From: Styela clava
Taxonomy: Eukaryota
NCBI RefSeq assembly: GCF_964204865.1
Contig: NC_135263.1
Span: 19,468,001 to 19,532,000, forward strand
Reading direction: 5' to 3'
DNA length: 64,000 bases
Shown here: positions 1 to 64,000 of the stretch, in pieces
How positions within the stretch are numbered: position 1 is the stretch's first letter
Layout of the letters: each line of letters opens with the position of its first letter
Notes under the pieces: generated by a model
What the model was told of the DNA's origin: nothing
Seen by the model: only the letters and a program-made list of their open reading frames with translations
Databases searched by the model: none
Position numbers and translations under genes: made by a program

Positions 1-668
1 TAGGGTTGGGAATAGTTAACCGGTCAACCGATTTTGGACGGTTAACGGGTACGATTTATTCTAACCGTTAACTGACATTTCAGGTACAAATCATTTTTAT
101 AATGTACAATTAATTCAAAAATGATTATACGACATCGCAAATTTATCTCCTGCGGCGTTCAATTCAAAAGAATATCACTAACTGCATTGATGAGGACCCA
201 ATAAATGTGAAAAATATTTAAAGTACCAAGATTGCTGATTATAAAAGTTTGACAATGATAAATTCCGAGTCAGTTTCGGTCAAAATATATTGTTCACGAT
301 TTTATTGCAAAACCGTATATATATTCAATGTCATCCAACCAGTGCGCAGTTGATGCTGTTTTCTTTATGATATCTCAGAGTAGAATTTTCAGGTCTAACA
401 CTAAAAATTTGTCACATAAATGACATTTAATAACGGATTCGGGTTTTACCAAAATACTTCCATATGTCAGAAGCACGCTGCATATCTTTTGCAGCAGAAC
501 GATCATGAAACTATCTCCTTCGTGAATAATTTTGAGCGATACTGCGATAAGATCACCCGAAATTGCTTGTAACCATTGTGATCATTACGTCAAACATCAC
601 GCTGCGGTTAACCGGTTAATTTTACCCGGTTAACGGTTGAAGTGTTTTCCCTAAAATTCCCAGCCCTA
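1..668. mobile_element. hAT-like non-autonomous element (MITE)
   Basis: Terminal inverted repeats TAGGGTTGGGAAT (1-13) / ATTCCCAGCCCTA (656-668); subterminal TAACCGGTTA-type repeats at both ends; left TSD lies outside the window. Confidence 0.7.
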
Positions 669-715
669 GCGCTCATACATAACACTGACTAAGGATCCAT
701 TAAAGAAAAGTACTA

Positions 716-1082
716 CCGTGTTTCCCCGAAAATAAGACTGGGTCTTATTTCAAATTTCTTCCGAAAAATAACACTAGGGCTTATTTTCGGGGGATGTCTT
801 ATATATATATTCATTTATCAAGAACAAAATTACAAATGTACAAAATATGAAAACCAATATCCATTTACTTAGAAATAACACGATTTTAGTCAAAATAACT
901 GTAAAACATAGAATATCAATCATTTCAAACGTGTAGTAGGGATTTCTTTCTATCACCAGATAAAAAAAAAATTCGCGTTATTGACTAGGTCTTATTTTAA
1001 GGAGAGGGCTTATATTAAAATCATATTCAAAATTCAGGCTAGGTCTTATTTTCAGGGCAGGTCTCATTTTCGGGGAAAACGG
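716..1082. mobile_element. Tc1/mariner-pogo (Tc2-like) MITE
   Basis: TIRs CCGTGTTTCCCCGAAAATAAGAC / GTCTCATTTTCGGGGAAAACGG flanked by TA on both sides; internal GGTCTTATTTT repeats. Confidence 0.75.
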
Positions 1083-1589
1083 TATCTATAGTGGGGGAGA
1101 AATAAACCTTAGTCATTTAAAACCCATCCTACGCGCAAAAAGAAAAGTTGCGTAAAATTTTTTTTTCAACATTAGCTCTTATGGGAAATGCGATCACCAG
1201 AGCAGAAATTTCATTTTTTGGGATTTTCTAGCAATATTTTAGTATGGGCGTGTGCAGTTTTAAAGATAGAATATTTTTTAGATAGTTTTCGATCTTTTTA
1301 TCACAATAAACACGGTCAAGATTTTTGATAATCGTTCATCGAAATTTTAATAGGCGTGGTCACTTTCGCTATGCTATACCATGACATTCTGCCATAGCAT
1401 TGTGGTCTGTAATAAAATGCGCGCCGGCTGCTCGTTCTTCTTGTTATCATAGTTCTCCTTCAAACAGGTAAGAGATATCTAATTTTAGTTAGGCTAATCT
1501 AGCGCAATTTTTCCTGGACTAATTTTCAAATACTACAACCAAACTAAAACGCTTCAAAACACAATATGAATTTAATTCACATTTGACTT

Positions 1590-2135
1590 TTGGAAAATCA
1601 ACTGAAAACTGACAAAAACACGCAAAACCACGAATATATTGCATTGTTTATACCCATGATTGTATGTCTGTCTGAACGAAAGAAGTTTCTGAGCGGTTGC
1701 ACTAGTTGCAATTGTTACGTCATTCTTGACTTATTGCTGATCGGTCAATGTTACGGAAATAGGAGATCGATGCTCAAATATATGGGCACAGAATGATATG
1801 GGTATGCAATTTTGAACCCCACAAAGAGCGAAATTTTTAATTTTGATGACGTCTTCGAAAAATACAATCTTTCACGACTGAAAAACCCCAAAGCAATTGG
1901 TCCAGTAGTTAATGGGAAAACCAATTTTTTCACAAGAAGAGGAAGCAAAGGAGAAGAAATGAAATACTAACATGATGATGAACAACAAAAAATACTAAAA
2001 CGATCCTCGGTCCAGTTCGTGTCCAATAAACAAGGAAATCGGGCGTTCGGGGAAACATCCACCTCACCACAGGGAAACATCCGCCTGGTATTAGATACTG
2101 TACGTAGACGGCCATATCACACCATTTTGAGCTCG
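1590..2135 (+). pseudogene. Possible decayed coding segment, product unknown
   Basis: One frame runs about 180 codons with only two stops (TGA 1794, TAA 1968), joining track ORFs 1590..1796 and 2019..2240; no family recognised. Confidence 0.25.
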
Positions 2136-2375
2136 CGTATGAAAACACTTCGAAATTTCTCACACTTTCGCTTTTCGCAGGTTCGAACTCCATGGGGTAT
2201 AATTACGTGCGTATGCATTATTGTATTCATACAATTATGATTGCTGGGATCCTCGCCGCCGTAGGGTAGTTTACGTAATCGCTGGTCAGTTACGGCTTTC
2301 TCCACCCCCAAGTCCATTTATCTGCTAATCCCATATAATCGGACGAAAGGCCGTGTTTACCCAAAGAGGCAGATA
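2131..2375 (+). mobile_element. tRNA-derived SINE, degraded copy
   Basis: B-box-like GCAGGTTCGAACTC near 2178 followed by a body shared with five other copies in the window. Confidence 0.6.
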
Positions 2376-2660
2376 TTCAACGATGGTTGTAAACATTATG
2401 TGTTCACGATTTTGCGTGTTATTTGTTCAGTTATGTTTCCAAAAATTAGTTGCAATAAATTGAAGTATTTCGATTGTCATCATGTCTTCCGATAAGCTTT
2501 AGTCTTGTTACCATAATCATATATTAGTACACGGAAAGCTGCGATAGACTAAAATTATCTATTAGTACCTGTAGGCAGCACGTGTTTGTATATTCTAATG
2601 AAAAATAATGCTTTTGGGCACGTAAGTCAGTTTGTAAATGTCTTCAAAACACTCACAAAA

Positions 2661-3140
2661 TAAGCGTCAAAGGTTTTTCGGGGTCAAGGGTCAAAGAAAC
2701 ATCCTACGGAGTCCCTAAAGCGGCGTTAAAGATTTTTACCAGCCAACAAGGAAGATATGCGATTTTTAACAATGGGTCTACGATAATGGACTAGGTGACT
2801 AGGGCTTGGGTACTTCTTTTTTTTCAACTGTAGTGGAAGCGAGCTTGTAAAGATAGAATAGGATTTACGGTACAGCTTTTCTTTATTCATCATCCAGTCA
2901 TTAGCCAACAAATCAAACAAAAAACACAAACAGTACCGTAACACTCAATAAGTAAAATAAAATAATTGACTAACAACGTACCGTACCGTAATTGATAAGA
3001 GATCGAAAGGATCGTATGGTCTAAATCAGAAAAACTCTTGGGTCTCTTGAGTATAAGGTATGGTACCTAGTTTAGTACCACAAGTAGGGTACCGTACCGG
3101 TACTTTCGGTGAGCGAAACATAAGAGAGAGAGATTTTTGT
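2661..3140 (+). repeat. Local duplication, copy 1 (copy 2 at 6825-7286)
   Basis: Near-identical sequence from TAAGCGTCAAAGG to GAGAGATTTTTGT; differs by a few substitutions and 8-bp and 11-bp indels. Confidence 0.92.
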
Positions 3141-3141
3141 C

Positions 3142-3591
3142 GGTCTCGTGTAGTTTCGTACCTAACGTACTTTTAGTGGGCGTAACATAACAATTTTTTC
3201 ATATGTCAATCCTCACCCCCATCTGACTACGCCATCCGAAAATTACGTCACTACGGCATCACAATCATGTCATAGAGCTTGCCAAATATACGTACAATCG
3301 CCCGAAATGGCATTGGCGCCGACGATAAAGAACTGACTGACATTATCGATCTCTCTCCTATTGGAATCGTTGCGACGAGAAAACGAGAGAAATAACTGTT
3401 TGATTTCGGGTGCTCGTTTGCGCGTCTTGGATGGCACTTTGTATAGTTTGAAGGACTCTATTACGTCACTGTGACGTCGTGTTAAAGTAAGTTTTGGATG
3501 GTGTAGTCAGGTGGGGGTTAGGATTGATACGTGAAAAAATTGTCATGCTACGCCCACTAGAAGTATGTTAGGTACGAAACTACATGAGACC
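3142..3591. mobile_element. MITE with about 95-bp TIRs, upstream of ZDHHC
   Basis: GGTCTCGTGTAGTTTCGTACCTAAC...ACTACGCCATCC mirrored by GGATGGTGTAGT...GTTAGGTACGAAACTACATGAGACC; TSD not clear. Confidence 0.8.
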
Positions 3592-4080
3592 CCTTGTTTT
3601 AATGGTTTTGGGTTTAAATGTGTGAGAGCCTATGTTTAGGTTTTTTTGCCTAAAATACGGTAGCGATACACAATCTTAGTATACGGTACTGGTACAGCCG
3701 GGAAGACTGCCGACTACAGTACAGGTACCGATTTGACGCTCCTGCAGCTGTGCCAGACGCCCTCATTTCATAGAGTGTTTGTTTTATTAAACCAAATGTT
3801 AGAACATCTTGAAATCGAATAAGTGTGCTCGACTGCATTATGATGTCAAAAACCCCTCTCGCACAGGATTTAAAGCTGTGTGAAGTACGGTAATCATGTG
3901 GTCAGCAATTTTATGGTAAGCATATTACTAACGGTTAGCATGATGCACCAACATCAAACATTGACATATTTTTGCAGCACTCTCAGGGTGTTAATTCACT
4001 AACACAGACTTATTGACGTGATCATGAATTTCAATTGAATGCCTATTATATCTTATTTTGCAGATTACAAATCAAAAGTC

Positions 4081-4944
4081 ATGGCTGGCAATGGAAACTA
4101 CCATTATTCGCACATTGGATATAATTCGGATAGAGGTAAGAAGAAGCTGTGGTTCATAAAAGATGGATGTGGTGTGTTTTGTGCTGGAATCACATGGGGT
4201 TTAGTTTTTTATGCACAGTTTGTTGTGCTAGCTGTTCTCATCATTCCAAATATTTCTAAAAGTGCTGTGTATAGCACTTTTAATGGTCTACTTTTCAATG
4301 CTTTGGCAATACTTGCACTGACATCACACTTCAAGTCAATGACTACAGATCCTGGAGCTGTACCAAAGGGAAATGCCACTAAAGAGAACATTGAAAGCCT
4401 TCAACTTAAACCAGGACAAATAGTATATAAGTGTGCAAAATGCTTCAGCATTAAACCGGAGAGAGCTCACCACTGCAGCGTTTGCAAGAGATGCATCAAG
4501 AAAATGGATCACCATTGCCCATGGATAAATAACTGTGTGGGAGAAGCAAATCAAAAATACTTTGTCCTTTTCACATTATATATAGCAGCAATCTCACTAC
4601 ATGCCCTAATCATGGTTGTTATTCATTTTGTTCAGTGCTTTGATACACAGTGGCAAGCATGTAGTATATTTTCACCGCCAGCGACTATCATTCTTCTGAT
4701 TACTCTCACATTTGAAGGTCTTTTATTTTTTCTATTTACTTGCATCATGTTCTGCACACAGTTGCATTCTATGTGCTATGATGAAACTGGTATCGAGCAA
4801 CTTAAAAATGAGAAACATTATCAGGGGAGATCTAAATGGCTGAACATCAAATCTGTATTTGGTGACAAATTCTCTTATGACTGGTTCCTTCCATTTTATC
4901 AACCAGTGACAGCTAAACAGGATGTTTATCAGTACATTGTGTAA
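4081..4944 (+). CDS. ZDHHC3/7: DHHC palmitoyltransferase, ZDHHC3/ZDHHC7-like (287 aa, single coding exon)
   Basis: WFIKDGCG N-terminus, TDPGAVP, Cys-rich domain with [11 protein letters not shown] and [24 protein letters not shown]-terminal YQYIV. Splice acceptor TTTTGCAG at 4063 precedes ATG 4081, so the track start 4039 is probably intronic. Confidence 0.93.
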
Positions 4945-4981
4945 ATTGGTGTATTTTATGTCAATATCGGTAATAATAAAT

Positions 4982-5184
4982 GGTACACCCGTAGTATGTG
5001 TACCAGGTTAGGGTTAAGCCATAATTTTATTCCGATTTTCCCTATTTTAGTTCTATTACGAGTTCGGGGACTGTCTGTGTTAGCCAAGTGAATATACCCC
5101 TACCCATAAGCTTCCGCCCCTTTACACAACTTGATGTAAAGTAGGCAAACTTACTAGTCGTAGTTACTTTCATATTGGTACACA
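4982..5184. mobile_element. Merlin-like MITE, one end degraded, just 3' of the ZDHHC stop
   Basis: Shares GGTAC..GTAGTATGTGTACCAGGTTAGGGTT and its body with the copy at 37270-37488. Confidence 0.7.
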
Positions 5185-6152
5185 AACTAAATATATCAGT
5201 TGTCTGCTTCTTTTTGATCTGTAATTTCAATGACTATTTATATTTATTCATTCCATCATTCAGGCTAGTATTATAAAATCAAAAATATTTCATATTTCGA
5301 GTAAGCCCAAACATTCCTCATACGATAAATGTACTTTGTTCATTTATTTGTGGAATTTACATTAGTTTTGTTCTAACATTAAAAACATTTCAGTATCACA
5401 ATAATGATAATGACATATTTGCTAATAACAACTCCCTATCTATTTCAATTTGAAATCAGTTTGATAACCACCTTTTCGGCATGATGTACATTGGAAGACA
5501 ATATGATTATTTAAACACATTTTTAACTTATCTTTTGTTTATAAAAAACGTATGCTTCTTTTTCTGACATTTTTTTGTGAATTGTGATACTTTTGAACTC
5601 TATTATCCTTAATAATATGCAGTTGAATACAAATTTTGAGATCTCACAAAGGCATTTGAATTTTAGCTGACATCTTACAATCGAATTTTTGACATATTTA
5701 AATTCTAACAATGGTCAGGTTATGCCTAGTTACTATGTTGGTTGAACATTACTGTGAACCTGATACATTTCATGTGAAGTTTTCGCTTTATTTTCACACA
5801 TTATTTTATTATTCTTTTTTAATTAATAATGCAGTAGAGACTAGTTGCGTGGACTTTTCTAATGCTATACCTTTTTATCATGAATATATATTGAGTTTAG
5901 ATGTTAATTAGGGTTTTTGCAATAATCCAAGACCACACCACAGTTTTTGGAATTATAGCTGAATAAATACTTCCTTTTGTGTGTCCTTTTTGGTTAGTTA
6001 AAGTGTTCAGTTTGACAATAAGTCTTTTCTGTATAAAATAAGTATTATGACTTAGTACATATTCTTATGAAACCATGTGCGGCAAAAATTAATTGATGAA
6101 AACAGTAAACAGTAGTTGTACTAATTATTAAATGTATCACCATTAATGAGTT

Positions 6153-6307
6153 AGGATAGGATTTACATATTTATTTACATAAGACGGCTTATCCATATGG
6201 CGAACCACGGCCTCTCGTCCGGTTACCATTCCAAGTCGGGTATGGGATTAGTTTTACTGTATTGTTTGTTTTCGGAAGCATGGACTTGGTGGTGGAGGAA
6301 GCCGTAC
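6153..6307 (-). mobile_element. SINE 3' fragment
   Basis: AGGATAGGATTTACATATTTAT tail plus body matching the other copies. Confidence 0.65.
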
Positions 6308-6516
6308 TGTTATACTGGTGAGTCGCAGATTGAATCGAAAAGTTCACAGCCCGTAACGAAATTTTCAAGATAAAAGCGGTGGCATATTAATTAAATACAG
6401 CCACCATCTGATGTAAAATTCAGAATTGGAATCACAGAACTAACTGGGACCTTTGGATCCTCCTAAATGAGCTACAAAAGTTGTTTCTCGGGCGAACAGA
6501 ACAACGAACATCTGGA

Positions 6517-6730
6517 TTGCTGAACTCCTCGCCGCCGTAAGGTAGTTCACGTAACCGCTGGTCGGTTACGGATTCCTTCACCATCAAGTCCATGCTTCCA
6601 AAACAAATAGCTGGCTAACTAATCCCATACCCGATCTGGACTGGTAACCGGACGAGAGGCCGTGGTTCGTCATATGATTAAGTTGTCTTATCGGCTTTCT
6701 CTCCCCCGGGATAAATATGTATATCCTATC
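6517..6730 (+). mobile_element. SINE, 5'-truncated
   Basis: Body matches the copies at 23168 and 48390 in reverse; ends in an ATCCTATC tail. Confidence 0.7.
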
Positions 6731-6761
6731 TCGGAAAACTACGTTCGTTTGATGCATTGAA

Positions 6762-7366
6762 TGGCCCCCGTTAATCATAAATTTCTTGGTTGTTAGCTTT
6801 CATATGTAACAATTCTTGTATTTCTAAGCGTCAAAGGTTTTTTCGGGGTCAAGGGTCAAAGAAACATCCTACGGAGTCCCTAAAGCAGCGTTAAAGATTT
6901 TTACCAGCCAACAAGGAAGGTATGCGATTTTTAACAATGGGTCTACGATAATGGACTAGGGCTTGGGTACTTCTTTTTTTTTAACTTTAGTGGAAGCGAG
7001 CTTGTAAAGATAGAATAGGATTTACGGTACAGCTTTTCTTTATTCATCATCCAGTCATTAGCCAACAAATCAAACAAAAAACACAAACAGTACCGTAACA
7101 CTCAATAAGTAAAATAAAATAATTGACTAACAACGTACCGTACCGTAATTGATAAGAGATCGAAAGGACCGTATGGTCTAAATCAGAAAAACTCTTGGGT
7201 CTCTTGAGTATACGGTATGGTACCTAGTTTAGTACCACAAGTAGGGTACTTTCGGTGAGCGAAACATAAGAGAGAGAGATTTTTGTGGGTTTTCGCTTTA
7301 TTGGCCCCCGTTAATCATAAATTTCTTGGTTGTTAGCTTTCATATGTAACAATTCTCGTATTTCTA
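6762..7366 (+). repeat. Duplication copy 2 (6825-7286) bracketed by 65-bp direct repeats (6762-6826, 7302-7366)
   Basis: TGGCCCCCGTTAATCATAA...GTATTTCTA occurs twice with one mismatch, either side of the copy of 2661-3140. Confidence 0.9.
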
Positions 7367-7813
7367 GGTACAAATTATGCACGTTACTGCGTTTGTTTGT
7401 TTTGCGTCCTATTCAATGGCGGATAAAATTAATTGCCCTAATGTGTCCCTGAAGCCTCCCAGAATTGTATCTGACGCACTGTTAAATTTCTTGACGTTGC
7501 CTTCATGATTGTGTTTGTCACTTGAACAACAGCTGTCTAACAATAAAAAATTCATTTGTTCCATTAATTTATCAACTGTCGTATTCCTATTTGTAGAGTT
7601 TACACGCTCAGCGAGCAGCATTGCATCACGTAATGTCACAGCTAGAGATGTAGCCTAAGTTTCAAATATTTTATTCTAGAATCGAATTTCGAATCAGAAT
7701 GCTCCGATTCGAATATTTCCAAATCTGATTGTATTTTGTATTACATGATATCCAGTGTTGGGATTCAGCCGGTTCTTTACAACCGTCTTGCGATCAGCGG
7801 ACCGGGTAGCAAT

Positions 7814-9787
7814 TAGGCTTGCACGTAATTGACAAAAATCTATTCCGTAATTACGGCAAAATCAATTACGTAATGACCCCGTAATTGCGATATTTTTCCA
7901 CGCATTTAAACCTATCGTAACAACCCATTGAATCCACTTTTTTTCCGAATGGGACATTGAAGTTGGGTTTTCATATTCTTGGCAGTACTACACGCCGGCG
8001 GCAAATGTTAAAGACAACTATCAAGGAGTGAATTCAAATTAATTTTATTCTGATTTTTATCTTTTGTGTTAGCTTTGGTTTTTCTTTATCACCTTCGCAA
8101 ATTAACCGTCCCATTTTTATGCGATCAATTTTATTTTATTATTACCGACACTGGTATACGGATATTTATGGAAACGATAGTTTTTTAAAACCACCTTAGT
8201 ACTGAATAAAAATTACGGGTTTCTAATTTATTAACCAACGACGAGCGTATTCTCTCATTTGATTATACTTGCGATTTCCTCGCGACGAAGACTTGTTTTT
8301 GCAGCGTTTTCTGCATTATCCGACATTACTGCCTTGTTAGCATTTTTATAATAATAATATTGATGTCGACTTATTGACGATATTCCGATTACCATACTTC
8401 ATTTTACATTCAATCATTTCGCGGACTGAATGTTTATAACATTATTTGCGATAAATTTATATCAAATATTATTTATTTGCGTATAATTTAAATACCGAAC
8501 TTATATGACATGCCTTCTCCGAAAATACAACGTTATATCGCAAAACAATGCATTTTGTGACATTTATTTTACACTCACAACATTTATTTGCTAACTCAAG
8601 TCGGCGATCCGGACTGATATACGAGTATAACGATAAAACCGTTAACAGAACATCAAGATTTTGTAATAGAAAATGGATCTCGCACAGAATAAACACACAG
8701 GCTCATATTTGATTATATATGATAGCAGTTAAATTTTCAACGGTCCGCGAGGAATCCGTCGTTTTGGTTCATTACGCAATCTCTCTTTTGTCGTCATATT
8801 GCTATTTGATAAGCGTGACATTAATTATCACGGCGAGGTATTGGCGCGAGTGATCAATCGCTCTTTTCGCTTATTTGGTTCCAATTCGTCGCGAAAGCTC
8901 TTCGTTAAATTTCACAAGATCGTCGTGTTGAAAGGTAATGGATATTTTCCTGTTTATACCCCAAGTCTGAAATGAAACAGCCAAGAACAATATGATATTC
9001 CATGTTCATATATCAAGTGTTGATATTAACAATAAAGAATTGTTAAGCATTGCTAATCAACACTTGGTGGGGAATTCCCACTATTCAAACGCGTGACTAT
9101 AAAATAGAATAAAATATAAACGGAACTTATATACCATCATAAGTAACGGAAAACTGGAACAAGTAAATAATAAATAAAAGTAAAATGGATACAAATGTTT
9201 AATAGACCATGTTTGATAGATTGATCTCCTGCGTTCATTAGTCATTTCACCCGAAGAAGTTGAAACCGGGCGTGTTAGCGTCCATCGGTCTTAACACAAT
9301 TCTTCCCCCTATCTACGGTTATTATGTACATTGGCCATGGCCATGCTAGATAAGATGCGAGAGAAATTGAAACCAGGTGTGTTGGCGTCAATCGGTCTCA
9401 ACGCAATTATATCCCTTATCTATGGTTAAGTTGCGGGAGAAGTTAAAACCAGGTGTGTTGGCGTCAAACGGCCCTACTCAGTTCTTCCCCCATTAACTAC
9501 GTTAATAATTTACATTGGCCACGCCAGATAAGTTGATAATAGGTTAGTAAATGGCAACGCGTCATGCGTTCATCTACGTAACAAAAGAGAGAAAAACGGC
9601 TGCGAATACCGGAACTCTAACTTCTTCTACTTGTTGAGCTTTCATTTTTCGCAATCGACGAAATTGACTGCTTTGAAGAAAGCTCTTTTCAATGCAATAA
9701 TTACGACTTTACGTAATTCGTAACTTCCCTTCCGTAACTCCAAATAATTACGTAATTCCGTAAATCCGTAAATTACGTGCAAGCCTA
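7814..9787. mobile_element. Non-autonomous hAT element, 1974 bp, nested
   Basis: Perfect TIR TAGGCTTGCACGTAATT / AATTACGTGCAAGCCTA; perfect 8-bp TSD GTAGCAAT; subterminal CGTAATT repeats. Confidence 0.9.
9253..9535 (+). repeat. Three diverged tandem units inside the nested hAT
   Basis: TTGAAACCAGGTGTGTTGGCGTCAATCGGTC-like units near 9258, 9364 and 9440. Confidence 0.7.
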
Positions 9788-9937
9788 GTAGCAATAATGG
9801 TTTATTTACTAAAAAAATATGACTTTTTGTAACAGAACCGGCTGAAAAATATGACTTTTGTGATAGAACCGGCTGACAAAAAACTTGAATCCCACCACTG
9901 ATCATATCTATTAACTATCTTCAAATTTGGAAGAACT

Positions 9938-9963
9938 ATATATATATATATATATATATATAT
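9938..9963. repeat. (TA)n microsatellite
   Basis: Direct reading. Confidence 0.9.
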
Positions 9964-10452
9964 TATGACTGAAAAAATTTAGTTTTGTTGCACTCAGTTA
10001 CATATCTATCGTTTCTTAAGTATAAGTTTGTTCCGACTCCATAATCAGCAATAAACGATAAAGCAATTGATAAAAACAAAATAAATAAAACTGATTATAG
10101 AATCGGGAAAGCAAACGAAATCTCAAGCAAGGTTTAAAGCGTACATATTTTAGGTGGGAAAGTATTGATAAAAGAATTAGTACGTGTTCGCTCACCCAGC
10201 TTCTTCTAAACTTAACCTTCAAAGTTCATCCAAATGAAATTCATTGGTCAGACGGATAAATTACACCCGGGGAATATAGCTATTTTTGATGACCAGCGAC
10301 ATGCGTTCAGATCAGGAAGTAGGAAATTATACGATTTCAGATAAAAGATATTTAAAGTTTACAAACAAACATGGACGGATTCCAAGTAAGACTTAGAATG
10401 ACGTCGAATCTTCCCCATATCTTGGTCATATAAGCAAAAATGCTGTCTAAGG

Positions 10453-11020
10453 TAGTGGTCCGCCAAATATATTTTTCAATATATATATATTATATCTCAA
10501 TAGAAAAATGCAAGGCATTGATGCAAGGCCTGTCCATTTATTTTATGATTCCTATTAATGCGTAAACCAAACTTGGCTCACTTAAAACCTTGAACGGCTG
10601 GATGTTTCGTTAATACCATGGCGTCATTTCGACGGACATCATAACGGAGGAGTTCGAGAGCACCATAGTAGGCTACATGTCTTGTTAAATTTTATACTGA
10701 TTGGAAAGCTCACACGTTTCGTAATTTGTCAGTATAATTTAATGAAATTTGATAGACCAAACAGAAATCGTGTTGAAGTTAACGCTCGACTTCTTCATTT
10801 TGCAGAAACTTCATTAGAACCGCGTTTAACACGTATGATATCAAGATGGAAGCAGCAAGTTTCATATTAAATTGTCTGCTTTTACTTACATACCTATTTC
10901 GTAATTACATTCCTTTGATTATGTTTTGTGTTTTTCAGGTTAATTTTGAAGGTTCACCGGTACGCAAAATTAGTTTTGAAATTTAACGGTCCGCAAATTG
11001 AAAAAGATTAAGAACCACTG
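10453..11020. mobile_element. Degraded hAT (Buster/Charlie-like) MITE
   Basis: TAGTGGTCCGCCAAA ... TTAAGAACCACTG; flanks GTCTAAGG / GGTCTAAA are only loosely TSD-like. Confidence 0.45.
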
Positions 11021-11224
11021 GGTCTAAACTCTAAGGCATATTGCGATTTTGGTAGTTTACTGATTGTTTTAAATATATATGTTATAATCTTTATAATACA
11101 TATTGAATGAATTTCATCAAAATATTACAAGTTAGTAAATTTGTCGCTTACATTTCAGTCTCTTGAAGCTTAAGTGTCATGTCATGCACGTATGATTCAG
11201 GTTTGATTTTTAGATTCAAATTTT

Positions 11225-12130
11225 TTGTCCATCCAGAAAGTGAGGGTATTTATTACGATATTTTATAATCGGAAGATATTTTTTCAGAAGAAGACTTCCA
11301 GACAATTTTTGTTCCGTGATTTGGCCGCATATCGCTTTGTTATTTTATCATCATCATCAGAAAGGAAACGAGCAGAAGAAAAAGAATTGCACGACCTTGC
11401 ATATTTTGCGATAAGTGTATTGTGAAGCTCAAAAGACATCTCTGTACAATACATACATATAGATGAACCGACAGAAAGCAGAATCTTGTCGCTTCCTTTT
11501 GCAAGAGACAAGTTCGATTTACTGAGAAAAAGGGAAACTTATCAGTATATATAATATTACATCATTAAAGCAGCATAAGCCATTGGTAGCAGAGAGAAAC
11601 CAGGTCCGGCCGAGGCAGCATGAAAATTTGCACCAATTGTTCCGGCTTCTTCCAAGGAAAGACATTTCATAGATATCATCAGTTGTGTCAAAGGAAGTTC
11701 GCTAGCCCTGATTCTGCGATGGGTTGGTGCATCGAATCCATCACGACGCATTCGCTGACTTGCTCGCAAAGTTTCAAAATGATGAAAAGGAAAACTTTTG
11801 TAGGCAAGATCAGTTAATAAACACTGTCGGTCGAAGCCAATTTCAGAAATACCGAATAAAAAATCAGAATTGAGGAAAGCCGTAATGGCGAATATGAGAT
11901 TGTTGGTAAATTTTTGTCAAATCCAAATCATGTGCAACCAAACAAAATGTAAAAATATCATCAAAGAATATTCTTCAACGCGAGTATTTTATGTTTTTAG
12001 AAGAAGCCATACAAAATATTGCAACACACGAGAATGGTGCTTCAAAATCAGGGTTAATAATGGTCAATATTAGAAATTTACTCAAAATGGAGGTCAAAGT
12101 AATGAAAGGAACCTACTTTTTGAATCTGGA
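11225..12130 (+). pseudogene. Frameshifted coding remnant, probably transposon-derived
   Basis: Fragments across frames: FDLLRKR, KICTNCSGFFQGKTFHRYHQLC (CxxC..C cluster), RKAVMANMRLL, FLEEAIQNIA; multiple stops and frameshifts. Confidence 0.4.
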
Positions 12131-13232
12131 TGTCTCAAACAGCTTTACAGCAGGTGACGACCCGGGACTTATTGGACACGTAGTGGACATAACGATCGTT
12201 TCAATATTATGTTGTTCCTGTTGTTTGACACAGAATAACACACCTAGTGGAAATATTAAAAAACCGCTTTTCTCTTCGAATACTGGACCAATTGCTTTGA
12301 AATTTTCAGTGGTTGAAGATAGAATTTTTCCCCAGAAGGCCATTACTTTTATTCATTTTAAATATTTCTGTTAGCTCTGTGAGATTCGTTTTCGTTTGCT
12401 ATGACGTCATTAAACGTTCAGCGGACATCGGACGCCATTTTGTGTCCTACTGTACTGCTTCGCTTGGTGTGAATATATTTGTAGACTGTGATCTGACGGT
12501 ACGGTAAACCGTACTGTACTGCGAACAGACGTGTCCTTATATTTGGGCGTAGCTCTCTTGTCTTGGTGATTGTGAACTATATTTAGTAATGATATCGAAC
12601 CAAATATTGAATAATAACTCACAACTACTGTAGGATATGAGAATGACAAGCGTTACGTCACCGAAAAATACTGCCATGTACCCGCTTGTCCCCATTTTCA
12701 ACATACTGTATTTTTTTTTTGTCATACAATTTTGTGGCAATTGCAGTGATACACAAACTCGTACGTATTTTTCAGCACTATCTTTCTTCAGATATCAGTG
12801 GCTGTTTATACCTGGGTCTTGTTCGAAACGATACGCGCAAGTAAGCGTCGTATTAAAAATGAAATTTCGCCCCTCCAAAAAAAGATTTTAGGCCGGCTAC
12901 GTCGAATTGTCCCCGCGAATAATTGAACCCATGATTGAACGTTTTCACAATTGTACATTTGCACCCATGTACATTTTATCTCATGTGTGTGGGTGCCAAA
13001 ATTCACGGGTGCAAATGTGCGGGGGTTTAGTTCAAATGTCCGTAGTTGCGAAAGTACGCTTGTGCACTGGTCAATAGAAGGAAAATTCCGTGGGTGCAAT
13101 CTGTATGTGGGTGCTAAAATCTTCCAAGAATTTTTTATTTAGTTCCAGTAATCAAAAATTAGTCCCAGAAGCAGTAACTGACTAAGATAAAATTAGGCAC
13201 TTTTAAATGACATTAACATCCAAACCTATACT

Positions 13233-13908
13233 CAGGGTTGCCATCAATATGAACCCAAAAAAAGGACATCAGGGAAACAAAATGAAAAGATAACAATGAA
13301 CGAAATGTAATAAACAGTGTTTATTTAAGTTTACTCATTCTATCTCTTATGAAGTTCCAGATCTAAACTAAATTTAAAGTATAATTTACTGGTATATTCG
13401 TGTTTTGTCTAAAGCACTGATTCTCGACTAGTTATAAAGTCGAAATTAACACGTGCTGAAATGCTTGGAGACAAGACAGTCGCTCAGAACGTCAAAAAAC
13501 TAAATCAGCAGGCTACTGCTACACTTATCATATCTATCAGATTCTGAATAATTCTACTAGTCAACTGTAAACCTCTTATTCACTACTGTATTTTGACTCA
13601 AGTTACACGAAGCACGAACAGATCTTTGCCGGTTGATTATTGTTTTTGTCATTGTGGAAATTAAGATTAATTTGCTGTTACTACGTCATAAATGCGCGTA
13701 GCATTCATTGAGTTTCCAATATTATTTCTAGCAAATCATTCCTTCTAATTAACCAATCCAAGTGCCCGGTATACAAAACTCTACCCCAAAAATAAGGACA
13801 CGTGTCAAAATATAGAGGTTGCTTAGAAATAAGGACAAAAATATTTTCCAAGACAAAACCTTCAAAATAAGGACTAATCTTGGAAATAAGGACGTTGTGG
13901 CAACCCTG
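13233..13908. mobile_element. hAT MITE (CAGGGTTGCCA termini)
   Basis: TIR CAGGGTTGCCA / TGGCAACCCTG; perfect TSD CCTATACT; subterminal AAATAAGGAC repeats. Confidence 0.88.
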
Positions 13909-14280
13909 CCTATACTGGAGCGGAGTTGTAAGATATCTTGTCTTAGGACAGAAGCATTTCAACTCTAGTAACCCGAAGCTGCTTTGTCTGTAATGGAATT
14001 AGCACTTGAACCTTGCTAATGATTTTCGTATACTCTCACGATTTTATCGAGACCTACAAATTCTTGCGTATTGTAGTGTGTTCTACGATCCAGGAAGATT
14101 TTGTTGCGCCTATATGCTAACCCCTGCTGTATGTATACAAAACGAAATTACTCCCTCAAAAGCAACAATTTAGTAAAAACGACCCATAGGCCCATTTCGC
14201 GTCAAAACTCATTTGGCATAAAGAACCAGTTTGATCGTTTGCCAAATAGCATGAATCAGGCATGGCGCCTGGTTCTACGG

Positions 14281-14780
14281 CAGTGTTCTTCAACCTTTTT
14301 TTTCTTGGTATACCTTTTACAATTTTTCCAGAACTTTGTATACCTTACAAACACCAATGTTTATTTAAGGCCTAAATTAACAATAAATTTTGAGCACATA
14401 TTATACTGCAATATCATCATGCAATCTAATATAGGCTAGCGTCCGCAAGTTATAAATTTGACTGAAGGCCTTAGTGTCAACGGGAATGATGTTCAACGTT
14501 AAACAAACGAAGTGCATGGCAGCCGAAATCCCCAACCAGGACACGTGACCGCATTATCTATATAATTTGTGATGTAACAATGTACTCATGTCGATTCTTT
14601 GCGTAAATGACACTTTATATTTCTTGTGCGCCGCGTTTGCATTGTTGTCTCCGCTTGAATATTTTATAATTTATTATATTATAGTTTAGAATCCCTGACT
14701 TAGGCTGTATACCCTTTATCATTTGTATACCCAACTTATGGTCCGGTATACACTTGGCTATACCCGATTGAAGAGCATTG
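14281..14780. mobile_element. hAT Buster/Charlie-like MITE
   Basis: TIR CAGTGTTCTTCAA / TTGAAGAGCATTG; perfect TSD TTCTACGG. Confidence 0.85.
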
Positions 14781-14915
14781 TTCTACGGTATAAAGTGGGA
14801 TCGAGGGCACAATTTCAAAATATATAATCAACAGCCCTCAGTCCTTTAAAATGCATCACACGCAAGAGATACTGTACAGTTTTACACGACACCTTTCATT
14901 AAAGTTTCATTCTCA

Positions 14916-15110
14916 GGATTTTTAATATTTATTCCGAGGGAGGGGAGTGAGGATAACCGATAGGGCAGCTTAATCATATGACCTACCAGGGCCTCTCGTT
15001 TGGTTATCAATTCATGTCGGGTATGGAATAAGGTAGTCTCTTATTTGTTTCAGATGCGTAAACCTGGTGGTGGAGGGATCCGTAACCGACCACCGGTTAC
15101 GTGAACCACT
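14916..15110 (-). mobile_element. SINE, degraded copy
   Basis: Body similar to the other copies (GGTGGAGG..CCGTAACCGACCA..GGTTACGTGAACCAC). Confidence 0.6.
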
Positions 15111-15304
15111 CTCGTTTGGCAACGATTTATTTAAAAACATAAACAGTAGTATATGTTGTATTAAGAACGAAATACAAGGTCAATTTAGCTGTAAAATGCA
15201 ATTAGTATTGTACTTTTTGTCAAAGGAAAGCTGACAATTGTCAGAAGTCCATAAACTCTGATATTGTCAGGCCCCCTTTCGAGAAGCTAACTTAATGCTA
15301 TAGC

Positions 15305-15864
15305 CCGGGTTGTCATAAGATCCTTTTTTCTAAGATTCGCCCTTATTGTTAAGGTCTTTGTCTTAGAAAATATTTTAGTCCTCATTTCTAAAAACTGTCC
15401 TTATTTTGATATGTATCCTTATTTTTTGTTTTATTATAATGGTAGAGGTTCTTACACACTTAGATTGGTCAATTCGAATGAATGATTTGCTAGAAATGAT
15501 ATTAGGACCTCACTGATTCATACGCATTTTCACGACGTGATAACAGCAAGTTAATTGCCAAAATGACGAAACAATAGCCTACCAGCAAAGATGAGTTCGT
15601 GTAACTTGAATCAAAATACAGTAGTGAATTAGAAGCCTTGCAGTTGTCGAGTAAAAATAGTTAAGATCTGATAGATTTGATAAGTGTAGCAGTAGTCTAC
15701 TGATTTAGTTCCTAAGAATAAAGGACTGCAGGAGCAAATCCTTTCTATAGTGCAAAGTATGATTATACACGGGTCGCACAGGCATGAATATATATTTTTT
15801 TTTTATCTTATTATTATGTTTCCCTGGTGTCGGTATTTTTGGGTTCTTATCGATAGCAGCCTTG
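15305..15864. mobile_element. Older inverted copy of the 13233-13908 hAT family
   Basis: Internal GAGTCAAAATACAGTAGTGAAT-like and GATAAGTGTAGCAGTAG segments are reverse complements of 13510-13600; degenerate TSD GCTATAGC/GTTATAGT. Confidence 0.7.
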
Positions 15865-16123
15865 GTTATAGTCCTTTTTGGACTATAATTTTATATTAAA
15901 TAATATATGGCAATTTGTGTTTATTTGAAATTAGAATAGTCGATTAGTCGCACATATGTATGATATTGTGCAGATTAATATCATATTCATAACGCTATAG
16001 TACGACATTATATGTAGGAAAAGTACAAAAATACACATCAAATCTCAAGTGCAAATTGAATAAATAAAAAAGTCATCAATCAGAACGATGGATCTTTGTA
16101 AAACAGCAACCAGAGTGATCACT

Positions 16124-19100
16124 CTATCGCCACGCCTCCACGGCAATGTTTCGGCTGTAGATGTAAAAGAATTGAATTATTATCAAGTACAGGTTCATGA
16201 TCAGTTGTATATTTTGTTGGGAAAACAAATAATCGTCATACCAAGGTACGATCGCAAGTACTTCTATTTGCCCTCATGACACACAGACGTAATTCTTACC
16301 GCTGAACTTTGCGATTCAGCGTTGTACAAAGTTATACGTTGTCCGCAGCAGTTAGTATTTCAGGAAAATCAAAAACCACGGGCGATTCACGCCGAAAGTA
16401 ATTTAACATTGTTGCTATTGCGCTTTTTAGTATCCATCTTGTGGGAGAGGTTTTGATTGAGAATTGTAATGCCCTAGATCAGGGCTACTCAACTGGCGGA
16501 CCGCGGTCCGAATCCGGACCTTTCGAGTATTGGATTTGGACCGCACCTAATTATTTATTTTGGATCATTAGCCCCACTTTTTGAATTTCCTATTGTAAAA
16601 TGACTTTCATAGTTTTGAATATATACGAAAAGAACTATAACACCATAATGAACAATTTTAATTTGCTACTAATCATTAGTCGGTCGAGGAAGTGCTCGTT
16701 TAAGGATGCCGAAAAATCATTTCTGGAAAGACCGGACCCAAATAATTTTGAAGTTTTGTTTGCGGACCTTCGATAAAAATAGTTGAGTAGCCCTGTCTTA
16801 GATAATGCATTCAAATATTGAATTTTATTCAGCAAATCTGCTAAAAGTTTGTATTTTTAGCACAGCTTATCCAGGGTTAAAGTATTTATTTTTGTGAACT
16901 ATAATACCTCTTCGACCAAATCAAAATAATTCTTGATCGTTATCAAGAGGCAAGTATAAAGTTCAATTCTCTAAAAATTGTCAATACTGTTACAAAATAA
17001 ATTTCTATTCGGACAAAATCAGTCCAAGTTGCAAACGACCGGAGTTAACGTAATCGCAGATTGAATGTTTTCTCACCTGTATTGTGGAAAAGTATCTCTG
17101 TATCTGCTGCTGCTCAAAAACACAAAATAAATGTTGTTAGAAAATGGGTCAAAAAGTGAAAGAATTCCACCGATCCGTTATAACTTGCTTGTTAAGTGTT
17201 TATCCATAACATAATATAGAGTGTGTAATTGATACACAAATTGGATGCCAAACTCTTCGTTTGACCTTCATTTTCAGAAATTGCTTATTGTTCTAACCCA
17301 GTGGTGGGGGAGAATTTTAGACCAGGGGTCAAAAATTTCGCCCACCTAGACTGACGGGCCATGTAAGTGTGACGTAAAAAGTTTCATTCCATGAACAATA
17401 TTTACAGTGTTACAAAAGCAAATATGGAAAACAAAAAGCCTCGGCCCAAAACTAAATTTAATCGCAATCTCGACAAATTCCGTGAGCTATTTTTTAGCTA
17501 AAGTTTTAGTTTGTTGGTGATCAAAGTGACTCTTTGGTTGTGATAGGATCAGACGCGCCAGATTAAAATACCCAACAGGCCGGATTTTCACAATAGAGCG
17601 TCCGCATATGTAAAAACGCCTGACAACAACGAACCGACGACTGATAAAAATTTATTATCAATAAACTATAGAAAAAGTAAAACTTACTATACGTTAGCGG
17701 GAATCGGTCTTTGTGCATACTGATCCAGTTTAGGCTCTTGAACTAGAGTGTACTGAAATTTAAAAAAATTATAATAATATAGCACAAACAGAATAATGAG
17801 CAGGAGTACCATGGTTAGAAAGTCATTATGCTTACAATTTATATAACAATTCGTCGTACACAGACTTTCTGAGATGATGAAATACGGCTGGCCTTATTTG
17901 ATATTTTTCTCATAATTCAATTAGGTAGCAATCTCTTTACTGGAATGAAATAAATGGAAATCATAGTTGATAAACAAAGTTAACAACTACTTAAGTTGCC
18001 ATAAAATCATTGTTTGAAATTTTTGGACCTCCAGAAGTATGTGCACCAAGATGGCGCACAACCTGAACATAGTATGTGTACCGGGTTGAGGTTCAGGTTG
18101 TGCGCCATCTTGGTGTAGATGCTTCGGGAGCGACTCTTTTTTATAATTATATTATTTTATTCTCCTCGCAAAACTAAATATTCCAAAAATGTATATTTAT
18201 GACATTTTCTATTTTGTCATCGACTAATAATATACGGAAATATAAAAGTAAAAAAAGAGCATTGGTGAGACTAATAACCGTTCGTATGACAACAGAAAAT
18301 GGGAAGATATTAAGATTTGTAACCACTGATCTATCATGATATAACACAGAATCACCAGAAAAGCAGTGTTCAAAGCGATTCAGTTCAACAAAGTGGCAAA
18401 AATAGGTCGCAATGTGTTGTTTGTAGCAAGATTTTGGCCCGTGAAACCATGTTATTTAATTAGCCCAAACGGCATTGAGTAACATCGCATCCGCAGTTGC
18501 AGCAAAAATCTTTTTTACACGAGAGTTGAACGATCCTAGTTTCATGTAGCTATCAATATACTTGCGAATTTTCTTTCTAGACTCTTCTTGTTCAGTATCA
18601 ATTACGCTTGTACATTTCGGCAGTTCGATTTTATTTTTGTTCTACAGGTACAATTCCGCAAAAGAAAAAAGTTTCGCGACGCCCTAGCAAAATTGAAACG
18701 ACACACTTGGGCGTCGTGACGCCCACTTTGAGAACCCCGGGGTTAGGGTATGCTCTTTTATAACAAACCTTATTTAATTAAAAAGTATTTCAAACACCCA
18801 ACTGTTCTTATCACAAATACTATTATAATGTTTACAAACAGTTTATCTTTGAATGAAATATAATTAATTCTCTAATCATGCGCTAAAATACAATTTTAGT
18901 TCACCTTCCATGACTGTGTTACTTGTGGCTTCAAATATCTGACGGCATATCCACTGAATCGAAAATCTATAAATATTAAAAACGTTTAAGTTAATTAAAC
19001 GCGAATAATATGTGATAATTGAATATTACGCATTTCTGCCATGCTTGCTTGAAACACACGAATAAGAAATAGGAATTTTACAGGTTCGGCAAACTCCTAT

Positions 19101-21505
19101 TTGTATCACCTAAAAGTCTTCTTCATTCGATAAAAAAATTGTATTTTATATAAGTGAATTTTACAAAAAAAAGTTTTTCTCAAAGTAAGATCACGCACAG
19201 ACTCGGTAAGGGAGACTTATCCATAAACAATATTTCGGGAAACCACTGAGAATACATAATTAATGGTTGTGCATTACGCGCAAGCAAATGCCGATTGACA
19301 CAAGACTAACGCAATTCAAGTCATACAATCAGAATTGTTCCAATTTAACCTTGTCAATAACCTTGTAATCAAATTGTCAGTACTTTAAACGCGATATATG
19401 CTCAATCACGGTCACCTCCAGAATTTTTAAAAATGGGTGTTTAAGTCCGAAGAAGTTTACGAAATTCGCCAAAACTACTGTTCTGTCCCATTCATTGAAT
19501 TGTGTTTTATAGGATACTTTTAGTCTCGCCACTACCACAAGTTTCTTTACCGTCTCCTATGAATATGAATATTTCTTCTTCTTTTTAACTACGTGACCAA
19601 GTATAATATAATTTATATAAAATATCGTACATTTCGGATCATACTCCGGCAGTCTGAATTCTCCGGCAGATGATATAAATCTTGACCAATCTTTTTTTGA
19701 AGAACTGAACAAAGTAAAACGAATTTGCGCATAAAATTAAATCAAATTTTGATCGTCATCACCAACAGTAATCCTTCGTATTCAAGCCTTTAAATAAAAT
19801 TTCCTATGTTTGGCTCGTATTCGGAAATCCAACATGATTTTTCAAACCTTTGGAAAAGCATTGTTTCTCAACACGTTGGTAAATCACGTGTCCAGAAAAT
19901 TCGCGCGTCACTACATACCCTCTAGCTGAGTCTGGTCAGTGGCGAATCTGGGGTATGGCAGCCATGGCTCATGCTATGGGCGCCGTTTGGATAGGGGCGC
20001 AAAATGGCGAAATGTTTCAATCGTGAAATGTCTCAATTAATTTCTCAATAAATCCCAATTCAACAACATTAGCTAAAAATTGTCAGTCAATGATCAAGGG
20101 GGCGCATTTTTAAACTTTGGCCATGGGCGCCATGTTTATACGTAGATACGCCACTGGCTCTAGGTATTGTCTACATATAGTTATAGTATATACCTATCAT
20201 ATATCACACCCATATTGATATTTAGCTCATAATGCAAAATGAATATAACCCTTTTACCTGAGCATGAATTGGTTCTTCTCGGGAGATGTATGCGTGACAC
20301 CAGACGGGTAATCTGGGATAACTTTTTGCAGTGATCGCCCGGTTTCTGTGATTCTCTGTAACGAAAAATCAGACAAATTGAATGACTTTTAATTCAAAAC
20401 ACTGTTATTCAGTAACCAATAACTACAGCATGGTGAAAATAATAATAATATATTCAAAATGACAATGACTCATGAACAAATTCGAGTTATTTATTTTTTA
20501 TCGAACACGTCGTGGAAAGTAACGTTAATTTGTGTTTTCTTCAATTAAAAAGATAAATTATTTTGAACAAGGAAAATGTCTTCTAAAATACGTACCGTTC
20601 CAGAAAGAGGCTTGTTAGAGTTCTGAAAATAGCTGGTGTTTGAATCGCTGAAATTTCCTGTAGAAAAACGGTTACCCAATTTTCTAAGTTATACCTATAT
20701 ATATATATATATTTATATAGCTTTTATATGCTTGTGTGTTGTCGCATACATGTTTGAATTGTAAATATATTACATTTTCCATATATAGACACTATACACG
20801 TAACACATTGTTTATGGTTGATGAAGTACTGAAACATGTTCGCTTGTAACAACAATAGCTCAGTGTCAAATATCCTGATAGTTTACATATACATAGTCCA
20901 ATTAGCTCATGTTGAAATACCTATATGTTTTAAAATACCGCTCGGCCTTTGTTCGTATTTGCTGATACAAAAACAACTGTGGCCTTTTAATACAAAGTCG
21001 AGTTTTATTTATTTGTATCATAGATTGGTTGTAAAGTAAGACTCGAAAATTGCAAAATAGACTACTCACTGGGCCCACACGAAGTTGTCGTTCTACAATG
21101 CTCGTCAGATAATTTGTGTGTAGCCGTATCCATGTCCATGCGACGCAAACTTGGTAGTCTTGGGTGATATATCCCCTCCTGAGTCAAAGAAATTGGGTTG
21201 GATTGTTCAATAAAGAACCATACACATGTTGCAACAAGCAGAGAAGTTATCTGAAACGCCTTTGAATGAATGCAAAGTTGTGCCTCATTGCGTAGATTTA
21301 ACCTGTTGTATTTTACATATTTCAGGCAGCGAGAAAAGAATTTTTGACTGACGCTTAATCTAATGAACTGATACTGTTACATATAAATATGCAGAAAATT
21401 AGTTACCTTTACAGCAGCCAACATAACTCTTCTGAATGGCGGGTAGTTATAGTCTGTGTGATACTGGAGGTGCGCATTTGGATGATCTTGCGTCGACGAA
21501 TCCAT
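16124..21505 (-). CDS. TEPP: TEPP / sperm microtubule inner protein 8 homologue (210 aa, 9 exons)
   Basis: Exons 21505-21407, 21178-21070, 20657-20596, 20355-20258, 19704-19631, 18966-18905, 17752-17688, 17109-17077, 16154-16124. All GT-AG with consistent phases, 633 nt in total. Translation contains LAAVK-EGIYHPRLPSLRRMDMDT..LSDEHCRTTT, DWSRFISSAGEFRLP and SGYAVRYLKPQVTQSWKY..QEPKLDQYAQRP, matching TEPP/SPMIP8 motifs as I recall them. Confidence 0.9.
16480..16795. mobile_element. hAT Buster/Charlie-like MITE in a TEPP intron
   Basis: Perfect TIR CAGGGCTACTCAACT / AGTTGAGTAGCCCTG; TSD CCCTAGAT/TCTTAGAT. Confidence 0.85.
18025..18134. mobile_element. 110-bp Merlin-like MITE
   Basis: Nearly palindromic; matches 45901-46010. 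Confidence 0.8.
19937..20156. mobile_element. hAT-like MITE
   Basis: TIR CAGTGGCGAATCT / AGATACGCCACTG; internal CCATGGGCGCC motifs; TSD weak. Confidence 0.7.
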
Positions 21506-21712
21506 TTCAAGTTCTTATTTAGATTAATTTCAGATACCCACTGGCTGCGTTTTCCTTACCAGTAGCCAGAAAAAATCCGCTACCTTTTTCACATCAGCTC
21601 GGAAAAGCAATAGCGCTTCAATGTGTATTTGCGTAAGCCGTAAGGGCACTAGCTGAAGTGTCTATTGTTTTATTGTATTATTATGAAATAAAGGGTCATT
21701 TCATGTCTGATC

Positions 21713-21726
21713 GTTGCCAAGGATAC
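21713..21726. promoter_or_regulatory. Candidate RFX X-box upstream of TEPP
   Basis: GTTGCCAAGGATAC, about 210 bp upstream of the TEPP ATG; fits the imperfect RFX palindrome typical of ciliary genes. Confidence 0.55.
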
Positions 21727-22204
21727 AGTCGAGGATCGTGTTTGCGAGCGCTCTGGCGCGTGTCGTGCGGCTTTACAATGTTTGCCTGCCATTCAAGAAG
21801 GCGGTGCTAGTGTCATCGTATTTACAGATTAGACTGAGGTCTTGGTCTTGAAACACCAAGGCATGGCCTCCCCTAGCCGTTACAACGCAAATGTTTCATA
21901 TTATATTATGACGTTTTATAACATTTACAACGCCACTAGTGCATTTCCCCCAGAACTGAACGAGTTGAGAATACAATGAAGTTACACAATTTTACCTTCT
22001 ATAACATTCGACTCTGGCAGATATTGCCGGTAAAATAAGCACCTTCACAGAATAGGTTATCATAATACTGGCGTTTTTTGCATTATTTCAGTTTTCATGT
22101 CCCAGTCACCATCATAAACGTCCGCTCGACCTTTTCTACGGAGATTCATCTTCTCATTGGGTGATCGAATTATAGAAAACGAAACGGAGGCAGTCCATTG
22201 CTTT

Positions 22205-22207
<3 letters not shown>

Positions 22208-22252
<45 letters not shown>
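22208..22252. repeat. (TA)n microsatellite
   Basis: Direct reading. Confidence 0.95.
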
Positions 22253-22254
<2 letters not shown>

Positions 22255-22555
22255 GTACATGTATTAGGTTTGTGTCAGGTGCATACACTTATGGGGTTTT
22301 TAACTACAGCGAATGCACTGTTTGCCCAAATCATTGACTGTGCAGAATAGGGTTGCCAATTATGAAAATTCTCAATAAAGGACATAGATTACCATCATCA
22401 TTTATTTTGTAACTCGCAGGAAAGAACAATATATAACAATGAAATACAAATTATATACAAGCTAAAAAGATATATTAAAAAATCTTCATTTGTTTTTCAT
22501 TTAATGTTTATTTAACATTGACCCAATCAAGCTGCATTCTGTGAACAGTTTAGTG

Positions 22556-23535
22556 CAGGGGTCACCAACGCGTTGCCCGCGGGCACCAAGTCTCTCGTGA
22601 AGACCATATGAGTCGCCCGCAGGTCTGTTCCAAACTAAGCTTAATAACGGCGCTTATGAGTAAGCTACATCAATTAAATTTTGTCCTGCTATTCTTCTAT
22701 AAATCACACTTATATGGGAATCGGGAGTGGCACTATATTAATTATTGTAGCCATCAACCCGATTTTTATTTGACCTCAGTAATGTGACGGGTCAATTAAC
22801 ACTCTTCCAATTATGACATCACACTGATATCACTTACGACGAACCCGTGACTTTTCTTGTCCGTTGGTTTGTGGAACAGCAGGCAGAAAAACGATGAAAA
22901 ACCTACCATTTTCACGATGGATGGTGGTGGATATATTTTTACCACCATGAAAACAGCCTGCGCGTGTCTCATTTGTGGGGCAATTGTAACGACGGCAAAG
23001 CGAAAAGATATTTCACGGCTTGTTACGCAATCTACCGCGCAAACTACACTGGTCAGCGCAGTACGGGCAGAAAAAGCTCGCGATTTAAATCATACAGCAA
23101 TTCTATTTTACGAGACCATTGTTTCGTTCAACCTATCTTTGTGAATCAACATTTTTGACATAAACTCAGGATAGGATGGGATTTACATATTTATCCCGGG
23201 GGAGAAGATAGCCGATAAGGCGGCTTAACCATATGGCGAACCAAGGCCTCTTGTCCGGTTACCATTTCATATCGGATATGGGATTAGTTAGTTATTTGTT
23301 TTCGTAAGCATAGACTTGACGGCGAAGGAAGCCATCCCAACGGCGGCAAGGGTCCAGCAATCCTCTCGCACATAACTATCCTCGCATGGGATTTTAATCT
23401 ACGAACCTAACGCTTAGCACACTGACGATGGCCACACAGTCGCGACTTTTCAGAAGTGTACATTGAATTGGTAGGCCGCGGCTTAATCTGTACCCAGAAA
23501 GTAGCCCTCGGCCTCAAAAAGGTTGGTGACCCCTG
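22556..23535 (+). mobile_element. Buster/Charlie-type hAT deletion derivative with a transposase N-terminal remnant
   Basis: TIR CAGGGGTCACCAAC / GTTGGTGACCCCTG; perfect TSD GTTTAGTG; YIFTT..ACLICGAIV..AKR fragment resembles the SPIN/GTF2IRD2-type zinc finger. Confidence 0.88.
23168..23447 (-). mobile_element. SINE nested in the hAT element
   Basis: Near full length: degraded tRNA-like head near 23385-23447 and (ATCCT)n tail. Confidence 0.75.
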
Positions 23536-25065
23536 GTTTAGTGCTTTGAATCGTGTCAAATTTTTTTTGAATGAGTGCAAATTCATCAAATAGGTCAAAC
23601 ATATTCAAATTAAGTTTGTTTTTTAGCTTCAAACGCTCTACAATTTTTACAAGTGTCTGATATTTTGGAGAAAGATTATCCAAAAGAGATAATTTTCCAA
23701 TTGTTAAATTTTCATCAAAGTCAAATCTTTTTTTCCAAATACGTTATCGCAGAGTTGAGAAATAATCTAAAATCTTAGATACCAATTATACGTAGAATTT
23801 TCAGTTATTGAACTAGAATTCACTCAAATCTTTCAGTGTTGCCACTTGCCATCTTCGTAAAATTAATGTAAAACATTTGAAATTGTTAATAAAATTGGTA
23901 TTTCTTGGCTATTGGCTATTTGTGCCGTACCAAATTAAAAAGAATAATTAAAAGCTTGCAAATACATGAACGGAGGCGATTTAAGAACGAAACAATATCA
24001 AACACAGTACTATAACTATCGGGCAAAACGACGTTGGAAAAAATAAAGGACAATTATCATCTTAAAAAGGACAAGGACAAAAATCTCAAATAAAGGATTG
24101 TCCTTTGAAATAAAGAACGGTTGGCAACCCTAGTGCAGAAGTGCATTCTAATAGATATTGTAAAACAACTTAGAATGAACTTCACATCGGATCATTCACC
24201 ACCGGCTTTTTTATTCACTGATACTTGCCTTTTTATTTGTCGGCTACCTAGCTTTTTAGTCACTGATAACTTTAATTAGGTCTGGCGAGCTGGGTTGAAA
24301 TCACGAGTCCATGGAGCCGGGACACAGTTTGAATACCTGTGTCTGGAGCTAAGGGCAATCGTGATTTCAAACAGGAAATATCTGAATTCCCTCCGACATA
24401 GTATTTCAATCAAGGATTTATATATATATATTATTTCAACCATCGTCAACATATATATAACAAAGAGGGCCCGTGCCCCTTTCATGACCCATCATTAATA
24501 TCGAGATAGAAGTAAGTAATGGGGATTCATGAATAAAAATAAATTTAAAATAGTTTTATTTGGAAAAAATAAAAGCAGGTTATCATGGACCTAACGCCGT
24601 TTATGCCTTGACATACTGCTTCAAATATATATATTTTTTAATATATATATGTTTTTACAAAACACGAAACCCAATTGCCCGACTTAAACCGACAATGCAA
24701 TATCACTTTAAATAGCTGATCACGCCTGCTGATTTGATTTTAAGAATTCGAGCATAGCAAACTAGATTGACTCTATGTAAACTCGAAATACCACAAGTTC
24801 TCAAAAATATTATTAAATCAAAATTATTTTTCCGTTACAACCTATCTGTAGGGCTTAGGCGACTCTAGATTAACACTCTTTAGTTGATGAATTTAAACAG
24901 CCTAGTTCAAAATAATATCTACGCATACATAAATGTAAAGATGAAAAATAAATAAATATTTCAAAGTCAGATGTTTGACGAGGACCTAAGTCGAAACCTC
25001 TCCAGGAAATATGGTTTAGTTAGTAGGTGATTCGCACGAGATAAAGACAAACAATAAAGAAATTA

Positions 25066-25073
25066 TGACGTCA
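25066..25073. promoter_or_regulatory. Perfect CRE upstream of CFAP90
   Basis: TGACGTCA about 70 bp upstream of ATG 25141. Confidence 0.4.
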
Positions 25074-25140
25074 GAATGCAACAAAACTTTTCTAAAAGTT
25101 CTTTCTTTTCATTATAAAAAAAACGACTCGAACCTGCAAT

Positions 25141-26087
25141 ATGTCCGCAAGCGACTTGTCACGGGATCAAGCCGGATTTACCCCCGAGCAGAAAAAATTA
25201 CAATGGTGTGAATACGTGAGGCGAGAGAAACATATAGCTGATAAGGCTTACGATTCTTGGGGAAAAGCTTACGGTAAGTGAAGCATACTGAATCTGCAAA
25301 TTTGACAATATTGACTGAATTATTTGGTTGTAAGGTAATTTGAAAGAAAAATAATTTTCAGGTACCTGGTTAACAGAAGAGCAGATCAAGCAAAATCTTT
25401 CATATTTTAACAATAGCAAAGATCATAAAGAATATTCAGAATATGAACGATTGTTTCACCTGAAAAGGGGATACGAAGAAAAATTGCATCGAGACGATCG
25501 AGCTAATAGGATTGGTCTAAATGTTCACGATGAGGTGAAGAGAATAATTATGCTTTATGCCAAGAAATGTTGAATTTTGTATGGTGGATGAAACAAGTTG
25601 TCCTAATCTAAAGCAACAAGTCTGTTTGAATTATTCACATAACTTTAAAACTAGGACACAGTTCAAACCCATATCTAACAATGTGATGGTATTTCCCAGA
25701 GGGGAAAAAAATCCAATAATCGAATAGTCGAATGACAAACTTGTGGCATACAATTAAGATGTGTTCAAGATTTAGTCTGAAATAAATTATTCTTAAATGC
25801 TACATGTACAGAATAAAACTAGTTAATTATATCCCTGGGTGATAGACAACTAGTGAGGAAAGTTAAATCTTACTTTTGTACCATGTAGTATGGCATATGA
25901 ACTTCAGGCATTTTTTCAAACTTAGGAAAGGAAAAAGGCGGTTCCTATTCTATCTTCATCAGTTTACGGCATTCGTCCAAAGCTAGAAGAACAGGCCAGA
26001 CAGCATGTGATAATTGAAAGCGTCAACAAAGGATTTTATCGATCACGAGGGACAAATATTCCCAGTAGTTCAACGCCAGGATCCTAA
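25141..26087 (+). CDS. CFAP90: Cilia- and flagella-associated protein 90 (C5orf49) homologue (155 aa, 3 exons)
   Basis: Exons 25141-25273, 25362-25534, 25926-26087; GT-AG introns, phases 1 and 0. Translation contains YERLFHLKRGYEEKLHRDDR..GLNVHDEE..VPILSSSVYG..KGFYRSRGTNI, matching C5orf49/CFAP90 motifs as I recall them. Confidence 0.88.
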
Positions 26088-26465
26088 CATTCCATGCTTT
26101 ATGTACCGTATTTAACTTAAATTTTAGTGTTAAATCAATGTGTTTCATAATACAGTATTTGTTAAATTTATATTGTTACTTACTTTGACATATTTACAGC
26201 CATAAAATAAATTTGTGTTGAGTAACCACTTCGAAAAGCACCAGGATTTTCTGGGAATGAATATCATATCGCCAGTGCCGTACACGCATCCATGACGCAT
26301 TGGTTTTAATTGAACGGTTAAAATTTGGTGCCTTGGTGAACTTGAATTCCCGAAATCGCACTTGTCAAACAACAAATTAGACAATGTCAAAAGGCGGCAA
26401 TTTCCCAACATTATCAATACTTTTTCGACAGATACTTGACAGTGTAGTGTCAGAACTACGTAAAA

Positions 26466-26904
26466 CAGTGGTCAGCAAACCCTATGTACATGCGGGCCAA
26501 ATATACACATTTCCGGTAGTGTGCGGGCCGCATCAATCTCCGCCTACAAACAATCGCCACATTTACCTTCAAATTATGGCGCACTCGCACATTCTATGGC
26601 TGTGTTAAAAAACTTGCCACAATGAGACGTGCTGTATGTGGTCTTTTTAATATATTATCAAACACAGCATTGTTTTTATTTTCTCATTATCAATGGGATC
26701 TGTGTCATATCAACTTCGTTCCCCCCGATACTTCTCCAAATGACGATCTGACAATCGATTGCGAAGTTTATTCTTAGTGTAATACTATAAAGCGGCTCAC
26801 AGCAATATGTGCTTCCGTGCACATTACACGTATTTCTCTGTCGCACAGACGGTTATTTAAGGGCCGCAAAAAAATAGCTCGCGGGCCGCAGTTTGCCACC
26901 CCTA
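26466..26904. mobile_element. hAT Buster/Charlie-like MITE
   Basis: CAGTGGTCAGCAAAC / GTTTGCCACCCCT termini; subterminal GCGGGCC motifs. Confidence 0.7.
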
Positions 26905-27413
26905 GATTTTATACACCACATCAAGACTGTAAATCATACCGATTTGTATCACAAGTCGATCACATTATGGAGTTCTTTATCTTTCAAATAAATAATGTCT
27001 TAATTACATCGGAATTTGTATTTTATATAAAAATATACAATAGCGATCCTACATAAGCACGCCAGCGACCAGCCAAGTTCTGCCATTCACGTTGTAATAA
27101 TGGTCCGTGTTAATAATGGAAGACCCCTTAGACGCCTCTCACGTGCGACCTTTATATTGGACAGGTCTTTCTGAAACGATGGTATAAAAACGCCTCCTAA
27201 AGCGCAGTAAATTATTAAGTTTTTATTAAATACTATTCACAGTCAAAGATTGCCGCTGTAGAACGCCAAGCAACGTTTTAATTTTGACCTGGACGCTTAT
27301 TCTGTTACGTACCTTTGTTACCATGTCATAGACAAAGACATACTCATAGACAAAGCTGCAAACGGCCACCAACTAAGACGAACAATATTTATTTTTTTGT
27401 CTAGGGTTTAGGG

Positions 27414-27978
27414 CAGGGTCGTCCAACCCGTCGTAGGTTTCCGAGTGGCCCGCGCGGTATTATTCGAATCCCAATGTCTTTTACAAATCTAGGCCATTTT
27501 TGAAACCTCTAATCAAAAAATTATTTCATTTAGGTCCCATTGTGTTATTCCCGTTATTGCTGGAGAGAGATGTTTGAATTTATTTTTATCGTGTGCCATG
27601 TATTTTAATCTGTTTTTCTGTCCTTTTTCTTTGAAGCTAGAAGAGGCGGTTTTTATGACCTCAATATTTGACAGCACATAGGCTACTTGTACGAGCAAGT
27701 TTTTTTCGCTGATGAACCAATTCAAATCCCCTGTGAGATCACTAATTTCTGACAGGCATATGCAAAATTCGCTATGCATTGCTACCTCGTCCATCGCATA
27801 TTGACAAACTCATTGAATAAAAGCGGTGTCATACTTGGCATTGAAATATCTATGTTTGATAAAAACTTTTGACTTAACTGTATCTTGAAAACTGAAACAT
27901 AAAAACCATGTCAAGTGGCCCGCGCAATCATTCGTAAACTAAATGTGGCCTTTTGGCCAAAAAGGTTGGACAACCATG
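27414..27978. mobile_element. hAT Buster/Charlie-like MITE
   Basis: TIR CAGGGTCGTCCAACC / GGTTGGACAACCATG; perfect TSD GTTTAGGG. Confidence 0.85.
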
Positions 27979-27999
27979 GTTTAGGGTTTAACCTAAATA

Positions 28000-28618
28000 C
28001 AGTGAAATCTTGGTAGTCGACATTCGGACAATTCTGTAGTCGACAAAACAATTCTAGTCAGAAATGCTGTGGTACTCGAACTAAAATCCGGTGCTCGAAC
28101 ACCCGAGCGCGCCGCCGAGTGTGATGATGTCAACCAAACCGCGCGTATCGGCTGTCTCTGGACCATTTAACATTGATCGATGCTCAAATATGTGGACACG
28201 AAAGTCAAAAGAAGTAATACGGGTATGCAATCTGTCACAATAAACTACCGGGACGGCAATCTTCACGACTATGCGATTCTCACGCGAAAGCGGAACCGCC
28301 ACGAAGTGCGCGAATTTGATAACGTCATCACACACAAAAATGAATCCCATAGAGCCCACAAAAATATGCTCAAACGTACAGTAATTGATACAATTTTATT
28401 TTTTATTTTTCATCTCTATTATGTACACATTTAAATAATTATTGTTGTTTCGGTGCACGTTTCGTTAATATGTTGGTTATTTTGGAATGCGTAAGAACGA
28501 ATTAAATAATCACCATTGTTCCTCATGACAAAAAAGTTTCATTACTCGAACAAATCGATAGCAGAACACTAATCCTAAACGAATTATGTTCGACTACCGA
28601 GGTATGTTGGTATCACTG
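28000..28618. mobile_element. pogo/Tigger-like MITE
   Basis: TA-CAGTGAAATCTTGGTAGTCGAC left end; TTCGACTACCGAGGT right end, boundary approximate. Confidence 0.6.
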
Positions 28619-30099
28619 ATAATTTAATCTTCTGCACATTCCCACATTGTCTGAAACAGAGGAGAATTATGAGCCTTTGAATTTATTGCAAGCACATTCC
28701 ATGATATTTCAAAATTAAGTATTGAGATATTAGCGAAATGCAAGCCCGTAACGGCTCGACAAAGTTCATATTCACCGAGAAATCACGAAACTGAACATGA
28801 AACGTAATATGAGGAGGATAAGAAGATAAAAGAATGTGATAATAAAGTGATCATATTGCGAGGTAATCCTGATATTGTAGCAAACACCCGATGAATGAAT
28901 TCAGTGCACCACCATACTATTCAAAAACATTTGGTAAAATACCCTATAATAGCATTGAAGGCTATTTTATGGCAGCCGTTTGTCGCATTGTAAAATCGCA
29001 TCGATAAAAATCTTACTTACACGTGCTTGGCATATGAAGGCATTGTAAAAATTGTCATTCTTTCTTTCAAATTCAAAACATAATACCAGGTAGTATGAGT
29101 TCGCAAATATTGCGGATCGATGTTACTTGAAGGGTGTTATGTAATCGTCATCGAAGACGGCGACGCTTTATCCGTTAAAACTTACCGCAAGCAGGACTTC
29201 AACAAAAAGAAGTCTGTGCTGCTTTCGGCTGCAATAATTGAAACGTCAACGCTTCCAAAAACGTATAGATGTAGAGAATGAGTGAGCGCCAATACCAGAA
29301 AGACCTAGCATAAAAAATGACACTGGAGCAACTACTTTTTGAGGACAATCAGATAGAATTTGAGTAGGCATATTATTTCGCTTTTCTAGTTATAGTAATT
29401 GTAACAAGTTTTAAATATTCGAGCCTGTGGTAAAAAAAGTGAAAAAGTCCCTAATGGTGATTTAAATTTAATGATTGAAATAAAATGGCCACAGTTTTCT
29501 AATTATATAGTAACAGCGACCGAAAAGTGCATGTTTTGACTTCGTGATATGTACAAACATTTCACAATATCATATACTAACGTTACTAATAATAATTGAA
29601 CAAATATTTAAACTTCACGCGACGCAGATACCAGTGAACGCACCAATAACAATAACTGCAGCGTAAAGTGTCGGTTCGAGAATTAGATGGTACAAGTAAC
29701 TTGTAATGTCAAAATTTGCGCGAGGTTTTTATCGTTGAAAGAAAATGACCTTTTATTTTGAATATTATTTTTCCACAAAATTAATTAATATTAATTAAAT
29801 CTACTTGGCGAGAATTTACTTCTGTTAAAAGAAATCAAAATCGCATTGGAAACTTCATTCAAGATACCGAGCAAAAAACGAATTCGCTCCTCCGATATGT
29901 TTCACCTTCTAAATGGGAAATTCCGTTCAGTAGAAACTAGAAATCCGACAAAGAGTGAGATAGCGGTGTTTAATCAATACGAATGTCAGCTGCAGCTTTT
30001 GAATGCCAAAAACACCGGTCACGCCGTCATACAGCAAATTATACTAGAAGCTAGGAATATCTAATCCAATTGAGGTGGAATTTTTTAGATATTGCAAAA

Positions 30100-33000
30100 A
30101 TGTCAGCTAGCTTTATTTCGAACAATAACAATGAAAAAGAATCAGATAACAGTGACACAGTTGTTCGATATTCGTCGAGGGGGATGAGTGAGGATTCTGA
30201 ATGTGAACTACTGAGAAAGTTTTCAACAGATGGAAATGCAGATGGCGATGTGGTGAGTTTTATTCCTGTATTAAATCTCTATTAGCTATGTCATTCATAA
30301 AACCTGACATTGTTATACTCTGCAATATAACTTTAATTATTCTGACATAAACATGTTAAATAAACGATTCTTTTGTAATTAGTTATAATTAGATAGGATT
30401 GGGCTTTTTTCAAATTGAATAGATTTTTTAACATGATAAACTCGACACAACCTATATATTTGCAGTTTTTTGAAGGATTCGATCCACGAACCAGTGGTGA
30501 TTCGGCTACAGGATTGCTGGTCAGCTCAGGTGGTGATGTTGAAAGTTTGCGAGAAAAAGAAAGAGAACAATGGGATAAGAAAATTGATTACATTTTATCC
30601 ATGGTCGGATTTGCTGTTGATCTTGCAAACGTGTGGCGATTTCCATATTTATGTTACAAGAATGGAGGAGGTACGTATGTTCTAAATATACACCCAAACA
30701 GTATTCGATGCACAGTTTAGCATAAAGGACACGCGCATACCGGCCCCAGAATTATTTGCGTGGGATACGAGATTTATGGCTTTTTCCGAAAATCGTAAAA
30801 ACCAGGTACAGACGATAATGAATGCACTATTGTTATAAGTAAATAATGTTTGGCTGATTACTAGAGGCGTACTTTTACCTATAATTCCTCTGTAATAGGA
30901 GATCACTCGACCAAAAAGAATGTTGATACATGACATTTTTTTCATTCACACAAAATTCACAAGTATTTGTTATGATTACATTCACTGGTTAGTGATGTAC
31001 TGCTTTTTTCGTTTACGTCCATAGGAACGCTAGTGGGTGTACATGCAAAATGAAATGTACAACTTCAGTAAATTTAAATGTCAAAAGGCGTCGTATAAAA
31101 AAGATATATATTATATACATAAGTCATCCATGTATTATTAAACGGATGTGATAGTGCTGGATTTGCGGAATCTTCAATGAACAATGATACATTTCCTGTG
31201 CTAGTCATAATACATTACTTTAACTGCGAAATGGTGCCAATATTAACGTTTTTTTTTGTACTCAAATTGAATTTCGTAAAGGTATGTTAAAAAGAGGAAT
31301 TTTAATTAACGCAAAGCTGCGTATCAAATTAGTTTCACCTCTACTTCTATCTCATTATTATTGGGGTTCAAATTAAAATTGATGTTCGTCGGCGAATTTG
31401 TCCGTGATGCACAGCGTGAATGATCCAAATTGTTTCAGGTGTAACATGAAAACTTTGCTGTAAAAAAGGGTTTGTTTCATTGAAATTAGAACAATGGTAT
31501 TCAATGATCCATATCTTCAGCTTAAACTTATTATCTAACTTTGCAAGCAAGTGGAAGTAAACTCATTAATTAAGTTAGTGTTTGGCTGTTATGCTCGTCA
31601 CTTTCGTGAGTTTTACGCCGGCATTTTATGTCAAATTTTTATAAAAGTGTTTCTTATTACCTATATTTGATGGATAATTGAATACATAAAAATACTTTAT
31701 TCGCTAAATATACGATTCAAAATAAGCTAGATCTGGGCACTTCGAATCGAATATTCGAATTAATATTCGATTCGAATAGTAAATTATTTGAATCGGTTCA
31801 AAGCAAAATTTCGAATCGCCGCCATCTTGTTTTTTTGCTTTCCACCAATGGTTGAGGTGAATTCTCCAATTTTTTTTTCATCGAAGCCATATTTTTTTAA
31901 TGCCATTCTGATATATGACTATTTTCTGAGTGAGTTAATGATAAATATGTGTTTTTATTGCGTGTGAACGCTCAGTAATCTGTCCAAGTGATGTATTCTA
32001 TGTTTCCAGTCATTCATTTGTTGACAGGACCAATTACAATAAAAAGTTGCATACAATTACATATTTCTCATTGACTCCCAAGTGTTCAAAATTCGATTCA
32101 TTCGAAAAAAAATATTCGATTCGATTCTGACATCACCAGGTATTCGAAAATGCTCATCCCTAAAAATAACATGAAAACTTCGATTTTGAGAGTAACTAAA
32201 TTAAGGAAATCTATAAAATAATAAGGCAAATTGACTCAAATTTAAACGCGCTCCGTGAGCGTACCTAAAACGTCACGATATAGAATATATCTTTGATTTT
32301 TTCACACAGGAATATTTCTCATCCCGTATACGATATTTCTATTGCTGGCAGGAATTCCTTTGTTTTTCATGGAGCTTGGACTTGGGCAGTTCAATAAACA
32401 AGGGCCAGTCACAATATGGAAAATTTGCCCACTTTTCAAAGGTAAACTTTCGGAAGGAACATCCTTGTTTCGTAATGCGAGTTAATTAATTCTCAGCTTT
32501 TATTGTTCTTATATATAATGATGTTCGGCAAAACCTAATTTTCCCAGAACTTGTAAAAAAGTAAAAAACAGTTATTTTCAATAGAAAAGCAAAATGTGCT
32601 GTTCCCAGTGATTAAAAAGAAACCGCGTTATTTTTTTTCGAAAACAATAACTAGAAATTGATTGTTTGAGGACATTATGACGACTTTTTGTAGAATATTC
32701 CCTATAGCCAGCAAAATTGTATTAATTTACAATAAACGTTAATTCTCCTATTCAATCCATCTTAGGAATCGGATACGCCATGATGCTGATAACATTGTAC
32801 GTTATGTTTTATTATACGTGCATAATAGCCTGGTCAGTATATTTCATAGCTCGGTCGTTGACGAGTTTTTTACCTTGGACCTGTTGTGGTAATGCTTGGA
32901 ATACAGCAAACTGTCGTGAACAACTTGGGAATATTACAACTAATCCAATTTGCGGTAAGTGCGCATTCATTAGCATCATATCCTACACGAAAATGAGAGC

Positions 33001-36000
33001 GTAATATCCCCTTTAGAAGAGGAAAGTCGGTAGTTTTATGTATCGTAATTACATCGTCAGTTATTTTATCATTATGATTCTTTTAGCTTGACCCCATGAA
33101 ATGCCGATATAATATAATTTAGCCACATGAAAAGTACTGCATAACATACGTTGTGCATATAATTATCATTCAGACGAAAGAAGAAATGCTTCATTACTTA
33201 ACAGTACTTTTGTGCAACCAAACTTAACACGGGAAGTTGATGAAACCGATATATTTAAGCATACACCTGCTTCAGAATTTTACTAGTAAGAAAGAGATAT
33301 TTTATAAAAGATTAACTGCAAAAAAGAACACGACGAGACTGTCACGATATATACAGAATTTAAATTTTTTTTAAGCGTGATCTAACTCAAATATGTGAAA
33401 CGTATGAAATATTTTTTTTAATAAATAAAAAATATAAATCAACATATGATTGTGGAAACTTGGACAGATTTATTCAAATAAATATATTGCCAGAGATTCG
33501 AATGACTACTAGTCATGAATTGAAATTTAGTTTTACTTAATAAAAATAAGCAAGCAATCGGTTGGTATTTAGCCTATATCCTATTGTAGAACGCCAATTT
33601 TACCACCAAACTATATAAAAACAAAAATTGTTTTGGATTTATTGGTCTTGTGTTTTATTTTGATTCTACAGTCGCGAAGTTCTACACGTTCATGAAAGCA
33701 GAGGAATCGATGATTTGGGAGTTCCAAGATGGGAATTGGCAATTTGCCTATTTTTTGTAGTATTCTTACTGTTTGCTGTCATTGCCCGCGGTGTACGAAC
33801 ATCAGGGAAAGTGAGTATATAACGCAATCATAGGTATTTTTAAGTAATAATAAGTACTGATTGTGTTATGGGATCATCGTTTCTGTCTGATGAGCGTAGA
33901 TTAGAACTCGATCAACGGAAACACAATTTTGGTATCAGATAAATATAATATGAAAAACTGGAAAAAAGGTTACATTTTCGCTATATAGCAATAGAACTAT
34001 GATTAGGTAAATATATATGTATCTTCATTTTATCGAATACAACAATCCTTGTATTATTAGCTGCTAAGTGATATTTTTTAAAATGGATCCTGACAAGTAA
34101 AAGTATGTTGATCTAATCTTTCCATTCATTTCTGACTTCGACATGTTACACTTGCAAATACCACAGATCCACTTAAAATTCCAAACTAAATTTTGTTACG
34201 CTGGTAACGAGGCGTTTAAAAATATAAATCTACCTACAGTATCCACAAACTTAACCACGCTTGACGTGTACATGCCTTAGAAGGTTAATTTATTTTAGCT
34301 TTTTCATGGATTAGTAGAGTTGACTTTTCCCTGGTAAATACTATATTGGCTACACGTTTGGTTGGTTTATTCAAACTAAAAATTTATATAGATATATAGA
34401 GATATCAAGATATTCTATGTTGAACTTAAAGCAAGAAAAAAAGGAGAAAACATGAGCCACTTTCTTCAAATTCACAATTGTTGTGTTGTAAAGTTTTACA
34501 GGGAATTTGTTAGAAAAATATAATCTTAAAATAAATTCAAAACTGTATTACAGGTTGTGTGGGTGACTGCAACAATGCCGTACATTGTTTTATTCATATT
34601 GATGATCCGAGCAGTTACGTTACCTGGTGCAACATTAGGAATTCAGTATTATTTGAGTCCAAATATTACAAGACTCGGTGATGTGGAGGTAATATTAGTT
34701 AGCAATATATAGTTATATTTATTATTGTTTCTCGAAAATGAGAATGCATTAAATTCTGTAGTTTGTATTTTGATATTACTGAAATTTGTTTCTCTTTCTA
34801 TGTCTCAGGTTTGGACTGATGCTGCCACACAAATATTCTATTCCCTTGGAGTTGGATTTGGAGTCCACATGACATTTGCAAGCTATAACCGTTTTGACAA
34901 CAATATCAGAGTGAGTCCATATTACCAAAGGCAACATGCATGCAGGTTTTGCCCGTTTTACCTATTACCTAAGCAGGCATAGGCGAACAAAATTAGCTAT
35001 CTCCATATTGTTACACATACTTTTGGAGCGCCCAATTTTGTCCATATGATTTTAGTTGTGTTCACCAATTCGTGAATAATCGTTGATGTCGGACTATCTG
35101 AAAAGTTTAACGAAATCATTCTATTAATGACGTATCATTTAATACAGCTGAGCTCAAATTTCCAAGACAAAAATCCATGCACATAAATTTAAATGCAACC
35201 AAAAGAAACTATTTATTGCAAGTTGCCTAATATTTTTGACTGTATGGAAAAATTTTAAGCGCCATTTTTCTTTCTTTACAACTGCTTATTAGAAACATTT
35301 TACTTTAGTTTGATGCAATCGTGACGTCGCTAATCAATTGTTGTACAAGTTTTTTGTCCGGTTTCATGATTTTCTCAGTTCTGGGATATATGGCGGTGAA
35401 AAACAACGTGGATATTGATAAAGTTGCCACAGACGGTTAGTTTTTTAATTTACCTACACTTATTTGACCCAGCATTCTGCTGGAAGTTGGAAAATGAGAG
35501 ATGTCAATTACATTTAACAGGTCCTGGACTGGTATTCGTTGTATATCCTGAAGTCATTTCGCAAATTCCTGGAGCACCGTTCTGGTCATTTGTATTCTTT
35601 GTCATGTTGCTAACGTTGGGAATTGACAGTGCGGTAGGTATGCTTAGTTCATGACACAATTGAGCAGAAGCATTCTTGATTCCAGCCCATTCATTCACGA
35701 ATGTACATTTTTTTAAACAGCATTCAAGGCTATCTATATCTTGATATTTTTAAACAATTACTCTAAAATACCTCAAACTAGAATTCGAAACAGCATAATT
35801 TTCATATGGAAATTATACTTATATATTTAATTGCAATTCAACATTTTATAGACGATCGTTATAAATAACTGACACCGTTACTAATTTAGATGGCAATTTG
35901 TGTTTTTGGTGTGCCGAACATTTGACTAATGAACTAATTAAAGTTTCCCAGTTTTTTCATCGCACGAAAGCGAGGATTTGATAAATTACGTCAGCTTGCG

Positions 36001-38233
36001 TGATAATCTTTGCCTAATAAGTTTATTTCACCATTTAACTATACAGATGGGAGCAATGGAAGCTCTAGTCACCGGTATAAGCGATGACATCATGTTCGTC
36101 AAAAAGCATAGAATATTTTTTGTTGCCGGATTGAATATTTTCGTCTACTTTCTTGCATTCTTGAACATAACCAATGTAAGTGCATGAAAAATGTAGGTGA
36201 TCTTATAAAGTTAATGTCAGGTACCAATTGCTGCATGTTCGTTGTCAACCACAGTCGATATTTCCGTAGCAACAGTAGACCTCGGCGTGTCAGTCAGTGA
36301 GTGGTCTGTTATGTCTCCCATTATATTAGTGAACGCCAGTAGTTCTGCCATCTCTTAAATTAACCTTGAACTGAAATACTATTTTCATGTTATAGTGCAG
36401 TATAATCATTATTGCCTTGTGGATGGATAAACAGGTACGTTAGAGCAATGTCTACGGTTTTTTTCGAAATCTTCACCTTAAAATTAAATATGACAGCAAT
36501 TCTTTTATCTATTCAATTTATATTCTTCCATTGTCCATTTCCAAGATGGCTTCGATGTCATTGCGGTTTTTTTGTATGACGGTCTGCCGAATGTCTTTCG
36601 AAGGTCTCACTCTGACCACTGAAACGCCACTGTCCTTAGGTATTGAAATATCAGTTGGGGCTTAACACTTGATAAACTATTATAAAATAAACGAGTAGGC
36701 AATTTTGAATCAATAAATTCACCTTTTTGATAATGAACTTTAGTTAGGATATCAGGTCGTTGAAATATTTCAGGCCTCCCGTGAAGTCTCAGAGGCCATG
36801 ACAGGCAGTCATTAATAATAACCTTTCCTTGGTTGTCGAATTCTGAAAACATGATATTCCATTGAAGGGCGGAATCTACATTTTAACTCTCCTGGACACT
36901 CATTCTGCTGGAACATCTCTTCTGTTTTGTGTCTTCTTGGAAAGTACCGTTGTTGCGTGGGTTTACGGCGTTGATCGATTCTCTGGAGACATTGAACAGA
37001 TGCTGGGATATATACCAAACGTTTTATGGAGAGTGTGTTGGAAATTCATTAGTCCGGCATTTTTGTTGGTTTGTCATTCAATTCATTTGTTATTAAAATA
37101 CAAAAAGTTTATTCGCGTTACGTCCTTCATGCCCTTCGTTTGATATTGTAACACTCGGTGGTAAAATTAAAAATTGAAACATCAATGTGAAATATCATTT
37201 TTAAAACCCGTAATTTAAATGTTGACTATTCGCTTTATGTATTATGTATACAGCGATTATACACTATTGGGTACTCCCGTAGTATTTGTACCAGGTTAGG
37301 GTTAGGCGATAATTTCATTCCGATTTTCCTTATTTTAGTTCTATTGCGAGTTCGAGGACTGTCTGTGTTAGCCAAGTGAATATCCTCGTTTCGATAGATT
37401 TCAGTTCCTTCACACAACTTGATGTAAAATAGGCGAACAAAATTAGTTACCTTAGATACCATATTGGTACACATACTTCTGGAGCGCCCACTATTGTACC
37501 AAATTATGATTACAATTTTTTTAGTTCATCGTTATCATGAGCATAGCGAACTATTCATCTATGGAATATGGTTCGTATAAGTTTCCTTCTTGGGCAGACA
37601 CAGTTGGATGGTTAATCGCGGGATCATCGATGATATTGGTACCATGTGTTGCCATTTATAAACTCAGTGTTCTTCCAGGAAACTTCAAACAGGTTAAAGC
37701 TATTTTATATAAGTTGCAATTGCACAACATCATTGTTAATGTTTTGTATATATAGGATATAGTTTTAAGAGCAATAAACTTGAGCTTTTGAATATGAGGA
37801 AATTGAAAACAACTTAATATATAATATAATTTAACTAAAACTGGTATTTAATCCATAACACCAGTATCCCTTCGGTACGAGATTTTTACCAATAGATGAA
37901 TAAAAATGACTTTTTATCATTTTATTTTCTAGAAATTGGCACTTTCAGTTTCTCCGGAACAAGATCACAAATCAATTATAGAGGGTCGACTTACAGTCAA
38001 GCAGTCCCAGGTAAGTTGGTGCGTCGATTCGCATGTTTGAATTTATCTTTAACATTAAAAAATATTCAATTGAGATTATAAAATAATTGATTTAATTTTT
38101 TACAAAAACATAATTTTCAAAACTCTCTCGATTCAAGCAAAATTTAATACTATAAATCCATTTATCTATATATATAACAATTTAAGTTATTACTACTCGT
38201 GTTTTTCAGCTGAAGCATTGGACAGCAATATGA
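30100..38233 (+). CDS. SLC6A2/3: Na+/Cl- dependent monoamine transporter, DAT/NET (SLC6A2/SLC6A3)-like (668 aa, 15 coding exons)
   Basis: Exons 30100-30252, 30466-30670, 32310-32441, 32766-32954, 33174-33285, 33672-33810, 34554-34688, 34809-34910, 35309-35435, 35521-35633, 36047-36175, 36868-37068, 37525-37692, 37933-38010, 38210-38233. All GT-AG, 2007 nt, open frame. TM1 [22 protein letters not shown] with the monoamine-binding Asp; TM8 TLGIDSAMG; C-terminus LKHWTAI. Confidence 0.93.
31728..32162. mobile_element. hAT-like MITE with TTCGAA subterminal repeats
   Basis: TAGATCTGGGCA / TGCTCATCCCTA termini; degenerate TSD AAATAAGC/AAATAACA; a related left end occurs near 7643. Confidence 0.7.
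37270..37488. mobile_element. Merlin-like MITE
   Basis: GG...CC termini (GGTACTCCCGTAGTAT / ATACTTCTGGAGCGCC); perfect 8-bp TSD CACTATTG. Confidence 0.85.
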
Positions 38234-40478
38234 AAAAATGAAATAGGGCGTTGATTTTGAAATTTTTGTCAATATATTTTATTTCTGTTACAACTTTCTA
38301 CTTATGTACAGCATACTGAACTGAAAGTATAAATAAGTTCATGACGATATATTGCATATTCTGTTTATAGTTGTAAATATTTTTACACTTTCTGTTTACT
38401 TCTCGATAGTTCACATTATAACTGGTTGTGGCATAATAGTTAGCGCAAGATATTCTAACGTTATGTTTTGATTGTTTGATATTGATTGTCTCTCGACTGA
38501 ACTTTGATGTGAATACATTCTTGGTATGTTCCCACTGAGTAAAGAAAGTAAAAAATTCAGATACCTATTATAGAAAGGAGAATCCATGCAGTAAATCGAT
38601 TTTTCGGGGTAATCTTTGAATGATCTCTCCAACGTTAGTTGAAAAAAGTATAAAATAAAGAATGCTGATAAACTATCAGGAAATATATGGAGAAAAACTC
38701 TTTCATATTTGTAAAAATGACGTTCCGATTAATATGAACATAGTTAATTAGGAAGACTTTCCATACGCAGGCAAATAGAATGTAGAAATAGTGAAAGACG
38801 ACAAGACGCAGGTAACTTTACTCAGAGATGATTCTACTACTAAGCAAGTGCGCATGGCTTTGTTTTGAGTAATTTCACTGAAAAGATTGCCACGTCATCC
38901 GAATAAACAAAGCGGCTGGTTTAATTAACTCGGACACCATCCATATGTATAATGTCTTCATAACCTGCATAAGAAATAAGAAACCGGGACAGTGCAGATT
39001 GGGCAAACTTTGGTTTGTTGCAAGGGTTAGTAATATTGAAACCTGTTCTTCCACGCCATTGCGGTTGATACCGGACATCATAGTATTTAAAGAAAGTTCA
39101 TTAAATATCTACTGCTCTACAAAGTAGAAAAACCCTTCGTCTTTTTACGCCTCAAGAGTTGGTGTTGCGATTTATCCTCTTCATTTTAAATTATTTTGAT
39201 TGAGAACAGAGAGAAAATATTCAATGAATATTTCGACGGTTTTCCCCGGGTAGAGATTTAAAACCTAAAAGTATTATCGCACACTAACATTCAGTAAACA
39301 ACAGCGAACCACAACGGGAACAAGCTTTATATCTTCCTATAGCATCTATATGATTACTGATATGAAACTAGTTGGAAGTAAATCGCCGTGAACTCCAGAG
39401 GAGAACAGCGGAGCAATGCAATCACCCACTCGCATCTAGTTTCGGCTAATGCAAACTTAGGCTAACAAAATCTTGATATTAATATGGATATGCAGCTAAA
39501 ATGTGCCCATGAATAGCCTTTAATGTCGTTTTCGTGGTTGCGTTATCCCGACTTAAATGGGACGTATGGTAAGCCTAGATATACATCATCAATCAAACAT
39601 GAATGAATCGTGGTTTGCTATAAAAAAAACGGCGCTCCCGAAGATGGCGCACAACTGAACCCTAAACTGGTACACATACTATGTTCGGGTTGTGCGCCAT
39701 TGCAGTTGTTTGGCACTACTTATATCATATCGCACATCATCTACGATGTCAAATCTTCATTGAGTAATATAACATTAAACGTCTGTAAAAACTTTAACAT
39801 TAAGTTAAGTTCTTTTTGAATAGCCACCGTACGCGAAGCAATGTTGTGTGAAGCATGAGCAGTGGAAATGAAAGCCACAGAAGAAAACCCAAACAACTAG
39901 CATATCACAATCTAAGCAAACACGATAACAATGATCAATATATGGACGAAGGTTCAATGAGTAACCCCAGCTACCTAATAGTTTCTGCCAAAAGAATATA
40001 TTACATTTACTTTTCTATTTCAAAACGAAACTATTTACCGTGTCATTATAGATGTGGAAGCGCGGAAGAGGTTTTTAACTGCACTTGCTTTGACATAGCT
40101 AAATTTATATTTGTCCAAAAACAAATTTACTTACCAAAAATAGAAAAAGGAAACAGTTTCCGTCCCCTTCTGATTTCTCGGACACCGTACGAAGCAACTG
40201 ACCGAAAGCGATGTAAGAGCGTTCACGATTAACGTGATAAAACAGGGCTCACGCGAATAAAAACAGAAAAATTTTGGGTCAAAATTACAAATAATTATCT
40301 TTTGGCGCATTTTTTTGCACCGATGAAGTTGCCATAACAGCAACAACGAAACTAACAACAGCAACAATAGTTTGGAAAAACGATCCGTATTGTCGATTCA
40401 TGTTCAACAATTAACAACTAACCCTAATCAAAATTGAACCACGATTGGTTGTCGGTTGTCTACTTTGTACATCTAGAA

Positions 40479-40770
40479 CAGTGGTTTTCAAACGTTCTAA
40501 GCCGCGTCCCCCTTTTAGACTAACTAGCTAACAATGAGCTACAATTAACAAATAGTAAGCCGGGAGTATGTTATATTCAAAAATACGTTGAAAGTGCGTG
40601 GATGGAACGTAGATAATGAAATAAATGAAAAGTTTTGAAATATTAATGTACAAAATAAGGCGGACAAAATCAAATCCAACAAATACTTTCATTTTTAATT
40701 AGCTTCATGCCCTCTCAAAAATTGTCTGCGTCCCCTTTGTGGGACGCGTCCCACCGTTTGAAAATCACTG
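40479..40770. mobile_element. hAT Buster/Charlie-like MITE
   Basis: TIR CAGTGGTTTTCAAACG / CGTTTGAAAATCACTG; TSD ATCTAGAA/ATCTATAA. Confidence 0.85.
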
Positions 40771-41246
40771 ATCTATAACTTCATGAACACACAATTTTGT
40801 GCGACGGCGGATATGTATTTAGTATTATTGGGCCACATACTGATCGTCGTTTATGTAAATACCCTCTATAGTTCTCATTAGGGTACAAACAATAGGAATT
40901 CCCGGCCAAGAGTTCTAATCGAGGTAAATAAACAAGTACATGTAGCCATATTAGCGAGTGGCTATTATTATCATTGAAGATTTTATTATGAAACCGATGA
41001 ACAGCAAAAATGAAATTATGCAAGTGATGTACTCAATAGAACATCATCCAACAATAAAGTTGGAAGTTTAAAAGAATTTGTCGTATCAAAACAACGACAC
41101 GAAGGAATTGGAAACAAATAAAACGTTGTCAATAGGTAAAACAAATAAATTAATGCTGATCTCATTTCAGCAAGAGATCAGTGATGATGGGTAAGGCAAT
41201 TTGGACACAAAATCCCTACTCATGATGAAGTATCATCACACATACG

Positions 41247-41433
41247 TGTGGTGTTAGTATTTCTTTACAGTGTAATTATTAGATAAACAATGTACTCTTG
41301 ATTGCTCTGGTTCTGTCGTACTGCACACTTTACTGTTTGCGTGTTATTCTATTGTTTACAGTGTTAAGTTGTGGTAGTGGTGTTCTTATGTTTAATAAAG
41401 CCTAGAATCGGTATCCTGTTATCTTTCATAACA
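41247..41433 (+). repeat. 5' LTR
   Basis: TGTGGTG...CATAACA, identical to 45188-45374; AATAAA at 41394-41399. Confidence 0.96.
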
Positions 41434-41434
41434 A

Positions 41435-41448
41435 TTTATTAAACATAA
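41435..41448 (+). promoter_or_regulatory. Non-tRNA primer-binding site complementary to the element's own LTR
   Basis: TTTATTAAACATAA is the exact reverse complement of LTR 41386-41399 (TTATGTTTAATAAA); no TGG follows the LTR. Confidence 0.7.
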
Positions 41449-41466
41449 CTTAACGAACCAACCACA

Positions 41467-44400
41467 ATGGATAAAGTTTTAAAGCCTGAGAAACTAGACA
41501 CAGATCCTGATACACGTGACGCGGAATGCGAATGGCTGCATTGGCAAAAGACATTCGAAAATTTCTTGGAAGCTTTACCCACTGAAGGTCTGGATAAATT
41601 GAGAGTATTAACAAACTATGTGTCTCCGAGAACTTATAGATATATTAGAAATATCACAACTTATAATGAAGCCATAGATACGCTGAAAGGGATTTTTGTA
41701 CAGCCAAAGAATGAAATATATGCACGTCATATGTTGGCCACGCGATCCCAACAAATTTCTGAGTCAGTTGCTGAATATTTAAGAGCATTGACAGAATTGA
41801 GCAAAGATTGTAACTTTCAGAACGTATCTGCTAAAGAATACCAGAATGAATATATTCGGGACTCTTTTACACGTGGCTTGAATTCCAGTTGGATACGCCA
41901 ACGACTGCTGGAGAATAAGAAATTGACACTGGACGAAATGGTTGATCAAGCCAAATCATTGGAAACTGCCGTTCGAAATTCACAATCTTATGCTATAAAC
42001 GAAAACGCTTCCGTCGGAGCAGCACCTTCAACGATACAATCTAACAATTTCGATGTTGGATCGGTGCCAGATAATGCAGCGATGACTATTAGAAGTAAAT
42101 GCTTTTTCTGTGGTAATAGTAGACACCCACGATCGAAATGCCCAGCTCGGGAAGTAGTCTGTTTCAAGTGTCAAAAGAAAGGACATTTTGCAAAGGTCTG
42201 TCGCGGAAGAACTATTTCGAACAATGACTCCAGCAGTCGCATTGACATTTCAGCAATGATACCACATTCAACATTAGCTACTATTCATGACAAATCTTAT
42301 ACTCATGTTGGATACGTTCCGTCTACATTACGACAAGCCACAGCCTTGGTAGAAGTCGGTCAACGAAAAGTACGAGCTTTGTTCGACAGTGGTAGTACGG
42401 AAAATTATATTCACCCAAGGCTGGTAAAATCTCTTAGGCTCAACGTTCGTCCGACAAAGAATGTCATTTCCATGGCATCGTCTAAATGTTCAGTAGAAGT
42501 TCTTGGATGTACTGAAATGGATTTATACTATAATAATCATAAATATTGCGGAGTTAAGTTTGGTGTAATCGACAGCTTATGCGCTGATATGATCCTCGGA
42601 CTCAATTTCCAAACCCTGCATAAAAGTGTAAGATTTCACTACGGTGGTAAAAAACCTGAATTATCAATTTGTGGTTTCTCGTCATTGAAAATAACCCCAC
42701 CTGAACCATTCAAACATTTAACTGCGGACTGTCATCCAATCGCCACTAAATCGAGAAGATATTCACACGAAGATAGATTATTCATTCGAGACGAAGTAGC
42801 AAGACTTCAGCGAGAAGGAATTATCGAAACATGCCTTTCGCCATGGAGAGCTCAAGTCGTTGTGGTTAAAGCAGAAAATCGAAAGAAACGTTTGGCAATT
42901 GATTACTCGCAAACTATTAACAAGTTCACTTTATTGGACGCTTTCCCATTGCCAAACATTTCAGAGTTAGTGAATGAAATCGCACAATATCGAGTTTTTA
43001 GTACTGTTGATCTCACTAGCGCTTATCATCAAGTTCCACTGAAACACCAAGACAGAGAGTTTACCGCGTTTGAAGCCGAGGGAAATTTATACCAATTCAC
43101 AAGGCTGCCTTTCGGAATCACAAACGGGGTCTCTTGTTTTCAGCGGATAATGAAGCAGCTCGTGAAAGAAGAACAACTGCGAAGAGTTTTTCCATATTTG
43201 GATAACATAACTATTTGTGGAATGACTAAAGAGGATCACGACAAAAACCTGGCTGCTTTCCTGGAATCTGCAAAACAACGAGGATTGATTTTTAATGAAT
43301 CAAAAAGTATATGGACTACTCGAACATTGCCGATTTTAGGATATCAAATTGCTGAAGGTGAAATTCGTCCAGATCCCGAAAGATTAAAACCTTTACGCCA
43401 ACTTCCAATACCATCAAATTCTAAAGAATTGAGCAGATGCATGGGATTCTTTTCATACTATTCTAGATGGATTCCAAACTTCTCAAATAGAATCAGATCA
43501 TTAACAAAATCGACCTCTTTTCCTCTTACTGACACTGCTATTGGAGCTTTTTATGAACTAAAACAGTTAATAGAAAATGCTGTTCTCATTGCCGTTGATG
43601 AAAATATTCCATTTGAATTGGAAACTGATGCTTCAGATATTGCTATAGCAGCGACATTAAATCAATCTGGTCGTCCCGTGGCATTTTTTTCACGTACATT
43701 ACACGGCTCTGAACTTAAACACCCTTCGGTCGAAAAAGAAGCTATGGCCATAGTTGAAGCAGTACGACATTGGCGTCACTTTTTAACAGGAAGACGTTTC
43801 ATCATGAAAACAGATCAGAAAAGTGTCTCTTACATGTTTGATTTGCGCCACAAAGGTAAAATCAAAAATGAAAAAATAACAAGATGGAGAATTGAGCTAT
43901 CCGGTTACTCTTTCGATATCGCATACAAACCAGGCAAAGACAATGTTGCACCAGACACTCTATCGAGGATTTCATGCGCTCTTCCTTCTACTAATATCCT
44001 CACTAAATTACATGATGCATTATGCCATCCAGGTATATCTAGATTCGCTCATTTTGTTAAGGTCCGTAATTTACCTTATTCGACTGAAGACGTTAAGCGA
44101 ACTGTCTTGAATTGCCGTGTATGCAGAGAGATAAAACCTAAATACTATCGGCCTGAAGTAGGAACTCTTGTGAAAGCGACTCAGCCCTTTGAACGTTTAA
44201 GTATTGACTTCAAGGGACCTCTTCCGTCGAACAATCGCAACAAATATTTTCTCTGCGTAATTGACGAGTTTTCACGATTTCCCTTCGCTATTCCAACACC
44301 TGATGTTTCGACCGCCAGTGTCATAAAAAGTCTAACTCCATTGTTCGCTGTATTTGGAATGCCTGCTTACATACATACTGATCGTGGTTCGGCTTTCATG

Positions 44401-45141
44401 AGTTGTGAGTTTAAAAGATTTTTGCAAGAAAAGGGTGTGTCTCACAGTAGAACAACTCCTTACAATCCTTCGGCGAATGGTCAAGTAGAAAGGTGCAATG
44501 GTACAATTTGGAAGGGAATAAAACTTGCTTTAATGTCAAAAGGTTTGCCAATTGAATGTTGGCAAGACGTTCTATTAGATGTTTTGCATTCCATCAGATC
44601 ACTATTGTGTACTGCAACAAATGCAACACCACATGAACGGTTGTTCAATTTTGCAAGAAGATCTACCACAGGATATGCCGTTCCAACGTGGCTGACAAAT
44701 TCTAAAATTGTTCTTCTCAAGAGACAGATTAGAAGAAACAAATCTGATCCATACGTCGATGAAGTGGAACTTCTAGATGCGAACAGACATTACGCTCATA
44801 TTCGGTATTCAGATGGTAAAACCTCAACAGTATCAACAAAGCATCTTGCACCGTGTGGTGATGGTACGTCGTTTGGAAGTGAAAATAATGGAAGTTCCTC
44901 CGATAATCAACATTCTCAATTACCTGTAAAGCAGGCTGATACAGCAGATTCCGACTATGTACCAAAAATATCGCATCCCGTTATCAACCAATCAGAAATT
45001 CAAGAAGGGGAAGAAAAGTCAAATATTCCTGGTGATGATGAAAAACGCGAAACATCCCCAATGAAGAAGATAGACACCCCGGCTCCTAGGCGTTCTACTA
45101 GAGAAAAACGTCCAATTGATCGTTTACATTACTATGAGTGA
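41467..45141 (+). CDS. Gag-Pol polyprotein (1224 aa): gag with 2 CCHC knuckles, protease, RT, RNase H, integrase
   Basis: CFFCGNSRHPRSKC and CFKCQKKGHFAKVC; LFDSGS; DLTSAYHQ, LPFG, YLDN; TDASD, EKEA, TDQK; HHCC and DDE integrase motifs; PR-RT-RH-IN order; no chromodomain or env. Confidence 0.96.
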   Translation: MDKVLKPEKLDTDPDTRDAECEWLHWQKTFENFLEALPTEGLDKLRVLTNYVSPRTYRYIRNITTYNEAIDTLKGIFVQPKNEIYARHMLATRSQQISESVAEYLRALTELSKDCNFQNVSAKEYQNEYIRDSFTRGLNSSWIRQRLLENKKLTLDEMVDQAKSLETAVRNSQSYAINENASVGAAPSTIQSNNFDVGSVPDNAAMTIRSKCFFCGNSRHPRSKCPAREVVCFKCQKKGHFAKVCRGRTISNNDSSSRIDISAMIPHSTLATIHDKSYTHVGYVPSTLRQATALVEVGQRKVRALFDSGSTENYIHPRLVKSLRLNVRPTKNVISMASSKCSVEVLGCTEMDLYYNNHKYCGVKFGVIDSLCADMILGLNFQTLHKSVRFHYGGKKPELSICGFSSLKITPPEPFKHLTADCHPIATKSRRYSHEDRLFIRDEVARLQREGIIETCLSPWRAQVVVVKAENRKKRLAIDYSQTINKFTLLDAFPLPNISELVNEIAQYRVFSTVDLTSAYHQVPLKHQDREFTAFEAEGNLYQFTRLPFGITNGVSCFQRIMKQLVKEEQLRRVFPYLDNITICGMTKEDHDKNLAAFLESAKQRGLIFNESKSIWTTRTLPILGYQIAEGEIRPDPERLKPLRQLPIPSNSKELSRCMGFFSYYSRWIPNFSNRIRSLTKSTSFPLTDTAIGAFYELKQLIENAVLIAVDENIPFELETDASDIAIAATLNQSGRPVAFFSRTLHGSELKHPSVEKEAMAIVEAVRHWRHFLTGRRFIMKTDQKSVSYMFDLRHKGKIKNEKITRWRIELSGYSFDIAYKPGKDNVAPDTLSRISCALPSTNILTKLHDALCHPGISRFAHFVKVRNLPYSTEDVKRTVLNCRVCREIKPKYYRPEVGTLVKATQPFERLSIDFKGPLPSNNRNKYFLCVIDEFSRFPFAIPTPDVSTASVIKSLTPLFAVFGMPAYIHTDRGSAFMSCEFKRFLQEKGVSHSRTTPYNPSANGQVERCNGTIWKGIKLALMSKGLPIECWQDVLLDVLHSIRSLLCTATNATPHERLFNFARRSTTGYAVPTWLTNSKIVLLKRQIRRNKSDPYVDEVELLDANRHYAHIRYSDGKTSTVSTKHLAPCGDGTSFGSENNGSSSDNQHSQLPVKQADTADSDYVPKISHPVINQSEIQEGEEKSNIPGDDEKRETSPMKKIDTPAPRRSTREKRPIDRLHYYE

Positions 45142-45174
45142 AATGTTTATTAAACTTTTGTTAAATAATCTTTT

Positions 45175-45186
45175 AGGAGGGGGAAA
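45175..45186 (+). promoter_or_regulatory. Polypurine tract
   Basis: AGGAGGGGGAAA ending 1 nt before the 3' LTR. Confidence 0.9.
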
Positions 45187-45187
45187 T

Positions 45188-45374
45188 TGTGGTGTTAGTA
45201 TTTCTTTACAGTGTAATTATTAGATAAACAATGTACTCTTGATTGCTCTGGTTCTGTCGTACTGCACACTTTACTGTTTGCGTGTTATTCTATTGTTTAC
45301 AGTGTTAAGTTGTGGTAGTGGTGTTCTTATGTTTAATAAAGCCTAGAATCGGTATCCTGTTATCTTTCATAACA
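45188..45374 (+). repeat. 3' LTR
   Basis: Identical to the 5' LTR. Confidence 0.96.
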
Positions 45375-45900
45375 ATACGTGATACTTCGCTCGACAGAGA
45401 CTTATCCAAATCAATCAGAGCAAAATTCATCTAGTAGAGCATTTCTAAACCCAGTCAAAATTGGAATAAAATAACGGGTTTACGAATCTAAGAGAAGGAA
45501 GAAAATATATTTTCACCACGAGATTATTAAAATCAATCAGAGTAAAATTCACCAACAGATTTTTGCCTCAACAACATTATTTTTTATGTTAGGTGAACTA
45601 TCACTGAAAGATTCTGTTTCTCGTTCAAAGGATTTCCTTAACTGATGTGATACTTCAGGATACATCAATTTAAGTTGTTGTATGAGGTGATTGTGTCTTT
45701 TGTCTTTAAACTCATCTGCGAAAAAATATGAAATAATAAATTTGATAAAATGCACGGTATAATTAAGTATTATTATGTGTATTTTGTACATGTAAATGTA
45801 TTTGTCTACACGACAGGTGACAAACTTTGTAGCGTTACTTAATGACCAAGAGCCTTCCAAAAATTTGGTCTGTGTTACGGACTGCTAATAATCAAATTTC

Positions 45901-46010
45901 GGACCTCCAGAAGTATGTGCACCCAGATGTCGCACAACTTGAACATAGTATGTGTACCAGGTAAGAGTTCAGGTGGTGCGCCAACTTGGTACACATACTT
46001 CGGGAGCGCC
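45901..46010. mobile_element. 110-bp Merlin-like MITE
   Basis: GGACCTCCAGAAGTATGTG / CACATACTTCGGGAGCGCC; perfect 8-bp TSD CAAATTTC. Confidence 0.85.
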
Positions 46011-46172
46011 CAAATTTCATTTTGTAATCAATTTGTTTACGGGATAGTGTCGCAATCTCGTTGCGCGATTTTTTGCTGTGTTTACTCCTATGATGTCACA
46101 TCGAGAAGTTTTAGACTTGCCGATGTCGGTATGTGTCTTTGATTATCGAGACCTATTTTTGCTGACTGTAAC

Positions 46173-46801
46173 CAGGGCTGCCACTTTAGATGTTTTATAG
46201 CCAAATCTAGATGTTTTGTTCAAGATCTAGATGTAAAATTTGGAGTCTAGATGTTAGCTAGAAAATCGAGATTTTTTTTTCAACGTTCTAAATATTATCC
46301 AGTGGGAAATAAAAGCTATGTGTAAAAGCTATGTGAAATAAAAGCTATGTGTATAATTCTTACACGAATAGTATTTAGAATTAGATGTAAGGTTGATAAA
46401 ACTTGAATCATATGCCTGGTATGAAATCCAAGAGATTTTTATCACAAAACTGGAGAGAGCAATATTACTGTATAAAGTATATTATGCCAAAGTTTTTTTT
46501 TTATCTTCAGTATCTCACATAAACAGCTGAAACTGAGATTACTTTCAAATTTGACTGTTTCGGTTTCAAAAAAAGATGTACAGCAGAAACATAAAACTCC
46601 CTCTGAAGCAATTGTAGCAACAACATCAACTTCAAATGATCTCCGAAATCTACTATGATGTAATTGTAATATAATGAACTATTTGTATTCTCTTATTTTG
46701 TTTATTTTTATTAAATTTAGTAACTTTATATTTAGATATATTTTTTGGATTTTTTTGTTTTTCAATCTAGATGTTTTATTCAGAAAGAAGTGGCAACCCT
46801 G
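46173..46801. mobile_element. hAT MITE
   Basis: TIR CAGGGCTGCCACT / AGTGGCAACCCTG; perfect TSD ACTGTAAC; TCTAGATG subterminal repeats. Confidence 0.88.
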
Positions 46802-46873
46802 ACTGTAACCATTGTAAAGAGGATTCTTTGAATATCTTGTAATGTGGTGTGTTGCGTATTACTTAGTTTAGTT

Positions 46874-47874
46874 CCGAGTGGTCCAAACCCAGGCCCGCAG
46901 GCCACATGTGGCCCGCAGCTTCATCATCTGTGGCCCGCGCCGTATTCGGGAAGAAATCAAAAAAATCGCATTTGATGTTGTTTCGTCATGAAACTGATCA
47001 GAAAAATCTTTCGACATATTGTTACATCACTAAAGTCACTGAATTGACTAGTGTTATAGCTAGCTGAGGCAACTAGCGAAGTTGAATGATATGCTTGGCA
47101 GTCTAAATTGTTATCTGGCTTTCTACATTTTTGGTCGGGAATATGTGCTAACAATTTTGGCATCATAGAAAACTAAAAATAGAATGCGGGTTTTGTTAGC
47201 CTAGGTTGGCTATCCCTGATAAGTAAATATTAATGATATGGCCTAACAATATAATTCATGGCGGGTGTTTTTTGCAAACAGCCTAAACAGTATTACTAAA
47301 AATGCTGCCTAAATGTCAGAAAATTTAGTAATTACCCTCGCGATGCCTCACATTTGATAATCAATTAATCTGCAGTTATGTATGGGTTATTTTGTAAACA
47401 TAAGTTTGAAAAGAAATCTGACGAATTCAAACAGGTTTTTAACTGGATGTGGGAGGGAAAATACCACAATGCTTGCTTGATATATCGTCAAGTTGTGTCG
47501 GTGACAAAAGAATATAATCTAAAACGGCATTTTAGAATCTTCTGAACTATGAGCATTTTCCATCAAAGTTGAGATTTTGCTTTGAAAATCTTATCGATGT
47601 TCGAAAGCACTAAAATTTGCGCAAGCACTCTCTCCGTTATGCAGAGTTCGAAAATCTTACACTAAATGTAGATATAGAAAGACTTTTGCAGGTTTTGGTA
47701 AGTTTTTTTTTTTCTATGTTTCAGCTTGATAAAGGACGAATGATGATCAATATGTTTGCAAAATAAAAGTGTTTGTTTTGTATCGTACTGTTTATCTATT
47801 CTTGGCACAATTGTGGCCCGCGAAAAATGCAAAAATAATTTTGTCCCCGGAGCCGACAATCTTGGACCACTCTG
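46874..47874 (+). mobile_element. Buster/Charlie-type hAT deletion derivative
   Basis: Termini CCGAGTGGTCCAA / TTGGACCACTCTG; perfect TSD GTTTAGTT; remnant VTKEYNLKRHF near 47500-47533. Confidence 0.85.
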
Positions 47875-48389
47875 GTTTAGTTACTGTGACCGTTAGACTT
47901 TGTTTAGTTGTTAGGGCTATTGCATTTAGATCAATTATGTTTATGACTAGGGTAGGAATTATTGCTCGACCGAATGATTTAAGGTGTTCACTTTTGTAAA
48001 ACCCACCTGTTACCGGTTCCCCGTTACGGTACCAGTTACTCGTTAACCGGACGTTCCATATTTGTTCTCAGGGCGCTCTTTACGCCTGCACCCTGCACGT
48101 TACCTATCCGTTTACTACTATTATTTCTGGATTTACTACCTGATAATTAATTTTCAACATTGCCATTTAACGTGTTTTGGAACCTTTTCAATATAAGTTT
48201 TAAATTAATTGAAATTGTTCGACAGTGTGGAACTGGGGAGGGATTTGCCAGGGTTCAACTTACTGACTTAGAAAGTATCAAGGTATTGCTGTTTGTACCA
48301 AGCAAAAGGTTTGAAGTCTACAGTACGCTGAAGTCGAAACGCTAGAACTCTAGTCTCAATCTTCAACAGTCTGTGGCGGCCAAAATATA

Positions 48390-48639
48390 ATTTACATATT
48401 CATCCTGGGGGAGAGGAAATCTGTTAAGACGGCTTAATCATATGGCGAACAACGGATTAGTTAGCCAGTTATTTTGTTTTCAGATGCATGGACTTGATGG
48501 TGGAGGAAGCCGTAACCGACCAGCGCTTACATGAACCACCCTGCGGCGAGGAGGGTGAGTCCAGCAATCCTCTCGCACATAATTATCCCTGACGGGATTC
48601 GAACCTGCGAACCCACGAAGGGTCGCCACATCGCCGAGT
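48390..48639 (-). mobile_element. SINE with an intact B box
   Basis: GGGATTCGAACC at 48594-48605 reads GGTTCGAATCCC on the minus strand; body matches the other copies. Confidence 0.75.
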
Positions 48640-48996
48640 CATAAATATATAATAAAATAGACTGCAGTCCTTTGATCTTTATTTAGTTAGACGGAGCTAA
48701 TAGGTTTCTCAATTACTTCCGTTTAAATTGTTTGATTTTGTTAATACTGGAACTTCTGTCGTACATGACTGCACCCCATAGTTTTATAAATCTAGGACGT
48801 TTTACACAAAATTTATGTTTTCTCTAGAATATGTTCCAAATCATCCCCTATCAATAGAGAGAGACTAGTATCCGTTGCGCAAATCATTGTCAATCATTCA
48901 CTCAGATTTCTGCTGAATCGCACTTTCTGCTGTATAAGCATGTCAATATAAAAAAATGATTACCTGGGTACAACCCCTCCGAAGAAGGTCTTACAG

Positions 48997-49772
48997 CAGG
49001 GGTCTCCAACTCAAAATATGTCGCGGGCCACTTTTCGAAATTTATTGACGACGCGGGCCGCAACCTTACAAATTATATACAAAATTGTTATACAAAAATT
49101 AACAAAGTAAATCTGAATATATTTGTTGAAATTACCCTTGAATCTTACACCAAGCGAGACATGAAACATATTCGTTTACTTGTGTTGGTTATTTGGCACC
49201 GTTTTGCAGCGGTAAAAGACTCGATGTTGGGCCTTATTTTGCGTTGGTTCGTTGGTTTGCTTTCATCGAATCATCACAAGTTTTGTTTATGTCTGAGAAA
49301 AATTTCTCTGTTTCATCAGTGAAAAATTTATTTGCGATACCTTGTTCCAGTATAAACATGGTATTTTCCCTTGTGTAATGATCCATAAGTTTATAATAAT
49401 CTAGTTTTGCGTTAACTGCACGTATATATGATTCATAATCAACTAATGATTCACAACTGCACACTTCCATGATCTGAACAAAACTTGTTTATTTCGTTAT
49501 AATAAAAACGCGAAATGAAATGATTGAATTTACAATTTAATTATTACAATAGAATAAAATATGAACGTGGTAAAGTGGAATAACGGGGGGTATTTTTGTT
49601 TTACTTCAACAGTTTGTTGTACCGGATTCTTGATGTTAAATAACACGATAAAACTCATAGTTGACATCATACTATTTTAGTTTTTTCTGGAAAAATCTCA
49701 ACCACGACGCGGGCCGCAAAGAATGCTTTGCGGGCCGCATGCGGCACGCGGGCCGCGTGTTGGAGACCCCTG
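48997..49772. mobile_element. hAT Buster/Charlie-like MITE, young
   Basis: Perfect TIR CAGGGGTCTCCAAC / GTTGGAGACCCCTG; perfect TSD TCTTACAG; GCGGGCCG repeats. Confidence 0.9.
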
Positions 49773-50049
49773 TCTTACAGAGACTGATATACCAAATGAA
49801 GTGCGCAGCATGGGTAACCATTGCTAAAATGGTCCGTATTGGTTTGAAGACGAAAATTACGCGGTGAATATGGTACATTATGTGGCGGTGCTGAGAAAGC
49901 GTTTGACATCATTGTGACGACGTAAGGATATTGATTGAGTCGATTATAGCTGTTCCCCACATATCACATCACGCCCTCGACTGACTGAAAGAGCGATTTA
50001 AAAAAAGGCTGACCAATAGGAATTGTGTCGTCGAGTGAGCACCTTATTC

Positions 50050-50292
50050 GGTACTCACGAAGTATGTGAACCAAGATGGCGGTTACCGTAACGTAGTATG
50101 TGTACCAGGTCTGGGTTAGGCCATAATTCCAGGTACAAATACTACGAGAGTCACTTGGCTAGTCTCCGAACCCGTCATAGAACTAAATTAAGGAAAATAG
50201 GAATAAAATTATGCCTAACCCTAACTTGGTACACATACTACGTTCCGGTGTCCGCCATCTTGGATTCTTGGTTCACATACTTCGGGAGTACC
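50050..50292. mobile_element. Merlin-like MITE
   Basis: GGTACTCACGAAGTATGTGAACCAAGA / TCTTGGTTCACATACTTCGGGAGTACC; degenerate 8-bp TSD. Confidence 0.82.
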
Positions 50293-53200
50293 ACTTATTA
50301 ATTGGATTTGAACACTTCAGATTTTTGTCTGTAGGAGTATTCGAAGGACAATGTGTTTCATAACATTTCTCGACTAATCGGTGAACCCAAAACTGCAATT
50401 GCAGCAACATATAAAAAATTCCTGCATGTTAGTGATTGACAATCGCGTGCAAGGAAGTCTGTCTCTGATGCCTAGGGGGTGATTTGGAACATATTCTAAC
50501 GAGAACATAAATTATGTGCAAAGCGTTCTAGATTCCTGAAACTTTCGAGTAAAATCATGCACAAACATGAGTTGAAGCGTAAACAATATTTATTGAATTT
50601 TCTTCATCTTTGTAGAAGTTATTCAAAAATTTATGGGTTTCGTTTTATGTTAGAAAATGCTCTCCACGTTGTCACTTGCTCGTTTGGGTGCTGATACCTA
50701 GAGGTAGCCTAAATCAAATCTATAATTATATCATCGACAAATATTTAAGGTTCGGTGTCATATTCTGAGTTGTCTTTTTACTGTTTATTTTCTGTTCCTG
50801 CAATAGAAAAAATATTCATATTCCTACAACACTGAAAACACAGGCTATTTGTTTTTGTAATGGATGTTGAGCGTACATTGGCTAAAATCTTTTATAGTTT
50901 GCCTTTTTTAATTTTTCATTACAGAGGTCAACCACAATCGTGAAATATATACAGTGCGGTTTTCGTAATCCGAAAATGGTCAACAATTTGTAATTGGTGG
51001 AATGTAGGCCACAGGACACAGTGGCAAATCAGCTCTCACACCTATACTATATCCGGTATGCGTTTCGATGTTTGAATCCGCCTTTCGGCGAGTTGCAACG
51101 TTCCCGCAAACGGACAGCGGCCTTCCAGAGCGACGCAAGCTACGAGATGGAATTGGTTTTGGGGGATTGAAATCATCTCGTCATTTCATTCTTTCTTTTC
51201 CTAATTCAGGCTTTCCGACAAGACAAATCACTGTCTGGTATTTTTTAGCTTTAGTCTACTGTAAGATATTCGTACCGCTGGCAAGTGGAAGTGCCTTCCT
51301 AATCTCGAGGCGGGGCAGTCTGAAAATATTTGATTTCTGTGGGGAACAATGGATCGGGGTTCAGTGGGATATGCTCCACTTGGCAAAATTTGACAGTGTT
51401 TTATCCACTAAATGCTTACAGGCCTAAAAATGTGGTATGCTTTGTGTAATATTATGGTGTGTATACGAATGTCGCCAAATTGGCTTTATGTTACCAATGC
51501 AGACAATTTGTTTGAGAAAATATTTAGAAAAAGATCTGAAATATTTTGGTTGAACATTGATTTAAAAAATATTAAATCTTCAACTCTGAAGTCCCACAGA
51601 TGATGATGTTGATGATTTTTTGCTTATTTTTAACGGCATACTTCGCTGAATTTGATATCGCCCCATTGTGCCCCAAGGTGTGTCCGAATATGCCCCACAA
51701 ATGGGGTGCAGTGGGACACTTGACAAACGCTTTTCAAAGCATTTTGGTGGAGAGATGTGTATAAAATTGAAGCAGCAATGAGGCGACGGATAGGGTAAAA
51801 GCTATTTCGATATATATATCTTATATTCTAAATACATAATCGTATTTTTATTCTAAATCTAAAGTAACGATGGCAGAACTCAAGAAAGGCTTTACCTCAG
51901 GGGATGAAACAACATTAAAATACACTTGGCGAAAATTTTGCCTTGACTCTACGAAACAAGATTATCATGTCAAATGTGTTTGTCCGGCAATTTTTGTCAT
52001 TTCCTATTTTACTGTATGCAAATGATTCCAAGATATTTCAATGAAATTCAAGAAATACCCTATTTCCACTTTCTGATATATCGGTGTTGATTGTCTCATT
52101 TATGAGGATGTTTTGTTATGTTTGGACTATATACACTTATGTCATCTAATTCTCCATTAGTCCAGTGCACATTCCCACAGTGAATTCGGCATGCTGTTTC
52201 ACTGCATTCATTATCTTTAATTGCAGACATATGAATAACTAGTTCAAGCCGAGGAAGAGTCGGTATTTGTTAGATTTAATTGCGGGATAGTGATGTGAAA
52301 CAATAGCTTTTTATATCTGTTGATGAGCGGAAAATAGACATCAGAAGGGATTACAACACACTTCTCTCAGTGTCACCTGGAAGAGATTATGGAGAAACAC
52401 CACCAGGGAACGTATAATGAACCAGAATTCTTTCTTCGCATCATGTTTTGTTAAACTGGTCTGCTCCGAGGCCGTCAGTATACGTCACATACATATTGAT
52501 ATGGACTAAACAAAAATGTTATCTGTAACGATGCAGTTGAAAAGCTCTCGTGGATTTGATAAGACTTGAACACGAATGAAATATCTGAATTTCCTGCTAT
52601 TCGAATGAGAATCTCTTAAATTCCAAATTTTACGGTGCAGCTTTATGTAACTATATCACTACCGTGCTGCCAGGTCATTCGTGAGTGAATAACGTACTTA
52701 GATTTTAAACAAAAACCAATTTGTCACGGTCGCAATTTTACAATTATCGCTTGCAGTCAACCATAGTTCATTTACAAAGTAGTGGTATCTAGAGTTGGAC
52801 CTGATGGGATTGAATAATTGAATATTTTGAAAAAAAAAGAATATTTATAAATACCAGGATTTACAAAATTGATATTTGGGTGGCTTTATTTCGGGAAGAA
52901 AATATATTGAAAAATAATGAGACCAAAATGAGAACGATAAGGCCTTAAATAATAAGGTCTTAAATAGATCAAATATATGTTGAGAAACTATTTTCAAACA
53001 TCGCATTCAATTCATTCATTGAATTTTCAGAAAATAAAAATATGAGAAATTTGAAAGTATACTTTAAACTCATTTATAAACGGTTTGAAAACTCGATAAT
53101 TTCCATGAAGTGTAAATGCTAAAAGCCTTTAAATAAAAATATTTTAAGTTGAATATACCAAAAGTGTCTTATTAAAGAGTGAAATGTATCTGCGTTCTAT

Positions 53201-56200
53201 TTGTATCCTATAGCATGTTCGGCTTAAATTGCATCAAAACATAATGATAAACGAAATTAGGTCAATACCCAGGCAATATCGATTAGGATATGGTCAGATT
53301 AGGATATATACCGAAATGCTTTAAATTTTATCATTTTTAAAAACAAACTAAAATATTTTGTTCAAAATTTTCTTTTCTTATTTTGGTATTTCATTACTAG
53401 TCTTTGAGTGAAATTTTGTTTCTTGTTATATAAAACAAGTTTAGTTGACATTAATAATTTCAAGAAATGTTCTTAATATTATTTTAATTTGAAATAAACA
53501 TTCTCAGTATACGCAATTAGCATTTTCCACCTTCAAAAAAGTTAATTGTGTACAACGTTAGTTAATCCGATCTTGTCGAAGGTATTTGTATCATAATTGA
53601 GTTTAAACAAATGAAATGTTTAAATATTGGAAAACAAAATAAGCTAAGCTGAAAGTTACATTCAAAGACATGGGGGAATACTATATTCTTGATCGAATCT
53701 GTGATATTTTGGAACATGTCATACTACATGAACTTTTAAATTTCGAAGGTGATAATATCTCGTACGGCATTTTTGTCAATTAGATATTTAAAGATTTTGC
53801 ACAATATTTAAAAGATCCGTTTCCACAATTCAGTAGTAGCTATTATTCATTACACGACGTTCATGAACCGCAATCCCGAGTCATTTGTGCTCATTGAAAT
53901 TAAACACGACAGATGGTTATTTCTCTTTGTCATAATTAAAGAATAAAAATAACCGTATTGCCATGTGTGCTATCGCGCAAAGACAACGAGCTTTTCTCTA
54001 GCGCAGCGGCATACTAATGTATCTGAATGGAACTGAACACATTGCGATTATTTGAACATGAGAAAAACACATTGCAATATTGTCAGTGTGAAGAATTTGT
54101 CGGTGTTCTCACATGCCAAATTTATAATTTTTATTCATAAAATAAATACTAACATATATACCATAATTAATAAAATAACATGGAGTCTATGAAAAACTGC
54201 TTCAAATTTTATGCTAGAAAACGCTACGGAATGGCGCGATTTCGGGGCACTTCATGAAATTGAAAGAAATAATTTTTTGAAAATATCGAAAATCAGAGTA
54301 AATATATCTATAGTACCGCTACCTACGTTTGAGTATTACGTATCTACAATAAAGTAAATATGATGTCACTACGAGCCATCTGCTACATGTAGTACAGCAA
54401 CACCAGGCAAGCCTTCGAAAGCCCAAGTTACACACTTTTCGACGTATTACACCAATACATATACGCCTTCTTGATCCCGTTGTGATTGCGTTGGGTACAT
54501 AGAAATGAGCGATTATTCCAACAATGAAAAGGTAGCATTTAAATCCAATATAACACACGTAAAAAGCTTCCATTTGTTTGTATTACAATTGTATTACGGG
54601 TCTTCTCGCGCATGACGTTTGACATAGGTGTTCGCTTGTGTAACTACGTCAGCGAAGGTAAATAAAGTTATTATATTAGATTTGTAACGTGAAATATCAG
54701 GCCACATTTGGTCATGCAATTCAAGTACGGCTAAACTGGCGAAAGCGAAATTAAATGATTCGATACACATGTGCTTCATTACACAAGTGTGTTCATGATT
54801 TCCCTTTATGGTTACGAGCCATACGTTGTTGTAGTTAGCATTTAAAGCAGAACTGATTCATCAAAAATAATATACTATAAGTTATCAAAAGTGTATTAGA
54901 AATCTGCATTCTGAAACCTAGCTTATGTTTTGCAAATATTTAATCAGAATAAAATTCGGAATGTAAATAATACGAAAACTAGAATTTATTCGACTTTGAA
55001 TACTTATTCACGAATTTTATACTATATATATTGCCAAGTATAAGCAAACGATAAACCGGAATGCATAAATATTCAGTAACTGAGGAAACTACCTTTTTAT
55101 CAAACCGAAATATATTAATAACATCACGGATGAAATAGACATATGCAGCTTATCGTTTACAATATATAGCAGAATATAACCAAAACAAAAAAGTAATATT
55201 TGTTCGATTTTATGCTGTGCCATTTGAAAATTCTCGGGCAACGAACAGCTTACCCAAAATTACTTGCGAAAATAATATTCACCATCTCTGATTTTTGTCA
55301 CATATGGTGCAAAGGCGATTAATTACCCTGGAGATTTGAATTTTTTTAAGAGCGGATCCCAGTTCACTCGGATTGCAGCGACACTGTTATAATGTTGCCA
55401 CAAACGAAGCGCGATTTTCTCTTCTTAGAGGGAAACACAGCCGAGATAAAATACCACTGTGTATTTTTGAAAAATCAATGCAAAATCACCTCTTGTTACG
55501 TATATCTTAGACACATGTAATAAGTATCCTAAACGTACACCTTTATGTGAAATCGGTTTCTGTCAACAAAAATGTACAAACAAATCATTTTTTCAAATTT
55601 TCGAATATTGTCAATTACTTTCCATTATTATCGAACGATATCACATGAAAAGTTTGTTAGAACAAAAATATAACTTGCACCGCGTTAAAAACGGGTCTAG
55701 TTACGAATAAAATTGTAATATTTACAGATTTAAATGCATTCCACTCGACTCTGCTTCGAGTGACATTAGCGATTAGGAAGCTATCGCCGCTGAACGTACC
55801 ATATGTCGCTTGCCTATGTATGGCAGATGTGAATTTTACGTAAAAGCACACTGGAGTGTTGTGTGAACACTCTGAAATGAGTTAGAGTATCTGCTTATCT
55901 TGTTTATGACCGTCGTTCGTTTCACCAACACATATTCCATCACGAACACATCATACGAGATAATTAAACGAAAAGGGACAATTTGAAGCAATTTAAATAA
56001 TAACAATACGCAATTCTTTTCAACTTAGGGGTTTTAGCTAAGATAATGATTTGCGTTAAAGTATATTGGAAAACAACTCAAATCCACGTATTTTGCTCAA
56101 ACGGAGGACAAATTTCTGAATTGAAGTGGTAATTTATAAATATATATATATAAGTAGAAACATTTCAATAGTTGAACGATGAATGAACGCGTAATAACTG

Positions 56201-59200
56201 AGTTCAACATTGCCATTGGAGTGCCAACGGCAAGAGAAATCAAATATCCATCCCAGTTGCACAATTTTATGACTGACACGAAAGACCAAATGTATACATA
56301 ATAGTCCTTCCGTATTTTTTATTAAGATTTGAATTAAAACACGGAAAAAAATCTAATAAAACTTGATGAGCTATTCTCGGATTTTTTTTTATGTTGGTAC
56401 GTTTGTGGACTTTCACTTCAACCAGTCATACTCAGGCGATGAATACGCTGGGAATTGTTCCAGATTCGCTGTATTTTATATGTATAGCTTGTATATATAC
56501 ACTGCACTATATCATCACTGATCGATATAACGATTTATCGAATGCATCTTATAAATGTGGATGGATTATAGACGACGTCTCATTTCATAAACAGTATTTC
56601 GTCTTTGACCGAAATTGTCAATTGTAATACAGACGCTTTACGTTTGTCATCATTGTTTGATTTGACAATGAAGAAACATTTTCGGTGTAATGATGAAAAT
56701 TAAGCTATGAAATATGTCATAAACTCTCCAAATATATAAGACTCATTGTGAATTTCGTCTAAAATGTCAGGCATGTAAGCTTGTGCACAAAAAGTACAAA
56801 AGAAGAACTCAATTTACATAAGAAATTTAAGATTTGATTTAAGAAGAGAATAAAATGGTAGACCGCGGTTGCATTGTGATATGTATCATATCTTTATATT
56901 GTCTTATGTAAAATTGTACTTTTACAAGATGAGTAAACTGCTTGAACAATTCCCCTGCATGCAACTTGACATTTTACCGATGTTTATATAAAACGGGTCA
57001 CTTGCAGATTGTTTCGGAAAACCCGTATTCAAGCTTAAAAATAAAAAACGGTTTGTACCTCTGTATAATTATCGAATTTTCCATCCATGTTATATTACTA
57101 CAATTATATTTATTCCAATTTTGAAACCAATGAAAAGTAACCATTTTAGTTGTCAAAGTAATCATTTGCTTTATTGCTGATTTGTATATAGTTTCCAAAG
57201 TATTATTCGTGTATTAGAGAATTAGTTGTTGTTTTATTAACCTTTAAAGATCGAGCTTTTTAAAGTACCTGTTCGGCATTTTTTTGGATAAATATGTAAG
57301 TTTGTTGAATATTCAATAAGCCCTTACGCACGTGCATATGACAGTCGCTTTATTATTAGTCTTTGTGTATTGGACCCAATTAAGCAATTTTTACAAATGC
57401 GGAAGACGTAACCGAATTCGTTCCATAAAGCGTCAAAGTCATAAATCCCGCTTAATCGCAGATTTATTGTCTTATTAGGCGATGCATCCTTCGAAAAAAA
57501 TGGACGCGTTCTCAATGCACATCTGTTTTCCATAGTTATGGGGCTTATTAGTTGTATCGTTTGTGAATATGATTTCGCTCCGGCAGACGACGATTGCATT
57601 CGAACACATGGAGATTTGGGTAACGGCGAGAGAAATAAAGCAAGTGCAGTAGCGTAATTAATGCAAATCTTTCTATCCATCCGTTGTATCGGTTGGGTAC
57701 GGATTTATACACGGCCAATCACGAATATGCATGATAGATAGATGCTCTGATCATTTTATAGGATTGGGACATGTTTGATCAACGCTATTTTCTATTTTGT
57801 ACGGCGTTTAGGTGAGCGATCGGAAACTTTCCCCCACTCTCTTTACAAAAAAGAAACAGACGGAATCCATTTCTCTTCCGATCGGAGATAAAAGAAAAAA
57901 TGAAACACATTATGCACGAAAATAATTAATGCCAGGGCGAGAATGAAAAAGGCCACAAAACGACGTTGGCTACAATCAGAGTCGAAGGCAGAGTATTTTA
58001 CGCGCATCGATGGAATTGTTGGGTCAATAGTATAACAACACAGGTTAGATAACGTAATGGCAGATGGAAAAATATTTCTCACGCACATCGATATTACGAG
58101 AGCCTTTGAGAGTTTCAATTCATAATATAGAAACAGTCGTCAAAATCGGTGTTTCGCTACCACCAGCGCAAACCTATCAGCACTTAACAGAAAAAGAGAA
58201 ATAAAAAACAAAAGCTTCCCACTTTAGGTACTCGTGTTCTTATCGACACAATATGGGGGTCAGGCAGCAGCACCAGTCACGCGCCTAAAGCGGATGTAAT
58301 TTTTAGTATTCGTAATTAGAACTTTATCATAAAAGTCAGGTCTGCAGAAAAAATAAAAAACGTACTGAACGTTGAGAATGTAGAGTATCGAGTATTTTCA
58401 TTTTCTCGAATATTATGATCAAATGTTTGATGGTTATTGGTCATCAAACTTAGCGCAGTATTTTCTTCAATTAAATTCTCTTCAAAAAATTATTTTGCTC
58501 ATACGTATGGAGTACATTTATTCAATATTTTTCTTAATAAAAAATAAGATCCTTGAGTGAATGTTTCGTTTAAATACTTTATTTTGCGCTTAGGTTGAGG
58601 CATTTCTGATCAGTAATGCAGTTGATATAGGGAGCTTTTTGTATAGAATTAAATGTCTCTGTGTTGAATAAATTTTTCTTTACACAATATATTGCTAATA
58701 TAATTATTTTTAGAAAGGCTATAGAAAGATCGTTAAAAACAAGGATATTCTCCAGCGCAGGTATCGGCAGATGGTTTATGCGCGCTCACGTCGCGCAATG
58801 GTTGCGTCACAAAAGAAAATGGTGTCTTGGTCTCAGTCGCTCGACACTTGTGCGTTTCTACCTCATCGAAGATTTTTACCTTGGGTCATTTCTTTTATTC
58901 TTGATTTCAACACAGTTTTGCACTAAACTAATGTTAGCAGAGGCCTAATATACATTAGGCCATTGAGCGTAATTTCGCCAGTCTTACATTTATTTGCTTG
59001 TGATAAGTTTGAATATTATAAAAGTAATGAAGTAAAGTTGTAGTCTGTATACAAGATTCACAGGCGAGTGGTGAGTGATAGTTCAATTCCTGAAGAATAG
59101 TATTAGCTACGGTGGCGATAAAGATATATTTATATAACGTTATTCCACATTTTTCTGATATATTTCATAAGGACGCATGAGATTCGTCGAAATAGCTACC

Positions 59201-59556
59201 GCAACATTGCATCCTAAAAATAAAATCCTGCTTCCAAAACGCCTTTGATGCCCATTATCAAAGTGCATGTCTAATTTGAAAAGGATTTGAATTCAGAAAA
59301 TAATTGAAATGAACAATCAATAGAATTAAATAGACATGACATGGACCGATGTTTTTGCTAAACTGTTTGGAGACTAAAATTGTCATATCAATTTGATTTT
59401 AACCTAGTATTTTATTGCTGTATAGAATTCAAGGCTTATCTTTCATGCTTTTTTAATGCAGAAATATTCTTAAAATTTTAGATCCTATAGCTTATTAGAT
59501 TTTGCGAACGAAGTGCTATTAGACAAATAAGTCGATTGAGTGCAATTTCTGTTCCA

Positions 59557-61072
59557 ATGCCTGTATCAATCGGACTTCGTGCTGTGTCTTCAGCGGTTCT
59601 AGCAAACGCAGTGGCGGCAGCAGGAGCTTACGGACCCAACGAATTGGAATGCGGTGACGATTACATTCTGCCGTACTATCAACATCATCACCAGAATCCC
59701 CTGTATCACTATTCTACGACACCAATATCTTCATTTTCGCAATACGCTCCGATTACAGAACGCCCACGGGAAGAGTCATCTCTTCTCAATTTCTCCGGAA
59801 GCGACGAAGGCAGTGGTTGTGAAGTTACAACTCCCGTATCTACCGTAAATTCGACGTCTGCGGAAAAAAAAAAGAGCGATTCAACTTTTCACAACCGTGC
59901 CAATAGCCCCGGCTCTCTCCAACAACATTCGGAAGAAGAAACGGGCCTGAAAAAGAATTCCTCTACTGGCGATCTAAATGCAATTTCAACAGGTACGGGA
60001 GATTCGATTGGTAACATGATGGAACAGCCTTCAACCATCCAATCTATGACAGGTCCGTCTCCAGATTTTACTCAACATTCAACCATGTTCAATGAAGTTC
60101 ATAGAAATGCAGAATCAATTTACCACCGATCACAAACTCACTCGAACTCTTTTAACACTTCTTTAACAAGATCAGCTTTTGGGAACGTCAATCCTTCGGT
60201 ACCAGAAGGAATATACACAAACGACGGAGCACCGTCCGTATCTTTACACAAGCCCGCGTTTGGTATGCATCCCAATGTGTCCGGCGACGGACCTAGCCTG
60301 AGTTACGCAACTCTAACACCTCTTCAGCCGCTAACTCAAATTCCAAACCCAGCTGACAAGTATGGTTCGGTGCCGTCAAATGCGTTTGTATCACAAGATA
60401 TGTCAGGCCTTGGGGATCTTAGCGGTAACTATCAAAAGATGACGGGCATGGGACAGAGTCTACCACCGTTGTCAAATCATATGCTACTCAATGGACTAAA
60501 TGTACAACACAGCTTGCAACCACCAGTTGTGGGGTCTGCGGCAGACACAGAAAACGCAGCAATGGGAATTCCACAATACGCAAGATCACCGACAAATTTC
60601 CATCATCCACCCAATCCATATGAAACTCACATGCTAGACACATTGGAAGCATTTCCGAGTGCGCCACTCCCCACTTCAGTGTTTTCGGCAAGACCCAACG
60701 GATTTGGGCATAATTTTCATTCAAGTCGGTCTTCTGGAATGTCACACTCGCGCGAAAATAAAGGACCCGTGGGAGCTGAAAGAGTAACACCCGTCAATCT
60801 TAATGGTGGCAACAACCAACATCAGCAACCTTCTGAAGAAGTAAACACCAAAGATGTCGCAGCCAAAATTACACAAGAATTAAAGCGTTACAGCATTCCA
60901 CAAGCAATATTTGCACAGCGTGTTTTATGTCGAAGTCAAGGAACCCTTTCGGACCTTCTGCGAAATCCCAAACCTTGGTCAAAACTGAAGAGTGGGCGTG
61001 AAACGTTTCGAAGAATGTGGAAATGGCTGCAAGAACCTGAATTTCAAAGAATGTCCGCCTTGCGTTTAGCAG
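59557..61072 (+). CDS. ONECUT: ONECUT/HNF6 transcription factor, first coding exon (N-terminus plus CUT domain); 3' partial
   Basis: First ATG at 59557 (the track start is TTG); YATLTPLQP motif; CUT domain EEVNTKDVAAKITQELKRYSIPQAIFAQRVLCRSQGTLSDLLRNPKPWSKLKSGRETFRRMWKWL; phase-1 donor after RMSALRLA (G|GTAGG at 61072/61073); no homeodomain exon found downstream in the window. Confidence 0.94.
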
Positions 61073-64000
61073 GTAGGGAAGGTACTTATGAATTTATTAT
61101 TATTTTTTATTCCTCTTACTCTAATGGAAGTTCCATGTGGACATTTTTCCATTCCATTCCATTTTTTGTGATGGATCTTTCAAGCGAATGGTGAAAAGGG
61201 AATTTTAAAAATCGAAACATAATTTTCTCCTGATTAAAGAAGTTATTCGTTGACTACTACGTTATTCCCTTGACTACTTTATTATAAACCAATTTATTTC
61301 AAGTTGTGAAATAAAGTACGCGAATTTACATAACATTCAATTGAAATCCAGTCAAATGTTGCGACCGAATATGCTTCAATGATATAATATTTTACGCAAG
61401 TTTATTCCCTCTCTTTCATCCTAAGGACGGTTTATTACTGCTGAAAATAATTTTTTTTGATCCTAAAGATTATTTGGTAAAAGTCATCGTGTGTCTTCTA
61501 ACATTCAAAAATTAAAGGCGAAGTAACGCAAGGTTTGACATGCACAGCTTAAACCAAAGAGTTTCTTAGCTAAGCCTTCAAGAGAAACGCGTTCTCGTTT
61601 TCTTTTAGTTTTTATTTAAAACTCGGTACAACGCGATGTCCCGTTTCGCCCTCGAAAAAAATCGATTTTTTGGAGGAAAACATGCAATGAAAGCGAGCGG
61701 CAGTTGGTGTAATGCATATCAGAGGTATTCGCAACGGACGGGTTGTAACAAAAAACGCCGTTACCAATTCTGTGCAAGTAATTACCACGGCTGCTGTTTA
61801 ACCCGTATTTCCAGAGGGAGTCGTTTTTATTACGACCGCCCTCGAAAGACCGAAAAATTGTGGAGAGGCATTATTAATGAGAAATATTATGTACTTCTTA
61901 TTACTGTCGTATCTATATGACTCTGCCGAGACATGTCATTGATCATCATAATGACAAACAAAAATAAATCCAGCAAATATTTCACAGAGTTTTCGTCATC
62001 TTTGTAAAATAGTGGAAAATAGACAGATTTATCGATGACATAGTTTATAAATAACAATCAGACGCAATGAAAATGCTTCCAGAAGGTCATCACAATATGA
62101 AGATTTCTTAAACGTCGCCTTCTGTAAATTGAATTGTACAATACCTAGCAAATTTGTTGCGGTTTGAAATACAGCAAAACATTTAGCCATAAACAGCAAT
62201 ATTTAGTTTTGTGGAAAAAAGCAAGATTTTTTTTTTCGTTTTTGACGATGGTCGAAATTCCCAATGATTGGTGATATGATGATTCTTTGTGACAGATTTC
62301 GAATATTGAAAAAATGAACTGGGCTTCCCTCCGTGTTATCTAAAAATTCAGTTATTTGTTTTCCGGCTTGTATGGCGACATTTTACAACTCCACAAGGTC
62401 CAAGGAGCCTGGCATACGGTAATAATTTCATCACACATGTGTGCCGGTGGCAAAGACGTCTGTTACGCGTTGATTTTTAGCTGATTTTCGTTAAGGCTCC
62501 AACAATATGGGTTTACCAATAACCAAGCTAAATGTAGCCGCGTTATCGCAACCTGTGATGCGTATTCCCATTTTGTACCTATTGTCCTATTTAACCGTTT
62601 GAGTGGGCTCGGTTTGTTTTTCTATTGTTAAATTCCGTGACAACCAGCTGTTGGGTCGCCTGATGTCGCGCGCATACTTATCATACAAGTGTTCTACACG
62701 TCGCTACGAGCCTGGGTTAGCCTATCTTTTATTAGAATACGATAAGGGCCTTTGAAGTACAAGAGAATAAAAAAGATTCACTGTGATCTTTTGTTTCCTA
62801 TTCTATTCGACATGCTTGTTGGGCAGCGTTGCCTTTAATCATTGACAAACACAGACTTCTGAACCGGCTATTGGTGGTCCTTGTACATGGTCTTGATAAG
62901 TAAATCACGAAAGACAAAAGAATGGTTTGGGCATTTCCAATACATATTTGGGTAAAAGTACCTTTGATTCACTTGACCTGTTACTTACATTGTACATTAC
63001 AGAATTACACACAGTAGAAGGTATACCTGAGTGTAATGAAGAGTATGGGCAATCATGTCCAATGAAATTAATGTGACTTGAAGTAAAATTACAAAAATCT
63101 CCCGGCTGATCAGGCGCACAATCGTATAAAAAAGCTTAAAATCACCTACCACCACGATTGTTATCGATTTTTCGTCCTTTATCGATTGGCGACTAAATCT
63201 GCCTTTTCGATGCATACCAATTACTTTTGCATATTCCTGAAAGGTATGTTATTCCTCTGCACCATAAGAAAAAAATGACATAAGTCCGGCCATGTTGCAA
63301 GCAAGTAACGTTAAGACTGCGCCGCAAAATCTTATTAAGCGGAGTGCCTACCAATAATACCATGTAAGAAGTAGTTTTCCCACTATTTTCTGCGTCAAAA
63401 TTTCAGTCGACTTTTAATTCTCACAAAGCAGGCGATCTTTTAAAACTTCGTTTCCTGGTCTAACGTACATGTCTGGCAAGGCTTAATTCAATTTCATAAC
63501 ATATACATTCCTCGGCCCATCGGCTAATTTTTAATTTCCGATACAAAAAAAACTAGAAATTGTTGCCAAAAGTTGTAAAAAGGTTAATTTCATTTTCCCC
63601 CTTTGAACTTATTTCAACTAATTACACGAAGGAGACACAATAAAAATTTAAAATACAATCGACCACTCATACAAAAGATCTTGAATATTAGTGCTGAACA
63701 AATCGGTGGCAAGTATTATTATAGGAAAACAAAATTCAAAACAAACGTTTTACGTGATAATTTTTAAATTTAATAGCATGTTAAATCTTGATTCATGCAA
63801 AAATGGTTTAAACCGATACCTACTGCAGAATGAGCTTAACAAAATTTCAGGATATTTTCTATATTTTGAACTCATTTTTTGTCGGCAATCGTGTGACCCG
63901 TGAGTGTCATTTTATGGAATGAGGCTTCGGTAGGATGACTTTATTCCGACTTTTTCTTGTTAAATTTTCCGTCAGAGAAGTTAGAAAGCGTCTCTCGTTA

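What the first reader, a model, noticed from the sequence alone, without database searches (positions are those of the whole stretch)
41369..41469. Intact Gypsy element with no tRNA PBS: candidate self-priming via an LTR-complementary site
Seen: the 5' LTR is followed by A then TTTATTAAACATAA (41435-41448), not the TGG expected of a tRNA-CCA primer site. These 14 nt are the perfect reverse complement of LTR 41386-41399, which includes the AATAAA signal. Imperfect pairing extends further: ACCACAA 41461-41467 pairs with TTGTGGT 41369-41375, reaching the gag ATG. Known: tRNA-independent self-priming is established for Schizosaccharomyces pombe Tf1, where the transcript 5' end anneals to the PBS and is cut by RNase H, and is inferred for related Tf1/sushi chromoviruses. 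Inference: this element lacks a chromodomain and looks Mag-like, so it may be a self-priming system outside that group. The same stem could also mask the 5' LTR poly(A) signal. I cannot confirm whether this has already been described for this clade.
Basis: partly seen in the sequence, partly recalled or inferred. Interest (0 to 1): 0.85.

Follow-up and report, generated by a model that had tools for sequence, protein, structure and literature searches.

The report
Self-priming signature in animal Gypsy retrotransposons
A young sea-squirt retrotransposon, and at least 25 related families in other animals, have no tRNA primer site; the primer-site position pairs with a stretch of the element's own LTR, so they probably start DNA copying from their own RNA, as fission-yeast Tf1 does.

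Summary
The element at 41247-45374 has identical 187-bp LTRs, a 5-bp target duplication and one 1224-aa Gag-PR-RT-RH-IN ORF. One base after the 5' LTR, 41435-41448 is the exact reverse complement of LTR 41386-41399.

This is not chance or a quirk of one family. Three other families in the same genome keep the same geometry with different sequences, as do more than 20 in metagenome contigs (36-68% protein identity).
- Across 16 families, 94.6% of cells in the 14-bp helix pair, and 10 of 14 pairs show compensatory changes. No shuffle reached this.
- Two elements 98.4% identical differ by a matched G>T (both LTRs) and C>A (primer site).
- The helix is conserved for about 13 bp and always ends at ..UAAA just before RCC, where a second hairpin begins.

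No relative has a chromodomain or a TGG primer site. I read this as Tf1-like self-priming in a widespread non-chromovirus animal Ty3/gypsy clade.

Three things remain untested. The cleavage step is inferred. The clade has no name because no reference sequences were on hand.

First readers flagged the same signature on three other pieces of this genome. I found no prior description in the searchable literature.

The parts
41242..41246 (+). 5' copy of the target-site duplication ATACG
   Evidence: Same 5 nt at 45375-45379
41247..41433 (+). 5' LTR, 187 bp, TG..CA
   Evidence: 100% identical direct repeat with 45188-45374
41386..41399 (+). Putative self-primer in the LTR (TTATGTTTAATAAA). Its 3' end A41399 pairs with the first primer-site base. 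It contains AATAAA at 41394-99.
   Evidence: Exact reverse complement of 41435-48. Homologous site covaries with the primer site in 16 or more families.
41399..41400 (+). Inferred cleavage junction, ..UAAA^GCC
   Evidence: In all families the helix ends here, just before (G/A)CC. Cleavage itself is inferred by analogy with Tf1.
41400..41412 (+). Hairpin 1 (GCC-UAGAAUC-GGU), directly abutting the primer helix
   Evidence: Folds. A stem starting at +1 after the site is enriched across 15 families: 63 bp against a null mean of 41.4, with 0 of 2000 shuffles as high.
41417..41433 (+). Hairpin 2 (UGUUAU-CUUUC-AUAACA), ending at the last LTR base
   Evidence: Folds. Comparable hairpins appear in several other families, but conservation was not tested statistically.
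41434..41434 (+). Single spacer base A between the LTR end and the primer site
   Evidence: 'ACA|A' then TTTA is nearly invariant in the alignment
41435..41448 (+). Primer-binding site, complementary to the element's own LTR rather than to a tRNA
   Evidence: Covariation. Covariance model R1 gives a single hit in the 64-kb window, at 41384-41450.
41467..45141 (+). Single ORF of 1224 aa: Gag (two CCHC knuckles)-PR-RT-RNase H-IN, with no chromodomain
   Evidence: Best solved relative is the Ty3 polyprotein, E = 8.5e-73.
45175..45186 (+). Polypurine tract AGGAGGGGGAAA, one base before the 3' LTR
   Evidence: Similar G-rich tracts precede the 3' LTR in related families.
45188..45374 (+). 3' LTR
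45375..45379 (+). 3' copy of the target-site duplication ATACG

Best explanation
This is a recently inserted, structurally intact Ty3/gypsy-order LTR retrotransposon from a compact, chromodomain-less clade (about 4 kb, one ORF) found across animals. I propose it primes minus-strand DNA synthesis with its own RNA, not with a tRNA.

Proposed steps:
1. About 13-14 nt of LTR-derived RNA ending ..UAAA (41386-41399) pair with the site that begins one base after the LTR (41435-41448).
2. Two hairpins flank the inner end of this duplex, making a three-way junction.
3. The RNA is cut at the junction UAAA^GCC, presumably by the element's RNase H as in Tf1. This frees a 3'-OH on A41399.
4. RT extends it through A41434 and the 34 nt back to G41400. 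The result is a very short strong-stop DNA that transfers to the 3' R.
5. Plus-strand strong-stop synthesis later copies the RNA primer. The primer site is therefore partly re-templated from the LTR in each cycle, which would explain the near-perfect matches seen in young copies.

Shown: the anatomy, the canonical position of the site, the absence of a tRNA-type site, clade-wide compensatory covariation, and the conserved helix end with its abutting hairpin.

Inferred: that the RNA starts at or upstream of about 41386, the cleavage, and the identity of the nuclease.
For: - Anatomy.
- Same genome: four families with 100, 67, 54 and 51% RT-IN identity each carry a different 14-16-nt LTR site with a perfectly matching primer site.
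- Metagenome relatives down to 36% identity do the same.
- Named structure on a plain MAFFT alignment of 16 families: 94.6% of cells paired, 10 of 14 pairs changed on both sides, covariation score 0.553 against 0.124 shuffled (0 of 500 as high), partners slid by 1-3 columns pair only 22-50%.
- Swapping primer sites among families never reaches the observed complementarity (0 of 100,000), even when the conserved first five positions are left out.
- L066 and L067 are 98.4% identical over 4.2 kb. L066 has G>T in both LTRs and the matching C>A in the primer site, so the compensated state passed through retrotransposition.
- In that family the whole stretch from LTR to ATG is 1 + 13 + 2 nt, which leaves no room for another primer site.
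- The helix always ends before RCC, and a stem starts there more often than in shuffles.
- No TGG follows the LTR in any family.
- Covariance model R1 hits once per element, at the 5' LTR/leader junction. The only other hits are weaker reverse-strand hits at the same coordinates.
- No Rfam family matches the region.
- The Tf1 mechanism and its predicted relatives are described in PMC4600332, PMC10085805 and PMC6317226.
Against: - No RNA data.
- No consistent TATA-like motif lies upstream of the site.
- The full three-duplex 'pretzel' described for Tf1 is not reproduced. Pairing beyond the primer site is not conserved.
- The comparison with host tRNAs is only partial.
- In 17 of 24 relatives the RT motif is YxDN rather than YxDD. 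Its effect on activity is unknown, although identical LTRs and many near-identical copies argue for recent activity.
Confidence: 0.77

Rival explanations
1. The LTR/primer-site helix is a conserved RNA structure with some other job: packaging or dimerisation, hiding the 5' poly(A) signal, or controlling gag translation. A host RNA still primes reverse transcription.
For: Covariation proves the pairing, not the priming. In many families the paired LTR site ends in AAUAAA or AUUAAA, and the helix lies 3-60 nt from the gag ATG.
Against: - The paired 3' arm sits exactly where every LTR element has its minus-strand primer site, one base after ..CA.
- No family has TGG or room for a second site. L066/L067 have only 16 nt between LTR and ATG.
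- Four families in one host carry four different sites, so a shared host primer is unlikely.
- Several families lack a canonical poly(A) hexamer in the site.
Confidence: 0.12
2. The priming is by the element's own sequence but in trans. The primer would come from the second packaged genome, or from a separate short LTR transcript, rather than from a fold-back of the same RNA.
For: Sequence analysis cannot tell cis from trans pairing. The short 35-66-nt loops and the three-way junction fit cis pairing but do not prove it.
Against: The hairpin that directly abuts the primer helix is conserved. The spacer is compact and fairly constant. Both fit an intramolecular junction like the Tf1 leader structure (PMC10085805).
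Confidence: 0.08
3. The 14-nt complementarity is a chance match in an AT-rich genome.
For: The 14-mer occurs 115 times in the 377-Mb genome. Its non-complemented reverse occurs 107 times.
Against: The position-specific null gives none in about 59,000 positions. The match also recurs, with different sequences, in 25 or more families.
Confidence: 0.01

Closest known systems
Tf1, Tf2 and Tj1 of fission yeasts (Tf1/sushi group; self-priming shown for Tf1, inferred for the rest)
   Same: - No tRNA primer site.
- The site next to the 5' LTR is complementary to an upstream LTR segment of similar length (11 nt in Tf1, from my own knowledge; about 13 nt here).
- Further duplexes flank the primer helix at the point of cleavage.
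- A single-ORF layout occurs in both.
(PMC4600332, PMC10085805)
   Different: - No chromodomain.
- Animal hosts across several phyla.
- The flanking structure is two local hairpins forming a three-way junction. In Tf1 the two extra duplexes use primer-site-adjacent sequence, and the outer one is not conserved here.
- The primer's 3' end and cut site are conserved as UAAA^RCC.
- Whether the primer is the very 5' end of the mRNA is unknown.
sushi-ichi and other vertebrate Tf1/sushi elements; plant and fungal Tcn1 chromoviruses (self-priming predicted)
   Same: Self-priming is inferred from LTR/primer-site complementarity alone, as it is here (PMC6317226, PMC10085805).
   Different: Those are chromodomain-bearing chromoviruses. 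RT-based placement of the present clade relative to them could not be tested here.
Plant Ty1/copia TAR lineage (Houba, Osr-1), predicted self-primers
   Same: This shows that self-priming has been proposed outside chromoviruses (PMC6317226).
   Different: Different superfamily, with the copia domain order, and plant hosts.
Cer1 of C. elegans (the annelid survey PMC8220671 cites C. elegans elements under Mag)
   Same: Animal, non-chromovirus Ty3/gypsy element. The protein atlas puts the present protein near 'K02A2.6-like' clusters. This is a lead only.
   Different: Cer1 has a TGG-type site complementary to tRNA-Pro directly after its LTR (PMC3315495). The present clade has none.
GalEa Ty1/copia elements of aquatic animals ('conserved hairpin site')
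   Same: Animal LTR elements without a conventional tRNA primer site, where a hairpin has been suggested to act as the primer site (PMC6934838).
   Different: Copia superfamily. According to that paper, no link to any described priming model has been established.

Membership tests
Ty3/gypsy (Metaviridae) LTR retrotransposon | Pol domain order PR-RT-RNase H-IN between LTRs | tested here: met
   Pfam: Asp protease 295-381, RVT_1 473-628, RT_RNaseH 713-814, rve 905-1001. Best solved relative is the Ty3 polyprotein.
Ty3/gypsy (Metaviridae) LTR retrotransposon | TG..CA LTRs, target-site duplication, polypurine tract | tested here: met
Self-priming LTR elements (Tf1 type) | The site next to the 5' LTR is complementary to an upstream segment of the same LTR, not to a tRNA 3' end | tested here: met
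Self-priming LTR elements (Tf1 type) | [quoted passage not shown] | not testable with these tools
Covariation shows only that at least 13 nt upstream of the cut are in the RNA. No TATA-like motif helps.
Self-priming LTR elements (Tf1 type) | RNase H cleavage of the RNA duplex releases the primer | not testable with these tools
   Needs biochemistry. Only the conserved helix end at UAAA^RCC is seen.
Self-priming LTR elements (Tf1 type) | Three-duplex 'pretzel' leader structure | tested here: inconclusive
   The primer helix plus an abutting hairpin is conserved. A duplex between the sequence downstream of the primer site and the LTR is not.
Tf1/sushi chromovirus group | Chromodomain at the integrase C-terminus | tested here: not met
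   No PF00385 hit at E <= 0.1 in this protein or in 24 relatives. None appears in the precomputed domains of 120 relatives.
Tf1/sushi chromovirus group | RT/IN phylogenetic placement within the group | not testable with these tools
   No named reference sequences (Tf1, sushi, Mag, Cigr-1 and so on) could be obtained through the tools.
tRNA-primed LTR retrotransposons | Primer site starting TGG, complementary to a tRNA 3' end (or to an internal tRNA half) | tested here: not met
   There is no TGG between the LTR and the ATG in any family. Family-specific sites within one host match each family's own LTR. The direct tRNA comparison is only partial: no tRNA gene in the window, and the 63 scored tRNA genes do not overlap the 100 listed places of the 14-mer (15 more were not listed).
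Mag lineage or Cigr-1 clade of animal Ty3/gypsy | Phylogenetic grouping with reference elements | not testable with these tools
   Only leads exist: atlas neighbours named 'K02A2.6-like', and a compact single-ORF element of about 4.1 kb in a tunicate. From my own memory, Cigr-1 of Ciona is about 4.2 kb; I did not verify this.

The most novel reading that the evidence does not exclude
Self-primed reverse transcription is the ancestral, clade-wide mode of a widespread animal Ty3/gypsy clade without chromodomains (tunicate, cnidarian, nematode, crustacean, insect). Its architecture is its own: a primer of about 13 nt, a conserved UAAA^RCC cut site, and a three-way junction. If so, it either arose independently of Tf1/sushi or shows that self-priming is much older in Metaviridae than is thought.
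Probability: 0.5. Interest if true: 0.72.

Novelty: new variant of a known kind. Interest (0 to 1): 0.64.

Why it matters
Self-priming has been shown only for Tf1. The literature I could search treats it as a hallmark of the Tf1/sushi chromoviruses, with predictions for plant Tcn1 and one plant copia lineage.

A large animal clade with the same logic and no chromodomain would change three things.
- It would widen the known range of tRNA-independent priming.
- It would make these elements immune in principle to host defences that target tRNA primer sites, such as 3'-tRNA fragments. That link is my own inference.
- It would explain why LTR-finding pipelines that require a tRNA primer site may miss or misclassify them.

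The signature is easy to test. It predicts a strong-stop species of about 13 nt RNA plus 35 nt DNA in this family.

Tried and rejected
- Copies within the family (11 copies with 5' LTR and leader, 90-100% identical): only one-sided changes in decayed copies, so uninformative.
- Genome-wide search for the 14-mer to look for a tRNA source: uninformative. The AT-rich word is as common as its control, 115 against 107.
- Rfam tRNA search of the genome: only 63 candidates were scored, mostly one tandem array. None overlaps the listed 14-mer places.
- TATA-like motif at a fixed distance upstream of the site: none.
- Chance explanation: rejected.
- Known RNA family: none.
- Literature searches for self-priming in Mag, Cigr-1, tunicate or other animal non-chromovirus gypsy elements: nothing found. 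Levin 1995 (PMC230564) is not held.
- Naming the clade: no reference sequences available. Cluster names were uninformative.
- More distant metagenome loci, to find where the signature stops: too fragmentary.

Full report
**What is there.** The window holds a complete LTR retrotransposon at 41247-45374. Its two 187-bp LTRs (TG..CA) are 100% identical and are flanked by the 5-bp duplication ATACG. A polypurine tract, AGGAGGGGGAAA, lies one base before the 3' LTR. A single 1224-aa ORF (41467-45141) encodes Gag with two CCHC knuckles, an aspartic protease, RT, RNase H and integrase, in the Ty3/gypsy order. The best solved relative is the Ty3 polyprotein. The nearest database protein is 92% identical and comes from the ascidian Styela clava, so the host is a styelid-like tunicate. 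The genome holds at least 40 LTR copies of this family at 90-100% identity.

**The observation.** After the LTR's terminal CA (41432-33) comes A41434. Then TTTATTAAACATAA (41435-48) is the exact reverse complement of LTR 41386-99. There is no TGG between the LTR and the ATG. Among about 59,000 positions of the window outside the element, no reverse-complement match to the LTR exceeds 12 nt. The 14-nt match starts at the canonical primer-site position. The RNA 41386-41448 folds into a three-way junction. The 14-bp long-range helix is followed directly by hairpin GCC..GGU (41400-12) and by hairpin 41417-33, with one unpaired base before the primer site.

**Comparative test within the genome.** Copies of the same family show only one-sided decay. 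A protein search of the genome found three further families with 67, 54 and 51% RT-IN identity. Each has a different LTR site and a perfectly matching primer site in the same geometry:

| Family | LTR site, then next bases | After the LTR end |
|---|---|---|
| Window family | TTATGTTTAATAAA, then GCC | A + TTTATTAAACATAA |
| B | ATTTAAGTTGAATAAA, then GCC | A + TTTATTCAACTTAAAT |
| C | TTTTAGTTTCTTAAA, then GCC | A + TTTAAGAAACTAAAA |
| D | TTTAAGTTAATAAA, then AGCC | AT + TTTATTAACTTAAA |

**Comparative test beyond the genome.** Relatives of 47-61% identity occur in a sea anemone, a nematode, an isopod and a damselfly. The isopod record is flagged as possible contamination. A scan of metagenome contigs with an alignment of 25 relatives returned 80 loci. 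Wherever the 5' end was present the same design appeared, down to 36-37% protein identity.

**Covariation statistics.**
- I tested the named 14-bp helix on a plain MAFFT alignment of 16 distinct families. 94.6% of cells pair, and 10 of 14 pairs change on both sides.
- The covariation score is 0.553 against 0.124 in shuffles (0 of 500 as high). Partners slid by 1-3 columns pair at only 22-50%.
- Swapping primer sites among families never reaches the observed complementarity (0 of 100,000). This holds even for positions 6-14 alone.
- A covariance model built from that alignment hits once per element. It added nine more families and gave a single hit in the 64-kb window.
- L066 and L067 are 98.4% identical over 4.2 kb. 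L066 carries G>T in both LTRs and the complementary C>A in its primer site. The compensated variant therefore replicated.
- In that family only 16 nt separate the LTR from the ATG, and 13 of them are the complement. No other primer site can fit.

**Conserved details.**
- The helix is conserved for about 13 bp and decays at positions 14-16.
- Its inner end is fixed. The LTR arm ends ..(U/A)UAAA immediately before (G/A)CC, and the primer site starts TTTA one base after ..ACA.
- A stem starting at the first base after the LTR arm is enriched across families: 63 bp against a null mean of 41.4, with 0 of 2000 shuffles as high.

**Mechanism.** The paired 3' arm occupies the position of the minus-strand primer site, and no tRNA-type site exists. 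The best reading is therefore self-priming as in Tf1. There, a 5' segment of the mRNA anneals to the primer site and is cut to give the primer, within a multi-duplex leader structure (PMC4600332, PMC10085805). Here the cut would fall after A41399. Extension would copy A41434 and then 41433 back to 41400, giving a strong-stop DNA of about 35 nt. This is inferred, not shown. No TATA-like motif helps. Covariation shows only that at least 13 nt upstream of the cut are in the RNA.

**Rivals.** One rival is a structural helix with a different purpose plus an unidentified host primer. It is disfavoured by the position of the site, by the lack of space for a second site, and by four different sites within one host. 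Priming in trans by a second copy of the same RNA cannot be excluded. Chance is excluded. Masking of the 5' poly(A) signal may be a side benefit in families whose site ends in AAUAAA or AUUAAA, but several families lack such a hexamer there.

**Comparison with what is known.** In the searchable literature, self-priming is shown for Tf1 and predicted for Tf1/sushi chromoviruses, plant Tcn1 and the plant copia lineage TAR. I found no mention of it for animal non-chromovirus gypsy elements. Cer1 of C. elegans has a tRNA-Pro site. None of 25 clade members has a chromodomain, so the element fails a defining feature of the Tf1/sushi group while working like it. The clade could not be named, because no reference sequences were obtainable. 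A protein-atlas lead points to 'K02A2.6-like' clusters.

**Limits.**
- The tRNA comparison is partial.
- Older subscription papers on Cigr-1, Jule, SURL and Butler et al. 2001 could not be read, so a prior description cannot be excluded.

**Earlier notes from this scan.** First readers flagged the same signature on three other pieces of this genome: s1-815947 (15 bp), s1-814225 (16 bp) and s1-817624. The first two probably correspond to families C and B, which I found independently.

**Verdict.** This is a new variant of a known kind of mechanism, and the biochemical steps still need to be shown.

Noticed in passing
window 43195-43206 (RT motif; residues 577-580 of the ORF): The RT catalytic motif reads YLDN, not YxDD. 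In an alignment of 24 relatives the fourth residue is N in 17 and D in 7, so the N form is common in this clade and occurs in elements that look recently active. This was also flagged by first-reader note s1-823155.
   Followed up: partly
loci L013, L020-L023, L026-L030 (G000 C3:5.18 Mb, C5:5.36 Mb, C16:21.11 Mb and others): Many LTR copies of this family share identical flanks (..ATGTTTGGT | LTR | TTGGTATTATATATGG..) and recur at a 2055-bp spacing. This looks like one solo LTR (duplication TTGGT) sitting inside a repeat unit of about 2 kb that was later amplified. It is not many independent insertions.
   Followed up: partly
G000 C2:15,882,721-15,941,977: A tandem array of at least 36 tRNA genes, most with the same score, on one strand within about 60 kb. 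It dominates the scored Rfam tRNA hits.
   Followed up: no
proteins P0016 and P0074; cluster members: Relatives of this animal retrotransposon are deposited as 'MAG: DDE-type integrase/transposase [bacterium]' and as 'UNVERIFIED_CONTAM' in Armadillidium vulgare. Many contigs of about 4 kb in environmental metagenomes carry whole elements. Eukaryotic retroelements are evidently being binned or labelled as prokaryotic or contaminant.
   Followed up: no
locus L069 (3885-nt metagenome contig): The contig is circularly permuted. After the 3' LTR it runs on into the primer site and the start of the ORF, overlapping its own beginning. This is expected from assembly collapse of the two LTRs or from a one-LTR circle.
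   Followed up: no
whole genome G000: The 14-mer TTATGTTTAATAAA occurs 115 times, and its non-complemented reverse occurs 107 times. The window is 36% G+C. Short AT-rich words carry little information here.
   Followed up: yes
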